Source: an uncultured Verrucomicrobiota bacterium
GTDB lineage: Bacteria; Verrucomicrobiota; Kiritimatiellia; CAIQIC01; CAZMXS01
NCBI GenBank assembly: GCA_964570325.1
Contig: CAZMXS010000011.1
Location: 23,287-87,286 of the forward strand
Length of the DNA stretch: 64,000 nucleotides
Direction of reading: 5' to 3'
Notes under the pieces: generated by a model
Database searches by the model: none
What the model was told of the DNA's origin: nothing
Seen by the model: the letters and a program-made list of their open reading frames with translations, nothing else
In this document: positions 1 through 64,000 of the stretch, one piece after another
How the letters are laid out: each line of letters opens with the position of its first letter
Numbering within the stretch: position 1 is the first letter of the stretch
Position numbers and translations under genes: made by a program

Positions 1-223
1 CGAGATCGAGTTCGCTGTCCATCAACGGCGCCCAGGTGCGGATCGTGTTGAAGCCGGCGTCGCGGATGCGTTCGAAATCGGCGCGCAGAATCTGGGGCTC
101 GAAGGACCGTTTGAATGGCAACTGTCCCGGCCGGCAGCCAGGCTCGTAACCGACCCCAACCACGAGGAACTTTTCGTTGCCAACAAAGATCTGGTCGTTC
201 TGAATCGTCACGGCGGGAAACAT
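1..223 (-). CDS. glycoside hydrolase, N-terminal fragment (runs off window start)
   Basis: Minus-strand ATG at 223-221. Translation MFPAVTIQNDQIFVGNEKFLVVGVGYEPG...ADFERIRDAGFNTIRTWAPL resembles the start of TIM-barrel glycoside hydrolases (GH5/GH42-like GFNxIRxW). Family assignment is tentative. Confidence 0.4.
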   Translation of the reverse strand, partial: MFPAVTIQNDQIFVGNEKFLVVGVGYEPGCRPGQLPFKRSFEPQILRADFERIRDAGFNTIRTWAPLMDSELDL

Positions 224-312
224 GGGTTCGCTCCTTTCCGATGGCGCGGGGCTTGGGATGCGGCAGCCTGACAAAAGCGCGGCGGCAAGCAATGACAGAC
301 TCCGCCAGCGTT

Positions 313-1206
313 TCATGCCGGCACCGTTTCTTCCAACCATTGGAAAATCCGGGCGACGGCGCGCCGCTCGCGGCCGTGGAAGCCGTGGTCAGCGCCCGGC
401 GTCAGTTCGTAGTCCAACCGGACCGAGCGCGTTTTGGCCTTGAGGATAAGGCCCATCTCGGCGAGCGGGCGGCAGGCGTACTCCTCTCGGGCACCGAAGA
501 GCACGAGCAGCGGCTCGCGGATGCGGCGGAACAGGCGGAGCGGGCCGGCGTAGTTGAAAACCCCGGCCTCCGGCGAGCGCGGGTCGGCGATGCTGAGAAA
601 GCGGCGGGCGCTGAACGACTGGCAGTCGGCGGGCATGGGCGCGCCGCCGCGGCCGGCGGCCGCCAGCCGGCGCGCCTGGCGCAACCGCCGGGCATATTTG
701 GGGCCGAGATCGCGGCGGCAGATCGCATAGTCATCCGCCGGTCCGAGCAGGACCAGCGCCCGCACGCCGGGATCGCGGCGGAGCGCTTGGTAGTACACGG
801 CTTTCTGGCAGCCGGTGCTGTGGCCGGCCAGGATAAAGCGGCGATAGCCGGCGCGTCGGCCGAAGCGAATCGCCGCCGCGATGTCGGCCAGGCAGTCGCC
901 AAAGCGCTCCGTCGCTGTCGCGGCGTCGGCGCCGCGGTTGTTGAAAAGCAGCACGGCGCGACCGCGCCCGATTGCCTGGCGCAGCAGTTCGCGCTTGAAA
1001 TAGGAGTGATGGAAATTGCTGTGCATGCCGTGGATGAAGATCAGCAGGCGGTCATCCCCGCCGGCGTTTCGGGCGCGCCGGCGCGCGGCGGGGGTCAGAA
1101 ACCCGTCCAACGGCCGCCGGCCGCGCGGCAGGGGGATATGCACCAGCGCGCCGGGCAAAGGCGGATATGCCGGCGGCGCGCGCCGCTGTTTTTTTCTTGT
1201 TGCCAT
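313..1206 (-). CDS. alpha/beta-fold hydrolase (serine hydrolase, GHSTG nucleophile elbow)
   Basis: ORF-track frame 313..1692 is trimmed to the internal ATG at 1206 (MATRKKQ...). The protein carries FIHGMHSNFHHSYF and the GHSTG motif. Upstream of 1206 the frame overlaps the divergent plus-strand genes. Confidence 0.6.
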   Translation of the reverse strand: MATRKKQRRAPPAYPPLPGALVHIPLPRGRRPLDGFLTPAARRRARNAGGDDRLLIFIHGMHSNFHHSYFKRELLRQAIGRGRAVLLFNNRGADAATATERFGDCLADIAAAIRFGRRAGYRRFILAGHSTGCQKAVYYQALRRDPGVRALVLLGPADDYAICRRDLGPKYARRLRQARRLAAAGRGGAPMPADCQSFSARRFLSIADPRSPEAGVFNYAGPLRLFRRIREPLLVLFGAREEYACRPLAEMGLILKAKTRSVRLDYELTPGADHGFHGRERRAVARIFQWLEETVPA

Positions 1207-1278
1207 TGCTTGAGCGGTTCGTAGGACTGCGCTATTTATAGGCCAACGCCGCAAGGCGTGGCAAGAAAGGGTGTAATC

Positions 1279-1839
1279 ATGGAGCCAGGCGAAACAACGG
1301 TCAAACCGGCATTCGGCGTCGGCACCCTTGTGGTGCATCCCAATCATGGACGGGGCCGTGTGGTCGGCTACGAGGACAGGCGCTACGTGGTGGTTTTCAT
1401 CGGCGGTGAGACACGGCGGATTCCGTTCCACATGCAGGAACTCAAGGCGGAGACGCTGCTGGGCGATCCGCAAACGGATATCTTGAAGCAGGCGGTGCGC
1501 GAAGTGCTGGCGGATCAGGGCTGGGTCGCGGCGGAGGTCGAGATGGCGCCGCGCTGGCAGGGTGGAATGTTGCGGCTGATTCCCGGCCGCGAAGGCACCC
1601 AACCCAAGGAAATTCCGCTGGAGGTTTTTTTCAGCAAGCTGATCGGCATTCGTGAGAAGCTGCGGGTGCTGGAGCAGAAGATCAACAACCATCCCAAGCT
1701 GGACGCCGCGGATAAACTGGAACTGGAGGGCTATATTACCCGTTCGTATGGGAGCCTGACTTCGTTCAACCTGCTGTTTGCGGACAAGGACAGCCAGTTC
1801 AAGGGCGCTGGCCGCGCGGGCGCGGAGGGCACGGCATGA
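1279..1839 (+). CDS. conserved hypothetical protein (DUF3553-like N-terminal beta-barrel motif)
   Basis: ORF 1258..1839 (GTG start). I prefer the ATG at 1279 (MEPGETTV), which has an AAAGGGTG SD-like sequence 8 nt upstream. The GVGTLVVHPNHGRGRVVGYEDRRYVVVF motif is present. It is divergent from the hydrolase gene. Confidence 0.5.
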   Translation: MEPGETTVKPAFGVGTLVVHPNHGRGRVVGYEDRRYVVVFIGGETRRIPFHMQELKAETLLGDPQTDILKQAVREVLADQGWVAAEVEMAPRWQGGMLRLIPGREGTQPKEIPLEVFFSKLIGIREKLRVLEQKINNHPKLDAADKLELEGYITRSYGSLTSFNLLFADKDSQFKGAGRAGAEGTA

Positions 1840-2327
1840 AACGGGGTTTGAAGATTCGCAATGCCAGCTTTGCCGACGCGCGCGAGATCTTCGCGATGAT
1901 CAAACGGCACCCGGATGTCCTGGTCCCGCGCCCGATGAGCGATATCCTGGAGAACATTGACCGTTTCATCGTGTGCGAACACGCCGGCAAGGTGGTGGGC
2001 ACCGTCTCGTGGGCAATCCTGCCGGAGATCGGATCGGCCAAGCATCCCTCGGTCGAGATCAAATCCGTGGCCGTGGACGCGGCCTACCGGAAGCAGGGGG
2101 TGGGCGCGGCGCTGGTGAAGAAGGCCATCGGCCGGGTGCGCAAATTGACGCCTGAACAGATCGTCGTGTTGACGTTTACTCCGGCCTTTTTCCACAAGCT
2201 GGGCTTCCACGAGGTGCCGAAGGAAAAGCTGATGTATAAACTGTATACCGGCTGCCTCAACTGTTCCAAATATGATTCGCCCTTCACCTGCCCCGAGGTG
2301 GCGATGAGCCTGGTCCCCGGCGGTTAG
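1836..2327 (+). CDS. GNAT family N-acetyltransferase
   Basis: ATGA overlap with the upstream gene stop. The acetyl-CoA-binding motif VDAAYRKQGVGAALVKKA is typical of GNAT/ArgA-short proteins. Confidence 0.7.
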   Translation: MKRGLKIRNASFADAREIFAMIKRHPDVLVPRPMSDILENIDRFIVCEHAGKVVGTVSWAILPEIGSAKHPSVEIKSVAVDAAYRKQGVGAALVKKAIGRVRKLTPEQIVVLTFTPAFFHKLGFHEVPKEKLMYKLYTGCLNCSKYDSPFTCPEVAMSLVPGG

Positions 2328-2424
2328 CGCCAGCGTGGACGCCGGGCGTTTGTCTGGGGCGGAGCAGACGAAAAAGATAATCGCGGCCAGCGCTTTGGCT
2401 CATTCGCGTGGTATAGTACATAAC

Positions 2425-3453
2425 ATGATGCATTATCGCCGTTTGTCCTACGCCTCCGGTTGCCGTTGGCTGGGATGTTTGGCCGTGACGGGTTGGGGTT
2501 TCGCTGCCGTTCCGGCCTGGGCTTGGAGCGGGCGGTTGCACATGGACATCAGCCGCGCGGCGGCGCAGGTGGTGCCGGATGAAATGGCGGGCCGGCGGAG
2601 CTACGCCGGCTTGCTGGCCGGCCATGCAATTGATCCCGATTTGTGGAAGGCGGATGATCCGGCGGAGGGGCCGCGGCATTACATCGAACCCGAGCATTTG
2701 CGGCCGCTGAACCTGGCTGACCTCCCGCCGCGTCTGGATGATTATTACCGGCGGGTCGGTTATCGCCACCCGAATCTGACCGGTATCGCGCCCTGGGTTA
2801 TCGCCGAAACACAGACGCGGCTGACTGCGGCGATGCGCGCGGGGGACTGGTCGAATGCCACAGTGCTGGCGGCGGCGTTGGGACATTACGTGGGCGATAT
2901 CCACGAACCACTGCATTGCACGGCGGATTTCGATGGCCAGCTCAGCGGGCATTCCGGCATCCATATTCGCTGGGAGATGAATGCCGTGCCGGCGTATTGG
3001 AAGCGCGGCTGGCTGCGGCCCGAACCCGGCCGCTATCTGGATGATCCCTGGGGGACGGCGCTGGGCTGGATGACCCGCGCGCATGAGCGGGTTGGAGAAA
3101 TATTCATGGCCGACGATGCGGCGCGCGAAGCGACGAGCAACGACGTGGATTCCACGCAGTACCTTGCGCGGGTGTGGGCGGAATCCAAATCATTGACCAT
3201 TGAGCAGATGAACGCGGCGGCAACCGCCTTGGCGAGTCTGTGGTACACCGCCTGGGTGGACGCCGGCCGGCCCGCGATTCCGCCGCCGCCGGCTGATTTC
3301 GAGCGAGCTTCGATTCACCGGCGCGGGCGGACGACGCGGTGGACGCCGCATTTGGGTGTCATTCTGGGATGTCTCGCGGTGGGTTTTGCGCTGATTGTCC
3401 TGCTGGGCGGCCGCGCCCGCCGTCGCCACCTGCGCGCCCGGGCCGGTGTTTAA
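2425..3453 (+). CDS. S1/P1-family zinc nuclease (phospholipase C / P1 nuclease fold) with signal peptide and C-terminal TM anchor
   Basis: Internal ATG at 2425 gives a signal peptide (MMHYRRL...AVPAWAW). The mature start WSGRLH matches the P1-nuclease W1/H6 zinc ligands. HYVGDIHEPLH matches the plant/fungal S1-P1 HxxGDxHQPLH motif. There is a C-terminal hydrophobic helix, LGVILGCLAVGFALIVLLGG. Confidence 0.6.
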   Translation: MMHYRRLSYASGCRWLGCLAVTGWGFAAVPAWAWSGRLHMDISRAAAQVVPDEMAGRRSYAGLLAGHAIDPDLWKADDPAEGPRHYIEPEHLRPLNLADLPPRLDDYYRRVGYRHPNLTGIAPWVIAETQTRLTAAMRAGDWSNATVLAAALGHYVGDIHEPLHCTADFDGQLSGHSGIHIRWEMNAVPAYWKRGWLRPEPGRYLDDPWGTALGWMTRAHERVGEIFMADDAAREATSNDVDSTQYLARVWAESKSLTIEQMNAAATALASLWYTAWVDAGRPAIPPPPADFERASIHRRGRTTRWTPHLGVILGCLAVGFALIVLLGGRARRRHLRARAGV

Positions 3454-3553
3454 GACGCGGATGGAAGGCCGGCCACGGGCTTGCGCACGCGGCGGCATGC
3501 ATTGTGGTGCGTGGGCCGGGCGCCCCGCGCTACGGGGAACCGGCGGGATTGGA

Positions 3554-6500
3554 TTAGTCGTCTTTGACGGCGAAGTGCCGACGGCAGAAAGCCGAGAAGG
3601 AATCCGCCAGGCTGTACATCACCGGCACGACCACGAGGGTCAGGATGGTCGCCAGCGACAGGCCAAAGATCACGGCGACCGCCATCGGCGCCCACCATTG
3701 GCTGGATTCGGCGCCGGCGACGAACTTCCACGGCCAGGTGTGAATATCCAGGCTCCAACCGATGGCCATCGGAATCAGGCCCAGCACGGTGGTACTCGCC
3801 GTCAGCAGAACCGGCCGCAAGCGGAGGCGGCCGGCGGTGACCGCGGCCTCGGTCGCCGTTAATCCCTCGGCATGCCGTTTCAGCGTGCAGTCCAGCAGAA
3901 CAATTGCGTTGTTGACGACCACGCCGGCCAGGCTGATCACGCCCAGCCCGGTCATAATCACGCCGAAACGCATGCGGCAGATGACCAGCCCCCACATTAC
4001 GCCGATCGTGGATAGAATGACCGACACCAGGATGATCGCGGGATAAACCACCGAGTTGAACTGGATGACCAGGATGACCACAATACCGGCGATGGCGAGC
4101 CAAAAGGCCTTCATCAGGAATGCGCTGGATTCATTGAGATCCTGATTTTCGCCCGTATAGCGCACCGTGTAGCCGCGCGGCAGGGCCACTTCCGCCACGC
4201 GTTGCTGGATGTCGCGCAGGACGGCGTCAATGCTGCGTTCCTCGATGTCGCCGGTGATGGTGACGACACGCTTCTGATCCTTGCGCTTGATGTTGCCGCG
4301 TCCGCCGGTATAAACGATCTGCCCCAGCGAGGTCAGCGGCACCGTCTGTCCGGAGGACAGCGGGATGAAGATTTCCTCCAGCAGGCCGGCGCCTTGCCGG
4401 AAATGCAGGGGCAGGCGGACAGTAATATCATACTCATCCTCGCCGGCGCGGAACTTGCTGCTTTCAATGCCATAGATAGCCGACCGCAGGAAGTTGCCGA
4501 CCGCGCCGGTGTCCAGCCCCAACAGGGCGGCGCGCTGGCGGTCCACGCGGAACTGAATTTCCGGCAGGGCGTCCTCCAGGTTGTCCTGGAGATCCACCAG
4601 TCCAGGCACGTTCTCGATGGCGCGCTTGATTTCCGCGGACAGGCGCGCGAGTTCTTCAAACGATTCGCCGGCGATTTCGATGCTGATGGGCGCGCCAGTG
4701 GGGGGGCCGTGCTTTTCACGGTCCACCTTGGTTTCCGCGCCCGGAATGAGGCCGATGTCGTCGCGCAGCGTCTCGACCAGCGCGAGCGTGTTTGTGTGGC
4801 GCTCGTCTGCCGGCCGGAACTCGACTGTCAGCACGCCGATGTGCGTTCCCGATTCGCCCATGCCGGCGCCGGCGGTCGCGCCGACATTGCTGAGATAGAA
4901 CTTGATGTCCGCATACTTGGCCAGCTTCCGCTCGATACCGCGGATGGCGGCGTCTGTCTTGAGAATGTCGGCGCCCTGCGGGAAGCGCACCTCGATGGTG
5001 GCGCGGCGCGGCTCGGTGTCGGGGAAAAGTTCGATTCCCCGGCCGAAACGCCCGTACACCAGGAAACTCAGGATCAGGACCATGAACCCGGTGAGCATGA
5101 TCAGGCCGCGGTTCTTCAGCGCGCCGCGCAGAAACTGCTCGTAGCCGGCGACGAACCAGTGGTCGCTGACGATCTCGCCGCTGGCGTCGTGCCGCACCTT
5201 GCGCTTCTGCCCGTGGATGAAGATCGAGCAGATGGCCGGGTTGATCACGACGCCGACAAACAGGGAGGCAGTCAGCGTGATGATCAGCGTGCGCGGCAGA
5301 AAGTTCATGAACTGGCCCATGATGTCCGGCCAGAACAGCAGCGGAGCGAAAGCCGCCAGCGTGGTCAGCGTGGAGGTGATCACCGGCCAGGCTACCTCGG
5401 AGGCGCCGCGCTTCGCGGCTTCAAACTTGGACAGCCCCAGCGTGCGGTTGCGATAAATGTTTTCCACGATGACGACGGCGTTGTCCACCAGCATGCCGAC
5501 CGCCAGCACCAGGCTGAACAACACGATCATATTCAGTGTCAGGCCATACAGGTTCAGGACGGTGAAAGACAACAGCATGGAAAGGGGGATGGCCATGCCG
5601 ACGAAGAGCGCGTTGCGCCAGCCCATGAAAAGCAGGATGACCACCACCACCAGCACGAAGCCGGAGAATATGTTGTTCTCCAGCTCTTTGATCATGTCGG
5701 CGATAAACTCGGATTGGTCCATGATGATGGTCAGCTTGATGCCCGGCGGCAACTGGAACCGATCGAGCAATTGCTTGATATCCCGGATCATGGCGACCGT
5801 GTTGACACCGGAGCGCTTTTTGACCTGGATGGAAAGGCATGGCTCGCCGTTCAGCCGTGAGATGGAGGACAAATCCTTGTATGTGTCCGTTACCGTGGCG
5901 ACATCAGTCAGGTACACCGGTCGGCCATTGCGAACGGCGACGACCAGGTCCCGGAGTTCGTTCACCAGGGTGAACTCGCCCGGCACGCGCACTTGGAACT
6001 TGCCGCCTGTCATTTCCAGGTTGCCGGCGGAGACGGTGGAATTCTCGCGCCCGATCAGGCTGATCACGGCGGCAATCGGGATTTGCTGGGCGATCAGGCG
6101 GGGCAGGTCCACCTCGACGCGGATTTCGCGCTCGCGCGCGCCATAGACCGCCGCCTGCTTCACGCCCGGTCGGGCTTCGATCTGGTCCTGCAAGTCGTCC
6201 GCCAGGTTCTTCAACCGGGTCAGGTCCGGATCGCCCGAAAGCGCGAAGATCAGGACCGGCGAGTCCGTGCTGAAATTGAAAGCCTCGACGGTTGGCTCAT
6301 CAAGATCCTGCGGCAGGTCCGGCGCCGCCAGGTCAATCTTGTCCTTGACCTTCTGTTTGGCGGCATCCATGTCCTCCTGGGGCGTAAACTCGATCATGAT
6401 CATCGTCACGCCCTCGGCGGATGTGGAATTCATCTCCTTGACGTTGTCCAAATCGTTTAGCTTTTTCTCCATCGGGATGGTGACCAGATTTTCCATTTCC

Positions 6501-6670
6501 TCCGGCGAGGTACCTTCATAGACGGCCGTCACGAAGACATAGGGGATCGTGATGTCCGGCGCGCCTTCGCGCGGCAGATCCACGTAGCTGATGATCCCGA
6601 TGACGACGGCGGCCAGGGAAAAGACGATTACCGCGGTCCGGAACTTGATGGCGTAATTGGTTAGCAGCAT
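3554..6670 (-). CDS. RND efflux transporter permease (HAE1/AcrB family)
   Basis: 1038 aa with 12-TM AcrB-like architecture and large periplasmic loops. ATG at 6670. Confidence 0.9.
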   Translation of the reverse strand: MLLTNYAIKFRTAVIVFSLAAVVIGIISYVDLPREGAPDITIPYVFVTAVYEGTSPEEMENLVTIPMEKKLNDLDNVKEMNSTSAEGVTMIMIEFTPQEDMDAAKQKVKDKIDLAAPDLPQDLDEPTVEAFNFSTDSPVLIFALSGDPDLTRLKNLADDLQDQIEARPGVKQAAVYGAREREIRVEVDLPRLIAQQIPIAAVISLIGRENSTVSAGNLEMTGGKFQVRVPGEFTLVNELRDLVVAVRNGRPVYLTDVATVTDTYKDLSSISRLNGEPCLSIQVKKRSGVNTVAMIRDIKQLLDRFQLPPGIKLTIIMDQSEFIADMIKELENNIFSGFVLVVVVILLFMGWRNALFVGMAIPLSMLLSFTVLNLYGLTLNMIVLFSLVLAVGMLVDNAVVIVENIYRNRTLGLSKFEAAKRGASEVAWPVITSTLTTLAAFAPLLFWPDIMGQFMNFLPRTLIITLTASLFVGVVINPAICSIFIHGQKRKVRHDASGEIVSDHWFVAGYEQFLRGALKNRGLIMLTGFMVLILSFLVYGRFGRGIELFPDTEPRRATIEVRFPQGADILKTDAAIRGIERKLAKYADIKFYLSNVGATAGAGMGESGTHIGVLTVEFRPADERHTNTLALVETLRDDIGLIPGAETKVDREKHGPPTGAPISIEIAGESFEELARLSAEIKRAIENVPGLVDLQDNLEDALPEIQFRVDRQRAALLGLDTGAVGNFLRSAIYGIESSKFRAGEDEYDITVRLPLHFRQGAGLLEEIFIPLSSGQTVPLTSLGQIVYTGGRGNIKRKDQKRVVTITGDIEERSIDAVLRDIQQRVAEVALPRGYTVRYTGENQDLNESSAFLMKAFWLAIAGIVVILVIQFNSVVYPAIILVSVILSTIGVMWGLVICRMRFGVIMTGLGVISLAGVVVNNAIVLLDCTLKRHAEGLTATEAAVTAGRLRLRPVLLTASTTVLGLIPMAIGWSLDIHTWPWKFVAGAESSQWWAPMAVAVIFGLSLATILTLVVVPVMYSLADSFSAFCRRHFAVKDD

Positions 6671-6685
6671 GGCGCGTTCACCCGG

Positions 6686-7759
6686 TCAAGGGGCCGGTGT
6701 CTCCGGTGCGCGGCTGACCGCTACGGGGCTGCCGTCCATGACGGATCGAGCGCCCTCGACAATCACCTCTTCGCCGGCGTTCACGCCCGTCGCGAGCACG
6801 GCTTCATTGCCCAACAAGGCTTCGATTTGAACCAGTCGGCGCTCCGCTTTGCCGTCGCGGTGGATGAAGACCACGTATTCTCCTTTTTGGGGAACGACAG
6901 CGGTCAGCGGCACGGCAATCGCGTCCGGCCAGACGCGGCGCTCGAGACGCACCCGCGCGATCATGCCGGGCTTGAGCCGGTGGTCTGGATTGGGGATCGT
7001 GATTTCCACGGGAAAGGCATTGTTGTCCCGCCCGGCGGCCGGGGCGACGAAGCTCACCCGGCCGGTGAAGAGGACACCGGGCAGCGCGTCGGCCGTCAAC
7101 TCGGCCGGCTGGCCATTGGTTACGGCGCGGATGTCGCGCTCCGGAATGTCCACGCGGACTTTCACGGGGTCAATTCGCACAACCCGGAACAGCGGCATCC
7201 CTTCCGTGGCATACGCGCCGCGCTCGACGAAGCGGTCGGCGACCTGTCCGGCAATTGGGCTTTGGACGCGGCATCGGTCAAGCTGCACCTGGGCCTCGTT
7301 CCGGGCGATGCGGGCCAGTTCCTGGCGGGTCCGGATGTCTTCGTAATCGTTGACTGACACGGCCCCGGCTTTCTTCAATTCCTCCCAGCGGTCGAGATCT
7401 TTCTGGGCCTCGCGCAGATCAATTTCCGATTTGTCGTACAACGCCACCCAGGTGCGATCGTCAAGGCGCAGCAACAACTGGCCCGCCGCGACGGCGTCGC
7501 CCTTTTCCACCGCGATTTCCATGATGGCGCCCGGTTTCTCCGCGCCCAGCGTCACATCCACATCCGCCTCCACGCGGCCCGGGAGATTGGCGATGTCCGG
7601 CAGGGGGCGGGGCATGATCGCGCGGACGGCGACCGGCACCGGTCGGGCCTCGGGCCGGACCGTTTTTTCTTTCGGTTTGCGGATGATCACGAGCAGAATG
7701 ATCGCAATCACCACCACGGCCAGGATGACGATGACCACGAGGCGGGACGGCTTTTTCAT
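6686..7759 (-). CDS. RND efflux membrane fusion protein (periplasmic adaptor, HlyD/AcrA family)
   Basis: Trimmed to the ATG at 7759 (MKKPSRLVVIVILAVVV... signal anchor). Lipoyl/beta-barrel adaptor motifs are present. There is an ATGA overlap with the upstream OMF gene. Confidence 0.85.
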   Translation of the reverse strand: MKKPSRLVVIVILAVVVIAIILLVIIRKPKEKTVRPEARPVPVAVRAIMPRPLPDIANLPGRVEADVDVTLGAEKPGAIMEIAVEKGDAVAAGQLLLRLDDRTWVALYDKSEIDLREAQKDLDRWEELKKAGAVSVNDYEDIRTRQELARIARNEAQVQLDRCRVQSPIAGQVADRFVERGAYATEGMPLFRVVRIDPVKVRVDIPERDIRAVTNGQPAELTADALPGVLFTGRVSFVAPAAGRDNNAFPVEITIPNPDHRLKPGMIARVRLERRVWPDAIAVPLTAVVPQKGEYVVFIHRDGKAERRLVQIEALLGNEAVLATGVNAGEEVIVEGARSVMDGSPVAVSRAPETPAP

Positions 7760-9126
7760 GGGGTTGAATCCTCGACGGCTTCCAGGGTGTCGGCGCCGCA
7801 GGCGTAGTGCAACTGGGCGACGGCGTTCATGTGGTTGCGCAAGGCCACCAGCCATGTCAGGCGGGCGGTGCTCAGCGCCAGGTTGGAATCGGTGAATTCG
7901 AGGTAAGTGGCCAGCCCGGCGTCGTAGCGGGTGCGGGCGATGGCCAGGCTCTTCTCCGCCAGCGCGATATTCTCGCGGTTGGCGTTGACCGTTTCCTCCG
8001 CATGCCGCATTTCGAGGTAGGCTTGCTGCACCTCCAGCGCCACGCCGCGTTCGAGTTCGGTCAGGTTCGCGCGCGCCTTTTCCAGCTCCAGCCGCTTCTC
8101 GAAAATACGGGCCTCCCGCAGTCCGCCGTCGAAAACCGCCCAGTCGAGGACCAGGCCGGCGTTCCACCCCCAGCGCCAATCGTCATTGCCCGCCGCGCCA
8201 TACGGCGACGGGCGCTGGCCCTCGTACGCGGCGCGGGCGCGCAACTGTGGCGCGTAGCGTCCCTGCTCGGCGCGAATATCGGCTTCCCAGAGGCCGATCA
8301 GCTTTTGCTGCTGCCGGACCTCGGGCCGTTGCCGGCGCGCGCTCGCCTGCAGCTCCGCCAGCGGCGCGTCCCACGGGACAAAGGCCAGTTCGCCCCGCAG
8401 ATCGTATTCGGTCTCGTCCAGATGGATCAGATTGCGGAACGCGGCTTTGGCGATTTCCAGATCCTTGCGCGCGGCGATCAGCCGGGGTAGCTCGTTGGCC
8501 AGCCGGACGCGCGCGCTAAGCAAGTCGAACTCCGAAGCCGTGTCATGCTGGAAGTGCGCCTCGGTTTGTCGGACGAAGCCCTCGAGTTGCCGCGTGGACT
8601 CTTCCTGCACGGTCACGTTGGCCCGCGCCAGCAGGATGTTGTTGAAAGCGGTGGTGATGTCGCGGATGAGCTGCCGGCGCGTCTGTTCGACGCCGATGCG
8701 CGCGCGGTCGCGGTAAAGGCCGGCGGCTTTCAGCGCCGCGGCGACGGATCCGCCGGAGAACAGCAACTGGCTGGCCTCCGCCGCGACGGTGTAATTATCG
8801 AGCTGGCCGGTCTCGATTTCCTCGTCCTCGACCGCATAGCTGGAAACCTTGTCCAGCCGCGTATAGTTGGCTTTGCCGCTCAGTTGCGGAATGATCTGCG
8901 CCCGAACCTGCCGGATCTTGGCGCCGGCGATGGATTCGTCGCGGAACGCGTTGCCCAGCGTCACGGCCCGCTCCAGTCCGATGGCCAGGCAATCCTCAAG
9001 GGTGAACACCGCCGGAGTATTGGTCGCCGGCTCCGCGCCAGCCAGTGTGACCCCGATGGCCATCAGGAGCGTCGCGCTGCGCCACACGGCCGCCGTGCGG
9101 ATTGAGTTGGACGCGGGGCGTTTCAT
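7756..9126 (-). CDS. outer membrane efflux protein (TolC/OMF family)
   Basis: Trimmed to the ATG at 9126 (MKRPASNSIRTAAVWRSATLLMAIGVTLAG signal peptide). Two-repeat OMF coiled-coil architecture. ATGA overlap with marR. Confidence 0.8.
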   Translation of the reverse strand: MKRPASNSIRTAAVWRSATLLMAIGVTLAGAEPATNTPAVFTLEDCLAIGLERAVTLGNAFRDESIAGAKIRQVRAQIIPQLSGKANYTRLDKVSSYAVEDEEIETGQLDNYTVAAEASQLLFSGGSVAAALKAAGLYRDRARIGVEQTRRQLIRDITTAFNNILLARANVTVQEESTRQLEGFVRQTEAHFQHDTASEFDLLSARVRLANELPRLIAARKDLEIAKAAFRNLIHLDETEYDLRGELAFVPWDAPLAELQASARRQRPEVRQQQKLIGLWEADIRAEQGRYAPQLRARAAYEGQRPSPYGAAGNDDWRWGWNAGLVLDWAVFDGGLREARIFEKRLELEKARANLTELERGVALEVQQAYLEMRHAEETVNANRENIALAEKSLAIARTRYDAGLATYLEFTDSNLALSTARLTWLVALRNHMNAVAQLHYACGADTLEAVEDSTP

Positions 9127-9584
9127 GCGTCGGCCTGCAGTTCCGCCAGCATCTGCTCGTGCACCCGCACAAAGACCGCCCGATCGGCGGGCGAGACGCG
9201 GCGGCAAAGCCGCGCGAGGGTACGGCGTTTTTCATTGGCCAGGTGCCGCAGCGTCCGCCGGCCCTTGGGGGTGATGACGGCCAGCACCGCGCGGCGGTCG
9301 CGCGGTGAGCGTTGCCGTCGGAGCAGGCCGAGGCGGGTCAGCCGGTCCACCAGGCTGGTGGCGGTGGAGGGGCTGATCTGCGCGGCCAGGGCGAGCGCGC
9401 GCATCGTGCAGCCATCGCGCTCCGCGATCTCGGCCAGGGCCCAGAGTTGGGGCAGGGTGATCAGGCCGCGCGCCAGGTAGTTGCGTTCCCGACGGATGAG
9501 CGCGCGCATGAAACGCGGCATCAGCGCCGTCATGCGATCAGCAAATTCCGTTAGTCCGAGGCCGCTGGAAATCGGGGCGCGCAT
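9123..9584 (-). CDS. MarR family transcriptional regulator
   Basis: Winged-HTH MarR signature, TMRALALAAQISPSTATSLVDRLTRLGLLRRQRSPRDRRAVLAVITPKGR. Start chosen at the ATG at 9584 (153 aa). An alternative ATG at 9614 lies inside the tandem repeat. Confidence 0.75.
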   Translation of the reverse strand: MRAPISSGLGLTEFADRMTALMPRFMRALIRRERNYLARGLITLPQLWALAEIAERDGCTMRALALAAQISPSTATSLVDRLTRLGLLRRQRSPRDRRAVLAVITPKGRRTLRHLANEKRRTLARLCRRVSPADRAVFVRVHEQMLAELQADA

Positions 9585-9589
9585 AAAAT

Positions 9590-9620
9590 TACGAGCATCG
9601 AAATGTACGAGCATCGAAAT
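9590..9620. promoter_or_regulatory. 15-bp direct repeat x2 overlapping a sigma70-like promoter upstream of marR (candidate MarR operator)
   Basis: TACGAGCATCGAAAT at 9590..9604 and 9606..9620. On the minus strand, TTTACA (9630..9625) - 17 nt - TACATT (9607..9602) resembles a -35/-10 pair. The repeats overlap the spacer, the -10 and the region up to the marR ATG at 9584. Confidence 0.35.
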
Positions 9621-9784
9621 AATTTGTAAAGGGCGGATTTGCGGAAAATGCGCCGGCGGCATCCGGCGGCGGTTGAGGGCGAGTGGGGCGGTCAGCCGTT
9701 GACCGGCCCGCCGGCGACGCGCGGGCCGGGATGCGCGGGATTCCAGATAAACGGCATCCCGCAACGACCCCGCGCGGGATCGCT

Positions 9785-10258
9785 TCAGCGGATCGGCACG
9801 GCGCCGATCTCGGCTTCAGCGCGATAAGCGCGTCCCTGGTCATCCACGCCGGCAAACGTCCATTTGGTGCGCGGCGCGACCGGTTCGGCATAGCCGTGCC
9901 AGTTGGGGTCGCAAGCGACTGCCTGGCGCGGCTGAAGCCAGCCGTTGGTCAGCGGGCCGCCGAGGGCAAACCATTCATCGAAATCCTGGCTGGTCAGCTT
10001 GCGATTCATGATGTTCTTCGGAACCCATTTCCCATTCAACCAGAAGTAGCCCTCAAAGGTCGTGATTTGGATTGGACGCGCCGTGGCGTTGCTGACCGTG
10101 GTCCGATAATACCACATATAAGGGAACGGATTGGTGCTGATTCCCGGCACGGCATGGACATCGCTCGGATTCGGCGTGTGGGTGACGACGAGCCCGGGAT
10201 GCAGGGCGCAGCTCAAGCCGACCAGCCCGAGCGCGGCGGTGAGGATCCGAGATTTCAT
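9785..10258 (-). CDS. hypothetical secreted protein
   Basis: ATG at 10258 gives the signal peptide MKSRILTAALGLVGLSCALHPG. Trp/Tyr-rich mature domain. No family recognised. Confidence 0.45.
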   Translation of the reverse strand: MKSRILTAALGLVGLSCALHPGLVVTHTPNPSDVHAVPGISTNPFPYMWYYRTTVSNATARPIQITTFEGYFWLNGKWVPKNIMNRKLTSQDFDEWFALGGPLTNGWLQPRQAVACDPNWHGYAEPVAPRTKWTFAGVDDQGRAYRAEAEIGAVPIR

Positions 10259-10262
10259 CGCC

Positions 10263-13011
<2,749 letters not shown>

Positions 13012-13024
13012 CGGTGTGTGATCC

Positions 13025-14881
13025 ATGGATTGCGCCGGGGATCAGTGCGAGCGCGGGAGTAAACCGGCGTCGTCCGGATGGATACGGTTGTTCTGGATCG
13101 CGATTGCCGGTTATTATGCCGCGATTTTCCTGTTGTCCATCAACCGCGTTGGGCTGAACGACAACGACCAGTTTCTGATGTTTCAGGAATTGCAGTTTTG
13201 GAATGCGCGGCTTTTCGGATTCGCAAAGCAGTGGACGCCGGTGATGGTGGGCGGAATTTCCCTGGCAGGCGACCCGCAGGTGCCGCAATGGTCGCTGGGC
13301 ATGGCGCTGGGCTATCTGTTCGGACCGTTTTACGGACTGCGGGTCGCGACCATCCTCTATTTCCTCTTCGGGAGGGTGGGCGCCTGGCGGTCTGCCGGCC
13401 TGATATTCAAACGCGCCGAGCTGCGCGCGTTGGCGGCATCGCTGTTCATCGGGAACGGTTTTTTTGTCTGCCGGCTGGCACATGGGCATATGGACCATAT
13501 CCCCTTCCTGGCGTTGCCGCTGGTGCTGTGGTTCCTGCACCGGTTGACGGATCGCTTGCGTGATCTCAATGCCATGAACCGGTTTGGCGCGAGCCTGGCC
13601 GCGGCGCTTGCGCTCGGCGCGGGATTCAGTGTGATGGCGGATGGCGCGCCGGTCGTGATCATCCATTTCTATTTCTGGGTGGCGGTTTATGCCGTTGTGC
13701 TGGCGGCGGTTAAACGGTCGCCAGCGCCAGTGCTGGTTCCGGCGCTGGGCGGCGCGGCGGCATTGCTGCTGGGCGCAGGCTACCTTTGGCCGATGTTGAA
13801 CGAGCAGCAGGAATTTCCCCGACTGGTGAAGGACACGTTTACCAATCCGCTGTGCCTGTTATGGTTCATGCTGCTCCCCGTGGGCGGACGGGTGATACCC
13901 GCGCCGGCCAACGGTCATGAGTACAGCGTTTACATCGGGCCGGTGCTGGCCGGGCTGATCTGGGTCTATCGGCGCGAGGCGGCCGCGCGGATTCCAGCGG
14001 AAGCGCGCCGTCCGCTGCTGGTCGCGGCCGTTGTCGCCATCTTGCTGGGCATGGGCAGCCTGACCCTGCTGGGGATTCCAAAATGGCTCAGCCCGTTTGA
14101 CCTGTTACGGTCATTGCCCGGCTTTCGCTCCATGAATGTCACGGGCCGCTATTGGGGGTTTCTGGCGCTCCCGCTGTCGCTGTTGGCCGCGGCGGCGATT
14201 CAAGTTTTTCTACAGGATGCCAGCCGAGGCCGCCACGCACACCGGTGGCTGGGCCTGGCGTTGGGACTGCAACTAGCGTTCATGACGGCCTTCCCGTTCC
14301 GGAGCCTGGTGCTTTCGGCCCCGTATCAACCAATTCCATATCGCGGGTTGTTCCCGGCGGATGGCGCGGATATTCGCTATCATGAGGGTGGCGCGCGGAT
14401 TTATCAATACGACTTGATCAGTCCGGTGCAGGGCCTGTTGGACGCCTATAACATGGGTGATTTCATTCATCCGGACATGTTGCCGAATTGTCGCCTGATC
14501 CAGTCGGCGCATGTGGATGGACGGCGCTTCGACACGGATGACTGGCTGGTCGCCCGGTTCACCGACTGGAACCATATTCAGGTGCGACCGGTGAAAAAGC
14601 CGCCCATGGAAGCGCTGGCCGGCTGGGGCACTTTGACCTTGGTGTTCAATCAAGCCTGGCATCGCTATTGGAACTGCGCAGCCGGCCGTGTCCACACGAT
14701 CAACGGACGCAATCTGGCGGTGGACATACCGGTCTCGGCCCTGGCCGCGGGCGCCGTTAATCTGACATTTCACGATTGGGTGAGCGCGCGGGGCACGCGG
14801 GTGACGGCTTGGGCCTGGCCGGTCTGGGCCGTGCTGATGATCCTGCTGACCGTCCCGCTCTGGCGGCGGGCGCCCAGATAA
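13025..14881 (+). CDS. large polytopic membrane protein (possible GT-C-type glycosyltransferase/DUF)
   Basis: 618-aa ORF with at least 12 predicted hydrophobic helices and loop regions. It is immediately downstream of the beta-helix protein. Family is not recognised and the start is uncertain. Confidence 0.5.
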   Translation: MDCAGDQCERGSKPASSGWIRLFWIAIAGYYAAIFLLSINRVGLNDNDQFLMFQELQFWNARLFGFAKQWTPVMVGGISLAGDPQVPQWSLGMALGYLFGPFYGLRVATILYFLFGRVGAWRSAGLIFKRAELRALAASLFIGNGFFVCRLAHGHMDHIPFLALPLVLWFLHRLTDRLRDLNAMNRFGASLAAALALGAGFSVMADGAPVVIIHFYFWVAVYAVVLAAVKRSPAPVLVPALGGAAALLLGAGYLWPMLNEQQEFPRLVKDTFTNPLCLLWFMLLPVGGRVIPAPANGHEYSVYIGPVLAGLIWVYRREAAARIPAEARRPLLVAAVVAILLGMGSLTLLGIPKWLSPFDLLRSLPGFRSMNVTGRYWGFLALPLSLLAAAAIQVFLQDASRGRHAHRWLGLALGLQLAFMTAFPFRSLVLSAPYQPIPYRGLFPADGADIRYHEGGARIYQYDLISPVQGLLDAYNMGDFIHPDMLPNCRLIQSAHVDGRRFDTDDWLVARFTDWNHIQVRPVKKPPMEALAGWGTLTLVFNQAWHRYWNCAAGRVHTINGRNLAVDIPVSALAAGAVNLTFHDWVSARGTRVTAWAWPVWAVLMILLTVPLWRRAPR

Positions 14882-15088
14882 ACGGTGCGTGCCGGATGCC
14901 CGCATCACCGGTCATCGGCCGGCTGAATGCCGGGATCCCCTGTAGCGAGCGGTTGCAGCTCAAGAGACGATGTTTATTTCCGATGTGACCATTTGAAACC
15001 GCGAATTCAATCGCCCCGGGCGCATGAGCATGCTTTTGCGGCAAATCCTTATCTGGCACCGGGCGCGCCGAACCCGCTTGGACCGGGA

Positions 15089-16576
15089 TCAGCCCGCATG
15101 TTGCCGCTGTAGCGCCTCGGCGTTATGGGCGATGCGACGAATCATGCCGCTGAAGATCAGGCGGTGGAAGGGGTAGAGGATATACCAGTAAGCGAGGCCG
15201 GCCAGCCCTTTGGGCGCGAAGAAGGCGGTTTGCGCCAGTTGGGTCCGGCCGCCTTCGGTCTTGCAAATCTCAAACTCGAGCCAGGCGCGGCCGGGAAGTT
15301 TCATCTCCGCGCGCAGGCGCATCAGCCGGTTTGGCTCGAGCGCTTCGACACGCCAAAAATCCAGCGCTTCGCCGACGCGGAGCAGTTCGGGATCGCGCCG
15401 GCCGCGCCGCAAGCCGACGCCACCCGCCAGCCGGTCGAGCAGCCCGCGCGCGCGCCATGCCCAGTCCATATAGAGCCAGCCTGCCTCGCCGCCCAGCATC
15501 TGGATCGAGCGGTAAACGGCCTCCCGGCCGGCCCACACGTCAAGCTGGCGGCGCTCGGTGATCAACCCCTCGCGCGCGGCGAGTTCGACGGGCTTGTGCG
15601 CGCCGGGACTGCTGGAGAGCGCGTCGCTCCAGCGGGTGAGCACCCAACCGGATTCCAGTGTGGCCAACGCTTGCGCCACGGCGTCATCGTAGGATGTCAG
15701 CCGGATGTTAGGGAAGAGCTGCCGGGCCAGATCGTTGCGCACGATGACCTCGTTACGCAGACCCTCGACCAGCGGGCGCGCAATCTGGGCGGGTACCGGC
15801 GTAACGAGATGAATCCAGAGCGATGAAAGGCGCGGAGTGAGAAACGGGACCGGCACCAGCACACGTTTCAGGCCGCGCGCGCGGGCCAGATGCAGGATCA
15901 TGTCCGCGTAGGTCAGCACATCCGCCCCGCCGATTTCAATGACCCGGTCGGCGCTTTCCGGAACAGTGAAGGCGGCGACCAGGTAATCGAGGACGTTGCG
16001 GATCGCGATTGGCTGGGTGCGGGTGAACACCCACTTGGGGCAGATGATGAGCGGCATTCGTTCGGTGAGGCTGCGGACCAGTTCAAAGGAAAGGCTGCCG
16101 GAACCGACGATCACGCCCGCCCGAAACTCGGTCACCGGCACGCCGCCTTCACGCAGGGCGGCGCCGGTTTGCTGGCGCGAGCGCAGATGCGGCGAGAGGT
16201 CCGTGGCGGGGTCGCCGAGGCCGCCGAGATAGATGATTCGCTTGACGCCGGCTTGCGCGGCGGCGCGGCCGAAGTGGCGCGCGGCCGCCACGTCCCGCTC
16301 GGCAAAATGCGCGCCGCCGGCCATGCTGTGGATCAGGTAGTAAGCGGCGGTCACGTTCTGAAAAGCGGCCGGCAGGGTTTCCGGGCGCAGCGCGTCGGCC
16401 GTGACGACCTCGACGGCGCGCCGCCATTCGCGCCCCGCAACGCGGGTCGGATCGCGGACCAGGCAGCGCACGCGGTATTGCGCTTCGACCAGGCGCGGTA
16501 CCAGCCGGCCGCCCACGTAGCCGGTGGCGCCGGTGACCAGGATCAGCGGCGGGGCGGGAGGGTCTTCCATCGCCAT
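15089..16576 (-). CDS. NAD(P)-binding SDR/NmrA-like protein with C-terminal DUF2867-like domain
   Basis: Rossmann motif LILVTGATGYVGGRL. ATG at 16576 or 16570. The C-terminal half has the conserved WRVEALEP / LEFEI motifs of DUF2867. Confidence 0.7.
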   Translation of the reverse strand: MAMEDPPAPPLILVTGATGYVGGRLVPRLVEAQYRVRCLVRDPTRVAGREWRRAVEVVTADALRPETLPAAFQNVTAAYYLIHSMAGGAHFAERDVAAARHFGRAAAQAGVKRIIYLGGLGDPATDLSPHLRSRQQTGAALREGGVPVTEFRAGVIVGSGSLSFELVRSLTERMPLIICPKWVFTRTQPIAIRNVLDYLVAAFTVPESADRVIEIGGADVLTYADMILHLARARGLKRVLVPVPFLTPRLSSLWIHLVTPVPAQIARPLVEGLRNEVIVRNDLARQLFPNIRLTSYDDAVAQALATLESGWVLTRWSDALSSSPGAHKPVELAAREGLITERRQLDVWAGREAVYRSIQMLGGEAGWLYMDWAWRARGLLDRLAGGVGLRRGRRDPELLRVGEALDFWRVEALEPNRLMRLRAEMKLPGRAWLEFEICKTEGGRTQLAQTAFFAPKGLAGLAYWYILYPFHRLIFSGMIRRIAHNAEALQRQHAG

Positions 16577-16661
16577 CCATCCTCGATTTTCGACTTTCGA
16601 CTTGCGCTTGCCGGCGGTGAAGCCAAACGCCCGGCGCAATCTGAGCCGCGCGCGCGGTCGC

Positions 16662-16985
16662 TCATTCCTTCCTGACCCACTGCCCGCCGCGCAGAATCCA
16701 CTCGGAAAGACCGGAGAACTCGAAGACTTCCTTGACTGCGCCGCCCAGGTTATAGAGCAGGAACTTGCCGCCGGCCTCGGCGACTTTTTTGCTGAGCGTC
16801 AGCAGGCTCTTGAGGCCGGCGCTGCTGATAAACTGAAGATTGCCCAAGTCAACGATCAGACTTTTCTCGCCGGCGTCGAGCAGGCGCTGGCATTCCTCCT
16901 CGAAGAAGCGCGCGTTTTGGGCGTCCATACGGCCCGAGATCTTCAGCACGGTCACATCGCCAGGGCGTTCGATCTCCAGCCTCAT
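16662..16985 (-). CDS. STAS-domain anti-sigma-factor antagonist (SpoIIAA-like)
   Basis: 107 aa from the ATG at 16985. STAS motif DLGNLQFISSAGLKSLL. ATGA overlap with the upstream small ORF. Confidence 0.7.
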   Translation of the reverse strand: MRLEIERPGDVTVLKISGRMDAQNARFFEEECQRLLDAGEKSLIVDLGNLQFISSAGLKSLLTLSKKVAEAGGKFLLYNLGGAVKEVFEFSGLSEWILRGGQWVRKE

Positions 16986-17269
16986 GGCGCCCCCCGGGCG
17001 CCCGGGCGGATCAGCCGGCGGGCGAGGGCCAGCGGGATGCAGCCGGCGTCGAGCACCGCCGGGAGCCAGGCCCAAAGGTCGAGGTTGGGGGCAGGGATCA
17101 GCAACATGGCGATGCACCCGCATAACCCACCGGCATATGGGACCGGCATGTTCTCCCGTTGCAATCGCCGCATGCGCAGCGCGGCCAGACCATTGGCAAT
17201 CGCGACCCAGATAAAAAACAACGCCAAAGGAACCGCCACCCCCCAGCGCAGATAATCAAGGCCGGTCAT
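16982..17269 (-). CDS. small membrane protein (hypothetical, 2 TM)
   Basis: 95 aa. GGGAGGA SD 8 nt upstream of the ATG at 17269. Translationally coupled to the STAS gene. Confidence 0.45.
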   Translation of the reverse strand: MTGLDYLRWGVAVPLALFFIWVAIANGLAALRMRRLQRENMPVPYAGGLCGCIAMLLIPAPNLDLWAWLPAVLDAGCIPLALARRLIRPGARGAP

Positions 17270-17302
17270 GACATTATCCTCCCGGGTTCAGCGGGCTGCG
17301 TT

Positions 17303-17704
17303 TCAGCCCAACACCAGATTCTGCGAGTAGCGGTCGGTGTCGGCAATCAAAAATTCCTCGGTCATTTCCAGGCAATTCTTGGGGCAGACCTCGGTGCATT
17401 GGGCGCAACTGATGCACTGGCCGACGAAAATCCGGATTTTCTTTTCCTCGGGGATCATCTCGATCGCGTGCGCCGGGCAGACCTTGACGCAAAGCGTGCA
17501 GCCGATGCAGGCCGGCTTGGTGTAGCGAATCTTGCCGCGCATTCGAGGAGGGACGGGCACAGGCGGCTGGACGGCCGCCTGGCCGCCTTGCACCTGCGCA
17601 AGGAAGCCGGTCACGGTTTCCGGCAGATGCGCCGCGGGAAAGGGGTTGGTTATGGGCTTGCGCGGCAACTGGTTCAGCAATTCGGGCACCATCGGGAAAC
17701 GCAT
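17303..17704 (-). CDS. mbhN: 2x[4Fe-4S] ferredoxin subunit of group-4 hydrogenase (NuoI/MbhN-like)
   Basis: Two CxxCxxCxxxCP motifs (CIGCTLCVKVCP, CISCAQCTEVCP). GGGAGG SD. Confidence 0.8.
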   Translation of the reverse strand: MRFPMVPELLNQLPRKPITNPFPAAHLPETVTGFLAQVQGGQAAVQPPVPVPPRMRGKIRYTKPACIGCTLCVKVCPAHAIEMIPEEKKIRIFVGQCISCAQCTEVCPKNCLEMTEEFLIADTDRYSQNLVLG

Positions 17705-17707
17705 GGT

Positions 17708-18715
17708 CTACCTCCCGCCGATCAGGGAATCCAGCATCACCAGCCCCAGCCCCACGAGGGCCAGACCGCCGAGATACTTCCAGTACACATCCACCACCTG
17801 CGTGATCCGGAACCGTCCAACCGCGGCGCGGATGAGCGACACGGAGAGGAACATGACCACGAGCAGTTTGACCAGGAAAAACGCCGCATCCAGCACCACC
17901 GCTGGCACGACCCACAGGGGCAGCATGTCGGAGATGCCGTAGGGGATGAAAAGAGCGACCAGCAAGGCGGACATCACGACGGTCTTCACGGCCAGCGCGA
18001 GTTGAAAAAGCGCGAGATTGCGGCCGGAGTATTCCACGAGCAGGCCGCCCGCCAGTTCCGTCTCCGCCTCCGGCGTGTCGAATGGAATCCGGCCCAGCTC
18101 ACCCGGGGCCACGAGCAGCAGGGCGATGAACAGAATGGCGAAGCCGAGCACCCCGCACGGCCCGGACAGCGCCCAGACCGGATGGGCGGCGATCGCGGCA
18201 AGGGCGAAGGGATCGGCCACGCCGGCCTGCCCAAGCTTCCAGCCGATTGCGATCACGACGGCAGCCAGCGGTAGCTCGTAGGAGATCATCGTGACCATTT
18301 CGCGCTGGGCGCCGAGCGTCGCGTAGGGTGAGCCGGCCGCGAACCCGCCGGCGACCATCGCCAGCGCGGGTACCGCCAGCAGGTACATCACCAGCACCAG
18401 ATCCCCGTATCCGCCGAGCGCCGGCGCCAGCGGACCAAGCGGGATGTACAGCAGCAACGAGACGGACGCCGCCAGCGCCGCGACCGGCGCCGCGTTGAAG
18501 AGCCATGGGATCGCGTTGTCGGGGACAATGTTCTGCTTGAGCAGCAGCTTGGCGAGGTCGCGGAACGGCTGGCTCAACGGGGGGCCGATGCGCGCCTGCA
18601 TGCGGGCAACGAGAACCCGGTCAATGCCCAGGCAAACCAAGCCCAGCACCGTGCCCAGCGCGCCGAGCACGGCCGTCCAGAAAACGACCCCGAGGGCGCT
18701 GCCTATCGCGTGCAT
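17708..18715 (-). CDS. mbhM: membrane subunit NuoH/HycD/MbhM-like
   Basis: ATG at 18715 with a GGAGG SD. Polytopic, with NuoH family motifs. Overlaps the large-subunit gene end. Confidence 0.8.
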   Translation of the reverse strand: MHAIGSALGVVFWTAVLGALGTVLGLVCLGIDRVLVARMQARIGPPLSQPFRDLAKLLLKQNIVPDNAIPWLFNAAPVAALAASVSLLLYIPLGPLAPALGGYGDLVLVMYLLAVPALAMVAGGFAAGSPYATLGAQREMVTMISYELPLAAVVIAIGWKLGQAGVADPFALAAIAAHPVWALSGPCGVLGFAILFIALLLVAPGELGRIPFDTPEAETELAGGLLVEYSGRNLALFQLALAVKTVVMSALLVALFIPYGISDMLPLWVVPAVVLDAAFFLVKLLVVMFLSVSLIRAAVGRFRITQVVDVYWKYLGGLALVGLGLVMLDSLIGGR

Positions 18716-19947
18716 GGCTGGAGCCTCCGTGTTTTTTCCACTGAAAGCCGGCGCAATTCGGCCTGCGTCATGAACTCCGGTTGCGCGCCGCGGACCACGG
18801 CAACGCGGTCGGTGCAAGAGATGCAGGGGTCAATTGAGGCGACGATGATCGGGACATCCGCCAGTTGCTCGCCCTCGAGCATCGGGATCCACGACATATA
18901 ATTGCTGTAGGACGAGGCCTTGACCTTCCAGGCCAGCGGGCTGTCCTGCCCGCCCAGCCGCAGGTAGTGCAGCACCTCGCCGCGCGGCGCCTCGTGGCGC
19001 CCGACCGCCTCGCCGCTGGCCTTCTTGACCTTGGCCATCAGCACGGCGATCTTCGGAATCGCCAGGACGGGGCCTTCGGGCAGCCGTTCCAGGCACTGGC
19101 GGATGAGGTCAATGGACTGCCGGATTTCCAGCAGGCGGACAATGATCCGGTCGTACACATCGCCGCGCACTTCGCCGGTGAGCTGGTCGGGGGTGACCGC
19201 GCGCACCTCCAGGTCGGCGTACGCCGCGTAGGGATGATCCTGCCGGACATCCTTGCGCACGCCCGAAGCGCGCGCGACGGGGCCGACCGGGCAGAGCCGC
19301 AAGGCCTCCTCCGGCGTCAGCACGCCGCAGTCGCGGCAGCGCATCTTGATGATCTGGTCGTCCAGGAAGATGGCGGCCAGCCGGTCGAAGTTATCTTCAA
19401 AGTACGCCAGCGACTCGCGGATCCGCGGGAACATATCGGGCGTGATGTCACGTCGGACGCCGCCGATTTGGATGATCGCGTAATGGACGCGGTTGCCGGT
19501 CAGGTATTCCAGCAGGTCCATGACGTTCTCGCGGACGGTCCATGCCAGGTAAAAGGCCGAGTCGAATCCCAGTTCGTGAGCGGCGACGCCGGCCCAGAGC
19601 AGATGCGAGTGAATGCGCTCCAGCTCGCCGACGATCGTGCGCAGGTAGTGGGCGCGCGCCGGCACCTCGATCTGCGCAATCTGCTCCACCGCGCGGCAGA
19701 ATGACAGCGCATGCGTAATCCCGCAGATCCCGCAGATGCGCTCCGCGAGGTAGATGATCTGGATGCAATTGCGCCGCAGCCCCATCCATTCGACGCCGCG
19801 GTGCGCCTTGCCGGGCGCGAAGTCGGCCTTGCGCACCTTCTCCCCGTCCAGTTCGAAGGTGAACATCACCGGCTCTTTCAGCGCCGGGTGCGCCGGGCCG
19901 ATTTGCGCGGTGTAGGTATATGGCTTATGAGTGTTCTGGCTGGCCAT
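18703..19947 (-). CDS. mbhL: [NiFe]-hydrogenase large subunit, group 4 (NuoD/HycE/MbhL-like)
   Basis: N-terminal RICGICGITHA and C-terminal DPCISCTDR Ni-Fe ligand CxxC pairs. There is a ~32-aa tail after the second motif, consistent with endopeptidase processing. Confidence 0.85.
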   Translation of the reverse strand: MASQNTHKPYTYTAQIGPAHPALKEPVMFTFELDGEKVRKADFAPGKAHRGVEWMGLRRNCIQIIYLAERICGICGITHALSFCRAVEQIAQIEVPARAHYLRTIVGELERIHSHLLWAGVAAHELGFDSAFYLAWTVRENVMDLLEYLTGNRVHYAIIQIGGVRRDITPDMFPRIRESLAYFEDNFDRLAAIFLDDQIIKMRCRDCGVLTPEEALRLCPVGPVARASGVRKDVRQDHPYAAYADLEVRAVTPDQLTGEVRGDVYDRIIVRLLEIRQSIDLIRQCLERLPEGPVLAIPKIAVLMAKVKKASGEAVGRHEAPRGEVLHYLRLGGQDSPLAWKVKASSYSNYMSWIPMLEGEQLADVPIIVASIDPCISCTDRVAVVRGAQPEFMTQAELRRLSVEKTRRLQPCTR

Positions 19948-20045
19948 TATGCAACCTGCGATGTAACGGGGTGAATATAGCGGAAGCCACAGCGCCCTGG
20001 CTGCATGGCGGATGTCACGCGCGCCAGCGCTTCAAAGTGGCATTT

Positions 20046-20071
20046 GGGATGACAAAACAGATGGTCATCCC
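20046..20071. repeat. perfect 8-bp inverted repeat (GGGATGAC-N10-GTCATCCC) inside the 190-nt mbhK-mbhL spacer
   Basis: Seen directly at 20046..20053 and 20064..20071. It sits in the only sizeable intergenic gap of the otherwise overlapping mbh operon. Confidence 0.7.
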
Positions 20072-20138
20072 GAGGATGTTCTCCCGGGGAGAGCCGACGA
20101 GAAAGTGTGTCTATGTAGTTTGCGGTTATCACGGATAC

Positions 20139-20726
20139 CTAGGTTGGGTCTGGGGTGGCTGCAGGCGCCACGGCCGCACCGGTCTCTTGCCTGCCCGTGC
20201 GCCACAATTCCTTTACCATCTCCGCCGGCACACCCTTCTCATCTTTTCGCCATGGGAAAACACCGCCCGGGAAATCCTCCGGGAGGAACATCCGGCGATT
20301 GTCGGGGATGCCGGTGACCTGGACGCCGATCATTTCCTGTTTTTCCCGTTCGCTGGTGAGCGCCCCGGGAATGATGTCCGTGATCGTCGGGACCGTCGGA
20401 TCGGTCTTCGGCACGGGGACGGTGAACGTCACCATGATCTCGCGGTGCGGCCGGCTGTGATAGATGAACAGGTGGTAGAGCAGCTCGATCTCCTGGCCCG
20501 TGTCGCAGCATGAAATGACGCCCAGATGCGGGTAGTCAATCCGGACCAGCCACTCCAGCGCCGGCCGCAGCGCCTCGCGGTCCAGCCGGATCCAGACCTG
20601 CCGGCTGACCTTGCGGGAGGCGCCCTCGGCCCACTCGCTCGCGCGCGTGTAGCGCACGGCGCTGCCGCAGGCGCCCTTGATGCCGTCAATGATTGCCTGG
20701 GGCTCCAGATACAGGGGTTCGCTCAT
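20139..20726 (-). CDS. mbhK: NuoC/30-kDa-like subunit (MbhK)
   Basis: NuoC family fold. ATGA overlap with mbhJ. Confidence 0.8.
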   Translation of the reverse strand: MSEPLYLEPQAIIDGIKGACGSAVRYTRASEWAEGASRKVSRQVWIRLDREALRPALEWLVRIDYPHLGVISCCDTGQEIELLYHLFIYHSRPHREIMVTFTVPVPKTDPTVPTITDIIPGALTSEREKQEMIGVQVTGIPDNRRMFLPEDFPGGVFPWRKDEKGVPAEMVKELWRTGRQETGAAVAPAATPDPT

Positions 20727-21154
20727 GACACCGCCTCTGCCTGTTCCAGCTTGAGCAGCGCCTTGACGACGCCGTCAATGATCGCCTCCGGCCGCGGCGG
20801 GCAGCCTGGCACATGGACGTCCACGGGGATGATCTGGTCCACCGGCCCGACAAGGTTGTAGGAGTCGTAGAAGGTGCCCCCGGAGATGCCGCAGACACCG
20901 ACACAGACGACCAGCTTGGGATCGGGCATCTGCTCGTAGACACGGCGCAGGCGCGGCTCCATTTTCCGCGTCACCGGCCCGGTTACCAGCAGCAGATCGG
21001 CGTGGCGGGGGGAGCCGACGAGCTTGATGCCGAACCGTTCGAGGTCATAGCGCGGCGTGACCGACGCGACCAGCTCGATTTCACAGCCGTTGCACGAGCC
21101 GGCATTGAACAAAAACGCCCACAGCGAACGGCCCAATGTCTGCGCGATCTTCAT
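20723..21154 (-). CDS. mbhJ: hydrogenase small subunit NuoB/MbhJ-like (proximal [4Fe-4S])
   Basis: ATG at 21154. Cys ligands in GSCNGCEIE, CVGVCGISGG and GCPPRPE. Confidence 0.85.
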   Translation of the reverse strand: MKIAQTLGRSLWAFLFNAGSCNGCEIELVASVTPRYDLERFGIKLVGSPRHADLLLVTGPVTRKMEPRLRRVYEQMPDPKLVVCVGVCGISGGTFYDSYNLVGPVDQIIPVDVHVPGCPPRPEAIIDGVVKALLKLEQAEAVS

Positions 21155-21501
21155 GCCAGCCACCCCACGATGAACATCAGCGCCGCCACGCCGACAAACC
21201 ACAGCACATAATCCACCGGCTCGCCGGAATGCAGCGGCGCCAACCGCCGGTAATAGCCGCGCAGCGACTCCAAGAAGCCCCAGTACATGTTGGAGGCGGG
21301 GATATGCCCGCGCCCGGCCGGCGGTTCGTCGTTGCCGGAAATGAACGGTTTGGCCTGGCCCGTGCCCGGCCGGTAATCCGCGCGCCCGCGGCGGCGGAAC
21401 CAGACCGCCAACAGCGCGGCTACGAGAAACGCGATCAGCCAGGCCGGCGCGTTCCAGGCGCCCGCGCCGGTTTCCAAGGTCCAGGCCAGCGGCAGCGGCA
21501 T
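21151..21501 (-). CDS. mbhI: small membrane subunit MbhI-like
   Basis: 116 aa with 2 TM. Position and size match MbhI. ATGA overlap with mbhJ. Confidence 0.5.
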   Translation of the reverse strand: MPLPLAWTLETGAGAWNAPAWLIAFLVAALLAVWFRRRGRADYRPGTGQAKPFISGNDEPPAGRGHIPASNMYWGFLESLRGYYRRLAPLHSGEPVDYVLWFVGVAALMFIVGWLA

Positions 21502-21502
21502 G

Positions 21503-23074
21503 TCACAGCCCTCCCACGATGGCGGCCATATAGCGCGCCTGCCCGAGCAGCGCGTCCACCGCCGGCAGGATCAGCCGCTCGACCGCCGCCTGCGGAAAGA
21601 GACCAAACAGAATGACGACGCCCGCCAGCACACCCATGCCCAGCAGCATCGGCCGGGGCGCCTCGCCGGCAGTGGCGAACGCGGGTTGGGGCGGGCCCAT
21701 GAAGACGGAATGGAATACCTTGACGAATGAGGCCAGCGTCAGGATGCTGACGACCATGGCGATCACCGCCAGGAAGGGGTTGAACCGGAAGACCGACTCG
21801 TAGAGCATCAACTTCGAGGCGAACCCGTTGAACGGCGGGATGCCGGCGATGGCCAGCGCGCCAATGATGAAGAAGATCATCGTCCACGTCATTTTGTGGC
21901 CCAGTCCGCCGAGCCGGTTCAAGTTGCGCGTGCCGCACCGGTAGAAGATCACGCCGGCCGTCAGGAACAGCAAGCCCTTGTACATCGCGTGGTTGATGAT
22001 GTGGAAAATGCCGCCGGCCATGGCCATCCGGCCGAACGCCTCCAGCCGCGCAGCGTCGCCCAACACCGCGAGGCCGACCCCCACGCCCAGCAGCATGTAG
22101 CCGGTCTGAGACACGGCGTGGTAGGCCATCAGGCGTTTGATGTCTTTTTGCGGAATGGCCATCGTGACACCGATGAACATCGAGAGCACGCCGAGGATAA
22201 TCACGAACCAGCCGACGGAGACCGCATTGAGCGCGTGGCCGTAGAGCGAGAACAACACCCGGAAAAGGCCGTAAAGGCTGGCCTGGCTGGACACGACCAG
22301 CAGTGCCGTCACCGATGAGGGCGCGGTGGTGTACGCATCCGGCGTCCAGAAGTGCATCGGCACCGCGCCGCATTTCATCGCTAAAGGCACGATCAGCAGG
22401 ACCAGCGCGATCTTGTCAAGATTGGTGGATTGGATCCGGCGCGCGAGTTCCGCGAGATTCAAGGCATTGTACTGCCCGTACAGGATGCCGACGGCCAGCA
22501 GCACAAACAATCCCGCCAGGGTGCTCAGCAGCGCATACTTGAAGCCGGCCTCGACGGCCACGCCTTTGTCCACGCGGTACGCCACCAACGCCGAACCGGC
22601 CAGCGAGGTGATCTCAAAGAAAACAAAGAAGTTAAACAGGTCGCCGGTGCAGACGAGCCCGTAAATGCCGGCAACCAGCAGGAACAACAACGCGTAAAAG
22701 CCTTCCAGCCCCGATTGCCGCGATTCGGCTGCCAGCGAGTAGATCGTGATCGCCCACGAAACGAGCGCGACAATGGTCGCCATCAGCGCGCCCAGCGCGT
22801 CCACCTCGAACAAAATCCGGACGGGGATGCCGCCGGCATCCGCGGGCAAAGCCAGCCGCGGCGCGGCGGCCCCGAAAACGTAGACGGCCGGTCCGCTGTG
22901 GAACACCCGCCACGCCAGGACCAGCGCGGTCAGCGAGGTCAGGGTCATGAACAGGCCGACCCAGAACGCGCGCAGCCGCGGGTTTCGGGCGGCGAGCAGC
23001 GGCGTCGCGAATGCCGCGAACAACGGCAGCGCAACTACCAGGGCCGGGGTGTGGGTTATGAAAAATCCGCTCAT
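21503..23074 (-). CDS. mbhH: NuoL/MrpD-like antiporter-type membrane subunit (MbhH)
   Basis: 523 aa. Complex I L/M/N-type and MrpD family. Confidence 0.85.
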   Translation of the reverse strand: MSGFFITHTPALVVALPLFAAFATPLLAARNPRLRAFWVGLFMTLTSLTALVLAWRVFHSGPAVYVFGAAAPRLALPADAGGIPVRILFEVDALGALMATIVALVSWAITIYSLAAESRQSGLEGFYALLFLLVAGIYGLVCTGDLFNFFVFFEITSLAGSALVAYRVDKGVAVEAGFKYALLSTLAGLFVLLAVGILYGQYNALNLAELARRIQSTNLDKIALVLLIVPLAMKCGAVPMHFWTPDAYTTAPSSVTALLVVSSQASLYGLFRVLFSLYGHALNAVSVGWFVIILGVLSMFIGVTMAIPQKDIKRLMAYHAVSQTGYMLLGVGVGLAVLGDAARLEAFGRMAMAGGIFHIINHAMYKGLLFLTAGVIFYRCGTRNLNRLGGLGHKMTWTMIFFIIGALAIAGIPPFNGFASKLMLYESVFRFNPFLAVIAMVVSILTLASFVKVFHSVFMGPPQPAFATAGEAPRPMLLGMGVLAGVVILFGLFPQAAVERLILPAVDALLGQARYMAAIVGGL

Positions 23075-23075
23075 C

Positions 23076-23432
23076 CTAACCTTTCAATCGCGTCATCTTC
23101 CGCACGTTGGTCGTTCCGTAGCAGCGGTAGATGACCATCACAAAAGAGAGCATCATTGCGCTGGTTGCGACGCCGATGACAATCGAGGTCAGCGTCAGCG
23201 CCTGCACCGTCGGCAGCACCATCGGGGCCCCCGGCGCGTTGGTGAAAATCGGCGCCTCGCCGCCGGCGCGATAGCCGAGCGTGACCAGGAACAGGTTGAC
23301 GGCCGACTCGACCAGGCTCAATCCCATCAGCACCTTGACAGCATTGCGTTTCAACAGCATGACCGCCACGCCGGCCAGGGCGATGAGCACGACGGCCAGC
23401 AGCGGCAGGTTGATGGTCAGATGGGTCAGCAT
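23076..23432 (-). CDS. mbhG: MrpC/NuoK-like subunit (MbhG)
   Basis: 118 aa with 3 TM. MnhC/NuoK family. Confidence 0.75.
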   Translation of the reverse strand: MLTHLTINLPLLAVVLIALAGVAVMLLKRNAVKVLMGLSLVESAVNLFLVTLGYRAGGEAPIFTNAPGAPMVLPTVQALTLTSIVIGVATSAMMLSFVMVIYRCYGTTNVRKMTRLKG

Positions 23433-23501
23433 GGGGTGTTCAAATTACAATTATCAAATGGCGATCGGTCCGTCCGCGCCGTTGGAATGGTGGCGTTCAC
23501 C

Positions 23502-23969
23502 TTACCGGTCGGACTCCTTGATTCCGGACAGCATATATAAAAGAATTACGGACAACCCGCCCAGCACCTCGACCCCAACGGCCAGATTCATGACCGGCAG
23601 GATGCCGGCGGTCCAGAGGTCGCCCGGGTTCGGCCCGTAAGCGACCGGGCGCCCAAAAAGCCCGCCGGTGCCGGCCAGCCAGTTCCGGAAGAAGGTGGCG
23701 CCCTTGAGCAGCCCGCCCGCGCCTGCGCCAATGAACAGCAGCAAGCCCAACGACTCGCACAGCTTCAGGATATCCTTCTTCAGCCGGGTGGTGATGTCGT
23801 CATAACGCCGCGCGGCAATCAGCAGCGCCGCGCCGGTGGCCATCACCGCGCCGCCCTGAAACCCGCCACCGGGTGTCAGATGGCCGTGGGCCACCACGTA
23901 GAAGCCGAAGGCCAGACAGAACGGATAAAAAATGTCGGCCGTCGTGCCGACGATCTTAGTCATTTTCAT
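23502..23969 (-). CDS. mbhF: MrpB/MnhB-like subunit (MbhF)
   Basis: [11 protein letters not shown] motif characteristic of the MnhB domain. Confidence 0.75.
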
Positions 23970-24240
23970 AGTCTTCGCCCGCGAACCGCTTGCGGAACAT
24001 CACGCCGACCCCGAGCACGGCGGTGAACAACACCGTCGCCTCGCCGAGCGTGTCGAACCCGCGGTAGTCAAACACCACCGCCGTCACGATATTATTGGCC
24101 CCGCATTGCTCCTGGCCGTGCCGGATGAAGTAATCGTCCATGTCGGCGGTCCGCGGCTGCCCGTAGGGGAAGCCGGTCGCCAGATAAAGCAGGGCGCCGG
24201 CCAGAACTGCAAGCATGGTCAGGGTGAGCGCGGTTTTCAT
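23956..24240 (-). CDS. mbhE: MbhE-like small membrane subunit (MnhB N-terminal-like)
   Basis: Trimmed to the ATG at 24240 ([12 protein letters not shown]...). [19 protein letters not shown] motif. Confidence 0.6.
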
Positions 24241-24491
24241 TCGTCCGCCTCCTCGCGGCGGCGCGTGCCGCGGATCGCAATGATAAAGATCGCTGTTGTC
24301 AGGCCGGCGCCGATGCCCGCCTCGGCGATCGCCACGTCCGGCGCCTGCAGGATATAGAATTCCAGCGAAAGCAACAGGCTGAACGCCGCCAGGGCGACCG
24401 CCGCTCCGAGCAGATCCTTGAAGAAGAATACCGAGCCGGCGCTGGCCACCAGCCCGACCAGGACCAGGATATGCATCAGATCGGCCATCAC
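24237..24491 (-). CDS. mbhD: MbhD-like subunit (DUF4040, MrpA C-terminal-like)
   Basis: 84 aa with 3 TM. ATGA overlap. Confidence 0.6.
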
Positions 24492-24847
24492 TTGCCCTCC
24501 GTCTCCGCCCGCCGGTCCACAACGGCCGGGCTTGGCCGCGCGCCGCTGCGGTGCGCGGCGCGCGCGATCGCGTGGGCGCCGGTTGCGTTCGTGATCGCCA
24601 GCACGATTACGGCGATTACGGTGTGGATTGCCAGCGCCAGGTACTGGCCATCGCCGGACTGGACGAAGCGATAAACTCCGAAAATGATGACGGAGAGCGA
24701 GGTGAAGATTGAGCCGAATGTCGTCGCCTTGGTGTCCGCGTGCAGGCGCGTATAGACATCCGGGAACCGCAGGATGCCGATGACGCCGAGCGTGTTGAAG
24801 GCGATGCCGATCAGCAGGCAGACGGCGATGACCAGGGTCAGCAGCAT
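24488..24847 (-). CDS. mbhC: MrpG/MnhG-like subunit (MbhC)
   Basis: ATG at 24847. [26 protein letters not shown] matches the MnhG signature. Confidence 0.7.
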
Positions 24848-24848
24848 G

Positions 24849-25106
24849 TCACATCTCCCCTCCGAGGTACTTGGCGATGTACAGCGTGCCGACGAACGAG
24901 AGCAGGGCGTAGACGATGGCCACGTCAATGAAGATGATCTGCCGGAACACCACGCCCAGTACGATCATCGCGGCGACGATCAACGTGTTGATGGCATCGA
25001 GCGCGACGACGCGATCAGCCGGCGTCGGCCCCTTGAACAGCCGGACCAGCGCCAGCAACATCAGCGCGGCGAGCATGCAGACCGTGATGATCCAGAGGGT
25101 TGTCAC
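24849..25106 (-). CDS. mbhB: MrpF/MnhF-like subunit (MbhB)
   Basis: 85 aa with 3 TM. MnhF family. Confidence 0.7.
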   Translation of the reverse strand: MTTLWIITVCMLAALMLLALVRLFKGPTPADRVVALDAINTLIVAAMIVLGVVFRQIIFIDVAIVYALLSFVGTLYIAKYLGGEM

Positions 25107-25633
25107 TCCGCGATCCTCCGGATCGTCGCCGGGCAGTTATGGAAACTGAACAGCGACTCGGCCGTGACGGCCGGCGCCTGTTCCACGCCGGGCGGAACAT
25201 TGATCATGTGGACAAACAGGTCATTGGTGGATTCGTCAATGTCCACGGTCAGCGTGCCGGGCGTCAGGGTGATCGAGTTGGCCAGCATCAGCGTGCCCAG
25301 ATCGGTGGTCATGCCGGACTTCACGCGGACGATGCCGGGCCGGATCTTCAGCGTGATCACCCGGAAGGCGACGTCCAGGTTGGCCTTGGCCATCTCGACA
25401 AAAAACGGACCGAGCGCATAACCGATTCCCAGGAGCAGGCGGAGTGGGTTGAAGATCCGTCCGGCGGGGCGGGCGCAGAAATAGCGGCGAGCGATCAACG
25501 CGGTGACGGCGCCGAAAAACAGGCCGGCGACAAGTTCCTCGCGCGACCACAGGCGCAGCACCGCGCCCGAACCGGCGGTCAGCAGCCAGTAGACAGCCGT
25601 CGAGAAAACAAATGTGACAACAAACGAAATCAT
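25103..25633 (-). CDS. mbhA: MrpE/MnhE-like subunit (MbhA)
   Basis: 176 aa. MnhE family. First gene of the operon. Confidence 0.7.
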   Translation of the reverse strand: MISFVVTFVFSTAVYWLLTAGSGAVLRLWSREELVAGLFFGAVTALIARRYFCARPAGRIFNPLRLLLGIGYALGPFFVEMAKANLDVAFRVITLKIRPGIVRVKSGMTTDLGTLMLANSITLTPGTLTVDIDESTNDLFVHMINVPPGVEQAPAVTAESLFSFHNCPATIRRIAE

Positions 25634-25846
25634 GAAACCCGCTGAACTATCGTTGCACGGCTAATCGTTCGCCGCCTATACGGCAAAACCGAACGGCAAG
25701 ATTACGGATGGGGGCCGGAGAATCAAGGACGAATTGCCGGTGGCGCAAAAAAAAGCGGAACGGATTGTGGCGGGAGCGGGCCGGGTGGTCGAAGCGCGTC
25801 GGGGCGCGCGGCCGTCCTTTACTTTGGGAGTGGCCACGGGGTAGAA

Positions 25847-26200
25847 GTGGAAATGAGCAGGATGTCCGGCGGGAGCGTACGTATGCACGGGCGCATAATC
25901 CGTCGTTGGGGAGTTTTTTGCCTTGCCCTGTTTATCCCAGCCGGCGCGACCGCGGCCAATATGCCGGTAATCGGCGCGTATTTTCTTGAGTGGGGCGTCT
26001 ACGACCGCAATTACCATGTCACCAATCTGCCGGCCGCCCGGCTCACCCGCATTTTTTACGCCTTTGCCCGGCCGGGTTATCATGCCTCGGAAAACCGCGG
26101 CGCGCTCGAACTGATGGATGCCTTTGCGGACATCGAAAAATGGCATTTCACGAATCTGCCCGGTTCCTGTGTGATTCACGGCTTGCGGATGATGCGGTGA
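25847..26200 (+). pseudogene. GH18 chitinase N-terminal fragment (truncated remnant)
   Basis: The 117-aa ORF contains the GH18 N-terminal barrel strands (VIGAYFLEWGVYDRNYHVTNLPAARLTRIFYAFA). It stops about 100 aa in, before the DxxDxDxE catalytic motif. The downstream gene is convergent and abuts the stop. Confidence 0.45.
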
Positions 26201-27187
26201 TCAAAACCGGATCGTCACGCTGGCGCCGGCGAGTGGGGTGGGGTCGGTCTTGGTCACTGAAATGTCGTTGCCGTCCGGGTCCATGACCTTGTATTCCTGC
26301 CAGGCAACGACGCCGGCGAAGACGCGCGCGTTGAAAGCGGGATGCGGCACATAGGCGCAACCGAACAGCAACGGCAACCGGCGGTCGGCGACCACCCCCG
26401 CGTTGATCGGCCCGGCGTCGTTCAGCCGGAATTCACGCCCCTCATAGCGGGCGGTGAAATCAAGGATCCATTGCTTGCGCGACCCCAGCTTGTAATCCGT
26501 GGTCATACCCTGCGCTGTGCGCAGGCCCCAGCGGTCGGTGATCTGCCACTCGATCCCAGGGATGGGGAACACGAGGGGGTTTTCTTCCAGGCGCTGGCGC
26601 GCGAAAAAGCCGATGTTCCAGGCAAAATTGGTGGTCAGTTGATTGCGCGCGCTGATAATGGCGCCGCAGGTGCGCGCATCGCCTTCATTGGCGCCCTGCT
26701 CGGCGGACCAAGTCAGGTCGGCGGCGAGCAGGGCCGACCAGGCCGGGCCGAGTGGGCGGCGGTAGTTGGCGGAGACACGCGACACGATCACGCGATCGAA
26801 GAGCTCCCGCAGTTCGCTGGCGGCCGGAATATCCTTGAAGTCGTAGCGGCTGAACTCCTGGTCCCAGGCGGCCGCGATGCTGTTGCTGCCGGGGAACATG
26901 ATCATCGAACCGGCGGAATAGCCGAAGCGCTCCGCGCCGGCCGCGCCGCCGCCGTTGACATGCGCGCGGTCCGATTGCTGGTAGGTGGCGGAGAGCGAAA
27001 AATACGGCCGGTAATTCTTCAGCTTGTAGGTAGCTGTCGGCGGCCGGCGGCTGGCGCTTTCGATCTCGCGCGCGGCGCCAAGGTCCACGTCGGACGCCGC
27101 CGGTCGGGGTTGGGCGTGGCCGAGAACCCCGCTCCAGAGGGCCGTCAGCAGCCCGACCGCAATGGCGGCTTTGGGAAAGAAGCGCAT
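26201..27187 (-). CDS. putative outer-membrane beta-barrel protein (hypothetical)
   Basis: ATG at 27187 gives the signal peptide MRFFPKAAIAVGLLTALWSGVLGHA. Alternating amphipathic strands. C-terminal ...VTIRF with a terminal Phe, typical of OMPs. Confidence 0.5.
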   Translation of the reverse strand: MRFFPKAAIAVGLLTALWSGVLGHAQPRPAASDVDLGAAREIESASRRPPTATYKLKNYRPYFSLSATYQQSDRAHVNGGGAAGAERFGYSAGSMIMFPGSNSIAAAWDQEFSRYDFKDIPAASELRELFDRVIVSRVSANYRRPLGPAWSALLAADLTWSAEQGANEGDARTCGAIISARNQLTTNFAWNIGFFARQRLEENPLVFPIPGIEWQITDRWGLRTAQGMTTDYKLGSRKQWILDFTARYEGREFRLNDAGPINAGVVADRRLPLLFGCAYVPHPAFNARVFAGVVAWQEYKVMDPDGNDISVTKTDPTPLAGASVTIRF

Positions 27188-27392
27188 AAAAGCCGCATTT
27201 GTAGCGGGTCGGACCCGGCAAGGGAAGTTTATCTTTTTTCCGTGGAGTGCTTCGGGTGGCAGCAAGGGTGTCCCATCCCGGTGGAGTAAGGACGAGGTTG
27301 CGGTTGTGGAACTCGGGTCGGATGCCTGCGCTGGTGGGACGCGGGAATGCCCGCATGGCTTTCGTTCATTCGCGGGGGGAGCGGGTGGGCGT

Positions 27393-27872
27393 CTATTGCC
27401 GGGGTTCGAAGTCCAGCGGTACGACCAGTACGGGGCAGCGGGCCTTGCGCACCACTTTTTCCGTGACGTTGCCGAAGAAGACTTTTCCGACGGAACTGTG
27501 GCCCTGGCGCCCGATGATCAGCAGGTCCGCCCGCTGTTCCACGGCAAAATCCAGGATTTCCTGATGATCAATCCCGGCGCGAATCTCAGACTGGAATCGT
27601 ACGCCCGCCGGCACCCGCGCGGCGTATGTGTTTCGGATTTTTTCCTCCATGTCCTGGCGGGCCTTGTCCTCAACATTCTCCACCTCCTCGACATAGGTGC
27701 GCCAGAACTGGGCGCCCGGCTCGGGTACCACGTGCAGCAGGTAGAGCGTGCAATCCGGCGCGTGTCGGGCTTGTTCCAAGGCGAAGTCGAAGGCAAAATC
27801 GGCGTTCTCGGAAAAATCAGTGCAGAACAGGATGCGCCGGAACGGGCCGTAGGGTGGGGGAATGGGACTCAT
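27393..27872 (-). CDS. universal stress protein (UspA family)
   Basis: Only the C-terminal 159 aa of ORF 27393..29159 is credible; it starts at the ATG at 27872. USP ATP-binding motif GRQGHSSVGKVFFGNVTEKVVRKARCPVLVV. Confidence 0.75.
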   Translation of the reverse strand: MSPIPPPYGPFRRILFCTDFSENADFAFDFALEQARHAPDCTLYLLHVVPEPGAQFWRTYVEEVENVEDKARQDMEEKIRNTYAARVPAGVRFQSEIRAGIDHQEILDFAVEQRADLLIIGRQGHSSVGKVFFGNVTEKVVRKARCPVLVVPLDFEPRQ

Positions 27873-27883
27873 CGGGGTTCCTC

Positions 27884-29188
27884 CTATCGGTAAGCCAGGG
27901 ACGGCAGCCACAATGAAATTATCGGGAATGCCACCAGGATGGCCGCGGCCGCAACCAGGCAGACCAGGAAAGGGATGGCGCCCTTGAACACCGTCTGCAG
28001 TGGGAGGTCGCGCTCGATGCCGCTGACGACATACACATTCACGCCGACCGGCGGCGAGATGACGCCCATCTGGGTGACGACCACAATGATCACGCCGAAC
28101 CAGATCGGATTGTAATGCAGGGCTTCGATCACGGGGAAGAAGATGGGCACGGTCAGCATGATCAGGCCCAGCGCATCCACGAAACAGCCGGCAACCAGAT
28201 AGAAGACGATGATCAGCGCGATGATGGCCCAGGGCGGTAACGTGAGTCCGGTCAGCCACGCCGCCAACTCGTAGGGGATGCGGGTCACCGCCAGGAACCG
28301 GCTGAAGATCACGGCTCCGGCCACGATGATCATCACCATGCAGGAGGTCCGCGCGGTTTCGAAAAGCGATTGAGTCAACGCCTTCCAGGTGAGGCGCCGC
28401 TGGATCAGCGCAATCGCCAGACTGCCCGCCGCGCCCACGGCGGCGGCCTCGGTTGGGGTAAACAGTCCGATGAACATGCCGCCGATGATCACCACGAACA
28501 GCACGATTGTCTCCACAACGCCGAGCAGGGAACGCCAGCGCATCGGCCAGGTGACTTGTTCCGCCGCAGGTCCCAGGCGCGGCCGCCACAGGCAGAGCAG
28601 GTAGATCGTCACACAAAACATCAGGGCGATCAGGATGCCGGGCAGGATGCCGGCGATGAACAGTTGGCCGATGGATTGCTGGGTCAGGATGCCGTAGACG
28701 ATGAATACCACGCTGGGCGGGATCAGCATGCCCAGGCTGCCGCCAGCGGCGACGGTCCCGCTGGCCAGTTCCATGTCGTAGCGGTAGCGCTTCATCTCCG
28801 GCAGGGCCACCGCCGCCATTGTCGCCGCCGTCGCGGGGCCGGATCCGCAGATCGCGCCGAAGCCCGCGCAGGCGCCCACCGTGGCCATGGCCAAACCGCC
28901 CCGGAACGGGCCCAGCCAACAATAGGCTGCCTGAAACAGGCGACGGCTGATGCCCGCATGAAAGGATACCTGTCCCATTAAAATGAACAGCGGGATGACG
29001 GTGAGGCTGTAGGACGAGAACGTGTCGAACAGATCCACGGTCATCATGCTCAACGCCGCCGGCGTGTTGACCACCAGTGCGAACCCGAGCACGCCCGCGA
29101 TGGCCATGACGAAGGCCACCGGCATGCTGCACATAAGCAGCAGCAACAGCAGGCCGCACCCCGCCAGGCCCAGTTGCACCGGCGTCAT
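27884..29188 (-). CDS. dctM: TRAP transporter large permease
   Basis: 434 aa from the ATG at 29188. DctM family 12-TM permease. ATGA overlap with dctQ. Confidence 0.9.
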   Translation of the reverse strand: MTPVQLGLAGCGLLLLLLMCSMPVAFVMAIAGVLGFALVVNTPAALSMMTVDLFDTFSSYSLTVIPLFILMGQVSFHAGISRRLFQAAYCWLGPFRGGLAMATVGACAGFGAICGSGPATAATMAAVALPEMKRYRYDMELASGTVAAGGSLGMLIPPSVVFIVYGILTQQSIGQLFIAGILPGILIALMFCVTIYLLCLWRPRLGPAAEQVTWPMRWRSLLGVVETIVLFVVIIGGMFIGLFTPTEAAAVGAAGSLAIALIQRRLTWKALTQSLFETARTSCMVMIIVAGAVIFSRFLAVTRIPYELAAWLTGLTLPPWAIIALIIVFYLVAGCFVDALGLIMLTVPIFFPVIEALHYNPIWFGVIIVVVTQMGVISPPVGVNVYVVSGIERDLPLQTVFKGAIPFLVCLVAAAAILVAFPIISLWLPSLAYR

Positions 29189-29694
29189 GGCGCCATGAAC
29201 ACCTTTCGCGGATGGATCAAATGCTGTACGACCACCAGAGCAGATACGGCGCAACCGAACGCCATGACGTACGCCGCCCAGAAAACCGGCACTTTCAACG
29301 TCGGCATGAGTTCCCCGCTGGCTCGGAGGTTGATCCCGTACCGCACGGCCTGGTAGGCCAGCAGGCTCAGCAGCGCAATCATCAGCGCGCGCATTACCGA
29401 ATCCACCACGATCCGCGCCGTGGGCGGCAGCTTGTTGAAAAAGAATTCCACCGCCACGTGGCCTTTGACTGCGGTGGTGTAGGGCAGCGCGCAGGAAAGG
29501 ATAATCAAGCTCAACAGGCGAACGATGTCATAACTGCCCTGGAGCGGCCGCCCGCCCGCCCGCAAGACCACGTCGGCGCAGGTAACCAGCATCATGGCCA
29601 GCGTGCCCGCGCCGGCCAGCAAGGCCATCCCCAGTACCAGCCGGCGCAGCCACCGCTGCCAGGGAGTGGCCCGGGATGAAGCAGTCGGGCTCAT
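29185..29694 (-). CDS. dctQ: TRAP transporter small permease
   Basis: 169 aa, 4 TM, DctQ family. Confidence 0.8.
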   Translation of the reverse strand: MSPTASSRATPWQRWLRRLVLGMALLAGAGTLAMMLVTCADVVLRAGGRPLQGSYDIVRLLSLIILSCALPYTTAVKGHVAVEFFFNKLPPTARIVVDSVMRALMIALLSLLAYQAVRYGINLRASGELMPTLKVPVFWAAYVMAFGCAVSALVVVQHLIHPRKVFMAP

Positions 29695-29712
29695 GCGGGG
29701 CGCGCCCGGCGC

Positions 29713-30801
29713 TTAACGGCCGGCGCCGGCGATCCGGGCCTGGAGATCTTTCAAAAAATCGCCGCCGGGCAGTCCTTTGTCCGCGGTTGCCTTGACGTAT
29801 TCATCCAGGATGGGCGTCACCGCCGCTTTCCAGCGAGCCAGCTCTTCTGGCGCCAGCGGGATGGTGTTGTGCCCGAGTTGTTTGACGAATTCCGCGCCTT
29901 CCTGGTCTGCCTGGTTCCAAGCCGCGCCGTGCTTGTCCACCCACTCATCGCTGACCCGAGTGATGGTCTGGCGGATATCTTCCGGCAGGCTGTTCCATTT
30001 ATCCTTGTTCATGATCACGAACATGGCTGTCGTGTAGCCGATGCCGGATGAATCGGTCACGGAATCAATCACTTCGCCTTGTTTCCAGCCCTTCAGGGTT
30101 TCGATCGGGCAGAACGTGGCATCCACAACGCCTTTCTGCAGGGCCTCGTACGTCTCCGGCTGGCTCATGGCCACCGGCGTACCGCCGAGTTTTTCCACGA
30201 TCTTGGCCGAAAGCCCGGTGGCGCGCACCTTCAGGCCGCGCATATCATCCAGCGAACGCACCGGCTTGCGGGACGCGAGGATACCGGGTCCATGCGCATG
30301 GATGTACAGCACGTGCACATTTTCCGTTTCGCGGGGCGCATACTTGCGCACCATGTCCGTGGCGATCCGGGAGGCCGCCAGCCCGTCCGGGTAACCAAGC
30401 GGCAGGTCCAGCCCCTCCAGCAACGGGAACCGGCCGGGCGTATAGGCGAAGCAGCTCATGCCCAAGTCGGAAACACCGTTGACCACGCCGTCATAACACT
30501 GCGGCGCCTTGGTCAGCGAGCCGCCGGGATAGGTTGTGATCCGTACACGGCCGCCGGTGCGTTTCTCCACTTCCCGGGCCCATTCCTCGGCGGTCTTGCA
30601 CTGGATGTGGGAAGGCGGGAAGAAAATGCTGTAGGAAAGCTCGATCGGTTTTGGCGCGGGCGCTGCGGCGGGCGCCGCCGCCGTCGGCGCCGCGGTGCTC
30701 GGCGCTGAAGCGGCCGGCTGGGACTTTCCGCAACCCACCGCCAGCAGAATGCCGATGGCCCAACCCATTACACCCCCAACATTCCATGTCATTTTTCTCA
30801 T
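29713..30801 (-). CDS. dctP: TRAP transporter substrate-binding protein
   Basis: Trimmed to the ATG at 30801 ([24 protein letters not shown], lipoprotein-like signal). DctP family type-II SBP. Confidence 0.85.
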
Positions 30802-30967
30802 GATGCTACCCCTTGTTGGCGACCTCGCTGATCTCAAACACAGCCTTAAATACAGAACCGTTACTATAGCGGGCGTTCGTCCCGGAGACAAGCCCAAGGC
30901 ATAAAAAGTCGCGCGCTTTTTTTGAGCGGCGCGGCCACGGGTAGGGCGCCAGACGCGGGCAAAAGAA

Positions 30968-33262
30968 TTACGGATGCACCAAAGCGCGGGCGGTGCGCAG
31001 CAGTTCGGGCATGGCGACCGGCTTTTTGAGCAGCGCATCGGCCTCGCATGCTCCGGCGCCCGCTGCGGGCAGATCTGTGGTCAGGCCGCTGATGACGACG
31101 ATGGGCACCCGCGGCGCGATGCGCCGCAGCAACGGGATCGTGTCCCGGCCGCCCATCCGCGGCATGAGCAGATCCATGATGACCAGGCGGATGCGCGCCT
31201 GGTTCTGCTTGAACACCTGGACCGCTTCGACTCCATCCACCGCCGTCAGCACCTGGTAGTTGTGCCGCACCAGGATCTGGGCGAGCGTATGCCGCACCGA
31301 GTCCTCGTCATCCACGATCAGGACCGTCTCGCCGTCGCCTCGCGGCAGTTGCTCTGCATCGGCAGCCGGACCGGTTTCTCCCGCGCGCGCCGGCAGGTAG
31401 ATGCGGAACTGGGTGCCGATCCCGACCTGGCTGTTGACCTGGATAATGCCGTTGTGCTGGCGGATGATGCCGATGACGGTGGAGAGGCCTAGGCCGGTTC
31501 CCTTGCCGGGGGCCTTGGTGGTGAAGAAGGGATCGAAGATACGCTCGATGACGTCCGGTGGGATGCCCGCGCCGGTGGCGGCCACCAGCAACACGATATG
31601 GGACCCCGGTTTCAGACCCGGCGCGCGTGCGGCGGCTTCCGCATCCAATGTGAGATTTTCAGCGACCAGCGTCAGTTGCCCGCCACTGGGCATCGCATCG
31701 CGCGCATTGAGGCAAAGGTTCATCAACACCTGGTGCAACTGGGTGGCATCGCCCTCCACGGTCCACAGGTCGTCGGGGATGCTGGCCTCGATCGTAATCT
31801 CGCGCGGGAAGGTGCCGGCCAGCAATTGGACGACTTCCTTGACCAGCGGCGCCAGACAGACCGGTCCCTTGGCGCCGGGCACGCCGCGGGCAAAAGTCAG
31901 AATTTGTTTGATGATGTCCGCGGCGCGGTTGATGCCGGACTCAGCCGAGTCGAGCAGATTGCGTAACTCGGCGCTCTGGACTTCTTCGCGCAGGGCCGGC
32001 AGCAGCATCATGATCGGGGCGAGGATATTATTCAGGTCGTGCGCGATGCCGCTCGCCATGGTGCCGACGCTTTCCATCCGCTGGGCGCGCAGATATTGGT
32101 TTTCAAGGTGCTTTTGCTCGGTGATGTCGGTGTTGATGATCAGGATAGATTCCGGTTGCCCGTGGGGATCCCGCACCAGCGTCCAACGGCTGGCGACCAG
32201 CAATTCCTTGCCGGTGCGCGTCACATGGCGCATCTCGCCGCTCCACTCGCCGAACTCCAGCAGGTGCCGGCGGGCGGCCGCGAGCGGGCCGGCGTCGCGA
32301 TAGAGCAGTTCGGCGGCCGGGCGGCCGAGCGCCTCCGCCGCGGTCCAGCCGTAAATGCGCTCGGCGCTCTTATTCCAGAAGAGCACGCGGTCCTGCAGGT
32401 CGCGGACAATGATCGCATCGTGCGCGAGGTCCAGCAGTCGGGCCTGGGAGCGGATGCGCTCCGCCGCCCGGCGCTGCTCGGTGGTGTCGCGGATGATATG
32501 AACGGCCGCAGTCAGGGCGCCGTCCGGGGCGAAGAGCGGGTCGGTGGACACTTCCAGCCAACGGTCCGCGATCCGCAATTCCGACACCTCGCGCTGGCGC
32601 GTGGAAAGCATGCGGATGAAGGGACATTCGGTAATGAATGTGCCTCGGCCATGCACCAGCTCATGACATTTGCGTCCAATAATGTGTTCGCGCGGCTGTT
32701 CGATGAACCGGCACATGGCCTCATTGCACTGCAGAATCGTACCGTGGTGATCAAGCAGGCTGATGCCGTCGCCGATGGCGTTGAAGGTCCGGTCCCAGTG
32801 CGCGGCGGCTTCCCGCAAGCGCTGCTCGCCGCGCGCGCGGTCGGAGAGGTCACGGGCGGCGTACAGGATGGCCGGCTGTCCTTCCAGGTTGAGGACGCGG
32901 CAGTTGACCTCCACTGGAATTCGAGACCCATCGCGACGGCGGTGTTCCGCTTCGAAAACCAGTCGCCCGGACCGCCGCAGCCGGTCCAACCGGGCGGCAC
33001 CCGGATCGCCCTCGGCGCCATCAATGTCCAGGACGCGCAGTTGCAGCAGTTCCCAGCGTTCGTACTGCAGGCTCTCGCAGGCGGCCGGGTTGGCCTCAAG
33101 AATTCGACCGTCGAGGTCGAGAATCAGAATCGCGTCGTCGGTGCTGTCGAACAACAGCCGATGCAGGCTTTCCGGCAGACGCGGAGCGGGAACCGGCGCG
33201 CGCGGGCTGACGGAAGTTTGGCCGCTCACGGTGGTCCTGATATTCGCCATGTGGTTATCCAA
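30968..33262 (-). CDS. hybrid sensor histidine kinase (multi-PAS, HisKA, HATPase, C-terminal receiver)
   Basis: 764 aa. PAS repeats, H-box region [13 protein letters not shown], HATPase, and receiver [16 protein letters not shown]...[10 protein letters not shown]. The annotated start is TTG. The first ATG (MANIR) is 12 nt downstream. Confidence 0.85.
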
Positions 33263-33462
33263 CCCGGATTCATAGTAAGGGGCAGCCGGTTAATTGTTAA
33301 GTCAAGAGTGACGGCATTCGATCCGGTGAGTGACTTATCAGGTTCAATGGAGCGCGGGTATCCTGACCCCGCTTCCCACAACTACAGACTCACCCTTATT
33401 TCTCACGGGCGCGTTGCCCGTGTCCCCACTGAAGCGTCCCCTGGGGACGCGGTGAGTGTTTT

Positions 33463-33864
33463 TCAAACCAGGTCGGCCAGTTTCAATTGCTCGAGCCGAC
33501 GGGCGGTAAAATCCCGAATCTCTTTGAGCACCCGGAGCAGTTTTTGCTCCTTTTCAAGCGGTGTGTGCAGGAAGAAGTAGGTGCTGACGGAGGGGGTGGC
33601 CGCCAGCGGGCCGTCCAGCAGGCGGATGATCCGGGCTATGCTAATTACGTGGGCCGGTCGGGCAAGCGCGTAACCACCGCCGACGCCGCGTCGGGTTTTA
33701 AGCAGATGCGCCCGCTGGAGTGTGATGAACAATTGTTGGAGGTACTTGCGGGGAATATCGCAGCGCGCGGAAATTTCATTAAGCCGGATGAATCCGCGGT
33801 CGGCCTGACGCGCCAGATAGATCAGCGCCAGCAGGGAATACTCGCTTTTAGTGGTCAGTCTCAT
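33463..33864 (-). CDS. Rrf2 family transcriptional regulator (no Cys cluster ligands; CymR-like)
   Basis: ATG at 33864 (MRLTTKSEYSLLALIYLA...). Rrf2 wHTH; GGGYALARPA. Confidence 0.75.
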   Translation of the reverse strand: MRLTTKSEYSLLALIYLARQADRGFIRLNEISARCDIPRKYLQQLFITLQRAHLLKTRRGVGGGYALARPAHVISIARIIRLLDGPLAATPSVSTYFFLHTPLEKEQKLLRVLKEIRDFTARRLEQLKLADLV

Positions 33865-34013
33865 GCGCGCGAGTGACAATTAGAGCGTGCGCCGCCACCT
33901 GTCAAACGGTGAATTGGGCCCTCGAGCCGTACCTGCGAGCGTAAGCGAATGGACTGCCACTCGCTCACGCTCGTGGGTACAAGGGGGCGGACGGCTTGGC
34001 GGTCGTTCCCACC

Positions 34014-34772
34014 TTATGGCAATGGCGCGGGTGCGGTCACTGTGATGGCCCCCGCATTCTTGGGCACGATTTCCAGTTGGCCCTTGTAATCCTCGATCCG
34101 GCCGGCGACTGTGATTGTCGCGCCGGCCGCCAGGCTGGCGCGGTCGGCTGGCGGTACCTGCCGGTCCCAGAGTACCAGCAGGATCGAGCCGGTTTCATCC
34201 GTGAGCGGGAATTTGACTCCGCCCTTGATATTTTCCGGTTGGCCAAGTTTTCCGGTGACGGTGCAAGTCTGCCGCGCCATGGCCGCTGTGACGGCGTTGA
34301 TTTTCAAAGGTTTTGCGGCGGGCGTCGTCGGCATTACGCCGGCCGGTGCCGCGGCGGCGCCGCCGCCCTCCAGGACGCGGAAGCGGCTGGAATTATTAAC
34401 TTTGATCTGAATCTGGTCCTTGTAAACATCCACCGTACCCTCAACTTCGACCAGCGCGCCAACCGTCGGTTTTACCGTCAGATTTTCCGCAACGGCCGCC
34501 CAGTACACCACCGTGACCTTGCTGCCGCCGTCTTCCAGCACGGCATTGTAGGGCGCTTTGGAGCCCGGGCGCGGCTCATTGATCGCGGCGACCCGGCCGG
34601 TCAATTTTACTGGCTGTCCCGCCATGGCGGCGGTGACCTCAGCGACTTTGAGCGTCTGGGCTTCGACCCCGCGATTGGCGGGTGGCCAGGCGGCAGCCGG
34701 TTGGGCCAAAACCACAGCAAACAAGATAACGGCGCAACAGCCTGCAATCCGGGAGAGCGGCAGAGGATGCAT
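34014..34772 (-). CDS. secreted protein with two OB-fold (BOF/YgiW-like) domains
   Basis: Signal peptide MHPLPLSRIAGCCAVILFAVVLAQPAAA. Two ~90-aa repeats, each ending ...DYKGQLEI/VDVYKDQIQI, typical of OB-fold BOF proteins. The opposite-strand ORF 33996..34790 is rejected. Confidence 0.5.
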   Translation of the reverse strand: MHPLPLSRIAGCCAVILFAVVLAQPAAAWPPANRGVEAQTLKVAEVTAAMAGQPVKLTGRVAAINEPRPGSKAPYNAVLEDGGSKVTVVYWAAVAENLTVKPTVGALVEVEGTVDVYKDQIQIKVNNSSRFRVLEGGGAAAAPAGVMPTTPAAKPLKINAVTAAMARQTCTVTGKLGQPENIKGGVKFPLTDETGSILLVLWDRQVPPADRASLAAGATITVAGRIEDYKGQLEIVPKNAGAITVTAPAPLP

Positions 34773-34925
34773 GACGTTTCCTTTCTTTGATAGATATTCG
34801 CAGTTTGGTTCAACTGCCTGATAAAATACTCCGGGGGCGGGGTGTTGTGAACCTGAAATTATTGGCGCGGTCGTCTAATAAGGATATGCTGCCGGCAGGC
34901 AATCAACGGTTGAGGAAGGCTGGTC

Positions 34926-35414
34926 GTGAAACAGAAACTGAAAATCGGCGTGCTGGGGCCACACCAATGCGGAGCGACTGAACGCGAGTTGGGGATAGCC
35001 GTCGGAATGAGGATCGCGGCGGCCGGCGCGATCCTGGTTTGCGGCGGGTTGGACGGCATGATGGCGGCCGCCGCCGAAGGCGCCCGGCGGCGCCGGGGGC
35101 TGACCATCGGTATCCTGCCCGGCGCCGATCCGACGCAAGCCAACGAGTTTATCGAGGTGGCCATTCCGACTGGTCTCGGCGCTTTCCGCAATGCAATCAT
35201 TGCCCAGGCCTGCGATGCCGTGATTGCCATTCACGGCGGTTACGGAACGTTGTCGGAGATTGCCTTTGCGTTGCGGCTGAGAACGCCGGTGGTTGGGCTC
35301 CAGACCTGGACCCTCCAACAAGACGGCCAGCCGGATGAGGGCATTCACGTAGCCGCGACGCCCGAGGAGGCGGTGGCGCTTGCCGTGAAATTGGCCCGGG
35401 CGCGACGCGGATAG
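34926..35414 (+). CDS. TIGR00725-family Rossmann-fold protein (LOG/SLOG-like)
   Basis: IGVLGPHQCG...ILVCGGLDGMMAAAAEGARRRRGLTIGILP...AVIAIHGGYGTLSE is a lysine-decarboxylase-like/LOG signature. Confidence 0.6.
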   Translation: MKQKLKIGVLGPHQCGATERELGIAVGMRIAAAGAILVCGGLDGMMAAAAEGARRRRGLTIGILPGADPTQANEFIEVAIPTGLGAFRNAIIAQACDAVIAIHGGYGTLSEIAFALRLRTPVVGLQTWTLQQDGQPDEGIHVAATPEEAVALAVKLARARRG

Positions 35415-35496
35415 CGCTTGATTGCGCATTCGTGTTTAATGCAGGACAAAATTGGCGCCGGCACACGTTCGAGAACTGCCGTTGGGCTGGCCGGAT

Positions 35497-36561
35497 TCAG
35501 TTTCTGGCAAGCAGATAAATGACTGGATAGCAGCCGCGCCAGGCGACCGGGCCGGGCAACTGGAGGATATCTTTGCCCTCCCGCAGTTTCACCACGGCCG
35601 CGATTTTGGGGATGTACATCTGCGTTTCGAGCGAGAGGTTGTGCTCGATGGCTTCAAAGGTTTTGACTTCGGATTGCTTCAGCAATCTGCTCACGCGCCC
35701 TTCGCCGGCGTTATAGGCGGCGAAGGCCAGCGGCCAGGACTTGAACTGACGGTGCAAGATTTTAAGATAGCGGGCGGCGGCCCGCGCGCTTTTCTCCGGC
35801 GCCAGCCGCTCATCTTCCGGCTTTAATTGCAGGCCGAACCGCGTGGCGGTGGCGGGCATGAATTGGAACAGCCCCGCGGCGCCTGCCGGGCTGAGCGCCT
35901 GTGGATTCATGGTGGACTCCACCTCGGCAATCCAAACCAACTCGCGCGGCACCCCCTCGGCGTCGAAGACTGTTTTCAGTCGCGGCACCAGGTCGCGGGC
36001 CTGGACGGGGACCGGGCGGCGGGCCAGTTTCTTTTCCCAATTCTGACGGCTTTGAATGCTTTCGAGGCGCCGCTTGACCACGGTTGGTGGCGCGGCCGAT
36101 GGCTTCACCTGGGGGTGGGTGGTTAAGACCGTTTGCTTTTTACCGGGAGCCGGCGGCGGCGGCGCGGCCGGCGGCGGCGCGCGCGGCACGGGGATGCCAC
36201 GGGTCACGGCGCCCGCCATGTCGAAGTAGTCCGCGCGTTGCTGCAGCCAATCGGTGTAGGGTTCAGCCTGCGGTGTCATGCGCAGCCATTCCAGCGCCGC
36301 ATCCACTGCCGGCTGCAACCATGCCAGGTCATCCAAGTCGGTCGAATTCAAGCCGGCTTGCACCTCATCCCAGAAGGATTGCCATTCAGCCGGCGTCGGC
36401 GCCCGAAAGAGATCTTGCCAATTCGCGTTTTGCAGCCAGTCCGCGCCAGTGGCAATCAGTTCGTCCGGCGTCATCCATTCGTATTCGTCCGCGGCCTGGC
36501 CGGGCGCCGCGCCGCAGGCGGCGCCTAACAGGAGGCCGACGATGATGAACTGGCGCAGCAT
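35497..36561 (-). CDS. lytic transglycosylase (SLT domain) with signal peptide
   Basis: Catalytic motif EVESTMNPQALSPAGAAGLFQFMP and AYNAGEGRV. Pro-rich linker. Confidence 0.8.
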   Translation of the reverse strand: MLRQFIIVGLLLGAACGAAPGQAADEYEWMTPDELIATGADWLQNANWQDLFRAPTPAEWQSFWDEVQAGLNSTDLDDLAWLQPAVDAALEWLRMTPQAEPYTDWLQQRADYFDMAGAVTRGIPVPRAPPPAAPPPPAPGKKQTVLTTHPQVKPSAAPPTVVKRRLESIQSRQNWEKKLARRPVPVQARDLVPRLKTVFDAEGVPRELVWIAEVESTMNPQALSPAGAAGLFQFMPATATRFGLQLKPEDERLAPEKSARAAARYLKILHRQFKSWPLAFAAYNAGEGRVSRLLKQSEVKTFEAIEHNLSLETQMYIPKIAAVVKLREGKDILQLPGPVAWRGCYPVIYLLARN

Positions 36562-36564
36562 AGA

Positions 36565-37005
36565 TTACCAAGTAATGCGGTAGCGCGGGTCCAAAGTAAA
36601 GGCGTTTTCGATATGGCGCACCAGCGGCGCGGGTTCATCCGCAGCGCCCACGACTTCGATCACGTCGAAACGGAAGTAGTCCGGCTTGTGCCGGAGCCGG
36701 CCCAGGTAGCGGATGGCCGCGCGGGAGAGCGCGCGCTGCTTGGCGTGGCCGACGGCGGCGATCGGCCGCCCGAAATCCTCGTTGTGGCGCGTCTTGACCT
36801 CCACGAACACCAGCACCGGCCCGCGTGCGGCGATGATGTCAATCTCATCCCGGCGCCCGACGCGCACCCGGCGCCCGACGATTCGGTATCCGGTTCGTCG
36901 CAGCAGCCGGGCCGCCCGTTGTTCGCCCCACAGACCCGCCGCCAGGTGGCGAGTGGTCGGCCGGCGGCGCCGCAGCAGGCCGCCGAGGAAGGCCAAAAGT
37001 TTCAC
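36565..37005 (-). CDS. yraN: YraN family endonuclease (UPF0102)
   Basis: GTG start overlapping the rnhB stop. Motif [10 protein letters not shown]. Confidence 0.8.
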
Positions 37006-37631
37006 AGCGGCAGCTCCAATTGCCGGACGGGCGCAAACGACTTGCGGTGACAGGGGCAGGGGCCGTGTCGGCGCAAGGCGTCCAGATGCGCGCGGGTTCC
37101 ATAGCCCTTATGGCGCGCAAACCCGTAGTGCGGATATTGCCGGTCCAGTTCGGCCATGATCCGATCCCGCGTGACCTTGGCGATGATGCTGGCGGCGGCG
37201 ATGGAAAGGCTTTGAGCGTCGCCGGCGACGATGGCCTGGGCGGGGCAGGGGAGTCCGGGAACCGGCAGGCCGTCCACCAGCGCCAGGTCCGGCAAGCGGG
37301 GCAGCGCGCGAAGCGCGCGCACCATTGCCTGGTGGGTGGCGCGCAGGATATTCAGATCATCAATCTCCGCCACGGAGCAGATGCCGACGGCGTAATCCAC
37401 CTCGGGCTGCGCGGTCAGCAGTGCAAAAAAACGCTCCCGGGTTGCGGCCGAAAGCTGCTTGGAATCGTTCAAACCGGCCAGCCGGCCGTGCACTTCTTGT
37501 TGCAGAAAGTCCGGATCAAATACCAGCGCGGCCGCCACGACCGGACCCGCCAGCGGGCCGCGCCCGGCCTCGTCCACACCCGCCAGGCGGCGTCGCCCGG
37601 CGGCCCAGGCCTGACGCTCGAAGCGGAGCAA
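37002..37631 (-). CDS. rnhB: ribonuclease HII
   Basis: [16 protein letters not shown] catalytic motif. TTG start per the ORF track. Confidence 0.9.
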
Positions 37632-37641
37632 AGGGAAGGCC

Positions 37642-38031
37642 TTACTTCGAGGCCGGCGCCGCCGCAGCCGGCGCGCGCTCTTCTTCGCGCTCCTCGATGC
37701 GGCCCTGCTTGCCGGTGAGTTTGCGGATATAATACAGCTTGGAGCGGCGGGTGCGGCCGGTCCGCTCGACCTCGATCTTGGCTACGGCCGGGGCATGCAG
37801 CGGAAATACGCGTTCGACGCCCTCGCCGTAGGAAATACGCCGGACCGTGAAGGTCTCCGTGGCGCCGATGCCGTCACGGGCGATGACCGTGCCGGAATAG
37901 GCCTGCACGCGCTCCTTGTCGCCTTCCTTGATTTTCACATGAACTTTGACGGTATCGCCGACGTGGAAGTCGGGGATTGCATCCTTGCGCGACTCTTCCT
38001 GGCTGATCTTTTCCAAAATCTTGTTTCTCAT
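37642..38031 (-). CDS. rplS: 50S ribosomal protein L19
   Basis: ATG at 38031 (MRNKILEKI...). bL19 family with a C-terminal Ala/Glu-rich tail. Confidence 0.9.
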
Positions 38032-38262
38032 GAATGCACCTTTTTCTGCCTCGAGATGGGCCGTCATCATATTGATCCGCGTTCAGGCGTCAAGGCCTGA
38101 TTTCCCGTGATTTTTCACGGGCATGCGTTTTCCTCGCGTGTTGGGGCTCGCAGATGGGGCCGCGTCATGCACCCGGCCCATTGCTTTTGGGCGCCGCGGA
38201 TTGAACTGGCGGTTTGAAATACGTTTCCGAGCGGTCGGCTCAATCTGAACGCTGACAACGTC

Positions 38263-39015
38263 TCACTTCGGCCCCGGATTGGTGTCGGGTGGGCTGCCGA
38301 GCAAATCCGGCCGGCGTTCGCGGGTGCGGCGCAAGGATTCCTGGTCCTTCCAGCGGGCGATTTCCGGGTGGTTGCCGGAGATCAGGATGTCCGGCACTTT
38401 CATACCCCGGAAGTCCGCCGGTCGAGTGTATTGCGGATGCTCCAAGCGCGGCTGGGTGAACGATTCCTGCTCGGTCGCGCCCGGTCCCCCCAGCACGCCG
38501 GGGCGCAGGCGTACGACGGCATCAATCACGACCGCCGCCGGCAGCACGCCGTTGGTCAGGATATAATCGCCGATTGAAATCTCATCCGTCACCAACGCCT
38601 GGCGCACCCGCTCATCCACGCCTTCATAATGACCGCAGATGAACACCAGGTGTTCGGCCTGGGTCAGTTCGCGCGCCATGGACTGGTCAAAACGGCGGCC
38701 CTGGGGGGTCATGAGAATGATTCGGGCGTTGGCCGTGCGCGTGGATTCGACGGCCTTGAAGATTGGCTCGGGCTTCATAATCATGCCCGGCCCGCCGCCG
38801 AATGGCCGATCGTCGGTGGTTTGGTGAATATCCGAGGTGAAATCCCGCAGGTTGATGACCTGAAACACCACCGCGCCGGATTGGGCGGCGCGTTTGAGCA
38901 TGCTCTCGCCGAGAAACCCGTCGAGCATGCGCGGGAAGATCGTGATGACGGAGATACGCAGCGGCCCCGCAGGCGCGGCGGCTGCCGTATGATCGGATGG
39001 GGATCCCGTGTTCAT
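38263..39015 (-). CDS. trmD: tRNA (guanine37-N1)-methyltransferase
   Basis: SPOUT TrmD motifs (ILICGHYEGVDERV, SIGDYILTNG). Confidence 0.9.
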   Translation of the reverse strand: MNTGSPSDHTAAAAPAGPLRISVITIFPRMLDGFLGESMLKRAAQSGAVVFQVINLRDFTSDIHQTTDDRPFGGGPGMIMKPEPIFKAVESTRTANARIILMTPQGRRFDQSMARELTQAEHLVFICGHYEGVDERVRQALVTDEISIGDYILTNGVLPAAVVIDAVVRLRPGVLGGPGATEQESFTQPRLEHPQYTRPADFRGMKVPDILISGNHPEIARWKDQESLRRTRERRPDLLGSPPDTNPGPK

Positions 39016-39061
39016 TCCGCGCCCCCGGCCGGGCGGTCTGCGCCGCGACGACGGCCGCGCG

Positions 39062-39292
39062 TTATTCGACTACTTCCAGCATGGCGCGCTTGTTCTGGCG
39101 CGCGGCGGCCGTGCTGAGGAGCGTCCGGATGGCGCCAACGGTCTTGCCGTTCTTGCCAATGACCTTGCCGACATCCTCCGTGTGGCAGCGCAACTCGAAA
39201 ATAACCGTGCGTTCCCCGTCTACTTCGGTGATGTGGATATCCCCAGGATGATCCACCAGCGACTTGACAATGAATTCCACCAGTTCCTTCAC
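39062..39292 (-). CDS. KH-domain RNA-binding protein (UPF0109/YlqC family)
   Basis: 76 aa. GTG start with a GGGAGG SD. KH GxxG motif VIGKNGKTVGAIR. Confidence 0.75.
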   Translation of the reverse strand: MKELVEFIVKSLVDHPGDIHITEVDGERTVIFELRCHTEDVGKVIGKNGKTVGAIRTLLSTAAARQNKRAMLEVVE

Positions 39293-39307
39293 CGGAACGC
39301 CTCCCAG

Positions 39308-39622
39308 TTAAGCCTGTGGCGCGGGGGCGGGCGCAGTCTCGGCTGCCGCCGGTGTCGGCGGCGCAGCCACCACGGCCGGACCCATTTTCTGCCGCCGCTT
39401 GAGCAAATCCTTGGCGGTGGGCGAAATCTGCGCGCCTTTGCTCAACCAATACTCCACCCGGTCCACTTTCAGCTCGAAATCGTCTTTCTTCTTCTTGGGG
39501 TCATACCAACCCAAGTGCTCCAGGAACCGGCCCGCGTTCGAGCGGCGCATGTCCGTCGCGACGATTCGGAAAAAGGGCTTCTTGTTGCTTCCCATTCGAC
39601 GAAGCCTGATCTTGACTGCCAT
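39308..39622 (-). CDS. rpsP: 30S ribosomal protein S16
   Basis: ATG at 39622 with an AGGAG SD. MAVKIRLRRMGSNKKPFFRIV. Confidence 0.9.
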   Translation of the reverse strand: MAVKIRLRRMGSNKKPFFRIVATDMRRSNAGRFLEHLGWYDPKKKKDDFELKVDRVEYWLSKGAQISPTAKDLLKRRQKMGPAVVAAPPTPAAAETAPAPAPQA

Positions 39623-39703
39623 AATCTCCTCCAACAACCTTTCTTGCGAATTCCCGGCCTTGTTCTTCCCCTTCGTGCCGGGAACGAAAGATGCGTAGAT
39701 ACC

Positions 39704-41035
39704 TTACTTGCCAAACCTTAGCAACCTTTTTTGAGCTTTTTTCATCTGCTGCGCCATTTTCTTGGCGCGGCCGAAATTGTTGAGCAGTTCATTGACGTCC
39801 CGGACCTGCGTCCCGCTCCCGCGCGCGATGCGCCGGCGCCGGCTGGCGTCAAGGATCTCCGGATGTTGCCGCTCGCGCAGGGTCATGCTCCGGATGATGG
39901 CCTCGGCCTTTTTCCACTCCTTGCCGGATATGTCGGCCATGCGGGCCTTGTCGGCTTCCGAGATGCGGCCCGCCGCGCCGGGGATCATTTCCAGCAGATT
40001 TTCCACCGGCCCCAGTTTTTTCATTTGCTGGAGCTGGGCGAGGAAGTCCTCCAGGTCGAACGTGTTCTTTCGCAGGCTCTCCTCGACCCGCGCCAGTTCG
40101 TCGGCGTCAATGGCCGCTTGAGCCTTCTCGACCAGGCTGACGACGTCGCCCATGCCGAGAATACGCGCGGCCATCCGGTCGGGATAGAAAGGCTCCAGAT
40201 CCTCCGGCCGCTCGCCGACGCCCACCCGCAGGATCGGGCAGCCGGTGACGGATTGCACTGAAAGCGCCGCGCCGCCGCGGGCGTCGCCGTCCAGCTTGGT
40301 CAGGATCAGGCCGGTCAGCCCGACCTCCCGGTGGAACGTCTCGGCGACGTGGACGGATTCCTGCCCGATCGCCGCATCCAGCACCAGGACGACATTTTTC
40401 GGCTGCGTGGCTGCGTGGAGTTCCTTGAGCTCGGCCACCAGCTCGGCGTCAATCTGGAAGCGCCCCCCGGTGTCGAAGATCAGGATATCGGCATGTTCGG
40501 CCTGTGCCTGTTCCAGCGCGCGTCGGCCCAGTTGCGGAACGCTTTCGCCGGGCCGCGGGGTGACGATGCCGACGCCGGCCTGCCGGGCGAGGATGGCCAG
40601 TTGATCCACTGCGGCGGGGCGCCGGATATCGCAGGCGGCCAGCAGCACCTGGCGATTTTCCTTTTTCCAAAGGCGGGCCAGTTTGCCGGCGGTCGTGGTT
40701 TTGCCTGAGCCGTGCAAACCGAGCAGCATCAGGCCGGCGGGTTTCTCGGACAGGTCGAAATCCCGGCGCTCGCCGCCGAGCAACGCGACCAGTTCGTCGC
40801 TGACGAACTTGATCATCTGCTGGCCGGGCGTAATGCTTTCAAGCACTTCGCGGCCGAGGCACTTGGCCTTGACGCGGGCAATGAAGTCCTTGGCCACCTG
40901 GTAGTGCACATCCGCTTCGAGCAACGCCGTGCGTACTTCGCGCAGGGCCTCCTGGATGTTGGCCTCAGTGAGCTTGCCGTAACCTCGCAGGTTGCGGAAG
41001 ACTTTCTGCAACGAACTCGTCAGCTTGTCGAACAT
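39704..41035 (-). CDS. ffh: signal recognition particle protein Ffh
   Basis: NG domain GTPase motifs (GLHGSGKTTT, DTGGR) and the M domain. Confidence 0.95.
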   Translation of the reverse strand: MFDKLTSSLQKVFRNLRGYGKLTEANIQEALREVRTALLEADVHYQVAKDFIARVKAKCLGREVLESITPGQQMIKFVSDELVALLGGERRDFDLSEKPAGLMLLGLHGSGKTTTAGKLARLWKKENRQVLLAACDIRRPAAVDQLAILARQAGVGIVTPRPGESVPQLGRRALEQAQAEHADILIFDTGGRFQIDAELVAELKELHAATQPKNVVLVLDAAIGQESVHVAETFHREVGLTGLILTKLDGDARGGAALSVQSVTGCPILRVGVGERPEDLEPFYPDRMAARILGMGDVVSLVEKAQAAIDADELARVEESLRKNTFDLEDFLAQLQQMKKLGPVENLLEMIPGAAGRISEADKARMADISGKEWKKAEAIIRSMTLRERQHPEILDASRRRRIARGSGTQVRDVNELLNNFGRAKKMAQQMKKAQKRLLRFGK

Positions 41036-41127
41036 GGATGGCGGCCGGTTATTCAGTTATGAGCGAGCAGTAATCGGTGGTCAAGTGATTCGTAAAGCGT
41101 TATCAATAACGGGTGGCCGGCCGTAAG

Positions 41128-41149
41128 GCAACTCCGTTGCGTTTTTTTT
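41128..41149 (+). terminator. orphan plus-strand hairpin plus T8 upstream of ffh (candidate terminator of a cis-antisense sRNA)
   Basis: GCAACTCCGTTGC followed by GTTTTTTTT at 41128..41149. There is no plus-strand CDS upstream. It lies opposite the ffh 5' region. Confidence 0.35.
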
Positions 41150-41337
41150 CGGACGATCAACAACGCCGGTCCGGCTGGGTTGGCGCGCTGCTATCCTGTC
41201 CGTTTCAACCGTCCGCCGCGGCGAACAGGGATTCCGGAAGACAAAGGCCGCTTTCGATATCCAGCAGGGTTGACATCGCGGCAATCCGGCGGTTGGGGCT
41301 GATTACCGAATACGGGTTATGGGTTGCTGATCCCCGC

Positions 41338-41862
41338 TCACGGCCCGCTGCCCATCGGCTCCAACTCGCTGCCATCCTCCTGGATCAGCACCCACCGGTT
41401 GGTCATGATACGGCGCGGCCGGTCGGGTTCCAGTGCGTACAGGCCGCGGCCGTCGCAACGGGGGCAGGTCTGGCAATAGCCGGATTTTTCATCCATGACG
41501 CGCCCCAGTCCGCCGCAGGCCGTGCACAGGACCTCGTTGGTGCCGAACTTGCGGATGTCGTGGCCGCCGATGCCGAAGCAAAGCGGACATTTTTCCCGTT
41601 GGTCGGGATGTCCCCGGACGGGGACGGTTCCCGAGCCGCCGCAATGGTCGCAAGGGATATACTGGGTGTGCAGACGCAGGTGAAGCGTCTGCTTGAACAG
41701 ATCCTTGTGGCTGGAGATCCAGGTGCTTTGCATCAGCAGGATCGCGGGCATCATCAGGATGATGATGGTCGCGTACAGCGCGGTCCGCCGGCGCTTCTGT
41801 TCGTTGCGCTTGTGTCGGGCCAGCGCGTTCGCGGCGGTCCTGCTCCTGGGCATTTCAGTCAT
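41338..41862 (-). CDS. membrane-anchored DnaJ-type zinc-finger (4x CxxCxGxG) protein
   Basis: N-terminal basic region and one TM (LYATIIILMMPAILLM). Four perfect CxxCxGxG repeats: CDHCGGSG, CPLCFGIG, CTACGGLG, CPRCDGRG. Confidence 0.55.
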   Translation of the reverse strand: MTEMPRSRTAANALARHKRNEQKRRRTALYATIIILMMPAILLMQSTWISSHKDLFKQTLHLRLHTQYIPCDHCGGSGTVPVRGHPDQREKCPLCFGIGGHDIRKFGTNEVLCTACGGLGRVMDEKSGYCQTCPRCDGRGLYALEPDRPRRIMTNRWVLIQEDGSELEPMGSGP

Positions 41863-42754
41863 GCTTGCGTCCCCGTGCGATCCGGTCGTGGCCGGCGAGG
41901 TCGCGTTGGATCGCCACGTCCTGCCAGCCCGCGGCGCGCATCAATTCCGCGACCGCCGGACCCTGGTCCTCGCCGATCTCCATGAAAAGATAACCGCCCG
42001 CCCGGGTCCATGCCAAGCCTTCCCGAATCAAACGCCGGATGACCGCCAGGCCGTCGGGCCCCGCCGCGAGGGCCGCGCGCGGCTCGTGTTCGCGAATCAA
42101 CGCCGGCAATGCGGCCCATTGCGCCTCCGGCACATAGGGCGGGTTGGATACGATCAAGTCCAGTCCGTCCGGCGCGGCGTCCGGCGCCCATAAATCGGCG
42201 TGGATGAACCGGATCCGTTCCGCCGCGCCGAGCCGCGCGGCGTTTTGGGCGGCAAGTTCCAGCGCGGCGGCGCTGATATCCGTTGCATAGACCCGCGCCT
42301 GGGGCCGCGCCAGCGCGAGGGCAATGGCCACACAGCCGCTGCCGGTGCCGATGTCGGCCGCGCACGGCGCCGGCGCCCGCCACGCCCCGGCGGCCGCCAG
42401 CGCGGCGGCCACCAGCTCCTCGGTTTCCGGGCGCGGGATCAGCGCGCGCGGGTCGCAGCGGAGGAGGTGGCCCATGAAGTCGGTGTCGCCAAAGACATAT
42501 TGGAGCGGTTCCCCGTTGGAAACCCGCGCCGTCATGTTTTCCAATGCTTGGACGAATCCAACCGGCGCCGTCGCGGCGCGGCGCAAGGGCAGTTCCAACG
42601 GGCGGCAGCCCAGGGCGCGCGCGACCAGTTGGCCGGCGACGCCGTCAGGCTCGGGCACGCCGGCGGCCGCGAGGCGCGCCGCCGCGGCGCGCCAATGTCC
42701 CTGGATGGTGGCTCCGTTTTCCATGACCGGATTCTGCAAGCTGCCGGAAGCCAT
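41855..42754 (-). CDS. prmC: peptide chain release factor N5-glutamine methyltransferase
   Basis: IVSNPPY motif and SAM-binding DIGTGSG. The ORF-track start at 42928 is trimmed to the ATG at 42754; an alternative ATG is at 42724. Confidence 0.8.
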   Translation of the reverse strand: MASGSLQNPVMENGATIQGHWRAAAARLAAAGVPEPDGVAGQLVARALGCRPLELPLRRAATAPVGFVQALENMTARVSNGEPLQYVFGDTDFMGHLLRCDPRALIPRPETEELVAAALAAAGAWRAPAPCAADIGTGSGCVAIALALARPQARVYATDISAAALELAAQNAARLGAAERIRFIHADLWAPDAAPDGLDLIVSNPPYVPEAQWAALPALIREHEPRAALAAGPDGLAVIRRLIREGLAWTRAGGYLFMEIGEDQGPAVAELMRAAGWQDVAIQRDLAGHDRIARGRKHD

Positions 42755-42990
42755 GACAAGCAGATCGCGCGGCGCGCGGACAGGCGGCGGGCTGCATCGG
42801 CTTGTTCGCGCTTGGCAGGATCGTTTGGGTCGCGGTATAAAACAGGGCCAATCAAAGAAGCGTATGGATTGAATGGCGATGGCCAATACAACAGGGCGCA
42901 ACCCGGGGAAATCCGCGGGATACTGCATTATGAAACCCGTGAGCCGCGCCAGCCGCTGATCTTCGCGGCCGGTCGCGCCGCCGTCGGGTT

Positions 42991-44019
42991 TTGACTATTG
43001 CCATGTTGGAGGATGTTAAGCTGATGGCCCAAAACGACAACCAAGCCGCGGTGGCGGCTGTGCCGCGCGTGGAGTGGGAGGCGCTGCTGCGGTGCATGCT
43101 GCGCGCGCGCGCAATTGACGAGCGCCTGATCCGGCTCTACCACCAGGGCCGGATTTTCGGCGGCGTCTACACGGGGGTTGGGCAGGAGGGGATCGGCGCG
43201 GCGACCGCGCGCGCCGGCGGCCCGGCCGACCTGTTCGCCCCGTGCATCCGGGACATGACCGTCCACCTGGCGCGCGGCGAATCCGTGCTCAACATCTTCC
43301 GGCAGTTCCTCGGGCGCGTGACCGGGCCGACGCGCGGGCGCGACGGCAACGTCCACTACGGCAACCTGGACCATGGGGTGTACGCGATGATCTCGCATCT
43401 GGGCGCGATGTTGCCGGTCGTGACCGGCGCCGTGATGGCCCGCCGCCGGCGCGGCGCGGATAGCGTCGGCGTGGCTTACATTGGCGACGGCGCGACCAGC
43501 ACCGGCGATTTTCACGAGGCGGTCAATTTCGCGGCGGTGTTCGACGTGCCGGTGATCTTCGTGATCGAGAACAACAAGTTCGCCTATTCCACCCCCAATG
43601 CGCGCCAGTATCGCTGTCGGCGGCTGGTCGAGCGCGCCGCCGGGTATGGCATCGAGGGGATTGCGGCCGATGGCAACCACCCCGTCGAACTGTATCTCCT
43701 GACCCGCCAGTTGATGGCGCGGCTGCGCGCGGAACCGCGGCCGGTGCTGCTGGAGTGCGACACGATGCGTATGCGCGGACACGGCGAGCACGATGATTAT
43801 GCCTATGTGCCCCGGGAGTTGCTCGAACAATACGCCGCCCGCGACCCGATTCGCGTGGCCGCCCGCGCGCTGGCTGATGCCGGTGTGCTGGGCCCGGAGA
43901 CCGTCGCGGCGCTCGAGCGCGAGGTGCAGGAGGAGATTGACCGCGCTTACCACCAGGCGCTGGCGGAACCCGCGCCCGGCGCGGAAACGCTGCTGGAGGG
44001 GGTTTATGCCGACGGCTGA
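42991..44019 (+). CDS. pdhA: 2-oxoacid (pyruvate/acetoin) dehydrogenase E1 component alpha subunit (ThDP-binding)
   Basis: ThDP motif GDGATSTGDFHEAVNFAAVFDVPVIFVIENN. Confidence 0.85.
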   Translation: MTIAMLEDVKLMAQNDNQAAVAAVPRVEWEALLRCMLRARAIDERLIRLYHQGRIFGGVYTGVGQEGIGAATARAGGPADLFAPCIRDMTVHLARGESVLNIFRQFLGRVTGPTRGRDGNVHYGNLDHGVYAMISHLGAMLPVVTGAVMARRRRGADSVGVAYIGDGATSTGDFHEAVNFAAVFDVPVIFVIENNKFAYSTPNARQYRCRRLVERAAGYGIEGIAADGNHPVELYLLTRQLMARLRAEPRPVLLECDTMRMRGHGEHDDYAYVPRELLEQYAARDPIRVAARALADAGVLGPETVAALEREVQEEIDRAYHQALAEPAPGAETLLEGVYADG

Positions 44020-44989
44020 AATCACCTACCTGGAGGCCATCCGCCAGGGATTGCGGCGGTTGCTGAAGGAAGATCCGAACGTCCTGCTGTTCGGCGAGGA
44101 CATCGGCGCGTTCGGCGGCGCGTTCAAGGTCACGCTCGGTCTGCAGCAGGAGTTTGGCGCCGACCGCGTGTTCGACACGCCGATCAGCGAATCGGCCATC
44201 CTCGGCGCCGCGATTGGCATGGCCACGCAGGGGTTGCGCCCGGTGGTGGAGCTGCAGTTTGTGGATTTCGGCATGACGGCGCTCCACCAGATCCTGAACA
44301 ACGCCGGCACCACGCATTACCGGACGGGCGTGGCGGTGCCGATGACCGTGCGCGCGCCATGCGGCGGCGGGTTCGGCGGCGGGCCGTTCCATTCCGAGGA
44401 ACTCGAGGCGCTGTTCTGCCATATGCCCGGCATCAAGGTGGTCTATCCCGCGTTCCCGTCGGACGCGCGCGCGCTGATCTATTCCGCCGTCCGGGATCCG
44501 AACCCGGTGATCTTCCTGGAGAACAAGTACCTGTATCGGCACGTGAAGGAGCTGATGTCGGAGCGGTTCGATCCCGTGACGCTGGGCCTGGCGCGCGTCT
44601 GCCGCGTCGGCCGCGACGCGGTGATCCTTACCTACGGCGCGATGGTGCATGAGGCGTTGCGCGCGGCCGAGCGCGTCTCGGCCGACGAGGGCTACGAGGC
44701 GATGGTGGTGGATATGCGCACGCTCAAGCCCTACGACGCCGAGACGGTCCTGGCGGCGGTCGCGGCGACCAACCGCGTGCTGATCGTGCACGAGGGCTGG
44801 CGCACCGGCGGGTTCGGCGCGGAGCTGGCGGCGCTCGTGGCCGAGCGCGCCTTTCACCTGTTGGATGCGCCGGTGCGGCGGGTTGCCGCGCCCGATTGTC
44901 CCGTGCCGTTTGCGCCCGATTTGGAAAAGGTATACCGCCCCTCGCACGAGGCGATCGGCGAGGCGCTGATCGAACTGATCGAGTATTGA
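44006..44989 (+). CDS. pdhB: 2-oxoacid dehydrogenase E1 component beta subunit
   Basis: ATG at 44006 (MPTAEITYLEAIRQGL...) overlapping the E1alpha end. Transketolase-like Pyr and C-terminal domains. Confidence 0.9.
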   Translation: MPTAEITYLEAIRQGLRRLLKEDPNVLLFGEDIGAFGGAFKVTLGLQQEFGADRVFDTPISESAILGAAIGMATQGLRPVVELQFVDFGMTALHQILNNAGTTHYRTGVAVPMTVRAPCGGGFGGGPFHSEELEALFCHMPGIKVVYPAFPSDARALIYSAVRDPNPVIFLENKYLYRHVKELMSERFDPVTLGLARVCRVGRDAVILTYGAMVHEALRAAERVSADEGYEAMVVDMRTLKPYDAETVLAAVAATNRVLIVHEGWRTGGFGAELAALVAERAFHLLDAPVRRVAAPDCPVPFAPDLEKVYRPSHEAIGEALIELIEY

Positions 44990-45004
44990 GGCAAGGATAG
45001 CGCC

Positions 45005-46288
45005 ATGAAACAGACGCAGGTCGTGATGCCGCAGATGGGCCAGAGCGTGGCGGAGGGCACCATTATCCGGTGGAAGAAGAAAGTGGGGGATTCGGTCGAG
45101 GCGGACGAGGTGCTGCTTGAAGTGGAGACCGATAAGACGACGGTGGACGTGGAAAGTCCCGCCGCCGGCCGCCTGGCCAGTTGCCTGAAGCAGGCGGGCG
45201 AGATTGCCGCCGCCGGCGAGGTGATTGGCGTGATCGAGGGTGAGGGGGAGGAACCGCCCGCTGCGCCCGCGGATCAGCCGCACGCCGCCGGCGGTAAACA
45301 GGAGCAGATCCGCGTCTCGACGGCGTCGCTTTCGTTCGGCTTTAACAGCGCCGCGCCGTTGCCCGACATTGATCGCGATCGCTATTCACCCTATGTGCTG
45401 CGGCTGGCGATGCTGAACAACGTCACCATCCAGGAGTTGGAGGCCATCCAGGGCACCGGCCGCCACGGGCGCGTGACCAAGAACGACATTCTCCAGTACC
45501 TGGCCCGCCGCCCCGTCGCCTCGGTCTCAATGGAGCAGTTGACCGGCAAGGAGGAGCTTTCGCCGCAGGACCTGGCCGCGCTGGGCCGGGTGGTGCCGAT
45601 GACTACGGTGCGCCGGACAATCGCCGATCACATGGTCCAGTCGCTCCGCACCAGCGCGCATGTGACCATGGTCCACGCGGTGGACCTGACGCATGTGGTC
45701 AACCTGCGCCGGCGGGTGAAGGAGGAGTTTGAAAAACGCTTCGCCGCGCGCATGACCTACACCGGTGTGCTGCTGTTTGTCACCGCCCGGGTGCTGAAGG
45801 ACTTCCCGACGATCAACGCCTCCGTTCACGGCACGAACCTGATCCTGCGCAACGAGATCAATATCGGCTGCGCCGTCGCCCTGCCGGATGAAAGCCTCGT
45901 GGTGCCGGTGGTCCGCCACGCGGATAAGAAGAGCTTCCCCGAGATCGCCCGCGACCTGGACCGCCTGATCGGTTTGGCCCGGGGCAAGGCCCTGCGCCGC
46001 GAGGACGTGGACAGCGGGACGTTCACCATCTCCAACTTCGGCTCATTCGGGAGCATCATTGGTACGCCGCTGATCAACCAGCCGCAGGTCGCGATCCTCG
46101 GCATGGGCGCGGTCTTCGAGACGCCGGTGGTGTATGAGCGGAAAATCCAGGTTCGCGACCGGCTCTACTTGAGTTTCTCGTTCGACCATCGCGTGATTGA
46201 CGGCGCCATGGGCGGACGGTTTCTCAACGCCATCCAGACCGCCACCGAGGCGCTGACCGAGGACGATTTGAACCTGGGTTCGTTGTAG
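45005..46288 (+). CDS. pdhC: dihydrolipoamide acyltransferase E2 component (lipoyl domain plus catalytic domain)
   Basis: Lipoyl-lysine motif EVETDKTTVDVESP. Catalytic DHRVIDGA. Confidence 0.9.
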   Translation: MKQTQVVMPQMGQSVAEGTIIRWKKKVGDSVEADEVLLEVETDKTTVDVESPAAGRLASCLKQAGEIAAAGEVIGVIEGEGEEPPAAPADQPHAAGGKQEQIRVSTASLSFGFNSAAPLPDIDRDRYSPYVLRLAMLNNVTIQELEAIQGTGRHGRVTKNDILQYLARRPVASVSMEQLTGKEELSPQDLAALGRVVPMTTVRRTIADHMVQSLRTSAHVTMVHAVDLTHVVNLRRRVKEEFEKRFAARMTYTGVLLFVTARVLKDFPTINASVHGTNLILRNEINIGCAVALPDESLVVPVVRHADKKSFPEIARDLDRLIGLARGKALRREDVDSGTFTISNFGSFGSIIGTPLINQPQVAILGMGAVFETPVVYERKIQVRDRLYLSFSFDHRVIDGAMGGRFLNAIQTATEALTEDDLNLGSL

Positions 46289-46428
46289 AAGCGCAAAGTC
46301 GGCGCTCCAGCCTGAGCGGCGTCGCCTCCTTTTGTGGGACTGGCCGACGAGGCCGGCCGCGCTCGCCCGCTCAACCGGGAACTCTCGCCTTGACGCCCGC
46401 CAATTTGCTCTGCTAGTTTCCGCGCCCC

Positions 46429-46575
46429 ATGGGACAGCAATTAAGAACGCGCGTGAAGCGCGCGGCGCGTCGGCGCCGCGAAAAACGGCTGAAACAGAAG
46501 GCCCGTGCCGCAGGCAAGGCCAAGCCGGCGGTCAAGTCCGCCCCGGCCGCGGATGCCGCGCCGGCCAAGGCTTGA
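46429..46575 (+). CDS. small Lys/Arg-rich basic protein (48 aa, hypothetical)
   Basis: ATG at 46429. MGQQLRTRVKRAARRRREKRLKQKARAAGKAKPAVKSAPAADAAPAKA. Followed within 25 nt by a strong hairpin/T-run terminator. No obvious SD. Not in the ORF track because it is under 60 aa. Confidence 0.3.
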   Translation: MGQQLRTRVKRAARRRREKRLKQKARAAGKAKPAVKSAPAADAAPAKA

Positions 46576-46600
46576 AGCGCCAGCCAGCCGATGCCGGTTT

Positions 46601-46658
46601 AAACCCTCGTTCGCCGCGGCAGGAGATGATTCCGCGCCGGGGACGAAGAGGGTTTTTT
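46601..46658 (+). terminator. rho-independent terminator-like hairpin with T6
   Basis: AAACCCTCGTTCGCCGCGGC...GCGCCGGGGACGAAGAGGGTTTTTTG has 8-bp perfect outer arms (AAACCCTC/GAGGGTTT) and an extended imperfect stem, followed by a T-run. Confidence 0.45.
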
Positions 46659-46733
46659 GTGCTTATTTCCAACAATGCGCGCGTGACAAGTCCGTTCGCT
46701 TGGGCTATCAATTAAAGGATAAAGGGGGATGCG

Positions 46734-47087
46734 ATGATCCTGGTAGTTGATGATGACCGAGTGCTGACCCAGTTGCTCAAGACGCTGCTGGAGGAGGCGG
46801 GTTACGAGGTGCGCGTGGCTTATGACGGCGAAACCGCGTATAAACATCTCAAGGATCCCAAGTGCAAGGGGATGCTCCTCGACATCCGGATGCCCGGCTT
46901 CAATGGCGCCGAACTGCTTATGCTCATGGCCGCCGAGGGGATCAAGGTGCCGGTCATTGTGATGGCCGGCTTCCCTGATTTCGACGAGGAGGAGATGAAG
47001 CAGTTCTCCAACGTGAAGAAGTTTTTTCACAAACCGCTGTATCCTGAGGATGTGCTGGCGGCCGTCCGGGAACACTGCCGCAAATGA
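46734..47087 (+). CDS. single-domain response regulator (CheY-like receiver)
   Basis: MILVVDDDRVLTQLLKTLL...MLLDIRMPGFNG...HKPL. Receiver Asp and Lys present. Confidence 0.75.
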   Translation: MILVVDDDRVLTQLLKTLLEEAGYEVRVAYDGETAYKHLKDPKCKGMLLDIRMPGFNGAELLMLMAAEGIKVPVIVMAGFPDFDEEEMKQFSNVKKFFHKPLYPEDVLAAVREHCRK

Positions 47088-48064
47088 CGGGCGTCAGGGC
47101 GCCGAATCTTTGCCCGCCGGGCATGCATGCCGTCCCTCCCACTCTGAAATGGCTGGCGGTCCCGCTCCTGGCCGTCCTTTCCGCCTGCGCCACCGCTCGC
47201 GCCCCGTTTTCGCCATACCATTCCGACCGCCGGGTCAAGCCCGTGTTGGCGGTGACGGATTTTGAAAACTTGAGCGGTTTTTCCGGCCAGTGGAATCTCG
47301 GCGGCGGGATGGCCGACCTGTTGGTCACCGCGTTGATGGATTCCCGGAAGGCGATTGTCCTGGAGCGACAGCACATCGGCGATGTCATTGGCGAGCTGGT
47401 GCGCCAGGGTCAGGGCTTGTTTCGCCCCGAGGGCCGCGCGCCAAAGGGACGGCTGAAGAACGCGCGGTTCCTTGTGCGCGGAGTCATCACCGATTTCACC
47501 GTCACCGGCGACGCTTCCGGCTGGTTCGCCACGCCCGGCGGCGCGGCTCGCGTGCGGGGCTCGCAGGCTCGCGTGGCCATCAATGTCAAGGTGTACGACG
47601 TGGAGAGCGGCGAGGTGGTCTGCTCCGTCAAGACCGACGGCACGGCCTCGGCCGGCGGCGCCGGCGGCGCAGTCAACTACAAGCATATCGCGTTCGGCGG
47701 CGATGTCTTTTTTCGCACTCCCCTCGGCCGCGCGACGGAGGAGGCGATCGCGGATGCGGTCAGCCGGATCCTGCGCGGCCTGCCGGTCGAATACTGGACG
47801 CCGCTGATCGCGGACACCGGACCGGACTTTGTGGTGATCAATGGCGGCGAAAACGTGCGGGTGGACGTCGGCGATATCTTCACGGTGCGCGAGCCCAGCC
47901 GCAATATCACCGACCCCGCCACCGGGAATGTTATTGAAAACGTGGCCGGCGCGGCGGTGGGCAAGGTGCGGGTCACGGAAGTCAAACCGATGTCCGCCCA
48001 CGCCGTCTTGATCAGCGGCGCCGGCCCGCTGCGGCGTGGACAGGTGCTGGAAGCGGCGGAATGA
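47084..48064 (+). CDS. CsgG-family lipoprotein (curli-type secretion/assembly component-like)
   Basis: ATGA overlap with the receiver gene at 47084. An alternative ATG at 47123 gives a 22-aa lipoprotein signal, MHAVPPTLKWLAVPLLAVLSAC. CsgG core KPVLAVTDFENLSGFSGQWNLGGGMADLLVTALMDSRKAIVLER. Confidence 0.7.
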   Translation: MTGVRAPNLCPPGMHAVPPTLKWLAVPLLAVLSACATARAPFSPYHSDRRVKPVLAVTDFENLSGFSGQWNLGGGMADLLVTALMDSRKAIVLERQHIGDVIGELVRQGQGLFRPEGRAPKGRLKNARFLVRGVITDFTVTGDASGWFATPGGAARVRGSQARVAINVKVYDVESGEVVCSVKTDGTASAGGAGGAVNYKHIAFGGDVFFRTPLGRATEEAIADAVSRILRGLPVEYWTPLIADTGPDFVVINGGENVRVDVGDIFTVREPSRNITDPATGNVIENVAGAAVGKVRVTEVKPMSAHAVLISGAGPLRRGQVLEAAE

Positions 48065-48226
48065 GGAGACGGAAGGGATGGTGAACGGTGAAGGTGGCAA
48101 CCTGAGTGAGGAGACCTGAAACCTGAAGGTGGAAGGGCAAAGGCGGGGATGCAAATGCAGACATGGAACTTCAATTGGCATTGGGCATTTGGCCGTCCAT
48201 AATCTTGTTGATCGCAATTTTTTTCC

Positions 48227-48823
48227 ATGATCACGTTTCTCGAAGGCAAGCTGGAGGCGAAGGATCCGACCCGCGTGGTGCTCAATGTCGCCGGTGTCGG
48301 TTACGAGGTCTTCATCCCATTGAGCAGTTACGACCGCCTGCCCGCGCCCGGAGGCACGGTGCGGTTGCTGACCCACGATCATATTCGCGAAGACGTCCAT
48401 GCGTTGTATGGATTCATGACGGCGCCGGAGCGCGAGCTGTTTCTGCTGTTGATGACCGTCAGCGGTATCGGACCCAAGGTGGCGCTTGGGGCGCTCAGCG
48501 GGCTGGCCGTGCGCGATTTGCGGGCGGCCATTGTTCAGGCCGACATCAAGCGCTTGAGCTCGATTTCGGGCATCGGCAAGAAAACCGCCGAGCGCATGGT
48601 GGTCGAGCTGAAAGACAAGCTGGGCGCCGGCGCGGCGCTGGAGGCGCTGGCCGGCGCGGCCGAGCCCGGCCCGGCTTCGCTCAAGGCGCGCGACGCGATT
48701 CTGGCCCTGATTTCCCTCGGCTATAAGCAGGCCGAGGCCCAACAACTGATTGAAAAAGCGACGGCTGCGCTCGGCCCCGATGCGGGCGTCGAGGAACTCG
48801 TCCGCCGCGCGTTGGCGCGGTAA
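48227..48823 (+). CDS. ruvA: Holliday junction branch-migration complex subunit RuvA
   Basis: MITFLEGKL... OB domain, HhH motifs (GIGPKVAL, GIGKKTAE), C-terminal domain III. Confidence 0.9.
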   Translation: MITFLEGKLEAKDPTRVVLNVAGVGYEVFIPLSSYDRLPAPGGTVRLLTHDHIREDVHALYGFMTAPERELFLLLMTVSGIGPKVALGALSGLAVRDLRAAIVQADIKRLSSISGIGKKTAERMVVELKDKLGAGAALEALAGAAEPGPASLKARDAILALISLGYKQAEAQQLIEKATAALGPDAGVEELVRRALAR

Positions 48824-48897
48824 TCCTTCCTCCGCTGGCGTCCCGAAAACCGGTGTTAGGCGTTTTCATTTGGCATCGGTTGCGCTAACCTTGCTCC

Positions 48898-50031
48898 ATG
48901 TCGCCGACGGATCAACTGGTAATGGAAACCGGCCGCGAACCGGATGGAGCATTGCGGATCGCGCTGCATGGCCGGCTGGACATCCACACGGCCGGCGGGG
49001 TGTGGGCGGACGCCGTGCGCGCCCTGGATGAATTGGACGGGCGCAAACTGGTGATTGACGCGGCGGCGGTCAGCTACTGCGACGGGGCGGGGGTCGGGTT
49101 GCTGGTCGAATTATGCCGGCGGCGCGGGCGCGCGGGTGCCGGCTGGGAAGTGCGCGGGTTGCGCCCCGAATTTCAGCACATCTTCAACTTGTTCAATCCC
49201 GATGATTTCGCGCCGATGCCGCATGCGCCCCATCGCCTGGCCGCCTGGCCGGAGGAGGTGGGGCGCGCGGTCGGGCGCGTCGCGGTTGACCTGCGTCAGC
49301 AGATTGGTTTTGTCGGCGAGCTGTCCGCGGCGGTGGCCATGGCGATACGGCATCCGGGCCGGGTGCGGTGGGGCGATATTCTGCGGGTGATGGAACTGGC
49401 GGGGGTCAACGCCCTGCCGATCGTCGCCCTGATCGGGCTTCTGCTCGGGTTGATCCTGGCCTTCCAGTCGGCGATCGCTCTCAGCCGCTATGGCGCCGAG
49501 CTGTTTGTCGCCAATCTGGTCGCGCTCTCCCTGTTTCGCGAACTGGGGCCGTTGATGACGGCGATCATTTTGACGGCCCGATCCGGTTCCGCGTTTGCGG
49601 CGGAGATTGGCACCATGAAGGTCAACGAGGAGGTGGACGCGCTGATCACGATGGGTCTGGACCCCGTGCGCTTCCTGGTGGTGCCGCGCGTGCTGGGGGC
49701 GGTGGTGGTGACGCCGCTGCTGACGGTTTTCGCGAACCTGTTCGGACTGATCGGCGCGGCGGTTGTCGTGCGCTCGCTGGGCTATCCGCTGGTGACCTAT
49801 GTCAACCAGGTGGTATCGGCCGTCAATGTGACCGCGGCGGTCGGCGGACTGGTCAAGGCATTTGTTTTTGGCGTGCTGGTGGCGGCGGTTGGCTGCCTGC
49901 GCGGCTTGCAGACGCAGAGCGGCGCCAGCGCCGTGGGCGACGCCACCACGCGCGCCGTGGTCAGCGGCATCGTCCTGATTGTGTTGGCGGACGGGTTGTT
50001 TTCGGTCCTGTTTTACTACCTGGGGGTCTAG
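48898..50031 (+). CDS. mlaE: MlaE-family ABC permease with N-terminal STAS-domain fusion
   Basis: The N-terminal ~100 aa is STAS-like (LVIDAAAVSYCDGAGVGLLVEL). The C-terminal ~260 aa is the MlaE/Ttg2B permease (RSGSAFAAEIGTMKVNEEVDAL). Confidence 0.8.
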   Translation: MSPTDQLVMETGREPDGALRIALHGRLDIHTAGGVWADAVRALDELDGRKLVIDAAAVSYCDGAGVGLLVELCRRRGRAGAGWEVRGLRPEFQHIFNLFNPDDFAPMPHAPHRLAAWPEEVGRAVGRVAVDLRQQIGFVGELSAAVAMAIRHPGRVRWGDILRVMELAGVNALPIVALIGLLLGLILAFQSAIALSRYGAELFVANLVALSLFRELGPLMTAIILTARSGSAFAAEIGTMKVNEEVDALITMGLDPVRFLVVPRVLGAVVVTPLLTVFANLFGLIGAAVVVRSLGYPLVTYVNQVVSAVNVTAAVGGLVKAFVFGVLVAAVGCLRGLQTQSGASAVGDATTRAVVSGIVLIVLADGLFSVLFYYLGV

Positions 50032-50035
50032 GCGG

Positions 50036-50803
50036 ATGGCCGGCGCGGATCACAACCCCATTATCCGGGTGGAGCACCTGACGGCGCAGTATGAGGATGA
50101 GCTAATCCTCGACGACATTTCGTTCGAGGTCCGGCGCGGCGAAATCTTTGTCATTCTCGGCGGGTCGGGCTGCGGCAAGAGCACCCTGCTCAAGCACATG
50201 ATCGGCTTATATGAGCCGGTGCGCGGCCGGGTGCTGATTGACGGGCGCGACATGGTGACCGCGACGGGCGCGGAGCGGCTGGCGATTCTGAACCGGATCG
50301 GCGTGATGTACCAAAGCGGAGCATTGTTCGGCTCGCTGACGCTGTCGGAAAACGTCCAGTTGCCGCAGGAGGAGTTCACGCGGCTCCCGCGCGCGGCCCG
50401 TGAACTGATTGCGCGCATGAAGCTGAAACTGGTTGGGCTCGACAGCTACGCGGGACACCTGCCGGCGGAGATCAGCGGGGGCATGAAGAAACGCGCCGCC
50501 ATCGCGCGCGCGATGGCGCTCGATCCGGATATCCTGTTCCTCGATGAGCCCTCGGCCGGGCTGGACCCGATCACGTCGGCCGAATTGGATCAACTGATCC
50601 GACGGCTGGCGCGGGATCTGAAAATCACGTTTGTCATTGTTACCCACGAACTGCCGAGTATTTTTGCTGTGGCCGACCGGGTGATTATGCTCGACCAGCG
50701 CGTCAAGCGGATCGTGGCCGAGGGCCGGCCGCGGGAATTGCGCGATCACTCCGACAATCCATGGGTGCGACAGTTTTTCAACCGGGAGCCGGCGGCAGGA
50801 TGA
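50036..50803 (+). CDS. mlaF: ABC transporter ATP-binding protein (MlaF-like)
   Basis: ATG at 50036. Walker A GGSGCGKST, signature LSGGMKKR, Walker B ILFLDEP. Confidence 0.85.
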   Translation: MAGADHNPIIRVEHLTAQYEDELILDDISFEVRRGEIFVILGGSGCGKSTLLKHMIGLYEPVRGRVLIDGRDMVTATGAERLAILNRIGVMYQSGALFGSLTLSENVQLPQEEFTRLPRAARELIARMKLKLVGLDSYAGHLPAEISGGMKKRAAIARAMALDPDILFLDEPSAGLDPITSAELDQLIRRLARDLKITFVIVTHELPSIFAVADRVIMLDQRVKRIVAEGRPRELRDHSDNPWVRQFFNREPAAG

Positions 50804-50968
50804 TTGGGGAAGGCGCAATGGCGAGGGATGAAGGGGCGACGGCGGAAACCGGAATGAAGCAGAATGCGGGCGCAGAGCCGGTGAAATGAAATTCAAATTG
50901 GCCATTGGCCATCCTTTTCAATTAAAACCCGTTATGCGGATGGATCAAGCGATCGGAGGAATCCAGAT

Positions 50969-51856
50969 ATGAACAAACTCACTTGCATCTTCATTATGTC
51001 AGCGGGTCTGGCCGCCGTCGCGCTGGCGGCCGGCGACCGGCCGGGCGAGCCGGAGCCGACCGCTTATGTGCCGGAAGATCCATTGGCCTGGGTGCTGTAC
51101 ACCTATACACCCAAGGCGGACGTCCATCAGAAGGGGTTTCCGGATGCCGAGGCGTCCGAGTCCGAACTCGAGGCGGCGCTGGCCCTGCCGGTGTATACCA
51201 ACACGATGTTTTCATTCTACACGGGTCCGTTTTTCAAGTGGACGCATTTCGAGCCCAGCGGCTTGCCGATGGAGCGGCATGACACATATTCGACGGCCCT
51301 TTCGCTGGACGCTCTGATCGGGGACCGGCGCCCGTGGGAGTTGTGGTTGAATGTCACCCCGGGTCTGTTCACGGACTTCGACGGTGTGGATCACAACGAT
51401 TATCGCACGCTGTTATATGGAATGGCGACCTACCAGGCGCTGACCAATGTCGCGCTGGCGCTGGGGGCGGGTTATGACCGCATTTTCGGCGACGACCAGG
51501 TTTATCCGCTGGGCGGGGTCCAATGGCGGATCGGACGGGAATGGGAACTCGACCTGGTGCTGCCCGCGCCCAATATCACCTATGCGCCGACGGCCCGGTT
51601 CCTGGGTTATGTGGACCTGCGGCCGACGGGCGATATGTGGAACGTCCGCGAAGAGGGCGAGGACTATGACTTCAAGTTTGAAAGCTACCGGTTGGGCGCG
51701 GGGGTGGAGTATGCCGTCGCCGACCATGTCTGGCTGCACGTCGGGGCCGGCCTGGACTTCAACCGCAACTACAAAATTGAAAACGACCGACGCCAGGCGC
51801 TCAACGCGGATGTGGACGATACCTGGTTCGGCCGGGTCGGTGTGATGGTGCGGTGA
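50969..51856 (+). CDS. secreted hypothetical protein, beta-barrel-like (possible outer-membrane partner of the Mla-like transporter)
   Basis: Signal peptide MNKLTCIFIMSAGLAAVALAAG. Alternating aromatic/hydrophobic strands. Ends ...VGVMVR. No family recognised. Confidence 0.5.
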   Translation: MNKLTCIFIMSAGLAAVALAAGDRPGEPEPTAYVPEDPLAWVLYTYTPKADVHQKGFPDAEASESELEAALALPVYTNTMFSFYTGPFFKWTHFEPSGLPMERHDTYSTALSLDALIGDRRPWELWLNVTPGLFTDFDGVDHNDYRTLLYGMATYQALTNVALALGAGYDRIFGDDQVYPLGGVQWRIGREWELDLVLPAPNITYAPTARFLGYVDLRPTGDMWNVREEGEDYDFKFESYRLGAGVEYAVADHVWLHVGAGLDFNRNYKIENDRRQALNADVDDTWFGRVGVMVR

Positions 51857-51909
51857 AGCGAATCCGGGATTTGCCAGGTCGCGCGCCAGGCGATATATTC
51901 AATCGAGTT

Positions 51910-52470
51910 ATGCAACTGGACATTCATACTTATGGCGATCCGATCTTGAGGGAACAAGCGCGGCCGGTCGCGGTGTTCGACGCGGCCATCCACGATCTGG
52001 CGCGCGATATGATCGCGACCATGCGGGCCGAGCGCGGGGTCGGGCTGGCGGCGCAGCAGGTCGGACGCACCGAGGCCATTTGTGTCCTGGATATTCCGCC
52101 GGACTACGACAAGGACGACCACGGTTATCCCCTCCATCCCGATGTGGAAATGCCGCTGGTCATGGTTAATCCGGAAATCATCGAGTTTTCCGCCGAGACG
52201 GCCACCGCTGACGAAGGTTGTTTGAGCTTTCCGGAGATCACGGCCGCGATCACGCGCGCCACGGAAATCGCGGTGCGGTACCAGGATTTGAATGGCCGGC
52301 CCCAGACCCGGCGCTTCCGCCGCTTCCTGGCCCGCGCCATCCAGCATGAAGTGGACCATCTCAACGGGATCCTGCTGGTCAACCGCATGTCCCCGTTGAA
52401 GAAGATCGCCATCGCCGGCCAGCTCAAACGCCTGCGCCGGGAGACCGAAGAACGCCTGGCCCGCGCCTGA
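51910..52470 (+). CDS. def: peptide deformylase
   Basis: ATG at 51910. Motifs GVGLAAQQVG, EGCLSFPE, QHEVDHLNG. Confidence 0.9.
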   Translation: MQLDIHTYGDPILREQARPVAVFDAAIHDLARDMIATMRAERGVGLAAQQVGRTEAICVLDIPPDYDKDDHGYPLHPDVEMPLVMVNPEIIEFSAETATADEGCLSFPEITAAITRATEIAVRYQDLNGRPQTRRFRRFLARAIQHEVDHLNGILLVNRMSPLKKIAIAGQLKRLRRETEERLARA

Positions 52471-52520
52471 TCCGGCCGCGCGGCCCGCGTGGTCGAGCGC
52501 CGCCGGCCGGTCCGCCGGGG

Positions 52521-53627
52521 CTATTCCGTGTCCGCTGCCTGGAAAGTCAAAATCACTTCGGTGCCGTGATCCTCGGGATGGCGCTCCGCGTCGCGCGAGC
52601 GCACCTCGATTTCGCCGCCGTAGAAATGCATGAAACGTTGGACCAGCGGCATCCCGAAGCCGGTGCCGATCTCGCCGGCCGTGCCGGTGCGGCTGGTCTT
52701 TTTGCTGATATCGAAAAGATCGCGCAGGATGGCGGGCGGGATGCCGATGCCCTGGTCGCGCACGGTCACTCGCACGCGTTTGCCGGCGCGTTCCGCCGCG
52801 AGGGTGATGCTGGAGTCCGGCAGCGAGAACTTGAGCGCGTTGGTCAGCAGATTGTTGATGACGGAGTTGACGAGCGAGGTCATCTCCGCGATCACGCGCA
52901 AGCCGGTGTCAGCCGGCCACGCCAGTTTCACGCCTTTCAGGTCGAGCTGCGGTTTGAGGATGCGCGCGGAGAGCGCGAACGCCGCGTCGAGGGCCACGGG
53001 GCCGAGCGGCAGCTTGAACTCCTCGAGCGCCCGCATCCGGCGGACCATATCAATCAAGTCCAACCCGTTCCGGGCCAGCGCGCGGATCAGCTCGCGTGGG
53101 TCATAGTTCCCGGCCGCGGCCGCCGCCAGTTCCGGGGTCGCGAGCATTTGGATATTGCCCAGCGTGGTCACCAGGTCGTGACAGAGCACGTGCAGCATTT
53201 CCTTGCGCTCGCGGCCAACCTGTTCCAGCGCCGCCCGGTGGCGCGCCAGGTCCAGGTGCGTGCGCACGCGCGCGCGCAGCTCGTCGGCATTGAACGGTTT
53301 GGTGATGTAGTCCACGGCGCCCAGCGCGAACCCGCGCGTCAGCGCCTCCGTTTCCGCGCGCGCGGTCAGGAAAATGACCGGAATATCAGCCAGCCGCCGG
53401 TCGGCTTTCAACCGGCGGCAGGTCTCGTAGCCGTCCAGGTCGGGCATCAGCACATCGAGCAGGATCAGGTCCGGCGGATCCTCGGCCGCGATGGCGAGCG
53501 CCTCCACACCGTTGCTGGCGCAGACGATCTCGACGTCCTCCTCGCGTAGCACGCTGCCGGCCACCTGGATATTCTCCGCCACGTCGTCCACGAGCAGGAG
53601 CAGCGGCGGTCGTCGTTCCGGGTTCAT
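52521..53627 (-). CDS. receiver-histidine kinase fusion (N-terminal REC, HisKA, HATPase)
   Basis: REC LLLVDDVAENI...LLDVLMPDLDG. H-box VLCHDLVTTLGNI. HATPase G-boxes. Confidence 0.8.
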   Translation of the reverse strand: MNPERRPPLLLLVDDVAENIQVAGSVLREEDVEIVCASNGVEALAIAAEDPPDLILLDVLMPDLDGYETCRRLKADRRLADIPVIFLTARAETEALTRGFALGAVDYITKPFNADELRARVRTHLDLARHRAALEQVGRERKEMLHVLCHDLVTTLGNIQMLATPELAAAAAGNYDPRELIRALARNGLDLIDMVRRMRALEEFKLPLGPVALDAAFALSARILKPQLDLKGVKLAWPADTGLRVIAEMTSLVNSVINNLLTNALKFSLPDSSITLAAERAGKRVRVTVRDQGIGIPPAILRDLFDISKKTSRTGTAGEIGTGFGMPLVQRFMHFYGGEIEVRSRDAERHPEDHGTEVILTFQAADTE

Positions 53628-54187
53628 GGTTCATCAATCCCAAAGTGTTTTTTCAGGCAATCCGGGCAGATGCCGTGGGAGAAGTTGGTGCCGGTCCGGC
53701 GGTGGATGAAAAAGTCAATCCGTTCCCAATGGTTATCGGCCTCGCGGATGCGATTGCAGTAGGAGCAGATCGGAAGCAGGCTTTCCAGTTGACGCAGGCG
53801 CAGGTGGGTGCGGACGCGGGCCTTCAACTCGGCCGGCTTGAAGGGCTTGGTGACGTAATCCACGGCGCCGGCGTCGAAGCCCTGTACGATGTCGTCCGTT
53901 TCCGCCCGCGCCGTGATGAAGATCACCGGGATGGTGGAAACGGCCGGCATGCGTTTGAGCTGGCGGCAGACCGCGAAGCCATCCATGCCGGGCATCATCA
54001 CGTCGAGCAGGATCAAGTCCGGCGGATCTTCACGGATGAAATCGAGGGCCTCCTGGCCGCTGGCGGACAGGCCGATATCCACATCCTCTTCCTGCAGGAT
54101 CTGCCCCAGCACCTGCAGGTTCTCCGGCACGTCGTCCACGAGCAGGACGAGCGGCCGATTTTGTTTCCCCTCACGACTTGTCCGCAT
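53624..54187 (-). CDS. response regulator with C-terminal CxxC...CPxC zinc-ribbon-like output domain
   Basis: [14 protein letters not shown]...[11 protein letters not shown]...TKPF. The tail [39 protein letters not shown] has two Cys pairs 24 aa apart. Overlaps both flanking kinase genes. Confidence 0.7.
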
Positions 54188-56612
54188 GGCCGGCCCCCTT
54201 CATTTCCCGTTGCGCCGTCCGGGCCAGGCTTTCCAGGCTCCGGACGATATCCGGATACTCCGCCAATACGCCGGGCAGCGCCCGGGTGTCAATGCTTTCC
54301 GCCTTGTTCTGGAGCCGGGCGGCCCAGGCGCCGAGCGCCGGCGCGGCGTGCGCCAGCGCCAGTTCCTGCACGCGCGTGGCCAGATCCTTGATTTTATTGA
54401 TATACAGTCGGCGGCGCACGCCTTCCCAAAGCGGCTGAACCTCGGTCGCCAGGACGGCCAGCAACTCCGGCCAGCGGGTGGGATCGGGCGCTACGGTCGG
54501 TCCCGGTGGCGCGGCCGGCGCGGGCGTCGGCGCGGCAGCGGTCGCCGTATCCGCCAACGGCAAAAAACGCGCCAGCTCGCGGCAGAGCGCGTCGCGCGTG
54601 ACGGGTTTGAAGACCACCCCGTCGCAGCCGGCCTCCCGGATGACCTCGGCGGTGTTGCCCATGATGGAAGCCGTGACCGCCACCAAGGGGATGCCGCAAA
54701 GTTCCGGATCGGCCTTGAGCCGGGCGCAAACCTCGTACCCGTCCATCTCGGGCATTTTCATGTCCAGCAGGATGAGGGCGGGCCGTTGTTGCCGCACGGC
54801 CGCGAGCACCTGCCGGCCATTTTCGGCTTGTTGCAGCAACAGGCCGGTGCCTTCCAGGTAGGCCGCCAACAGGTTGCGATTGGCGGCGACATCATCGGCT
54901 ACCAGCACCTGGGCCGGCTGGAAACGCAACGGGCGCTCGCTCGCCGGGGCCAGACTCTCGCCGGCGCAAGGCCGCACCTTTTCTAGAATCAGGCGGAAGA
55001 CGCTGCCCTGGCCGACAACGCTTTCGACCTCGATGCGCCCGCCCAGCAGTTCGGCCAGGCGGCGGCTGATCGTCAGGCCCAATCCCGTGCCTCCATACTG
55101 GGCATGGCTCTGGCCGCGGCGCTGCTGGAAGGCTTCAAAGATCAATTCGCGGTCATCTTCGGGGATGCCGATGCCCGTGTCCCGCACCTCGATCACCAGG
55201 CGCAGCATCTCCGCTTCCGGCTGCGGTTCGGCGCGCGCCGCGAGCGTGATGCCGCCCTGGTGGGTGAACTTGACGGCGTTGCCGGCGAGATTGAGCAGGA
55301 TCTGCCGCAGGCGGATCTCGTCCAGCCACACATAGGATGGCAGGGACGCGTCCGCCTCCACGTCGAAGCGGATGGCTTTCTCCGCGCACTTGGTCCGAAA
55401 GATCTGTTGGATCTCGTTCAAGACGGCGCGCGGATCCAGCGCCGCGAAGTGTACCTCGATCCGGCCGGCCTCGATCTTGGACAAATCCAGAATGTCGTTG
55501 ATCAGCGTCAGCAAGGTCCGGCCGCTGGCCTGGATGGAGTCGAGGAACTCGCGTTGCATGGGGTCGGTGCAGCGTCCGATCAGCACCTCGGTGAAGCCGA
55601 GGATCGCGTTCATCGGGGTGCGGATTTCGTGACTCATGTTGGCCAGGAACTCGCTCTTGGCCGCGCTGGCCATTTCGGCCTTGACCGCCAGGTCGTTGGC
55701 GCGCGCGATCGCCGCCTCGAGCCGGCGGTTGGCCTCCTCGGCGTTGGCGCGGGCGGCCTGGGCATCCAGCATCAGGTTCAGCGCCGCCCGCCGTTGCCGG
55801 GCCAGTTCCGCGGCGCGCTGGGTCAGCATCTGATTGGCGGCCCGCTGCTGTTCCTCCGCCTGCACGCGCGCGGTGATATCCTGGAACGTGCCGTTCAACC
55901 TGACCGTTTTCCCGTCCATTATCTGCGGAATGCAGATGGCGCGCACCCAGATCAGCCGGCCCTTGGCCGTTACGAACCGGCACTCCAGGTCGAATGGCGT
56001 CCCGTGCGCCATGGATTCGGCGACGGCCTCGCGAACGCGGCCCCGGTCCTCCGGGTGGTAAAAGTTGATGGCCTCTTCAATCCGCGGTTCGTAGTCCGGC
56101 GGCACTTCATGGATGCGGTAGGTTTCGGTGGTCCAGCTCAACTCGCGGGTCGGGATATCGAACGACCAGCCGCCGATCTGCGCCATACGCCCGGTCGCAT
56201 CCAACAAATCTCGGCTGGCCTGCAGATCCGTGCGCGACTCCCGTAGATTGGCCACCATCGTGTTGAAGGAGCGGGCGAAGTCACCCATGAAGTCCACGTG
56301 CTGAGTGAGGTCGCCATGGGCGATGCGCTCGGTCTGCCAAGCCAGATGGCGCAGGTCGGCTTGCAGGGATTTCAGCGCCCCGGCCAGTGTGCCGCGCACT
56401 TTCAATTCCGCCGCCAGATTGCCATTTGCCAGCGCCAGCGCAAAATCCCGGATGGCCTGGGCTTGCGCCGCCAGATCCCGGAACAACGGGTCGCGCGCCA
56501 GGGCCGGCGGGGTCTCGGGCGGCGCCTCGCCCGTGATAATCAGCGCGCGCAGGGCCGCGAGAGCCGCGCGGGTCTCGGGTGCAAGCGCATCGTTCTGGTC
56601 GGGTTCGGGCAT
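54171..56612 (-). CDS. cytoplasmic hybrid sensor histidine kinase (HAMP-like, PAS, HisKA, HATPase, REC, C-terminal helical/Hpt-like)
   Basis: 813 aa with no TM segment. HAMP-like [28 protein letters not shown]-box [15 protein letters not shown]. HATPase. [17 protein letters not shown]...[11 protein letters not shown]. Confidence 0.85.
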
Positions 56613-56706
56613 GCTGTTTTATACTCTTCCTATACTCTTGCCCCTGCTCACATTCTTCCTCTTCTTCTTCCTTCCCGGGGGGCTGGCCGCGCGTATACCG
56701 AGGGCT

Positions 56707-57228
56707 TTACTTCACCGCCTCCGCCGCGAAGCGGCAGGTCCGGTCGCCGGTGCACCAGCAATCCACTTCCTTGACCTTGAACGGCCGGCCGCTGAACGAT
56801 TCGAGCAGGGCGGCGATGAAGCCTTCGTCATACTTGCAAATCTCGAATTCGGTTTCCGGCAGGCCCGAGCAGTCGAGATCCTCGGAGACCGTAATGACGA
56901 ACCGGCCCTGCTGGAGATCGGCCTGCTCCACGCGCAACACACCGATGCCCATTTCCAGCAGCGTTTCCTGGATGCGGCGGATAAAGACATCGAAATCCCG
57001 CTGCTCCCCCAGCACATGCCGGTAAAATTCCCGGCCGGCCAGTTCGCCGGCCGCGTAGAAAATCCGGTCGGCCTCTTCCGCGCCGTAACGGGCCTCGATC
57101 ACATCGCGGAAAGTGAACTGCATCAGCCGGTAAACCTCCAATCGCGCCGTCGGTCCCAGGTTGGGCCGGCCGACTTGCAGGTTGCCTAGCAGATTCCATT
57201 GGAACTGGTATTTACGGGTTGGGTTCAT
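56707..57228 (-). CDS. V4R (4-vinyl-reductase-like) small-ligand-binding domain protein
   Basis: 173 aa. C-terminal Cys-containing V4R signature DCWCTGDRTCRF. Overlaps the upstream sensor gene by 17 nt. Confidence 0.65.
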   Translation of the reverse strand: MNPTRKYQFQWNLLGNLQVGRPNLGPTARLEVYRLMQFTFRDVIEARYGAEEADRIFYAAGELAGREFYRHVLGEQRDFDVFIRRIQETLLEMGIGVLRVEQADLQQGRFVITVSEDLDCSGLPETEFEICKYDEGFIAALLESFSGRPFKVKEVDCWCTGDRTCRFAAEAVK

Positions 57229-59023
57229 CGGTTTTCTTGGCCTCCTCTTCGGGTAACGGGTAGGCCGGCGGCAGGCCGGCTGCGGCCCGGAGTTGGTTGA
57301 TTTCCGCTTTCAGCTCGATCATGCGCAGCTCGCGTCCGACCATGATCTGGTTGAACTGCTCCAGTTCCTCCATGGCCAGCCGCAGCTTTTCGTTCAATGC
57401 CTTCTGCTCCCGGTATAATTCCTCGGCGCGGGCCTTGGCCTGCGTGGCGTCTTCCATGATGCTCAACGCGTGTCGGCGGGAGTGCTCCAATTCCGCCGCG
57501 CGTCGTTCGAGCTCGGCGTTGACTGCGCGCAGACGCGCTTCGTTGGCGTGGATGGTCGCCTCGGCGCGCTGCGCTTCGGTGCAGTCCTCGATAATTCCGA
57601 CACCGCCAAGAATCTGGCCGTTCGCATCGGTGATGCGTTGCATGTACATGCGGATGGGGACGATCTTGCCGGAGAGCACGGACGTGTAGTCTCCCTCATA
57701 GAAGCTGAGTTCGCCGGCGAGCGCCTGGTGAATGGCCCCCAGCATCTTTTCATCCCGGATCTGCCGCAACAAATTGAACCCCCGCAGTTGTTCCGCGCTG
57801 ACGTTGAATAGCCGCAGCAGGCGTTCGTTGAAATCGCGGACGATGCCTTGTGCATCGCAATACAGCAGGCCGAGCGGCGCGTGCTGAAACACCATTCGGA
57901 AACGCTCCTCGCTGGTGCGCAGGGCCTGCGCCGTCGCTTCTCGCTCGGCCAGTCCCTTTTCCAGTTGCCGTTGCACCAGCCGCATTTGGTGGTTGAGTCG
58001 GGTGGTGGCGATCAGCAGGCCGGCCATTATGGCCAGCAGCAAGACGCCGCCCGCGATCGGTTTCCAAAAACGCGCCAATAAGTCTGCGGCGCTCATGTCG
58101 CCCAGCTTTTCAAATGGGCTGACGCGCAGCTCCTGCAGGCAGTCCACCACCGGCTGGTAATTCATGGGGAACAGCCAACGGATACGTGGCGCGGTTTTGT
58201 CCGCGGCGGAGGGGGGCATGGCCAGGAGCGCAATGGCGGTGTGCATCGCCGTATCGCGGTCCACATGCGGCAGGACGGCGCACGGCCACTCGGGATACAG
58301 CCGGGTGCTCAAGTGGAAGGGAAACACTTCGGGCGCGTAATGGAAATGTGGGGAGGGCAGCACCTTGAAATCCTCCAATCGGATAACCCCGTCGGCGGCC
58401 ATATCTTCCAGAACCAGGGTGCGGACCACGCCCGCGTCAGCCCGGCCGTCGCGCACCATGGCGACCACCTCGTCATGGTTGCGGGTGAACCGGAGGGCCC
58501 GGAAATCCTTTTCCGGATCCAGGCCGTCGTGCTGGAATTCGCGCCGGGCGGCGACCCAACCGCCGAACGACTTGGGGTCCACGGCGGCAAACGTCCGGCC
58601 CTTCAGGTCCGCGAAGCGGGCGATGTCGGCCCGATCTGCGCGGGTGAACACGACCCCGCCGAACAGTCCGGCCGCCAGCTCGCCCGAACCCCGCTCGGAG
58701 GTGGCGATGGCGCTGGCCTCGTTCAGCATCTGGAACTCGACGTACAGGCCGGAGTTACAGATAACGAAATCCACGAGTTTGGAACGTACCGCGGCCGCGA
58801 TTTCTTCGAAGCCAAGCGGCGCCAGTTCGTATTGCCACGGCAGGCCCGCTTGGTTGAGATGCGCGATCGTCGGCGACCAGGTGCGCACACATTTGCCCGT
58901 CCCCTCGTTGGCCAGGGCGCCGACGCGGTATACGGTCCCCGTCCCGGCGCGGGCGGCGAGCACGCCACCCAGCGCAAGCAGGCCGGCGACGGCCGCCGCT
59001 TTCCAAATGTCACACCGCATCAT
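57212..59023 (-). CDS. membrane sensor: periplasmic PhnD/SsuA-like SBP domain, TM, PAS, long C-terminal coiled coil; no kinase/output domain
   Basis: Signal peptide MMRCDIWKAAAVAGLLALGGVLA. PhnD-like TVYRVGALANEGTG. TM FWKPIAGGVLLLAIMAGLLIA. PAS. The coiled coil ends ...FNQIMVGRELRMIELKAEINQLR. Confidence 0.65.
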   Translation of the reverse strand: MMRCDIWKAAAVAGLLALGGVLAARAGTGTVYRVGALANEGTGKCVRTWSPTIAHLNQAGLPWQYELAPLGFEEIAAAVRSKLVDFVICNSGLYVEFQMLNEASAIATSERGSGELAAGLFGGVVFTRADRADIARFADLKGRTFAAVDPKSFGGWVAARREFQHDGLDPEKDFRALRFTRNHDEVVAMVRDGRADAGVVRTLVLEDMAADGVIRLEDFKVLPSPHFHYAPEVFPFHLSTRLYPEWPCAVLPHVDRDTAMHTAIALLAMPPSAADKTAPRIRWLFPMNYQPVVDCLQELRVSPFEKLGDMSAADLLARFWKPIAGGVLLLAIMAGLLIATTRLNHQMRLVQRQLEKGLAEREATAQALRTSEERFRMVFQHAPLGLLYCDAQGIVRDFNERLLRLFNVSAEQLRGFNLLRQIRDEKMLGAIHQALAGELSFYEGDYTSVLSGKIVPIRMYMQRITDANGQILGGVGIIEDCTEAQRAEATIHANEARLRAVNAELERRAAELEHSRRHALSIMEDATQAKARAEELYREQKALNEKLRLAMEELEQFNQIMVGRELRMIELKAEINQLRAAAGLPPAYPLPEEEAKKTDEPNP

Positions 59024-60563
59024 AGCGAGGCGCTTCCTGGAGCCGCCGGAGCAGCTCGTTGACTTCCCGTTTCAGCTCGATGATCCGGTCCTCGCGGCCG
59101 GCCATCGCGCGGTTCATCTGCTCGACCTCCGCCAGCGTCGCGCGCAGGCGCGTGTCCGCGCCTTCGCGCTCGGTGATGTCCTCCACCAGCACGATATAGC
59201 CCAGGCGGCCGCCCGGATCGCGCAGCGCATTAATGATGATCATCAGTATCCGTTTGCCGCATTTGCGGGTCCGGTATAATTGGCGCTCGCGGACGAGGTC
59301 AAAATCGAAATCCACCTTGTATCGGACGGCTTCGCCTTGCTCGAGGCGCGGTCGGACATCGGCGGGCAGATTCGGATCGTCGAATAGCTTGAAGCCGCGG
59401 ATCTCGGTGGGATCCTCGACGCCGAAGATGTCGAGGATCGTCGTGTTGACGTCCAGCAATCGGCCCGCGGCGTCGTACACCTCGATGCCGATGGGCGCTT
59501 GGGCGAAGACGCCGCGGAAACGCGCCTCGCTCTCGCGCAGCGCCATTTCAACCTGGTGCTGGGCGGTGATATCCCGCAGGATCTCGATGCGGCCGCGTTC
59601 GGCTTGCCGCGCGTCGCGGACAACAGCAGTGCTATAGTCGAACCACCGTGTCTGGCCGGACAACTCCAGAGATCGAACGCCGGGCGCGGCGGCCAGCAAG
59701 TCGGGCCACGGCGCCGGCAGCTCGTCTCGATGCTTGCCGATGCACGCATGTGGCGGACACCCGACTTCATGCGCTGCTGCCGCGTTGAGGTCCACCAACC
59801 GGTGTTGGCGGTCCGTAACGAAGACCAGTTCGGGCAAGTGGTCCAGCAGCACGCCGCGCGCGATCGGGCGGATATCGAGGGCGCGATAGCCCAGGACCAC
59901 CCAGGCCGCTGTGGCGACCGAGACGGACAGCGCGAACGGCGCCAGGTTGATATGCGGCACTGGAGACCGACCCAGGTTAAACAATAAGTTGAAAACCAGG
60001 GGAACGATATATCCGGCCAACAGCAGCGCGATCTGCCGCCGCACGAGCGGCGCCGCGCCGCGCCAGTGCCATGCCAGCAGCAGCGGGACCAGGATAGCCA
60101 GCAGGTTGATAAAAATGATGTAAATTCGATACCATATTCCATTGGTGCAGATCAGGATGCCCAGCCGGCCGGCGGGATCCAATGGATAGACAGTGAAGTC
60201 ATATTGAAACAGATGGTGGAGCGGGGCGGTGAGGGCGAGTGCGATGGTCGCCAGGTTCCAGACCACGATGGCGGACCAGAACCAGCGGGGCAGGCGGACC
60301 CCAATGCCCAGCATATCGCGCAGCAGGTACAGCCAGACCACCGGAATCCAAGGCAGGCAAACAAAACGGGCGAGGTGCGCGGCGATCTTCGCCTCGCGGG
60401 TCGGCAAAACCAGTTCCAGGTAATAGGAGAGCGCCCAGCCGCCGCTGACGAGCAGCATCGTAAAAAAGGTGGTCGTGACGTTGCTGCGCGGGCGTGTTTG
60501 AGCATACCAGGCCAGGAGCATGTAGGCGACGACGTTGAAAATCAGAATATCCGCGAAGATCAT
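59010..60563 (-). CDS. membrane sensor: 7-TM-type N-terminal domain, two PAS domains, C-terminal coiled coil; no kinase/output domain
   Basis: The ORF-track start at 60617 is trimmed to the ATG at 60563 (MIFADILIF...). About 7 hydrophobic helices. Two PAS domains. Ends ...MNRAMAGREDRIIELKREVNELLRRL. Overlaps the downstream sensor gene by 14 nt. Confidence 0.65.
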   Translation of the reverse strand: MIFADILIFNVVAYMLLAWYAQTRPRSNVTTTFFTMLLVSGGWALSYYLELVLPTREAKIAAHLARFVCLPWIPVVWLYLLRDMLGIGVRLPRWFWSAIVVWNLATIALALTAPLHHLFQYDFTVYPLDPAGRLGILICTNGIWYRIYIIFINLLAILVPLLLAWHWRGAAPLVRRQIALLLAGYIVPLVFNLLFNLGRSPVPHINLAPFALSVSVATAAWVVLGYRALDIRPIARGVLLDHLPELVFVTDRQHRLVDLNAAAAHEVGCPPHACIGKHRDELPAPWPDLLAAAPGVRSLELSGQTRWFDYSTAVVRDARQAERGRIEILRDITAQHQVEMALRESEARFRGVFAQAPIGIEVYDAAGRLLDVNTTILDIFGVEDPTEIRGFKLFDDPNLPADVRPRLEQGEAVRYKVDFDFDLVRERQLYRTRKCGKRILMIIINALRDPGGRLGYIVLVEDITEREGADTRLRATLAEVEQMNRAMAGREDRIIELKREVNELLRRLQEAPRYDAV

Positions 60564-60721
60564 AGCTGTCCCAAGCCGCTGATGGACACATTTTGATGGC
60601 GTTCTGGGAAAAGCCAAGCGGATAATGGTATGGATTCAACCGGATAGCAGGGGATCAATCGTACAAAACCCGCTAAATCTGTTTGCCGCCGCGCGGCCGT
60701 TTTGCCTAACATCCGGCCCGC

Positions 60722-61489
60722 ATGAACCCGACGCTGGTAGTCATACCAACCTACAACGAGCGCGAAAATGCGGAGAACATCGCCCGCGCGGTGCTGCAGG
60801 CCTGCCCGCAGGGCGACCTGCTGTTTGTGGACGACAATTCACCGGATGGCACGGGCCGTCTGGCCGATGAAATGGCCGCGCGTGAGCCGCGCATCCAGGT
60901 GTTGCACCGTCCCGGCAAGCAGGGGTTGGGGCGGGCCTACATCGCCGGTTTTCAATGGGCGCTGGAGCGCCACTACGAGTTCATCTTTGAGATGGACGCC
61001 GATTTCTCGCATAATCCGACAGACGTCCCGCGCATCCTGGCGGCGGCCCAGGAATCCGACCTGGCGCTGGGTTCGCGTTACGTCGGGGGGATCCGCGTGA
61101 TCAACTGGCCGCTCAACCGGTTGATCTTGAGCAAGGGCGCCGCCCACTATGTTCAGTTGATCACCGGCATGCCCTTCAGCGACCCAACCGGCGGGTTCAA
61201 GTGTTATCGCCGCGCAGTCCTGCAGGCGATTGATCTGAACAAGATCCGCTCCAACGGCTACTCCTTCCAGATCGAGATGACGCATACGACTTGGCGGCTG
61301 GGGTTCCGGATCGTGGAGGTTCCGATCACCTTCGAGGAACGGCGCTCCGGCCAGTCGAAGATGAGTTCGGACATCGTGCGCGAGGCGCTGTGGATGACTT
61401 GGAAACTGCTGTTCCGTTGCGGCTTCCAGCGCCGGCCGGGAGCGGTCAACCCGCGCAGCGTCGCGGCGGTGGCCGGAGGGCCGGCATGA
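60722..61489 (+). CDS. GT2 polyprenyl-phosphate glycosyltransferase (Dpm1/GtrB/Ppm1-like)
   Basis: VVIPTYNERENA...FVDDNSPDGT...DADFSHNP. DXD and the C-terminal amphipathic region. Confidence 0.85.
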   Translation: MNPTLVVIPTYNERENAENIARAVLQACPQGDLLFVDDNSPDGTGRLADEMAAREPRIQVLHRPGKQGLGRAYIAGFQWALERHYEFIFEMDADFSHNPTDVPRILAAAQESDLALGSRYVGGIRVINWPLNRLILSKGAAHYVQLITGMPFSDPTGGFKCYRRAVLQAIDLNKIRSNGYSFQIEMTHTTWRLGFRIVEVPITFEERRSGQSKMSSDIVREALWMTWKLLFRCGFQRRPGAVNPRSVAAVAGGPA

Positions 61490-62388
61490 GCCGGCCGGCA
61501 TGGGTCGCCGGGTTAGTGGCCCTGCGTCCGATGCAGTGGACCAAGAACCTGGTCGTGCTGGCGGCTTTTGTCTTCGCGCTGGGCGACCGCAACCAGGCGG
61601 TTGGTCTGGCGGCTTTCTGGACCGCCCTGGCCGCGGCTGGCATCTTCTGCGTCATCTCCAGCGCAATCTACTTGTTCAACGATGTGCAGGATGCGGAGCG
61701 CGACCGCCAGCATCCCCAGAAAAAATTGCGCCCGGTGGCGGCGGGCGAGCTTGCCGCGCCGGCGGCACTCCGGCTTTCGTGCCTGCTGCTGCTGGCCGGT
61801 CTGGTTGGGGCGGCCATGCTGTCCCGCGGCTTCTTCATGGTGGCCGCGGCGTATGTGCTGCTGCAGGTGGTCTACACTTTCCTGCTGAAGAAGGTGGCGC
61901 TGGTGGATCTGTTTATGATCGCGTTCGGCTTTGTCCTGCGGGCGCTGGCCGGCGCCGTGGCGATCCGCGTGCCCATCTCGCCCTGGTTGCTGCTGTGCAC
62001 GCTCCTGCTGGCGCTGTTCCTCGCCCTCTGCAAACGGCGACACGAAAAGGTGATCTTGAGCGATGTCGCGGGGACCACGCGCGAAAGCCTGGACCGCTAC
62101 AGCGAGAAGTTGCTGGATCAACTGATCGCCATTGTCAGCGCCGCGACGGTTGTTTCGTATTCCCTGTATACCCTCTGGCCCGACACGGTGCGCAAGTTCG
62201 GCACGCATGGGCTGGGTTTCACGATCCCATTCGTTATTTTCGGGCTCTTCCGCTACCTCGATCTGGTCTACCGGCACGAAAAAGGCGATCGCCCGGAGAA
62301 AATCCTGCTGACGGATGGTCCGCTGCTCGCGGACCTGGCCCTGTACGGCCTGACCGTTGGCGCGATCCTGCTGGCGACGAAGCTGTGA
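61486..62388 (+). CDS. UbiA-family prenyltransferase, decaprenyl-phosphate phosphoribosyltransferase-like
   Basis: ATG at 61486 (ATGA overlap with GT2). NDVQDAERDRQHPQKKLRP matches the DPPR-synthase Asp-rich motif. 8-9 TM. Confidence 0.8.
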   Translation: MSRPAWVAGLVALRPMQWTKNLVVLAAFVFALGDRNQAVGLAAFWTALAAAGIFCVISSAIYLFNDVQDAERDRQHPQKKLRPVAAGELAAPAALRLSCLLLLAGLVGAAMLSRGFFMVAAAYVLLQVVYTFLLKKVALVDLFMIAFGFVLRALAGAVAIRVPISPWLLLCTLLLALFLALCKRRHEKVILSDVAGTTRESLDRYSEKLLDQLIAIVSAATVVSYSLYTLWPDTVRKFGTHGLGFTIPFVIFGLFRYLDLVYRHEKGDRPEKILLTDGPLLADLALYGLTVGAILLATKL

Positions 62389-62735
62389 ACGGCTCGCCGG
62401 GGATTTGACAAGAGATCGCTTTTCGGGTGGCAGGCGGGACAAAACCAGCGCTCCTTGCAGGAGAATGCCCGCCGGCCGAGACGAGCGTTGACGCACAGGA
62501 TGGCGGCCAACCGCTTGCTCTCTGCTTCTATTATGGCAAAGAAACAGGGAGGAACAGCCGGAACCGTCTACGTCAATGGCTCAACCGTGGCTCAATTCAC
62601 GACAAACCCGATGTATCAATTCAAGGTTATCATAGACTGGGAGCGTCAGACCCTGACGGCGGGATGGTTGGGCTGGCCATCGTAACCAATGTGCTGACCG
62701 GCGCCAGAGACATATTGCGCGCGCAAACGCGTTTC

Positions 62736-63896
62736 CTACGGAATCTTTCGCACCTTGACGCGATAATACCGCCGGCCGCGCTCCGGCGGTCCGCCGGTCG
62801 TGTTCGCGCCCTCGTCGTCCACGAACACATGCGTTGAGGAAACCGTGTTTGTCTCCATCCAGGTTCCGATGTCGTCTGCCGGATTCGCGAAGGGCCGCCA
62901 TGGTACCCCGTTCGACAACTCGTGATCCGTGTAGTAGATTGTGTATTCCCGGCCCGGCTGTGTCGGCACCACAATCAGATGGTTCGTTTCGTCCTCCGTC
63001 GCCGGTGCGTCCGATTCAAAGCGCGACCCGCCATCGGTCGGTTCGGTGCCTGCGATATACTCATGCCGGTTGTCCGCGCCGTCTCCGTCGGAGTCCGCCG
63101 CCGGATCGTTGGTCAGCGACTCGAAATGCGTCCACTCCCAACCGTCCGCGATCCCGTCGCCGTCCCAGTCTGCGGGCACGACGATCTGCGCGAGGTTCGT
63201 CACGACGCTGTTGGTCAAGCCCTTCTGGTCATCTGCGACGAAGACTAGCAGGTTCGTGCTGTTCTCGTCCGCCGCGCCGGCAGTCCAAGCAAAATGGTTG
63301 GTGACGAACGTCGAGCCGGCCGGCCGGGCCGTGTTCGACAGCAGGACTGCGTCATGGTCCGGGTCGGTCGCGGTCACGACGAAGCCCGTGGATGCACCGA
63401 CCGCCAGCGTGCGCAGGGCGTCCAGGCTGATTTCCGGAGGCCGGTTGTCGTACAGAGCGAAGAGTTCAAACTCGTCCACGTCCACGCCCCAAGTGGCGAG
63501 GTCGGAGGCGATCCGGATCTCGCGGGTCCCGCTGGTGATCGCCCCGAGGAAAAGCGTGGATGAGTTGCGGAAGTCGGTCCAGTAACCGGTGTCCTCGGAC
63601 GGGAACTTTGCGCGCAGGGCGTTATCCACGTATACTTGCACCTTGTTTGGCCCGACGTCGTCGGAATAACGCACGCGCAGGAAGGTGTTGGAATACGTCG
63701 AGGGCACATTCACCCGGTAAACCAGGAACGGGTTCGCTCCGGAGTGTTCCAAGTGCATCGAGGCGTTGCTGACGGCGCCTACGCGCCATGCGAAGCTGGC
63801 GTTGGTCCCGGCATCGGACGATTCGCCCTGCCGCGTCAGGATATCCTTCTTGACCCGGCCGCGCGAGGGCGGGGAGGCCAGGTAAAACCCATCCAA
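62736..63896 (-). CDS. secreted protein with jelly-roll/CBM-like N-terminal part and thrombospondin-type-3-like Ca-binding DxDGDG motifs
   Basis: 386 aa. DWDGDGIADGWEW and DSDGDGADNRHEY acidic Ca-binding loops. Ends ...RYYRVKVRKIP. Confidence 0.55.
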   Translation of the reverse strand: MDGFYLASPPSRGRVKKDILTRQGESSDAGTNASFAWRVGAVSNASMHLEHSGANPFLVYRVNVPSTYSNTFLRVRYSDDVGPNKVQVYVDNALRAKFPSEDTGYWTDFRNSSTLFLGAITSGTREIRIASDLATWGVDVDEFELFALYDNRPPEISLDALRTLAVGASTGFVVTATDPDHDAVLLSNTARPAGSTFVTNHFAWTAGAADENSTNLLVFVADDQKGLTNSVVTNLAQIVVPADWDGDGIADGWEWTHFESLTNDPAADSDGDGADNRHEYIAGTEPTDGGSRFESDAPATEDETNHLIVVPTQPGREYTIYYTDHELSNGVPWRPFANPADDIGTWMETNTVSSTHVFVDDEGANTTGGPPERGRRYYRVKVRKIP

Positions 63897-63920
63897 CTCG
63901 ACGCCCCCGTTCCCCGCTGG

Positions 63921-63992
63921 CCTTGTGGGGTCAGGTCTATATAACCATACAAATGGCCTTGTGGGGTCAGGTCTATATAACCATACAAATGG
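63921..63992. repeat. perfect 36-bp tandem direct duplication (2 copies, may continue beyond window)
   Basis: CCTTGTGGGGTCAGGTCTATATAACCATACAAATGG occurs at 63921..63956 and again at 63957..63992, with no spacer. It is AT-richer than the flanks. It lies 25 nt upstream of the minus-strand gene starting at 63896. Confidence 0.85.
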
Positions 63993-64000
63993 ATTGCTGG

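Follow-up and report, generated by a model that had tools for sequence, protein, structure and literature searches.

The 64,000-nucleotide stretch of DNA analysed here, hereafter called the window, contains 14 intact and closely spaced open reading frames on its minus strand at 17303-25633 (ORF calling, and JGI's own gene calling on this contig). The question raised by this locus is whether the genes encode a true membrane-bound [NiFe]-hydrogenase or a related complex with another function, and in which direction such an enzyme would run. An earlier reading, made from the sequence alone, had proposed a complete 14-subunit operon, gene for gene colinear with mbhA-N of Pyrococcus furiosus. ORFs were found at exactly the positions proposed, with the protein families in the order proposed (Pfam, NCBIfam), and for each protein the same-letter chain of P. 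furiosus Mbh (PDB 6CFW, chains A-N) was the top structural match or close to it. The features are as follows.

25103-25633, minus strand: mbhA, MrpE-like, 176 aa (Pfam MNHE 3e-31; best PDB match 6cfw_A, 6.5e-33)
24849-25106, minus strand: mbhB, MrpF-like, 85 aa (Pfam MrpF_PhaF; 6cfw_B, about 1e-19)
24488-24847, minus strand: mbhC, MrpG-like, 119 aa (Pfam PhaG_MnhG; 6cfw_C, 4e-30)
24237-24488, minus strand: mbhD, DUF4040, 83 aa (Pfam MbhD 6e-18; 6cfw_D, 3e-17)
23956-24240, minus strand: mbhE, 94 aa (Pfam MbhE 1.4e-11; 6cfw_E, 1.8e-15)
23502-23969, minus strand: mbhF, MrpB-like, 155 aa (Pfam MnhB; 6cfw_F, 1e-21)
23076-23432, minus strand: mbhG, MrpC/NuoK-like, 118 aa (Pfam Oxidored_q2; 6cfw_G, 1e-19; 6u8y_G, 2e-22)
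21503-23074, minus strand: mbhH, MrpD/NuoL-like antiporter subunit, 523 aa (6cfw_H, 2.9e-108; NCBIfam PRK08376, 735 bits, cut-off 662)
21151-21501, minus strand: mbhI, small membrane subunit, 116 aa (NCBIfam MbhI equivalog, 117 bits, cut-off 95; 6cfw_I, 7e-5; no match in the Pfam search)
20723-21154, minus strand: mbhJ, NuoB-like small subunit, 143 aa (6cfw_J, 2.4e-55)
20139-20726, minus strand: mbhK, NuoC-like, 195 aa (Pfam Complex1_30kDa; 6cfw_K, 3e-28)
19948-20138, minus strand: mbhK-mbhL spacer, 191 bp, probably non-coding
18703-19947, minus strand: mbhL, [NiFe] large subunit, 414 aa (6cfw_L, 1.7e-115)
17708-18715, minus strand: mbhM, NuoH-like, 335 aa (6cfw_M, 5e-51)
17303-17704, minus strand: mbhN, 2x[4Fe-4S] protein, 133 aa (Pfam Fer4 families; 6cfw_N, 1.3e-24; NCBIfam PRK08348, 147 bits, cut-off 124)
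16662-17269, minus strand: 95-aa membrane ORF and STAS-domain protein, 3' of mbhN, possibly co-transcribed

The family models (Pfam, NCBIfam) matched by genes A-G were MNHE, MrpF, MnhG, MbhD (DUF4040), MbhE, MnhB and NuoK-like/MrpC, and those matched by H-N were an MrpD-like antiporter, MbhI, NuoB, NuoC, the NiFe large subunit/NuoD, NuoH and a 2x[4Fe-4S] protein. The module order of the 14-gene mbhA-N cluster, Mrp-like A-I followed by hydrogenase J-N, is thus present, and three of the matched models are specific for Mbh (MbhD and MbhE in Pfam, the MbhI equivalog in NCBIfam). The GC content at third codon positions (GC3) was 0.81-0.91 in all 14 genes, a value that makes them look like genuine coding sequence of the expressed type. 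Judged from the sequence, the DNA comes from a bacterium that has not been cultured, a member of the PVC superphylum (Planctomycetes-Verrucomicrobia-Chlamydiae) that stands near "Lentisphaerae bacterium GWF2_57_35" and the Kiritimatiellia. GWF2_57_35 gave the nearest match for both Ffh (77 % identity) and MbhL. The host has a GC content of 64 % and is probably mesophilic.

The large subunit, MbhL, has 48 % amino acid sequence identity with MbhL of P. furiosus. Among solved structures it matched Mbh best by a wide margin: it scored 390 bits against Mbh (6cfw_L, 1.7e-115), 242 bits against HycE of formate hydrogenlyase (1.4e-70), 200 bits against Nqo4 of complex I (4.7e-58) and 156 bits against the sulfane reductase Mbs (1.1e-44). 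Both Ni-Fe CxxC pairs (RxCGxCxxxH and DPCxxCxxR) are present, as Cys72, Cys75, Cys375 and Cys378. The motifs in which they lie, RICGICGITH and DPCISCTDR, had been pointed out in the sequence-only reading as RICGICG..H and DPCISC, and they align with P. furiosus MbhL at its Cys68, Cys71, His75, Cys374, Cys377 and Arg380. Also found were Glu25, His79, Asp373 and Arg381, corresponding to Glu21, His75, Asp372 and Arg380 of the P. furiosus protein, and the proton-donor Glu is kept. These residues are invariant among approximately 70 aligned relatives of the clade, except for one sequence with a gap at the C-terminal motif. A tail of 33 residues follows the cleavage Arg of DPCISCTDR, in agreement with the cleavable C-terminus suggested earlier. 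In MbhJ, all four cysteines of the proximal [4Fe-4S] cluster (Cys21, Cys24, Cys88 and Cys118) are present and invariant in the clade, and MbhN has both of its 4Fe-4S motifs (two CxxCxxCxxxCP). In a neighbour-joining tree whose references were P. furiosus MbhL and, as outgroup, HycE, the clade that includes MbhL of the window was the sister group of the P. furiosus protein. The HydDB subgroup may be 4d or 4g. At least one bacterial Mbh and Mrp cluster has been classed as HydDB group 4g (PMC9324843).

The functional ion-path residues of MbhM, MbhH, MbhB, MbhC and MbhD, as named in PMC8679088, were compared with those of the window. MbhH, 40 % identical to its P. furiosus counterpart, keeps Glu154, Lys234, His358, His362, Lys366 and Lys421 (Glu143, Lys225, His346, His350, Lys354 and Lys409 in P. 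furiosus). The lysine of TM8 (P. furiosus Lys256) is replaced by Gln264, with a deletion of two residues. Of the 104 closest 50%-identity representatives analysed, 36 likewise lack this lysine, so that it may not be defining for the Mbh type. The equivalent of Glu141 in MbhM, the Na+ N-site residues Asp35, Asn38 and Thr39 in MbhB, Thr42 and Thr86 in MbhC, and Glu69 in MbhD are kept. Pro88 of MbhC is replaced by Ala, and in MbhG Asp37 is replaced by Glu and His41 by Asn.

The locus is best understood as a complete, ferredoxin-coupled and Mrp-linked respiratory [NiFe]-hydrogenase belonging to group 4 and to the Mbh type in a PVC bacterium, working by the mechanism described below, a reading to which a probability of about 0.85 can be given. 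It is an ordinary case of a well-known, ion-pumping enzyme type that was first found in Pyrococcus, and homologues of the Mbh proteins number in the thousands.

The sequence itself shows the gene content and order, that most of the ion-path residues are retained together with all metal ligands, and that the nearest similarity is to a solved Mbh; the mechanism that follows is inferred. Electrons from reduced ferredoxin, the presumed donor, would pass along the two MbhN clusters and the one in MbhJ before reaching the Ni-Fe site of MbhL, where protons delivered via Glu25 and Cys375 would be reduced to H2, with net H2 evolution. The energy set free would move protons via MbhM and MbhH and power Na+/H+ exchange in the Mrp-like module formed by MbhA-G, giving an Na+-coupled enzyme and an ion gradient that could be used by ATP synthase. 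Hyp proteins and a HycI-type protease, with genes at other sites of the genome, would carry out maturation. Neither hyp nor hycI was found in the window (Pfam lists of called contig genes; tblastn with E. coli HypA-F and HycI, E ≤ 1e-3), as the sequence-only reading had noted for hyp, or on the examined parts of the 87-kb contig.

The same enzyme could run in reverse, taking up H2 and spending the ion gradient on the reduction of ferredoxin, as proposed for Eha, Ech and the Mbh of Methanomicrobiales. The nearest non-bacterial clade (63-67 % MbhL identity, full synteny) belongs to these hydrogenotrophic methanogens, for which H2 uptake has been proposed and a role in heterodisulfide reduction suggested (PMC2686161), and physiological reversibility is known from group 4 enzymes, Ech among them (HydDB table, PMC5037454). 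Neither a PFOR nor a ferredoxin gene was found in the window, where an E1/E2 dehydrogenase complex of the NAD type is the sole enzyme for 2-oxoacids. The host, however, is a PVC bacterium, and in some Kiritimatiellia and Verrucomicrobiota relatives phosphofructokinase and acetate kinase are encoded near the operon, which fits a fermentative role. Furthermore, both O-site carboxylates are kept in the PVC clade, whereas the methanogens mostly have Gln at the position of MbhD Glu69, a hint that coupling may differ between the clades. Uptake seems improbable for this host. H2 evolution would be the more likely direction, and the central fermentative role suggested in the sequence-only reading may apply.

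The locus is very unlikely to encode a formate hydrogenlyase (HydDB group 4a) or an Mrp-linked hydrogenase that respires formate or CO (4b). MbhL does resemble HycE, and Mrp linkage is known in group 4b too (PMC5037454), but formate dehydrogenase, CO dehydrogenase and a HycB-type partner are absent from the annotated contig. The gene order is that of mbhA-N and not of hyc, and the Mrp module present here has no counterpart in group 4a. In addition, MbhK and MbhL are encoded by separate genes, not as a NuoC-NuoD fusion: the alignment starts at HycE residue 194, showing that MbhL lacks the HycE-like N-terminal NuoC fusion.

A sulfane-sulfur reductase of the Mbx/Mbs type (PDB 6U8Y) shares the Mrp-like module, the NuoB/C/D/H/I-like subunits and a Glu...Asn motif in subunit G, and MbhG scored slightly better against chain G of Mbs (83 bits) than against that of Mbh (74 bits), but this reading, like that of another non-hydrogenase enzyme resembling complex I, is effectively refuted by the cysteine pattern, since Mbs keeps only two of the four Ni-Fe cysteines and three of the four proximal-cluster cysteines (PMC8165549) and the window has all eight, in addition to a cleavable MbhL tail and a clear preference of both MbhL (390 versus 156 bits) and MbhH (367 versus 163 bits) for Mbh. 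On these sequence grounds, the earlier assignment to a true group 4 hydrogenase, neither Mbx- nor complex-I-like, holds.

Respiratory complex I (NDH-1), which has a quinone site, three antiporter-like subunits and a NuoD devoid of Ni-Fe cysteines, was also considered and does not fit: the cysteines are present here, one antiporter-like subunit is encoded, and the score against Nqo4 (200 bits) was lower than that against Mbh.

The spacer between mbhK and mbhL has a unique, non-conserved sequence. The corresponding gap in relatives is mostly 0-38 bp, with 109 bp in one locus (L003) and 486 bp, including an unrelated insert, in another (L006). A 61-aa ORF within the spacer had a GC3 of 0.53 and no match in the Pfam search. 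The RNA fold z-score was -2.2, and a weak sigma-70-like match was located at 19975-19946. The membrane ORF starts 33 bp past mbhN and overlaps the STAS gene (Pfam 3.5e-20) by ATGA. The pair has a GC3 of 0.79-0.80, was found in no related locus and is outside the conserved operon.

Loci with the A-N order number about 50 and come from PVC metagenome-assembled genomes (MAGs) and Methanomicrobiales. Relatives in Kiritimatiellia and Verrucomicrobiota had been expected, correctly, since this is the host lineage. The PVC operons compared (GWF2_57_35; Verrucomicrobiota and Kiritimatiellia MAGs) have an identical A-N order and 71-80 % MbhL identity with the window, and together with the Ffh identity to GWF2_57_35 this indicates that the operon looks vertically inherited in the lineage. 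The flanking genes are not shared, and the window differs in its own 191-bp spacer and its own membrane ORF and STAS pair.

The Mbh loci of Methanomicrobiales (Methanospirillum, Methanolinea, Methanoregula, Methanoculleus), whose hosts are archaeal whereas that of the window is bacterial, are syntenic for all 14 genes and share with the window the clade-specific Gln in MbhH, Asn in MbhG and Ala in MbhC. With these substitutions, ion stoichiometry or specificity may differ from that of the P. furiosus enzyme. In approximately 40 of these loci a hycI-type protease gene lies convergently just past mbhN, unlike in the window or other PVC loci. The PVC and Methanomicrobiales enzymes might even form a mechanistically distinct sub-type, whose operon would have passed as a whole between PVC bacteria and methanogenic archaea, although this is doubtful. 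The idea is based on an MbhH that lacks the TM8 lysine canonical for the lateral proton path and on Asn in place of His41 at the buried Na+ site of MbhG, and has consequences for ion stoichiometry or specificity only if these changes matter.

Compared with MbhA-N of P. furiosus, the prototype of HydDB group 4d, the window encodes an identical set of 14 subunits in unchanged order. It differs in MbhL Glu20 (Lys), MbhH Lys256 (Gln), MbhG Asp37 (Glu) and His41 (Asn), and MbhC Pro88 (Ala). Both have every Ni-Fe and Fe-S ligand, the proton-donor Glu and a C-terminal tail behind the cleavage Arg, and they agree at most positions of the paths proposed for H+ and Na+.

The region 17303-25633 contains 14 open reading frames on the minus strand, the stops and starts of which mostly overlap or almost abut, and is an intact Mbh-type, Mrp-linked group 4 [NiFe]-hydrogenase operon in a bacterium of the PVC (Planctomycetes-Verrucomicrobia-Chlamydiae) superphylum. 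The same 14 genes are present in the JGI gene calls for an identical public 87-kb contig, Ga0255811_11760714 (metagenome 3300023207), which also occurs in JGI 3300021561 and 3300023203 and, as a fragment, in NCBI GCA_030154545.1. All 14 reading frames look genuinely coding, since each has a GC3 of 0.81-0.91. The operon proteins were each searched against all PDB chains, and families were assigned with Pfam and NCBIfam. Every protein matched the chain of the same letter in the P. furiosus Mbh structure (6CFW, chains A-N), confirming the colinearity with P. furiosus mbhA-N proposed in the sequence-only reading. The coordinates, gene list and motifs given in that reading were also correct, as judged from the ORFs, Pfam/NCBIfam, the JGI calls and the alignment to MbhL.

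Proteins of the operon (17303-25633, minus strand), their families and the E-values of their matches to the 6CFW chain with the corresponding letter
MbhA: MNHE (Pfam/NCBIfam); chain A, E = 6.5e-33
MbhB: MrpF; chain B, E ~1e-19
MbhC: MnhG; chain C, E = 4e-30
MbhD: MbhD (DUF4040); chain D, E = 3e-17
MbhE: MbhE family; chain E, E = 2e-15
MbhF: MnhB; chain F, E = 1e-21
MbhG: NuoK/MrpC-like; chain G, E = 1e-19
MbhH: MrpD-like antiporter; chain H, E = 2.9e-108
MbhI: no Pfam match, NCBIfam MbhI equivalog with 117 bits (cut-off 95); chain I, E = 7e-5
MbhJ: NuoB; chain J, E = 2.4e-55
MbhK: NuoC; chain K, E = 3e-28
MbhL: NiFe large subunit/NuoD; chain L, E = 1.7e-115
MbhM: NuoH; chain M, E = 5e-51
MbhN: 2x[4Fe-4S] protein; chain N, E = 1.3e-24

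The same-letter chain was the best match except that MbhG scored slightly better against chain G of Mbs (6U8Y, the Mbx-type sulfane reductase), and the MbhE and MbhF pair better against the fused Mbs chain E. Identity with the P. furiosus proteins was 48 % for MbhL and 40 % for MbhH.

The motifs RICGICGITH and SIDPCISCTDR of MbhL align with Cys68, Cys71, His75, Asp372, Cys374, Cys377 and Arg380 of P. furiosus MbhL, and Glu25 corresponds to its Glu21, the proton donor (PMC8679088). The four cluster cysteines of MbhJ are present, as are two CxxCxxCxxxCP motifs in MbhN. All these positions of MbhL, MbhJ and MbhN were invariant in an alignment of approximately 70 relatives, apart from one sequence with a gap at the C-terminal motif of MbhL. 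The C-terminal tail of MbhL that had been described as cleavable consists of 33 residues after the Arg of the cleavage motif, similar in size to the 32-residue assembly peptide which HycI cuts off HycE, the large subunit of E. coli formate hydrogenlyase, after Arg537 (PMC7654741). In 6CFW, chain L as deposited stops at the corresponding Arg.

A group 4a or 4b enzyme is unlikely, because mbhK and mbhL are separate genes, the Mrp module is present, and no formate dehydrogenase or CODH genes were found among the annotated genes of the contig. Identity with Mbx/Mbs was excluded, since all Ni-Fe and cluster cysteines are complete here, whereas Mbs lacks two of the four at the Ni-Fe site and has just three in the cluster (PMC8165549). 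In the PDB search MbhL scored 390 bits against Mbh, compared with 242 against HycE, 200 against Nqo4 of Thermus complex I and 156 against Mbs. The complete Ni-Fe cysteines and these scores uphold the view that the enzyme is a real hydrogenase and not an Mbx or complex I-like derivative. We infer the formal HydDB label (4d, with P. furiosus Mbh as prototype, versus 4g) and the maturation of the enzyme.

The membrane-arm residues highlighted in a simulation study of Mbh (PMC8679088) were checked one by one. Conserved residues (P. furiosus numbering) were Glu141 of MbhM, Glu143, Lys225, His346, His350, Lys354 and Lys409 of MbhH, Asp35, Asn38 and Thr39 of MbhB, Thr42 and Thr86 of MbhC, and Glu69 of MbhD (Glu56 in the window). 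Compared with P. furiosus Mbh, Asp37 and His41 of MbhG are replaced by Glu and Asn, the states also found in Mbs, Pro88 of MbhC by Ala and Glu20 of MbhL by Lys, and MbhH lacks Lys256 of TM8. The TM8 segment reads VVSSQASLYG and has a two-residue deletion, and in pairwise HMMER alignments the TM8 lysine of MrpD, two NuoN proteins and NdhB falls on Gln264. The lysine is absent from all 55 clade members. Of the 104 closest MbhH-like sequences analysed from a library of 1.84 billion representative proteins, 36 have neither Lys nor His at this position, and the residue there is variable (Gln, Met, Leu, Ala or Thr). The Lys-to-Gln change was thus rejected as an unusual feature of this locus and is a common sub-family variant; this sub-family-wide loss is the sole point of possible specialist interest.

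At the equivalent of MbhD Glu69, the carboxylate of a buried Na+ site, Gln is present in 39 of 45 Methanomicrobiales copies and Glu in all PVC copies. Judged from sequence, this split could possibly reflect different ion coupling in the two sister clades.

The operon is compact save for a 191-bp spacer between mbhK and mbhL (19948-20138), with a GC content of 0.55 compared with approximately 0.65 around it. Its length is 0-38 bp in the majority of relatives, 109 bp in one related locus (L003) and 486 bp in another (L006), and the sequence in the window had no match elsewhere. It is probably lineage-specific non-coding sequence. An internal promoter is possible, with a weak sigma-70-like match at 19975-19946, but a scan of the operon for promoters and terminators, which gave only weak consensus matches near chance level, does not support it. 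A structured RNA was rejected, as Rfam had no matches over the whole window, spacer included, and the fold z-score was just -2.2, slightly better than shuffles. A 61-aa ORF (19947-20132) fills the spacer, its stop overlapping the mbhL ATG as in translational coupling, but it was rejected as a hidden fifteenth gene: its GC3 is 0.53 versus 0.81-0.91, it has no Pfam match and no homology elsewhere, and related loci lack the gap or have a different one.

The AT-rich 486-bp insert in L006 (9515-10000; Kiritimatiellae MAG STCSWMC_75) encodes a 130-aa 23S rRNA-intervening-sequence ORF (23S_rRNA_IVP, PF05635, 7e-16), is flanked by inverted TTCAATATTCAATATTCAA repeats and looks like a small element inserted inside the operon.

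Upstream of the operon are genes for DctPQM, a universal stress protein and a DUF6268 outer-membrane protein, and downstream those for a 95-aa membrane ORF, a STAS protein and an epimerase. The flanks were not common to any related locus compared, so no shared neighbour names the electron donor. The family-less 95-aa membrane ORF and the STAS-domain (anti-sigma-antagonist-like) gene (16662-17269, minus strand) are missing from all related loci; co-transcription with the operon is possible, since they begin 33 bp after mbhN and overlap each other by ATGA. A tRNA search, run to look for signs of a mobile island, found no tRNA genes.

A fermentative role fits the occurrence of phosphofructokinase and acetate kinase genes near the operon in some related Kiritimatiellia/Verrucomicrobiota MAGs. 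The window has no PFOR gene. A NAD-type 2-oxoacid dehydrogenase cluster (E1-alpha/E1-beta/E2; ~42930-46290, L082:4748-8033) lies on the same contig as this anaerobic-type hydrogenase.

As first read, the window has no hyp maturation genes; neither hyp nor hycI genes were found in it or in the 6 kb of contig covered before its start. Approximately 40 Methanomicrobiales loci (L010-L080, ~12700-13400 in locus coordinates) have a convergent hycI-type protease gene directly after mbhN, whereas the PVC bacterial loci do not.

The contig is bacterial, containing ffh, rpsP, trmD, rplS, ruvA, def, MlaE and an RND efflux system with outer-membrane factor. Ffh is nearest to that of 'Lentisphaerae bacterium GWF2_57_35' (77 %), followed by Verrucomicrobiota and Kiritimatiellia MAGs. 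MbhL is likewise nearest to GWF2_57_35 (80 %), then to Verrucomicrobiota/Kiritimatiellia MAGs (71-78 %) and Methanomicrobiales (63-67 %), and many close homologues carry the JGI label 'membrane-bound hydrogenase subunit alpha'. The complete A-N order is kept in approximately 50 fetched loci, PVC and Methanomicrobiales alike, and the comparison suggested earlier with Kiritimatiellia and Verrucomicrobiota operons does find relatives there. In a neighbour-joining tree with HycE as outgroup, the PVC clade was sister to the Methanomicrobiales clade, and the two jointly were sister to P. furiosus MbhL.

The hydrogenase module also exists apart from the Mrp module: two Kiritimatiellia MAGs (L063:10001-12675 and L049:1161-3817, the latter a contig of just 3.9 kb) have mbhLMN with no detectable mbhA-K upstream, and in a 'Proteobacteria' MAG (L009:2682-12660) the genes hypA-F adjoin mbhJKLMN and the Mrp module is missing.

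The operon gives an uncultured PVC bacterium a predicted ferredoxin-linked, ion-translocating H2 module, of which we infer the donor, direction and Na+ coupling, and helps metabolic reconstruction of the lineage as an H2 producer, possibly consumer, in anoxic communities. Hydrogenase biology itself gains nothing new, the operon being a member of a large, well-described family, the bacterial occurrence and inter-domain transfers of which are already documented (PMC5037454, PMC8115248, 10.1101/765248, PMC10867827). Mbh is known in Methanomicrobiales (PMC2686161), bacterial Mrp-Mbh in Elusimicrobia, Synergistota, Firmicutes and Thermotogae (10.1101/765248, PMC10867827, PMC8115248), and transfer of Mrp-Mbh between domains has been described (PMC8115248).

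What the first reader, a model, noticed from the sequence alone, without database searches (positions are those of the whole stretch)
52521..60617. Minus-strand signalling locus with two output-less membrane PAS sensors sharing a novel C-terminal coiled-coil motif, feeding a soluble hybrid kinase
Six consecutive genes share the minus strand, and their starts and stops overlap by 4-17 nt. The first is a 7-TM/2xPAS sensor. The second is a sensor with a PhnD-like SBP domain, a TM helix and a PAS domain. The third is a V4R ligand-binding protein. The fourth is a TM-less HAMP-PAS-HK-REC hybrid kinase. The fifth is a regulator with a REC domain and a zinc-ribbon tail. The sixth is a REC-HK fusion. 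Neither membrane sensor has a HisKA, HATPase, GGDEF, EAL, HD or other recognisable output domain. Both end in a long coiled coil with a conserved block: FNQIMVGRELRMIELKAEINQL versus MNRAMAGREDRIIELKREVNEL, with 16 of 29 residues identical. The only kinase with PAS-level input in the locus has no membrane anchor. This suggests a split sensor/kinase arrangement. In it, the membrane sensors would pass signal to the soluble kinase through the shared coiled-coil module, possibly with the V4R protein as co-sensor. The motif is not one I can assign to a named domain.
Basis: partly seen in the sequence, partly recalled or inferred. Interest (0 to 1): 0.65.

Follow-up and report, generated by a model that had tools for sequence, protein, structure and literature searches.

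The report
Kinase-less sensors with pseudo-kinase helix tail
Two membrane sensors in this operon end in a short, very conserved helix that sits where a kinase's phosphorylated histidine would be; the same tail closes thousands of kinase-less bacterial sensors, whose genes usually lie just upstream of a histidine kinase carrying a second matching motif, which suggests an undescribed way of wiring separate sensors to kinases.

Summary
The six minus-strand genes and their domains are as described. One correction: g3 and g4 are separated by 94 nt and do not overlap. The shared tail is real and is not a local oddity. A profile of the two tails finds 10,861 protein clusters, and almost always the match lies at the extreme C-terminus of sensors that have no enzymatic output. 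Pfam, NCBIfam, PDB and the paper library hold nothing for it. The tail is one about 44-residue helix followed by GxPPxY. It lies in fixed heptad register with the PAS core. Its invariant Gly-Arg-Glu occupies exactly the position of the phospho-accepting His of HisKA kinases, so it looks like a His-less pseudo-DHp helix 1. In other genomes, tail genes are followed on the same strand by a histidine kinase (34/83 immediately downstream, 5/73 upstream). That kinase carries a second conserved helix element, [12 protein letters not shown], in 37/46 cases against 8/50 other kinases. The gene order is strictly directional (45/69 against 1/63) and holds in a reciprocal search. The window kinase g4 has the element, and g2 has a degenerate copy plus the tail. 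The split sensor/kinase reading is therefore well supported by comparative evidence. Physical contact is untested, and the V4R gene is not a conserved partner.

The parts
59010..60617 (-). g1: 7TM (HisKA_7TM) - PAS - PAS - tail module. It is a sensor with no enzymatic output, and its probable true start is ATG 60563.
   Evidence: ORF; Pfam; TM scan; public gene call of 517 aa.
59013..59180 (-). g1 tail module, residues 480-535: DITEREGADTRLRATLAEVEQMNRAMAGREDRIIELKREVNELLRRLQEAPRYDAV. The core is 59022-59117. The D(IT) to G(RE) spacing is 27 residues.
   Evidence: AF2 gives one helix directly after the last PAS strand (pLDDT 94-97), then a coil containing PRY.
57212..59023 (-). g2: signal/TM - PhnD-type solute-binding domain (TtrS-like) - TM - PAS - long coiled coil - tail module. 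It has no enzymatic output.
57431..57481 (-). g2 residues 515-531, SRRHALSIMEDATQAKA: a degenerate copy of the kinase-side element (consensus [16 protein letters not shown]). It lies 42 residues (6 heptads) before the module's Gly.
   Evidence: Sequence, compared with the element consensus. The spacing matches the proteins that carry both motifs, and I counted it by hand.
57260..57385 (-). g2 tail module, residues 547-588: LRLAMEELEQFNQIMVGRELRMIELKAEINQLRAAAGLPPAY. The D480(CT) to G563 spacing is 83 = 27 + 8x7.
56707..57228 (-). g3: stand-alone V4R ligand-binding protein. It occupies the 'one small gene between tail gene and kinase' position.
   Evidence: Pfam V4R E 6.9e-13. No V4R in 80 related loci. 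Other loci have an NMT1-type binding protein at this position.
56613..56706 (-). 94-nt purine-rich spacer between g3 and g4. This is the only non-overlapping junction of the six genes.
54171..56612 (-). g4: soluble HAMP-PAS-HisKA-HATPase-REC hybrid kinase, plus an unassigned 120-aa C-terminal region.
   Evidence: BLAST of the C-terminal region against an HPt domain was negative.
55746..55799 (-). g4 residues 272-289, [18 protein letters not shown]: the kinase-side element. It lies in the PAS to HisKA coiled coil, 49 residues (7 heptads) before His328.
53624..54187 (-). g5: REC with a C-terminal CxxC...HGxCPxC zinc-ribbon-like tail (53642-53776). Presumed response regulator of the locus.
   Evidence: A similar tail occurs in L076.
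52521..53627 (-). g6: REC fused to a kinase core (H-box CHDL, HATPase_c).

Best explanation
g1 and g2 are kinase-less sensor subunits of a multi-protein two-component system.

Shown:
- Each ends in a conserved module of about 55 residues. It is a single five-heptad helix continuous with the last PAS strand, followed by G-x-P-P-x-Y.
- The module is a His-less derivative of helix 1 of the kinase dimerisation (DHp) domain. It shares the preceding N-x-E-L-E-x-F linker, and its invariant Gly-Arg-Glu begins exactly where the phospho-accepting His lies.
- Because the module is in fixed heptad register with the PAS core, ligand-induced changes in the sensor would reach it as they reach a kinase's DHp.
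- The kinase g4 carries the cognate element [11 protein letters not shown] in the coiled coil between its PAS and HisKA domains, seven heptads before His328.

Inferred:
- The module passes the signal in trans to g4, most likely by packing of the module dimer against the Ala-rich element helices into a DHp-like bundle. That would alter autophosphorylation and phosphotransfer to g4's REC, g5 and g6.
- g2 carries both a degenerate element and a module. The gene order g1, g2, g4 may therefore also be the order of signal relay.
- g3 (V4R) may add a small-molecule input, but it is specific to this locus.
For: Family and position:
- The profile of the two tails finds 10,861 clusters at E<=1e-3 and 1,184 at E<=1e-10 among 1.84e9 representatives.
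- 151 of 168 occurrences end within 60 aa of the C-terminus, with a median of 9 aa left.
- The architectures are sensor domains only: PAS 90/96, plus PocR, REC, GAF, HAMP, Cache, CHASE, 7TM and SBP. HATPase appears in 1/96.
- The module occurs in more than 10 phyla.

Pseudo-DHp nature:
- hhalign of the tails against PAS-to-HisKA linkers gives 95% probability over DITERK..NxELExF and stops at the H-box.
- The F-to-Gly spacing is 6 in 238/238 tails. The F-to-His spacing is 6 in 54/55 kinases.
- The DIT-to-GRE spacing is 27 (136 cases), 34 (39) or 20 (1) out of 194. For g1 it is 27 and for g2 it is 83 = 27+56.
- AF2 gives a single helix with pLDDT 94-97.

Link to kinases:
- The immediate same-strand downstream neighbour is a kinase in 34/83 cases, against 5/73 upstream, p=6.5e-7.
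- A kinase starts within 1.5 kb downstream in 45/77 cases, against 17/64 upstream.
- The element is present in 37/46 nearest downstream kinases, 8/50 other kinases in the same loci, 1/90 tail proteins and 13/880 background ORFs, p=1.8e-10.
- An element-bearing ORF lies downstream in 45/69 cases and upstream in 1/63, p=2e-16.
- In the reciprocal search, starting from the element in metagenome contigs, 18/28 non-redundant loci with enough upstream DNA have a tail gene within 3 kb upstream and 2 more carry the tail in cis.
- Fusions exist: module-REC-HisKA-HATPase, and PAS-GAF-module-PocR-HisKA-HATPase.
- Stand-alone 92-102-aa module genes sit 13-18 nt upstream of giant kinases.
- Annotated pairs exist in Paroceanicella and Aeromonas.
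- The element-to-His spacing is 28 to 63 in multiples of 7 in 16 of 17 short linkers. The element-to-module-Gly spacing is 42, 49 or 56 in proteins that carry both.
- g4 has the element 49 residues before His328.
Against: - No experiment and no complex prediction was available. Contact between module and element is inferred from co-occurrence alone.
- In proteins that carry both motifs, the two lie 6 to 8 heptads apart on one rod. They therefore cannot bind each other within a chain, and both could instead be recognised by a third factor.
- About a third of tail genes have no element gene within 3 kb, and about 29% of element loci have no tail gene upstream.
- The element sits at very different depths inside the kinases.
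- g2's element has Ser in place of the nearly invariant Asn, and g4's has Leu in place of Glu.
- The neighbour statistics rest on naive ORF calls, on regex definitions of the element, and on the 80 best-scoring loci of each scan, some from related genomes.
- In a parallel homodimer, the conserved Arg (g position) and Lys (next e' position) would repel each other. The homodimeric state I assume for the module is therefore not certain (my heptad assignment).
Confidence: 0.6

Rival explanations
1. The tail acts as a pseudo-substrate or decoy of the kinase H-box helix. In this reading it binds the catalytic ATP-binding domain, or a receiver domain, of the partner kinase or regulator. It thereby inhibits or sequesters that partner under sensor control. 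The [11 protein letters not shown] element would only be a marker of the kinase subfamily concerned.
For: - The Gly-Arg-Glu sits exactly at the His position, and the preceding linker is homologous to kinase linkers.
- The conserved residues cover all faces of the helix.
- REC domains are common around tail genes: 17/71 upstream neighbours and 19/76 downstream.
- The locus has three REC domains.
Against: - It does not explain why the element, rather than the kinase core type, tracks the tail genes. The HisKA subtypes of the partner kinases are diverse.
- It does not explain the heptad register between element and module in proteins that carry both.
Confidence: 0.2
2. The tail is only a dimerisation cap that stabilises PAS dimers. 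In this reading the sensors signal through their PAS domains or not at all, and the gene order reflects the general clustering of signalling genes.
For: - It is a heptad coiled coil.
- Short LOV proteins end in a comparable helix. There is a weak match to PDB 2yon at E 0.1.
Against: - Residues at non-core positions are near-invariant across phyla, and so is a terminal Tyr after the helix.
- Stand-alone module proteins with no sensor domain exist.
- The association with one particular motif in the next kinase is strictly one-directional: 45/69 against 1/63.
Confidence: 0.08
3. The conserved C-terminal peptide works during translation, for example as a Pro-Pro pause or arrest sequence. In this reading it tunes expression or co-translational assembly of the overlapping downstream kinase gene, and is not a folded output module.
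For: - The conserved stretch of about 30 residues ends in PP-x-Y a few codons before the stop.
- The downstream gene often overlaps by 4 nt.
- 92-aa stand-alone versions look like leader ORFs in front of giant kinase genes.
Against: - The register relative to the PAS core is quantised in heptads: 27, 34 or 27+7n.
- The hydrophobic a/d periodicity is that of a coiled coil.
- 17 internal copies are followed by further domains.
- The variable number of residues after the Tyr argues against a fixed stall site.
Confidence: 0.05
4. g1 and g2 are decaying remnants of ordinary kinases, either truncated or frameshifted.
For: Their sensor parts (HisKA_7TM, and the TtrS-like SBP) are otherwise found on kinases.
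Against: - The same tail followed by a stop is conserved in more than 10,000 clusters.
- No kinase-like ORF follows in any frame. The next genes start at or before the stop.
- An identical locus is present in independent assemblies.
Confidence: 0.01

Closest known systems
HisKA (DHp) domain of histidine kinases, helix 1 with the H-box
   Same: The tail occupies the same slot directly after PAS, HAMP or TM coiled coils. It has the same N-x-E-L-E-x-F lead-in, the same spacing of 6 residues from Phe to the key position, and the same heptad register relative to the upstream element.
   Different: The tail has Gly in place of the phospho-accepting His. It has no second helix, no ATP-binding domain and no Pfam HisKA match. 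It ends in G-x-P-P-x-Y and a stop codon.
[quoted passage not shown]
   Same: Both are kinase-less DHp relatives at the end of a PAS-type sensor. HOS signals by binding another protein, PpsR2 (PMC6899989).
   Different: HOS is a helix-turn-helix hairpin that forms its own four-helix bundle, and its partner is a repressor. The tail here is a single helix and is linked to kinases. No sequence relation was detected.
Signalling helix (S-helix) of Anantharaman, Balaji and Aravind 2006
   Same: Both are five-heptad parallel coiled coils of about 40 residues with a conserved Arg at a core d position and conserved polar e/g residues (PMC1592074).
   Different: The S-helix signature is E-R-T and the S-helix lies between two domains. 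Here the signature is G-R-E and the helix is terminal in 90% of cases. True S-helices (..ERTAEL..) often lie upstream of the kinase-side element.
Short LOV/PAS proteins with a C-terminal J-alpha helix and no effector (e.g. Pseudomonas putida PpSB1/2-LOV)
   Same: Both have a PAS core followed by one C-terminal coiled-coil helix and no enzymatic output. There is a weak profile match to the 30-residue C-terminal extension in PDB 2yon (E 0.1).
   Different: The match is not significant. Short LOV proteins lack the GRE...ELK...PPxY signature, and no cognate kinase motif is known for them (the last point is from my own knowledge).
Accessory sensor proteins that control a separate kinase (e.g. LuxP-LuxQ, TorT-TorS, ChvE-VirA)
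   Same: A ligand-binding protein without kinase activity regulates a kinase encoded next to it (from my own knowledge).
   Different: Those partners act in the periplasm through globular contacts and share no common docking module. Here a single conserved cytoplasmic helix module is shared by sensors of many input types.

Membership tests
HisKA / DHp domain (Pfam PF00512) | Sequence match to the family model | tested here: not met
   No HisKA hit in g1 or g2 at E<=0.1, and none in 60 tails at E<=10. hhalign similarity stops before the H-box.
HisKA / DHp domain (Pfam PF00512) | Phospho-accepting histidine in the H-box | tested here: not met
   Gly occupies the equivalent position. It is 6 residues after the Phe of ELExF in 238/238 tails, and His is at that spacing in 54/55 kinases.
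HisKA / DHp domain (Pfam PF00512) | Helical hairpin (helix 1 and helix 2) followed by an ATP-binding domain | tested here: not met
   AF2 gives a single helix and then a coil to the stop. HATPase_c is present in 1 of 96 family members.
HisKA / DHp domain (Pfam PF00512) | Coiled-coil linker from the sensor domain in heptad register | tested here: met
   The DIT-to-GRE spacing is 27, 34 or 20 in 176/194 cases. The linker is homologous to kinase linkers with probability 95%.
S-helix (Anantharaman et al. 2006) | About 40 residues, five heptads, parallel coiled coil | tested here: met
   The a/d pattern runs over columns 20-55 of alignment A3, and AF2 gives a helix of 44 residues.
S-helix (Anantharaman et al. 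2006) | E-R-T signature at positions c, d, e of the central heptad | tested here: not met
   The signature here is G-R-E. Only the Arg at d is shared (definition from PMC1592074).
S-helix (Anantharaman et al. 2006) | Lies between two signalling domains | tested here: not met
   151/168 occurrences are C-terminal.
HOS domain of RpBphP1 | Two-helix DHp homologue forming a four-helix bundle | tested here: not met
   The tail is a single helix. The definition is from PMC6899989.
Tail-module family defined here (GRE..ELK..N..PPxY) | Invariant R, E, K and Y, with near-invariant N, G, R, E, L, E, N | tested here: met
   g1 has NRAMAGREDRIIELKREVNEL...PRY. g2 has NQIMVGRELRMIELKAEINQL...PPAY.
Tail-module family defined here (GRE..ELK..N..PPxY) | Located at the C-terminus of a sensor that has no enzymatic output | tested here: met
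Tail-module family defined here (GRE..ELK..N..PPxY) | Followed on the same strand by a kinase that carries the [11 protein letters not shown] element | tested here: met
   g4 has [11 protein letters not shown] at residues 274-284, 49 residues before His328.
Tail-module family defined here (GRE..ELK..N..PPxY) | Physical binding of the module to the partner kinase | not testable with these tools
   No multimer prediction or experiment was available.
TtrS-type tetrathionate sensor kinase (NCBIfam NF040750), for g2 | Periplasmic PhnD-like domain plus TM | tested here: met
   E 9e-35 over residues 32-362. The score of 120 bits is far below the 750-bit cut-off, so g2 is a relative of the sensor part only.
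TtrS-type tetrathionate sensor kinase (NCBIfam NF040750), for g2 | Kinase core | tested here: not met
Hybrid histidine kinase, for g4 | HisKA, HATPase_c and REC in one protein | tested here: met
   An HPt domain was not found.

The most novel reading that the evidence does not exclude
The tail module and the [11 protein letters not shown] element are the output port and input port of a general, undescribed connector system. Through it, separate sensor proteins of any input type plug into histidine kinases and into each other. Proteins with both ports (REC-element-module, TM-HAMP-element-module, and g2 here) would act as relay or integration stages. Gene order would mirror signal flow, g1 to g2 to g4. 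Such a system would give many environmental bacteria modular, multi-sensor kinase assemblies.
Probability: 0.4. Interest if true: 0.85.

Novelty: new variant of a known kind. Interest (0 to 1): 0.75.

Why it matters
Two-component signalling is usually drawn as one sensor-kinase protein and one regulator. If this reading holds, a large class of 'PAS domain S-box proteins' with no known output would gain a function as detachable sensor subunits. That class covers more than 10,000 clusters at 50% identity across Verrucomicrobiota, Planctomycetota, Acidobacteriota, Nitrospirota, Desulfobacterota, Chloroflexota, Bacteroidota and Proteobacteria.

Two short sequence signatures would then predict which sensor talks to which kinase. 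That would improve annotation of environmental genomes. It would offer a natural plug-in connector for engineering sensors. It would also give a defined model, a His-to-Gly DHp helix, for studying how coiled coils pass signals between proteins.

The claim is directly testable with four proteins from this locus.

Tried and rejected
- A word-indexed protein search with the 60-aa g2 tail found nothing, because the query was too short.
- The full-length g2 search returned only SBP/PAS relatives without the tail. It did show that other output-less SBP-TM-PAS proteins exist with different short tails.
- PDB searches with the sequence and with the profile found nothing significant.
- Pfam and NCBIfam at permissive thresholds gave only coiled-coil noise for the tail and for the element.
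- Paper searches for the motif strings, and for descriptions of output-less PAS sensors, found no description.
The N-termini are heterogeneous, and g4's N-terminal 135 aa have no relative in 80 loci.
- I tested whether the partner kinases belong to the ELEAFSYSVSHDL HisKA subtype that resembles the tail. By hand count, only about 7 of 34 do.
- V4R as a conserved partner is rejected.
- g4's C-terminal region as an HPt domain has no support.
- The first element alignment was too diverse for the metagenome scan, so I repeated it with a tighter set.
- The AF2 model of g1 355-535 is reliable only for the tail helix. The PAS core has pLDDT below 60 because the alignment covered only the tail, so I made no fold search.
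- Source names of family members are uninformative or wrong, for example 'butyrate kinase' and 'chromosome segregation ATPase'.

Full report
**1. The observation**

The minus strand between 52521 and 60617 carries six ORFs.

| Gene | Coordinates | Length | Domains |
|---|---|---|---|
| g1 | 59010-60617 | 535 aa | HisKA_7TM region and two PAS domains |
| g2 | 57212-59023 | 603 aa | PhnD-type solute-binding domain, one TM, one PAS |
| g3 | 56707-57228 | 173 aa | V4R |
| g4 | 54171-56612 | 813 aa | HAMP, PAS, HisKA, HATPase_c, REC |
| g5 | 53624-54187 | 187 aa | REC plus a Cys-rich tail |
| g6 | 52521-53627 | 368 aa | REC plus kinase core |

- The first 330 residues of g2 resemble the sensor part of the tetrathionate kinase TtrS (E 9e-35, far below the family cut-off).
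- A hydropathy scan finds about seven TM segments in g1, two in g2 and none in g3-g6.
- The junctions overlap by 14, 17, 17 and 4 nt. The exception is g3/g4, which are separated by a 94-nt purine-rich spacer.
- g1 probably starts at ATG 60563, which is the public gene call of 517 aa.
- Neither g1 nor g2 has any enzymatic output domain at E<=0.1.
- Their C-termini align at 19/40 identities with E 3e-10. The pattern occurs only twice in the six-frame translation of the window.
- An identical locus exists on an 87-kb contig of JGI metagenome 3300023203.

**2. The tail is a widespread, unnamed module**

A profile of the two tails (A1) was searched against 1.84 billion representative proteins.
- It gave 10,861 hits at E<=1e-3 and 1,184 at E<=1e-10.
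- Among the best 150 proteins, 151 of 168 occurrences end within 60 residues of the C-terminus, with a median of 9 residues left.
- The consensus of 60 tails (A3) is DITERKxAEExLRxxxxELERFNRxMVGRELRMIELKxEVNxLxxxxGxPPRY. One Arg, one Glu, one Lys and the final Tyr are invariant.

Pfam scans of 96 full-length members show sensor domains only: PAS in 90, PocR in 11, REC in 10, GAF in 10, HAMP in 8, dCache in 6, and CHASE, HisKA_7TM, SBP_bac_3, MASE1 and DUF4118 in a few. HATPase_c appears in a single protein, and no cyclase or phosphodiesterase appears in more than one.

No library covers the tail.
- Pfam does not, even at E<=10.
- The precomputed hits, which include very recent Pfam accessions, do not.
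- NCBIfam does not.
- No solved structure contains it.
- No paper in the library contains the motif string.

They come from Verrucomicrobiota, Nitrospirota, Acidobacteriota, Planctomycetota, Desulfobacterota, Gemmatimonadota, Chloroflexota, Bacteroidota, Elusimicrobia, Proteobacteria and others.

**3. What the module is**

AlphaFold2 on g1 residues 355-535 gives one uninterrupted helix. It runs from directly after the last PAS strand to just before QEAPRY, with pLDDT 94-97, and then a coil. The PAS part of that model is unreliable.

The column profile shows a continuous a/d heptad pattern over five heptads. The invariant Arg sits at a core d position, and conserved charged residues sit at e and g (the heptad assignment is mine).

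The spacing from the PAS D-I-T motif to the Gly of G-R-E is 27 residues in 136 cases, 34 in 39 and 20 in one, out of 194. In g1 it is 27, and in g2 it is 83 = 27 + 8x7. The module is therefore mechanically in register with the sensor, as an output domain would be.

A profile-profile comparison with the PAS-to-HisKA region of kinases of the NxELExFxYxxSHDLRxPL type gives 95% probability (E 1.7e-8). The match covers only DITERK...NxELExF and ends where the H-box starts.

The Phe of ELExF is followed after exactly 6 residues by the Gly of G-R-E in 238 of 238 tails. It is followed after exactly 6 residues by the phospho-accepting His in 54 of 55 kinases.

I conclude that the module is a derivative of DHp helix 1 in which His is replaced by Gly. 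The second helix and the catalytic domain are absent. A new conserved end, ELKxEVNxL....GxPPxY, has been added.

Seventeen internal copies are each followed by a low-complexity linker and a new sensor unit: PocR, REC, or TM-CHASE. The module therefore marks the end of a sensor unit. It is not a rigid transmitter to what follows.

**4. Link to kinases**

I called ORFs naively in 80 genome loci.
- 86 of 90 tail genes have a same-strand ORF starting within -300 to +400 nt of their stop, often with a 4-nt overlap.
- Of 76 such downstream neighbours, 33 have HATPase_c, 30 have HisKA and 19 have REC. Nine are NMT1-type binding proteins of about 340 aa that are themselves followed by a kinase.
- Of 71 upstream neighbours, 17 have REC and 7 have HATPase_c.
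- With my own kinase-core search, the immediate neighbour is a kinase in 34/83 cases downstream and 5/73 upstream, p=6.5e-7.
- A kinase starts within 1.5 kb downstream in 45/77 cases, against 17/64 upstream.
- 21 of the 34 downstream kinases have no TM segment. Several have no sensor domain at all, only an N-terminal coiled coil.

Natural fusions exist: module-REC-HisKA-HATPase (L059), and PAS-GAF-module-linker-PocR-HisKA-HATPase (P0161).

Stand-alone 92-102-aa proteins that consist of a coiled coil plus the module lie at the end of an RsbW/SpoIIE/STAS operon. They overlap the preceding gene by 4 nt and sit 13-18 nt before a DUF4118-CHASE3-multi-PAS kinase of 1,134-1,727 aa.

Two annotated examples were found.
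- Paroceanicella profunda FDP22_RS20655 (two SBP_bac_3 domains, three PAS, tail) overlaps FDP22_RS20660 (HAMP-PAS-PAS-HisKA-HATPase-REC-Hpt). An EAL response regulator follows.
- Aeromonas caviae has the order REC-HD-GYP gene, tail sensor, hybrid kinase.

**5. A second motif on the kinase side**

Aligning g4 with the Paroceanicella kinase exposed a shared RRAALN(L/M)M.D segment in the PAS-to-HisKA linker. I then counted the pattern [AST][AST][LMI][NS][LVIM][LMAI].D.

| ORF class | With the pattern |
|---|---|
| Nearest same-strand downstream kinases | 37/46 |
| Other kinase-like ORFs of the same loci | 8/50 |
| Tail proteins | 1/90 |
| Other ORFs of at least 200 aa | 13/880 |

The contrast between the first two rows has p=1.8e-10.

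The element's consensus is ..[35 protein letters not shown]... Pfam has no family for it and no paper contains it.

An element-bearing ORF starts within 3 kb downstream of a tail gene in 45/69 cases. One ends within 3 kb upstream in 1/63 cases, p=2e-16.

For the reciprocal test I scanned metagenome contigs with AALN[LMV]MED.
- The scan gave 253 confirmed matches and 80 loci, of which 67 are non-redundant.
- Among loci with at least 3.2 kb upstream, 18 of 28 have a tail gene on the same strand ending within 3 kb upstream. Two more carry the tail in the same protein.
- Thirteen pairs are directly adjacent, and nine have one gene of about 1 kb between them.

Where a HisKA follows the element without another domain, the distance from the element's Asn to the His is 28, 35, 42, 49, 56 or 63 in 16 of the 17 cases up to 63 residues. 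Nine further cases have 67 = 56 + 11.

In proteins that carry both motifs, the distance from the Asn to the module's Gly is 42, 49 or 56 in most cases. These proteins are REC-element-module (272-276 aa), PAS-element-module and TM-HAMP-element-module. The module's Gly and the kinase's His are therefore equivalent in this second frame of reference too.

Some of the double-motif proteins sit between a tail gene and an element gene (L111, L165).

**6. Back to the window**

- g4 has [18 protein letters not shown] at residues 272-289. That is 34 residues after its PAS D-I-T and 49 before His328.
- g2 has SRRHALSIMEDATQAKA at residues 515-531, 42 residues before the Gly of its own module. This is a degenerate element with Ser in place of Asn.
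- g1 has the module only.
- The locus therefore reads: g1 (output port), g2 (input port and output port), g3 (a small ligand-binding protein in the position taken elsewhere by NMT1-type proteins), g4 (input port plus kinase), then REC proteins g5 and g6.
- V4R itself is not conserved with the system (0 of 80 loci).

**7. Mechanism**

Shown:
- The module is a conserved family.
- It is helical.
- It is in register with the sensor.
- It is positionally equivalent to DHp helix 1.
- It lacks His and any catalytic domain.
- It shows a strong, directional and reciprocal gene association with element-bearing kinases.
- Both motifs are present in this locus.

Inferred:
- The module dimer contacts the element-bearing coiled coil of the kinase. 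By my register assignment the element has Ala at a positions and Leu at d, a surface that could accept extra helices into a DHp-like bundle.
- That contact modulates kinase output.
- Tight operon coupling favours assembly of the cognate pair.

Alternatives are listed with their tests: a pseudo-substrate acting on the CA or REC domain, a mere dimerisation cap, a translational pause peptide, and pseudogenes.

**8. Comparison with known systems**

The closest are the following.
- The HisKA DHp helix: same slot and lead-in, but no His and no hairpin.
- The HOS domain of RpBphP1: a kinase-less DHp relative that signals by binding a protein, but a two-helix hairpin.
- The S-helix: five heptads with Arg at d, but an ERT signature and an inter-domain location.
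- The J-alpha extension of short LOV proteins: only a weak, non-significant match.

None of these memberships is met. I found no description of the module, of the element, or of their pairing.

**9. Caveats**

- ORFs were called from the first possible start codon, so overlaps are upper bounds.
- The element was defined by regular expressions.
- Each scan returned only its 80 best loci, and some come from related genomes.
- The 150 listed representatives are those most like the window's tails.
- No physical interaction was tested.

**10. Verdict**

Its central idea, sensors split from their kinase and joined through the shared tail, is well supported by comparative evidence and can now be stated more precisely. 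Its details are not supported: an N-terminal docking site, a soluble HAMP-PAS partner as the rule, and V4R as co-sensor.

Noticed in passing
window 53642-53776 (-), g5 residues 138-182: The response regulator g5 ends in [45 protein letters not shown], a CxxC...HGxCPxC zinc-ribbon-like tail. It has no Pfam or NCBIfam family, only a faint Perm-CXXC hit. A similar tail follows a gene in L076 (11410-12030, E 1.5e-16). It may be an uncharacterised regulator output.
   Followed up: partly
window 54171-54540 (-), g4 residues about 690-813: After its REC domain, g4 has a Pro/Ala-rich linker and about 90 helical-looking residues with no family match. BLAST against an HPt domain was negative, so this is not the expected HPt.
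   Followed up: partly
window 56613-56706: The only intergenic spacer inside the six-gene row is 94 nt and strongly purine-rich (GGGAAGGAAGAAGAAGAGGAAGAA...). It may hold an internal start signal for g4-g6.
   Followed up: no
L006, L009, L016, L029, L036, L042, L045, L046, L056, L059 (gene after the tail gene); about 1-kb gaps in L095, L102, L121, L129, L131, L133, L135, L144: In many loci a gene of about 340 aa for an NMT1/THI5-type substrate-binding protein sits between the tail gene and the element-bearing kinase. This is the same position as V4R (g3) in the window. It suggests three-part systems of sensor, small binding protein and kinase.
   Followed up: partly
L085-L090 (e.g. L085 3321-11480): Stand-alone module proteins of 92-94 aa are the fifth gene of an operon encoding PAS-STAS, STAS, an RsbW-like kinase and an HATPase_c_2-SpoIIE phosphatase, just before a giant CHASE3 multi-PAS kinase. 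This would link the module to partner-switching systems.
   Followed up: partly
L084 (Aeromonas caviae KAM479, record NZ_AP026896.1 2572439-2586603): The trio of REC-HD-GYP gene, tail sensor and hybrid kinase is inserted between hisA-like and hisF-like genes of the histidine operon. The 4.9-Mb record is filed as a plasmid and is almost unannotated (18 features).
   Followed up: no
P0042, P0044, P0050, P0052, P0053, P0094, P0099, P0106, P0161: Internal copies of the tail module are very often followed, after a low-complexity linker, by a PocR sensory domain and then an AAL(N/S)L(A/L)ED element.
   Followed up: partly
L018, L037, L043, L054, L061, L010 (gene after the tail gene): Several partner kinases have no sensor domain at all. 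They consist of an N-terminal coiled coil with the [11 protein letters not shown] element 28-42 residues before the His, then the kinase core. They look like pure receivers for a separate sensor.
   Followed up: partly
window 48898-50031 (+): One ORF fuses a STAS domain to an MlaE-type permease (Pfam STAS plus MlaE in the public call of the same contig, L001 13972-15081). An ABC ATPase gene follows.
   Followed up: no
window 62736-63896 (-): A 386-aa ORF has repeated acidic DxDGDG-type stretches (DWDGDGIADGWEW, DSDGDGADNRHEY). It may be a calcium-binding secreted protein. It was not analysed.
   Followed up: no
P0003, P0004, P0006 (relatives of g2): Other SBP-TM-PAS proteins of about 530 aa also lack any output domain, but they end in a different short coiled coil (..EIELQKARKLLQLYAREIERL..) without the GRE..ELK..PPxY signature.
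   Followed up: no

Follow-up and report, generated by a model that had tools for sequence, protein, structure and literature searches.

The REC-HalOD2 proteins of haloarchaea are composed of a receiver, a HalX-like helical segment and a C-terminal pair of CXXC motifs, which was predicted to form a Zn finger (Galperin et al., 2018, PMC5847659). These proteins were reported in a few halobacteria only, and 20–25 residues lie between their CXXC motifs (PMC5847659). The window, i.e., the whole 64,000-nucleotide stretch of DNA that was analysed, encodes a response regulator with the same order of a receiver, a helix and a C-terminal pair of CXXC motifs, hereafter the REC-tail protein. The two were compared by description only, and they differ in that the present module is bacterial, occurs in many phyla, has a fixed x29 spacing and also follows PAS, GAF and MASE domains. 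Coiled-coil linkers that keep a sensor and an effector domain in register are a well-known theme (PMC1592074). In the signalling-helix transmitters, such as the PAS-histidine kinases and the REC-stalk-GGDEF proteins WspR and PleD, the coiled coil is parallel and its length changes in heptad steps (PMC1592074), as is predicted for the present module. The S-helix linkers carry an 'ERT' signature, whereas the neck described here has its own conserved sequence. Moreover, the effector is not a kinase or a cyclase, but a putative metal knuckle of 37 residues in which no catalytic site is plausible. The single-domain regulators of the CheY, DivK and MrrA type likewise have no DNA-binding or enzymatic domain, and their output is presumably the binding of a partner. 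In phosphorelays, such regulators frequently act as hubs or accept the phosphoryl group last. They end at alpha5, whereas the REC-tail protein adds a domain that is conserved more strongly than the receiver and is also found without one.

The REC-tail gene was a complete ORF on the minus strand (53624..54187), as a sequence-only reading of the window had given it, with an ATG start and 187 aa plus a stop codon (ORF list and sequence). The protein was 100% identical to the REC-tail product on eight metagenome contigs (P0004). The receiver (REC, aa 14–126; 53810..54148, minus strand) was matched by Pfam PF00072 Response_reg with an E value of 1.3e-33 and a score of 116 bits, compared with a curated cut-off of 30.2. 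Direct reading of the sequence showed that the catalytic positions were complete (D18, D19, D62, T92, Y111 and K114), and the codon of the phospho-acceptor D62 was located at 54002-54004 on the minus strand. The columns of the acidic pocket, of D62 and of the switch Thr, aromatic and Lys residues were at least 90% conserved in 37 homologues. Judged by sequence, the receiver is of the normal, phosphorylation-controlled type. When the full-length model was compared with the PDB by Foldseek, only receiver domains matched (e.g., RpaA, PleD, MtrA and RR468), with an E value of 2e-14 to the receivers of RpaA, PleD and MtrA. The structurally nearest receivers were those of PleD, the OmpR family and RR468, and WspR was aligned over the receiver and the stalk. 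The NCBIfam models of DNA-binding response regulators matched in their receiver parts only, and no winged-helix, HTH or LytTR DNA-binding domain (OmpR/PhoB, NarL/FixJ, LytTR and NtrC types) was found by Pfam or NCBIfam. The earlier statement that the protein has neither an HTH nor an enzymatic output domain was thus borne out by Pfam, at E ≤ 0.01 for the whole protein and at E ≤ 10 for the tail alone.

After the receiver, the tail reads LLPIC-x2-C ... W ... SHGICPDC. Its Cys4 core (aa 141–177, 37 residues; 53657..53767, minus strand) was delimited by a motif scan and by invariant alignment columns, and follows the pattern C141-x2-C144-x9-W154-x16-H171-x2-C174-P-x-C177. The sequence-only reading had noticed this feature and had given it as CxxC-x24-CPxC; 29 residues lie between C144 and C174, and the motif is CxxC-x29-CPxC. 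With the spacing corrected, the observation is confirmed. All four cysteines were kept in the 37 aligned homologues (40–71% identity), in which C141, C144, W154, H171, C174 and C177 were invariant. As a sequence pattern, the Cys4 feature is far beyond chance because of these invariant residues and because a profile of the tail retrieved 20,075 clusters at E ≤ 1e-10. H171 sits within S-H-G-I-C beside the predicted metal ligands, and the module is terminal, with a ten-residue C-terminal extension past the fourth cysteine (53627..53656, minus strand).

The AF2 model of the tail alone had a pLDDT of 82.9 and consisted of a hairpin and two short helices; in the full-length AF2 model the pLDDT of the tail was 61–78. 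In the predicted order, alpha5 extends to residue 135 and is followed by the knuckle hairpin, a helix and the CPxC motif at a helix N-terminus. The earlier description of the tail as zinc ribbon-like holds only roughly: the AlphaFold model has CxxC on a beta-hairpin, whereas its placement of CPxC is nearer to a treble clef, and the tail matched no zinc-ribbon family. No curated zinc-ribbon or rubredoxin match was found for the tail in Pfam, where the search at E ≤ 10 gave noise only (Perm-CXXC, 0.012, below its cut-off); the NCBIfam scan returned nothing, and no rubredoxin or ribbon family appeared in the PDB profile search at E ≤ 10. The first knuckle and its strand resembled bL36 ('piCeyCkvIr', E 0.3, PDB profile search). 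The rubredoxin and zinc-ribbon knuckle proteins, bL36 included, have two CxxC knuckles of which the second is CPxC, as here. The present module differs from them in having no significant Pfam or PDB match and, by prediction, an extra helix between the knuckles and its second ligand pair on a helix N-terminus. Two other candidates were rejected. An HNH-like nuclease was ruled out by the missing His and Asn at the catalytic positions and by the lack of a Pfam match. The ZAS domain of anti-sigma factors is N-terminal, helical and ~90 aa long, with the motif H-x3-C-x2-C; a ZAS anti-sigma factor was ruled out, given that the tail has H-x2-C-x2-C, a C-terminal position, a 37-aa core, a fold with a hairpin and no Pfam match.

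Alpha5 of the receiver runs into a helical neck (aa 118–139; 53771..53836, minus strand) that links the Cys4 head to it with the heptad register fixed, and the AF2 helix covers aa 118–135. The distance from the Lys of receiver beta5 to the first cysteine was 27, 34, 41, 48, 55 or 62 residues in 173 of 175 proteins, i.e., 27 + 7n, which indicates a register-locked coiled coil between the receiver and the head. The REC-tail protein belongs to the commonest class of this series, with 27 residues from K114 to C141. Proteins with other sensors behaved similarly: the distance from the 'DIT' motif of PAS to the first cysteine was 21, 35 or 42 in 41 of 43 proteins, and a hydrophobic a/d heptad pattern preceded the first cysteine in 228 non-REC members. 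The neck was conserved with the consensus E-L-x-x-A-L-x-E-V-K-T-L-x-G-L-L-P-I-C.

The module family is defined in this analysis as the uncurated C-terminal Cys4 module 'LLPIC...SHGICPxC', and was found by alignment-based profile searches. The profile search proposed in the sequence-only reading showed that the tail belongs to a large family whose members end receiver, PAS, GAF and further sensor proteins. The family is very large and uncurated, with 24,903 clusters at E ≤ 1e-3 (the family count of about 25,000 refers to clusters at 50% identity), and it spans more than a dozen phyla. The core from the first to the fourth cysteine was exactly 37 residues long in 445 of 453 copies. At least 64% conservation was reached at 26 of the 37 core positions, exposed charged residues among them, and the four cysteines and the equivalents of W154 and H171 were invariant in the alignments. 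A second His was frequent at core position 24. WP_163337785.1 of Desulfopila sp. IMCC35008 is an example of a mainstream member. The module was strictly C-terminal throughout the family, with a median of 16–18 residues past the fourth cysteine. Its N-terminal partners were input domains only (PAS, MASE6, REC, GAF, PocR, dCache, CHASE, 5TMR-LYT, Reg_prop/Y_Y_Y, MASE3, 7TMR-DISM and Diacid_rec), and it also followed HAMP. The module occupies the usual place of a kinase, GGDEF or HTH domain. None of the 62 genome-derived tail proteins had a kinase core, and thousands of proteins with the module had no receiver. No description of the module was found in the freely accessible full-text literature searched, and the module was absent from the domain and structure resources searched. 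Stand-alone tails were also observed, of which at least one was a split gene; the genes around these tails were not informative.

A Zn-dependent effector acting through protein or RNA binding had been suggested in the sequence-only reading. Metal-dependent binding of a partner remains the best reading of the tail, and RNA or DNA as the partner is disfavoured. The alternative would make the tail a new nucleic-acid-binding zinc finger, with the REC-tail proteins as transcription or RNA regulators and the PAS-tail and GAF-tail proteins as one-component regulators. The combination of a sensor and a small C-terminal domain does resemble one-component regulators, and in the Diacid_rec-PAS-PAS-tail proteins the tail takes the place of the HTH in CdaR-type regulators. 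The conserved K5, K6 and R8 of the family core and the rarity of kinases beside non-REC tail genes (2/27) also fit, and two heads held together by a coiled coil could bind a palindromic site. Furthermore, the Zn finger of haloarchaeal REC-HalOD2 was predicted to bind DNA or RNA (PMC5847659). However, the family core is acidic, with a mean net charge of -1.6 (that of the REC-tail protein itself is approximately neutral), and a substantial share of the members is membrane-anchored (MASE6 in 22/150, and CHASE, 5TMR-LYT, dCache and HAMP). In Pfam and the PDB, no DNA-binding zinc family resembled the tail, and no match to a DNA-binding zinc ribbon with a defined regulon was found. The very high conservation of its surface across phyla is also ill-suited to paralogues that read many different operators. 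A nucleic-acid-binding tail is considered unlikely, and a protein is the more likely putative partner of the head. Proteins of the DksA/TraR type, in which a coiled coil and a Cys4 finger bind RNA polymerase, offer a functional analogy: they combine a coiled coil, a small Cys4 finger and protein binding. The coiled coil of DksA is an antiparallel hairpin and its cysteine spacing is ~17 residues. In contrast to DksA, the present family has numerous membrane-anchored members, and no DksA sequence was found in the PDB profile search with the tail.

The genes on both sides of the REC-tail gene overlap it as previously claimed, the upstream one by 17 nt and the downstream one by 4 nt (ATGA). The upstream gene encodes a hybrid histidine kinase (54171..56612, minus strand) with a HAMP-PAS-HisKA-HATPase-REC architecture by Pfam and an unassigned C-terminal extension of 134 aa. 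The downstream gene encodes a REC-histidine kinase of 368 aa (52521..53627, minus strand; Pfam REC and HATPase_c). Its receiver and that of the REC-tail protein are close paralogues (61% identity over 120 aa). A hybrid kinase adjoined the REC-tail gene in 7/7 loci looked up, and some kinase adjoined it in 19/35 genome loci, compared with 2/27 for the non-REC tail genes. The upstream hybrid kinase is the probable phosphodonor of the REC-tail protein, the linkage being genetic only. A canonical Hpt ended 9 of the 22 upstream kinases of REC-tail genes, which points to the REC-tail protein as a terminal acceptor. In the hybrid kinase of the window, no Hpt was found by Pfam, and hhalign showed no resemblance to the canonical Hpt that related kinases carry; the phosphoryl route to D62 is therefore putative.

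The sequence-only reading had also considered a phosphotransfer intermediate. In this case, the REC-tail protein would pass on phosphoryl groups or act as a phosphate sink that competes with the REC-kinase receiver for the phosphoryl group of the hybrid kinase, with the tail as no more than a structural cap for dimerisation. The position of the gene between the two kinases with its overlaps and the identity between the two receivers are compatible with such a role, and an unusual relay is conceivable for a hybrid kinase with no detectable Hpt. On the other hand, the REC-kinase gene was not kept beside the closest REC-tail orthologues, where the REC-tail gene is paired with a hybrid kinase alone, and upstream kinases already ending in a canonical Hpt weaken the idea further. 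The same tail ends thousands of receiver-less proteins, among them PAS, GAF, MASE and CHASE proteins without phosphoryl chemistry. Moreover, the 26 conserved core positions with their exposed charges exceed the needs of a cap, and no Hpt was found in the tail, by Pfam match or as an HxxKG four-helix bundle. A relay or sink role is thus regarded as quite unlikely.

All-against-all clustering of 719 ORFs from 84 loci revealed no conserved partner gene outside the two-component system; the groups obtained were limited to tail proteins, hybrid kinases, a small number of REC-kinases and antisense shadow ORFs. The lack of an output partner in these loci is compatible with a tail that serves as a second input, i.e., a rubredoxin-like Fe(Cys)4 or Zn-thiolate redox or metal switch that would modulate the receiver, PAS or GAF domain, with the receiver surface doing the signalling, in the manner of single-domain regulators. 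The C-x2-C-x29-C-P-x-C spacing corresponds to that of rubredoxin (29 residues), and the extra invariant H171 and the frequent His at core position 24 could suit such a switch. Many host lineages are anaerobic (e.g., Desulfobacterota, Spirochaetota and Cloacimonadota); however, aerobic lineages (e.g., Gemmatimonadota, Acidobacteriota, Verrucomicrobiota and Planctomycetota) frequently carry the module as well. Rubredoxin was missing from both the Pfam scan and the PDB profile search at E ≤ 10. The module is the last domain, on a register-locked coiled coil and past bona fide sensors, which is the position of a transmitter, and with the tail as an input, membrane sensor-tail proteins would be left without any output. 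This role for the tail is judged distinctly improbable.

The reading that we favour, with about an even chance of being correct, is that the REC-tail protein acts as a terminal response regulator and has, as its output, a metal-stabilised head that forms a dimer, is coupled through a coiled coil and binds a partner. The upstream hybrid kinase would phosphorylate D62, either directly or through its own C-terminal extension, and the OmpR/PleD-like receiver would then form a dimer. Alpha5 would pass unbroken into the neck, a parallel coiled coil in heptad register that ends in ...L-x-x-L-L-P-I-C; given this continuity, dimerisation would fix the relative placement of the two metal-stabilised heads. 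The paired heads may then bind a cellular partner in one of the two states. Of the elements of this reading, those observed are the intact receiver, the membership and conservation of the family, the C-terminal position, the heptad linkers, the lack of kinase cores and the adjacency of the hybrid kinase. We infer the bound metal (Zn in preference to Fe), the dimer, the sense in which the switch works, and both that a partner exists and what kind it is. That the tail is an output is read from the architecture, since signalling without an output domain is possible for PAS-only proteins and single-domain receivers. Sensors with PAS, GAF, MASE, CHASE, 5TMR-LYT or HAMP domains would likewise have the neck and head as their terminal transmitter. 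A broader and more tentative proposal is that the neck and Cys4 head may constitute an unrecognised major class of transmitter, which couples receivers and one-component or membrane sensors to a common cellular target by way of the register-locked coiled coil.

Censuses of bacterial signalling sort proteins by output domain. The proteins ending in the module are now annotated as 'response regulator', 'PAS domain protein' or 'hypothetical', and are consequently counted as lacking an output. Should the module prove to be a genuine transmitter, a considerable share of the sensory repertoire would use an unmapped route in the Desulfobacterota, Acidobacteriota, Verrucomicrobiota (Akkermansia-like genomes included), Planctomycetota, Spirochaetota and Gemmatimonadota. 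This would be a new output route beside kinases, cyclic-nucleotide enzymes, MCP signalling domains and DNA-binding domains. Its tiny size, extreme conservation and rigid coupling to sensors make the module apt for biochemical work on metal content and partners, and a potential minimal engineered output.

The polar core residues of the REC-tail protein are N5, R6, E9, A10, N12, H13, F20 and R24, and the family consensus at these positions is K5, K6, D9, D10, G12, Y13, Y20 and H24. Seven of these residues (N5, E9, A10, N12, H13, F20 and R24) deviate where the family is otherwise conserved. On alignment, the tail is assigned to a divergent subfamily that is common to the closest relatives (P0005-P0014), and this tail may bind a partner other than that of the main family.

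The same cluster continues upstream of the hybrid kinase with three genes identified by ORF and Pfam, all on the minus strand, which encode a V4R protein (56707..57228), a PBP-PAS sensor (57212..59023) and a 7TM-PAS sensor (59010..60563). The gap from the V4R gene to the hybrid kinase gene is 94 nt; the V4R and PBP-PAS genes overlap by 17 nt, and the PBP-PAS and 7TM-PAS genes by 14 nt. The C-terminal GRE..IELK..N motif of the two sensors was tried as a companion of the tail family and was rejected, as the two did not co-occur. The order of the V4R, PBP-PAS and 7TM-PAS genes is repeated on contig L001.

The REC-tail gene was located at 53624..54187 on the minus strand, with an ATG start and a product of 187 aa, as the sequence-only reading had described it. 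The receiver covered aa 14-126 (Pfam receiver profile, E 1.3e-33), and D18, D19, D62, T92, Y111 and K114 were all present, which reads as the full catalytic and switch set of a phosphorylatable receiver. In every respect that could be tested, the protein belongs to the receiver superfamily. Approximately 60 residues followed the receiver, and no HTH or enzymatic domain was detectable in the protein by Pfam or NCBIfam, in agreement with the earlier description. The overlaps of 17 nt with the upstream hybrid kinase and 4 nt with the downstream REC-kinase were likewise recovered. The sole error in that description was the spacing of the Cys pairs, which is 29 residues between C144 and C174 rather than 24. 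Two plus-strand antisense ORFs (53645-54391 and 53889-54986; 248 and 365 aa) overlapped the gene. Such shadow ORFs are typical of high-GC DNA and had no family support here, and similar ones accounted for one spurious cluster of 7 loci when the neighbourhoods were compared.

Judged by its homologues, the tail is a conserved domain and not a chance Cys pattern. With the whole protein as query, more than 100 proteins that share this architecture came up, about 185 aa long and 45-71% identical, from Verrucomicrobiota, Myxococcota, Desulfobacterota, Riflebacteria and other lineages. A tail-only profile built from 21 sequences was searched by HMMER through 1.84 billion cluster representatives; 24,903 proteins passed E<=1e-3, and 20,075 passed E<=1e-10. 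The family that the sequence-only reading had proposed to look for, at the C-termini of REC, PAS and GAF proteins, was thereby found. Variable Cys residues, which that reading had named as a possible refutation, were not seen: L134, C141, C144, W154, H171, C174 and C177 were invariant in 37 aligned sequences. When one genome per GTDB species was scanned with a sequence pattern, at least 591 relatives were confirmed among the 600 matches listed, and they included Gemmatimonadota, Verrucomicrobiota, Desulfobacterota, Acidobacteriota, Spirochaetota, Planctomycetota, Ignavibacteria, Elusimicrobia, Cloacimonadota, Nitrospirae, Kiritimatiellia, Marinimicrobia and some Gammaproteobacteria. The motif-based statistics, which describe top-scoring or query-like samples and not the whole family, gave a Cys1-Cys4 core of exactly 37 residues in 445 of 453 copies, with conservation of at least 64% at 26 of the 37 positions and the consensus C-[SA]-x-C-K-K-I-R-D-D-x-G-Y-W-x-Q-[IV]-E-x-Y-I-x-x-H-S-x-A-x-F-S-H-G-I-C-P-[DE]-C. 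The window copy kept the ligand Cys, the Trp and the His. It and its closest relatives departed from the consensus at otherwise conserved polar positions (N5, E9, A10, N12, H13, F20, R24) and thus represent a divergent subfamily. In the fetched locus L088, receiver and tail lay in two ORFs, an 80-aa receiver fragment (4643-4885) and, after it, an 87-aa tail (5001-5264). The pair probably represents one REC-tail gene that is split or frameshifted, and a share of the numerous 'stand-alone' tail proteins of 60-150 aa are therefore likely to be fragments.

The module was the last domain, with a median of 16-18 residues after Cys4, except in sensor-tail-sensor-tail proteins. The N-terminal partners in the best 150 representatives were PAS (approximately 34), MASE6 (22), REC (14), GAF, PocR, dCache, Reg_prop/Y_Y_Y, HAMP, CHASE and 5TMR-LYT, and those in 78 proteins of species-representative genomes were REC (47), PAS (approximately 11), GAF, MASE3, 7TMR-DISM, 5TMR-LYT, Reg_prop and TPR. 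Single architectures included 5TMR-LYT-GAF-tail, CHASE-tail, HAMP-PAS3-tail, NMT1-PAS-tail, Diacid_rec-PAS-PAS-tail and Reg_prop-Y_Y_Y-tail. All the partners are input modules, which are elsewhere placed before a histidine kinase, GGDEF or HTH domain. Kinase, GGDEF, EAL and HTH domains were absent from the 25 commonest families in both samples, and a kinase core occurred in none of 62 genome-derived tail proteins. On the usual reading of domain architectures, a tail that follows input modules only, with no kinase core alongside, stands in the place of a transmitter or output. That the four-Cys tail is itself a rubredoxin-like redox or metal input, set behind domains that already serve as inputs, is considered improbable. 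Two complete tails were carried by 9 of the 150 best representatives (P0124, P0125, P0127, P0129-P0131 and P0134 among them); these proteins look like fusions of tandem paralogues, and the module is therefore not always strictly terminal.

The REC-tail gene was the fifth of a six-gene minus-strand cluster in the order 7TM-PAS, PBP-PAS, V4R, hybrid kinase, REC-tail and REC-kinase, in which all neighbouring genes overlapped apart from one 94-nt gap. The hybrid kinase (HAMP-PAS-HisKA-HATPase-REC) lay at 54171..56612 and the REC-kinase at 52521..53627, both on the minus strand. A hybrid kinase adjoined the REC-tail gene in all seven loci looked up singly, upstream and often overlapping in six and downstream in one. 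In the genome sample, a kinase was next door to 19 of 35 REC-tail genes, compared with 2 of 27 non-REC tail genes. A canonical Hpt (AHxLKG) ended 9 of 22 upstream kinases, which would place the REC-tail protein last, as the final acceptor, in a His-Asp-His-Asp relay. The window kinase carried a 134-residue extension after its receiver (54171-54590, minus strand), common to the orthologues in loci L005 and L006; it had no Pfam match and no hhalign similarity to the Hpt domains of those kinases, and the His at the Hpt-equivalent position was not conserved in L005. The receiver of the REC-kinase was 61% identical over 120 aa to that of REC-tail (53810-54148, minus strand), whereas the hybrid kinase's own receiver reached 42% only. 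This difference suggests a recent in-operon duplication, after which two outputs would share their input specificity. The closest orthologues of REC-tail had no such REC-kinase beside them, and the gene therefore has the look of a local duplication that creates a branch. No conserved gene outside the two-component system was found in the 84 neighbourhoods examined. For the fetched loci, genes were called by a crude longest-ORF procedure.

The distance from the beta5 Lys (K114 here) to Cys1 was 27, 34, 41, 48, 55 or 62 residues among 175 REC-tail proteins. It followed 27 + 7n in 173 and was 27 in 105, including the window protein; the chance of six length classes sharing one register is approximately (1/7)^5. 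In PAS-tail proteins, the 'DIT' motif at the end of the PAS fold lay 35 (38 proteins), 21 or 42 residues from Cys1 in 41 of 43. The 30 residues ahead of Cys1 had an a/d hydrophobic repeat, with a conserved neck E-L-x-x-A-L-x-E-V-K-T-L-x-G-L-L-P-I-C, and receiver alpha5 ran to residue 135, straight into the neck, in the full-length AlphaFold model. Heptad-quantised linkers are a hallmark of parallel dimeric coiled coils that pass conformational signals to effectors (PMC1592074). A passive tag would not need to preserve a register. That the protein is a phosphate sink or a relay step, capped by the tail, is regarded as unlikely.

For the tail, Pfam (2025 copy) gave nothing up to E = 10, and NCBIfam (2026) gave only a 12-residue chance match. 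When the tail profile was run against every PDB sequence with a cut-off of E<=10, no match was significant; among the weak ones, 14 residues of ribosomal protein bL36 (E 0.3) were the most suggestive biologically. Precomputed Pfam annotations of 240 family members covered N-terminal domains only, and the members were named 'hypothetical protein', 'response regulator' or by unrelated COG labels. The AlphaFold tail model (pLDDT 82.9) ran from a CxxC knuckle through a beta-hairpin, a helix and an F-S-H-G-I-C loop to CPxC at the N-terminus of the last helix, a predicted fold that resembles a treble clef more than a two-hairpin ribbon. The protein did not belong to a DNA-binding regulator family, Hpt, ZAS, or a curated zinc-ribbon or rubredoxin family. 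A known DNA-binding zinc ribbon, the other refutation foreseen, was not matched, and the tail belonged to no curated zinc-ribbon family. A new nucleic-acid-binding finger is given a small chance. The mean core charge was -1.6, and no less than a fifth of the family members sampled were membrane-anchored. A protein partner is favoured on the basis of the acidic core, the membrane-anchored members and the exposed polar residues conserved across phyla and architectures, as expected for a common target.

We infer from these data that the protein binds metal, dimerises and has a partner, and also which of its two states is the active one. The adjacent hybrid kinase would phosphorylate D62, the receiver would dimerise, the alpha5 coiled coil would set the relative geometry of two metal-stabilised heads, and the paired heads would engage the partner; the whole chain is judged about as likely to be right as wrong. 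REC-tail is accordingly described as a response regulator with an uncharacterised output. It is proposed to work most like coiled-coil-coupled transmitters (PAS-kinases, REC-stalk-GGDEF), from which it differs in its non-enzymatic head of 37 residues. Among published systems, HalOD2 of haloarchaea, which has no assigned function, comes nearest: there the receiver leads through a helical segment to two CXXC motifs with 20-25 residues between them, compared with 29 here (PMC5847659). A description of the module was not found in the full-text literature, and the module may be a new class of transmitter, with subscription literature, InterPro and CDD outside the search.

Both upstream sensors of the cluster lacked an output domain: the 7TM-PAS sensor (HisKA_7TM and two PAS, 517 aa; 59010-60563, minus strand) and the PBP-PAS sensor (phosphonate-type PBP and PAS, 603 aa; 57212-59023, minus strand). 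Each stopped 15-27 residues past a motif GRE-x-R-[MI]-I-E-L-K-x-E-[VI]-N-x-L (59058-59099 and 57296-57337, minus strand), which was not found in the other fetched loci or proteins and may likewise be a short signalling element at the C-terminus, again uncurated. The V4R-domain protein (173 aa; 56707-57228, minus strand), whose gene overlapped the PBP-PAS gene by 17 nt, is a possible small-molecule-binding sensor. Elsewhere in the window, an N-terminal STAS domain was fused to an MlaE-type ABC permease (48898-50031, plus strand), and an ABC ATPase gene followed.
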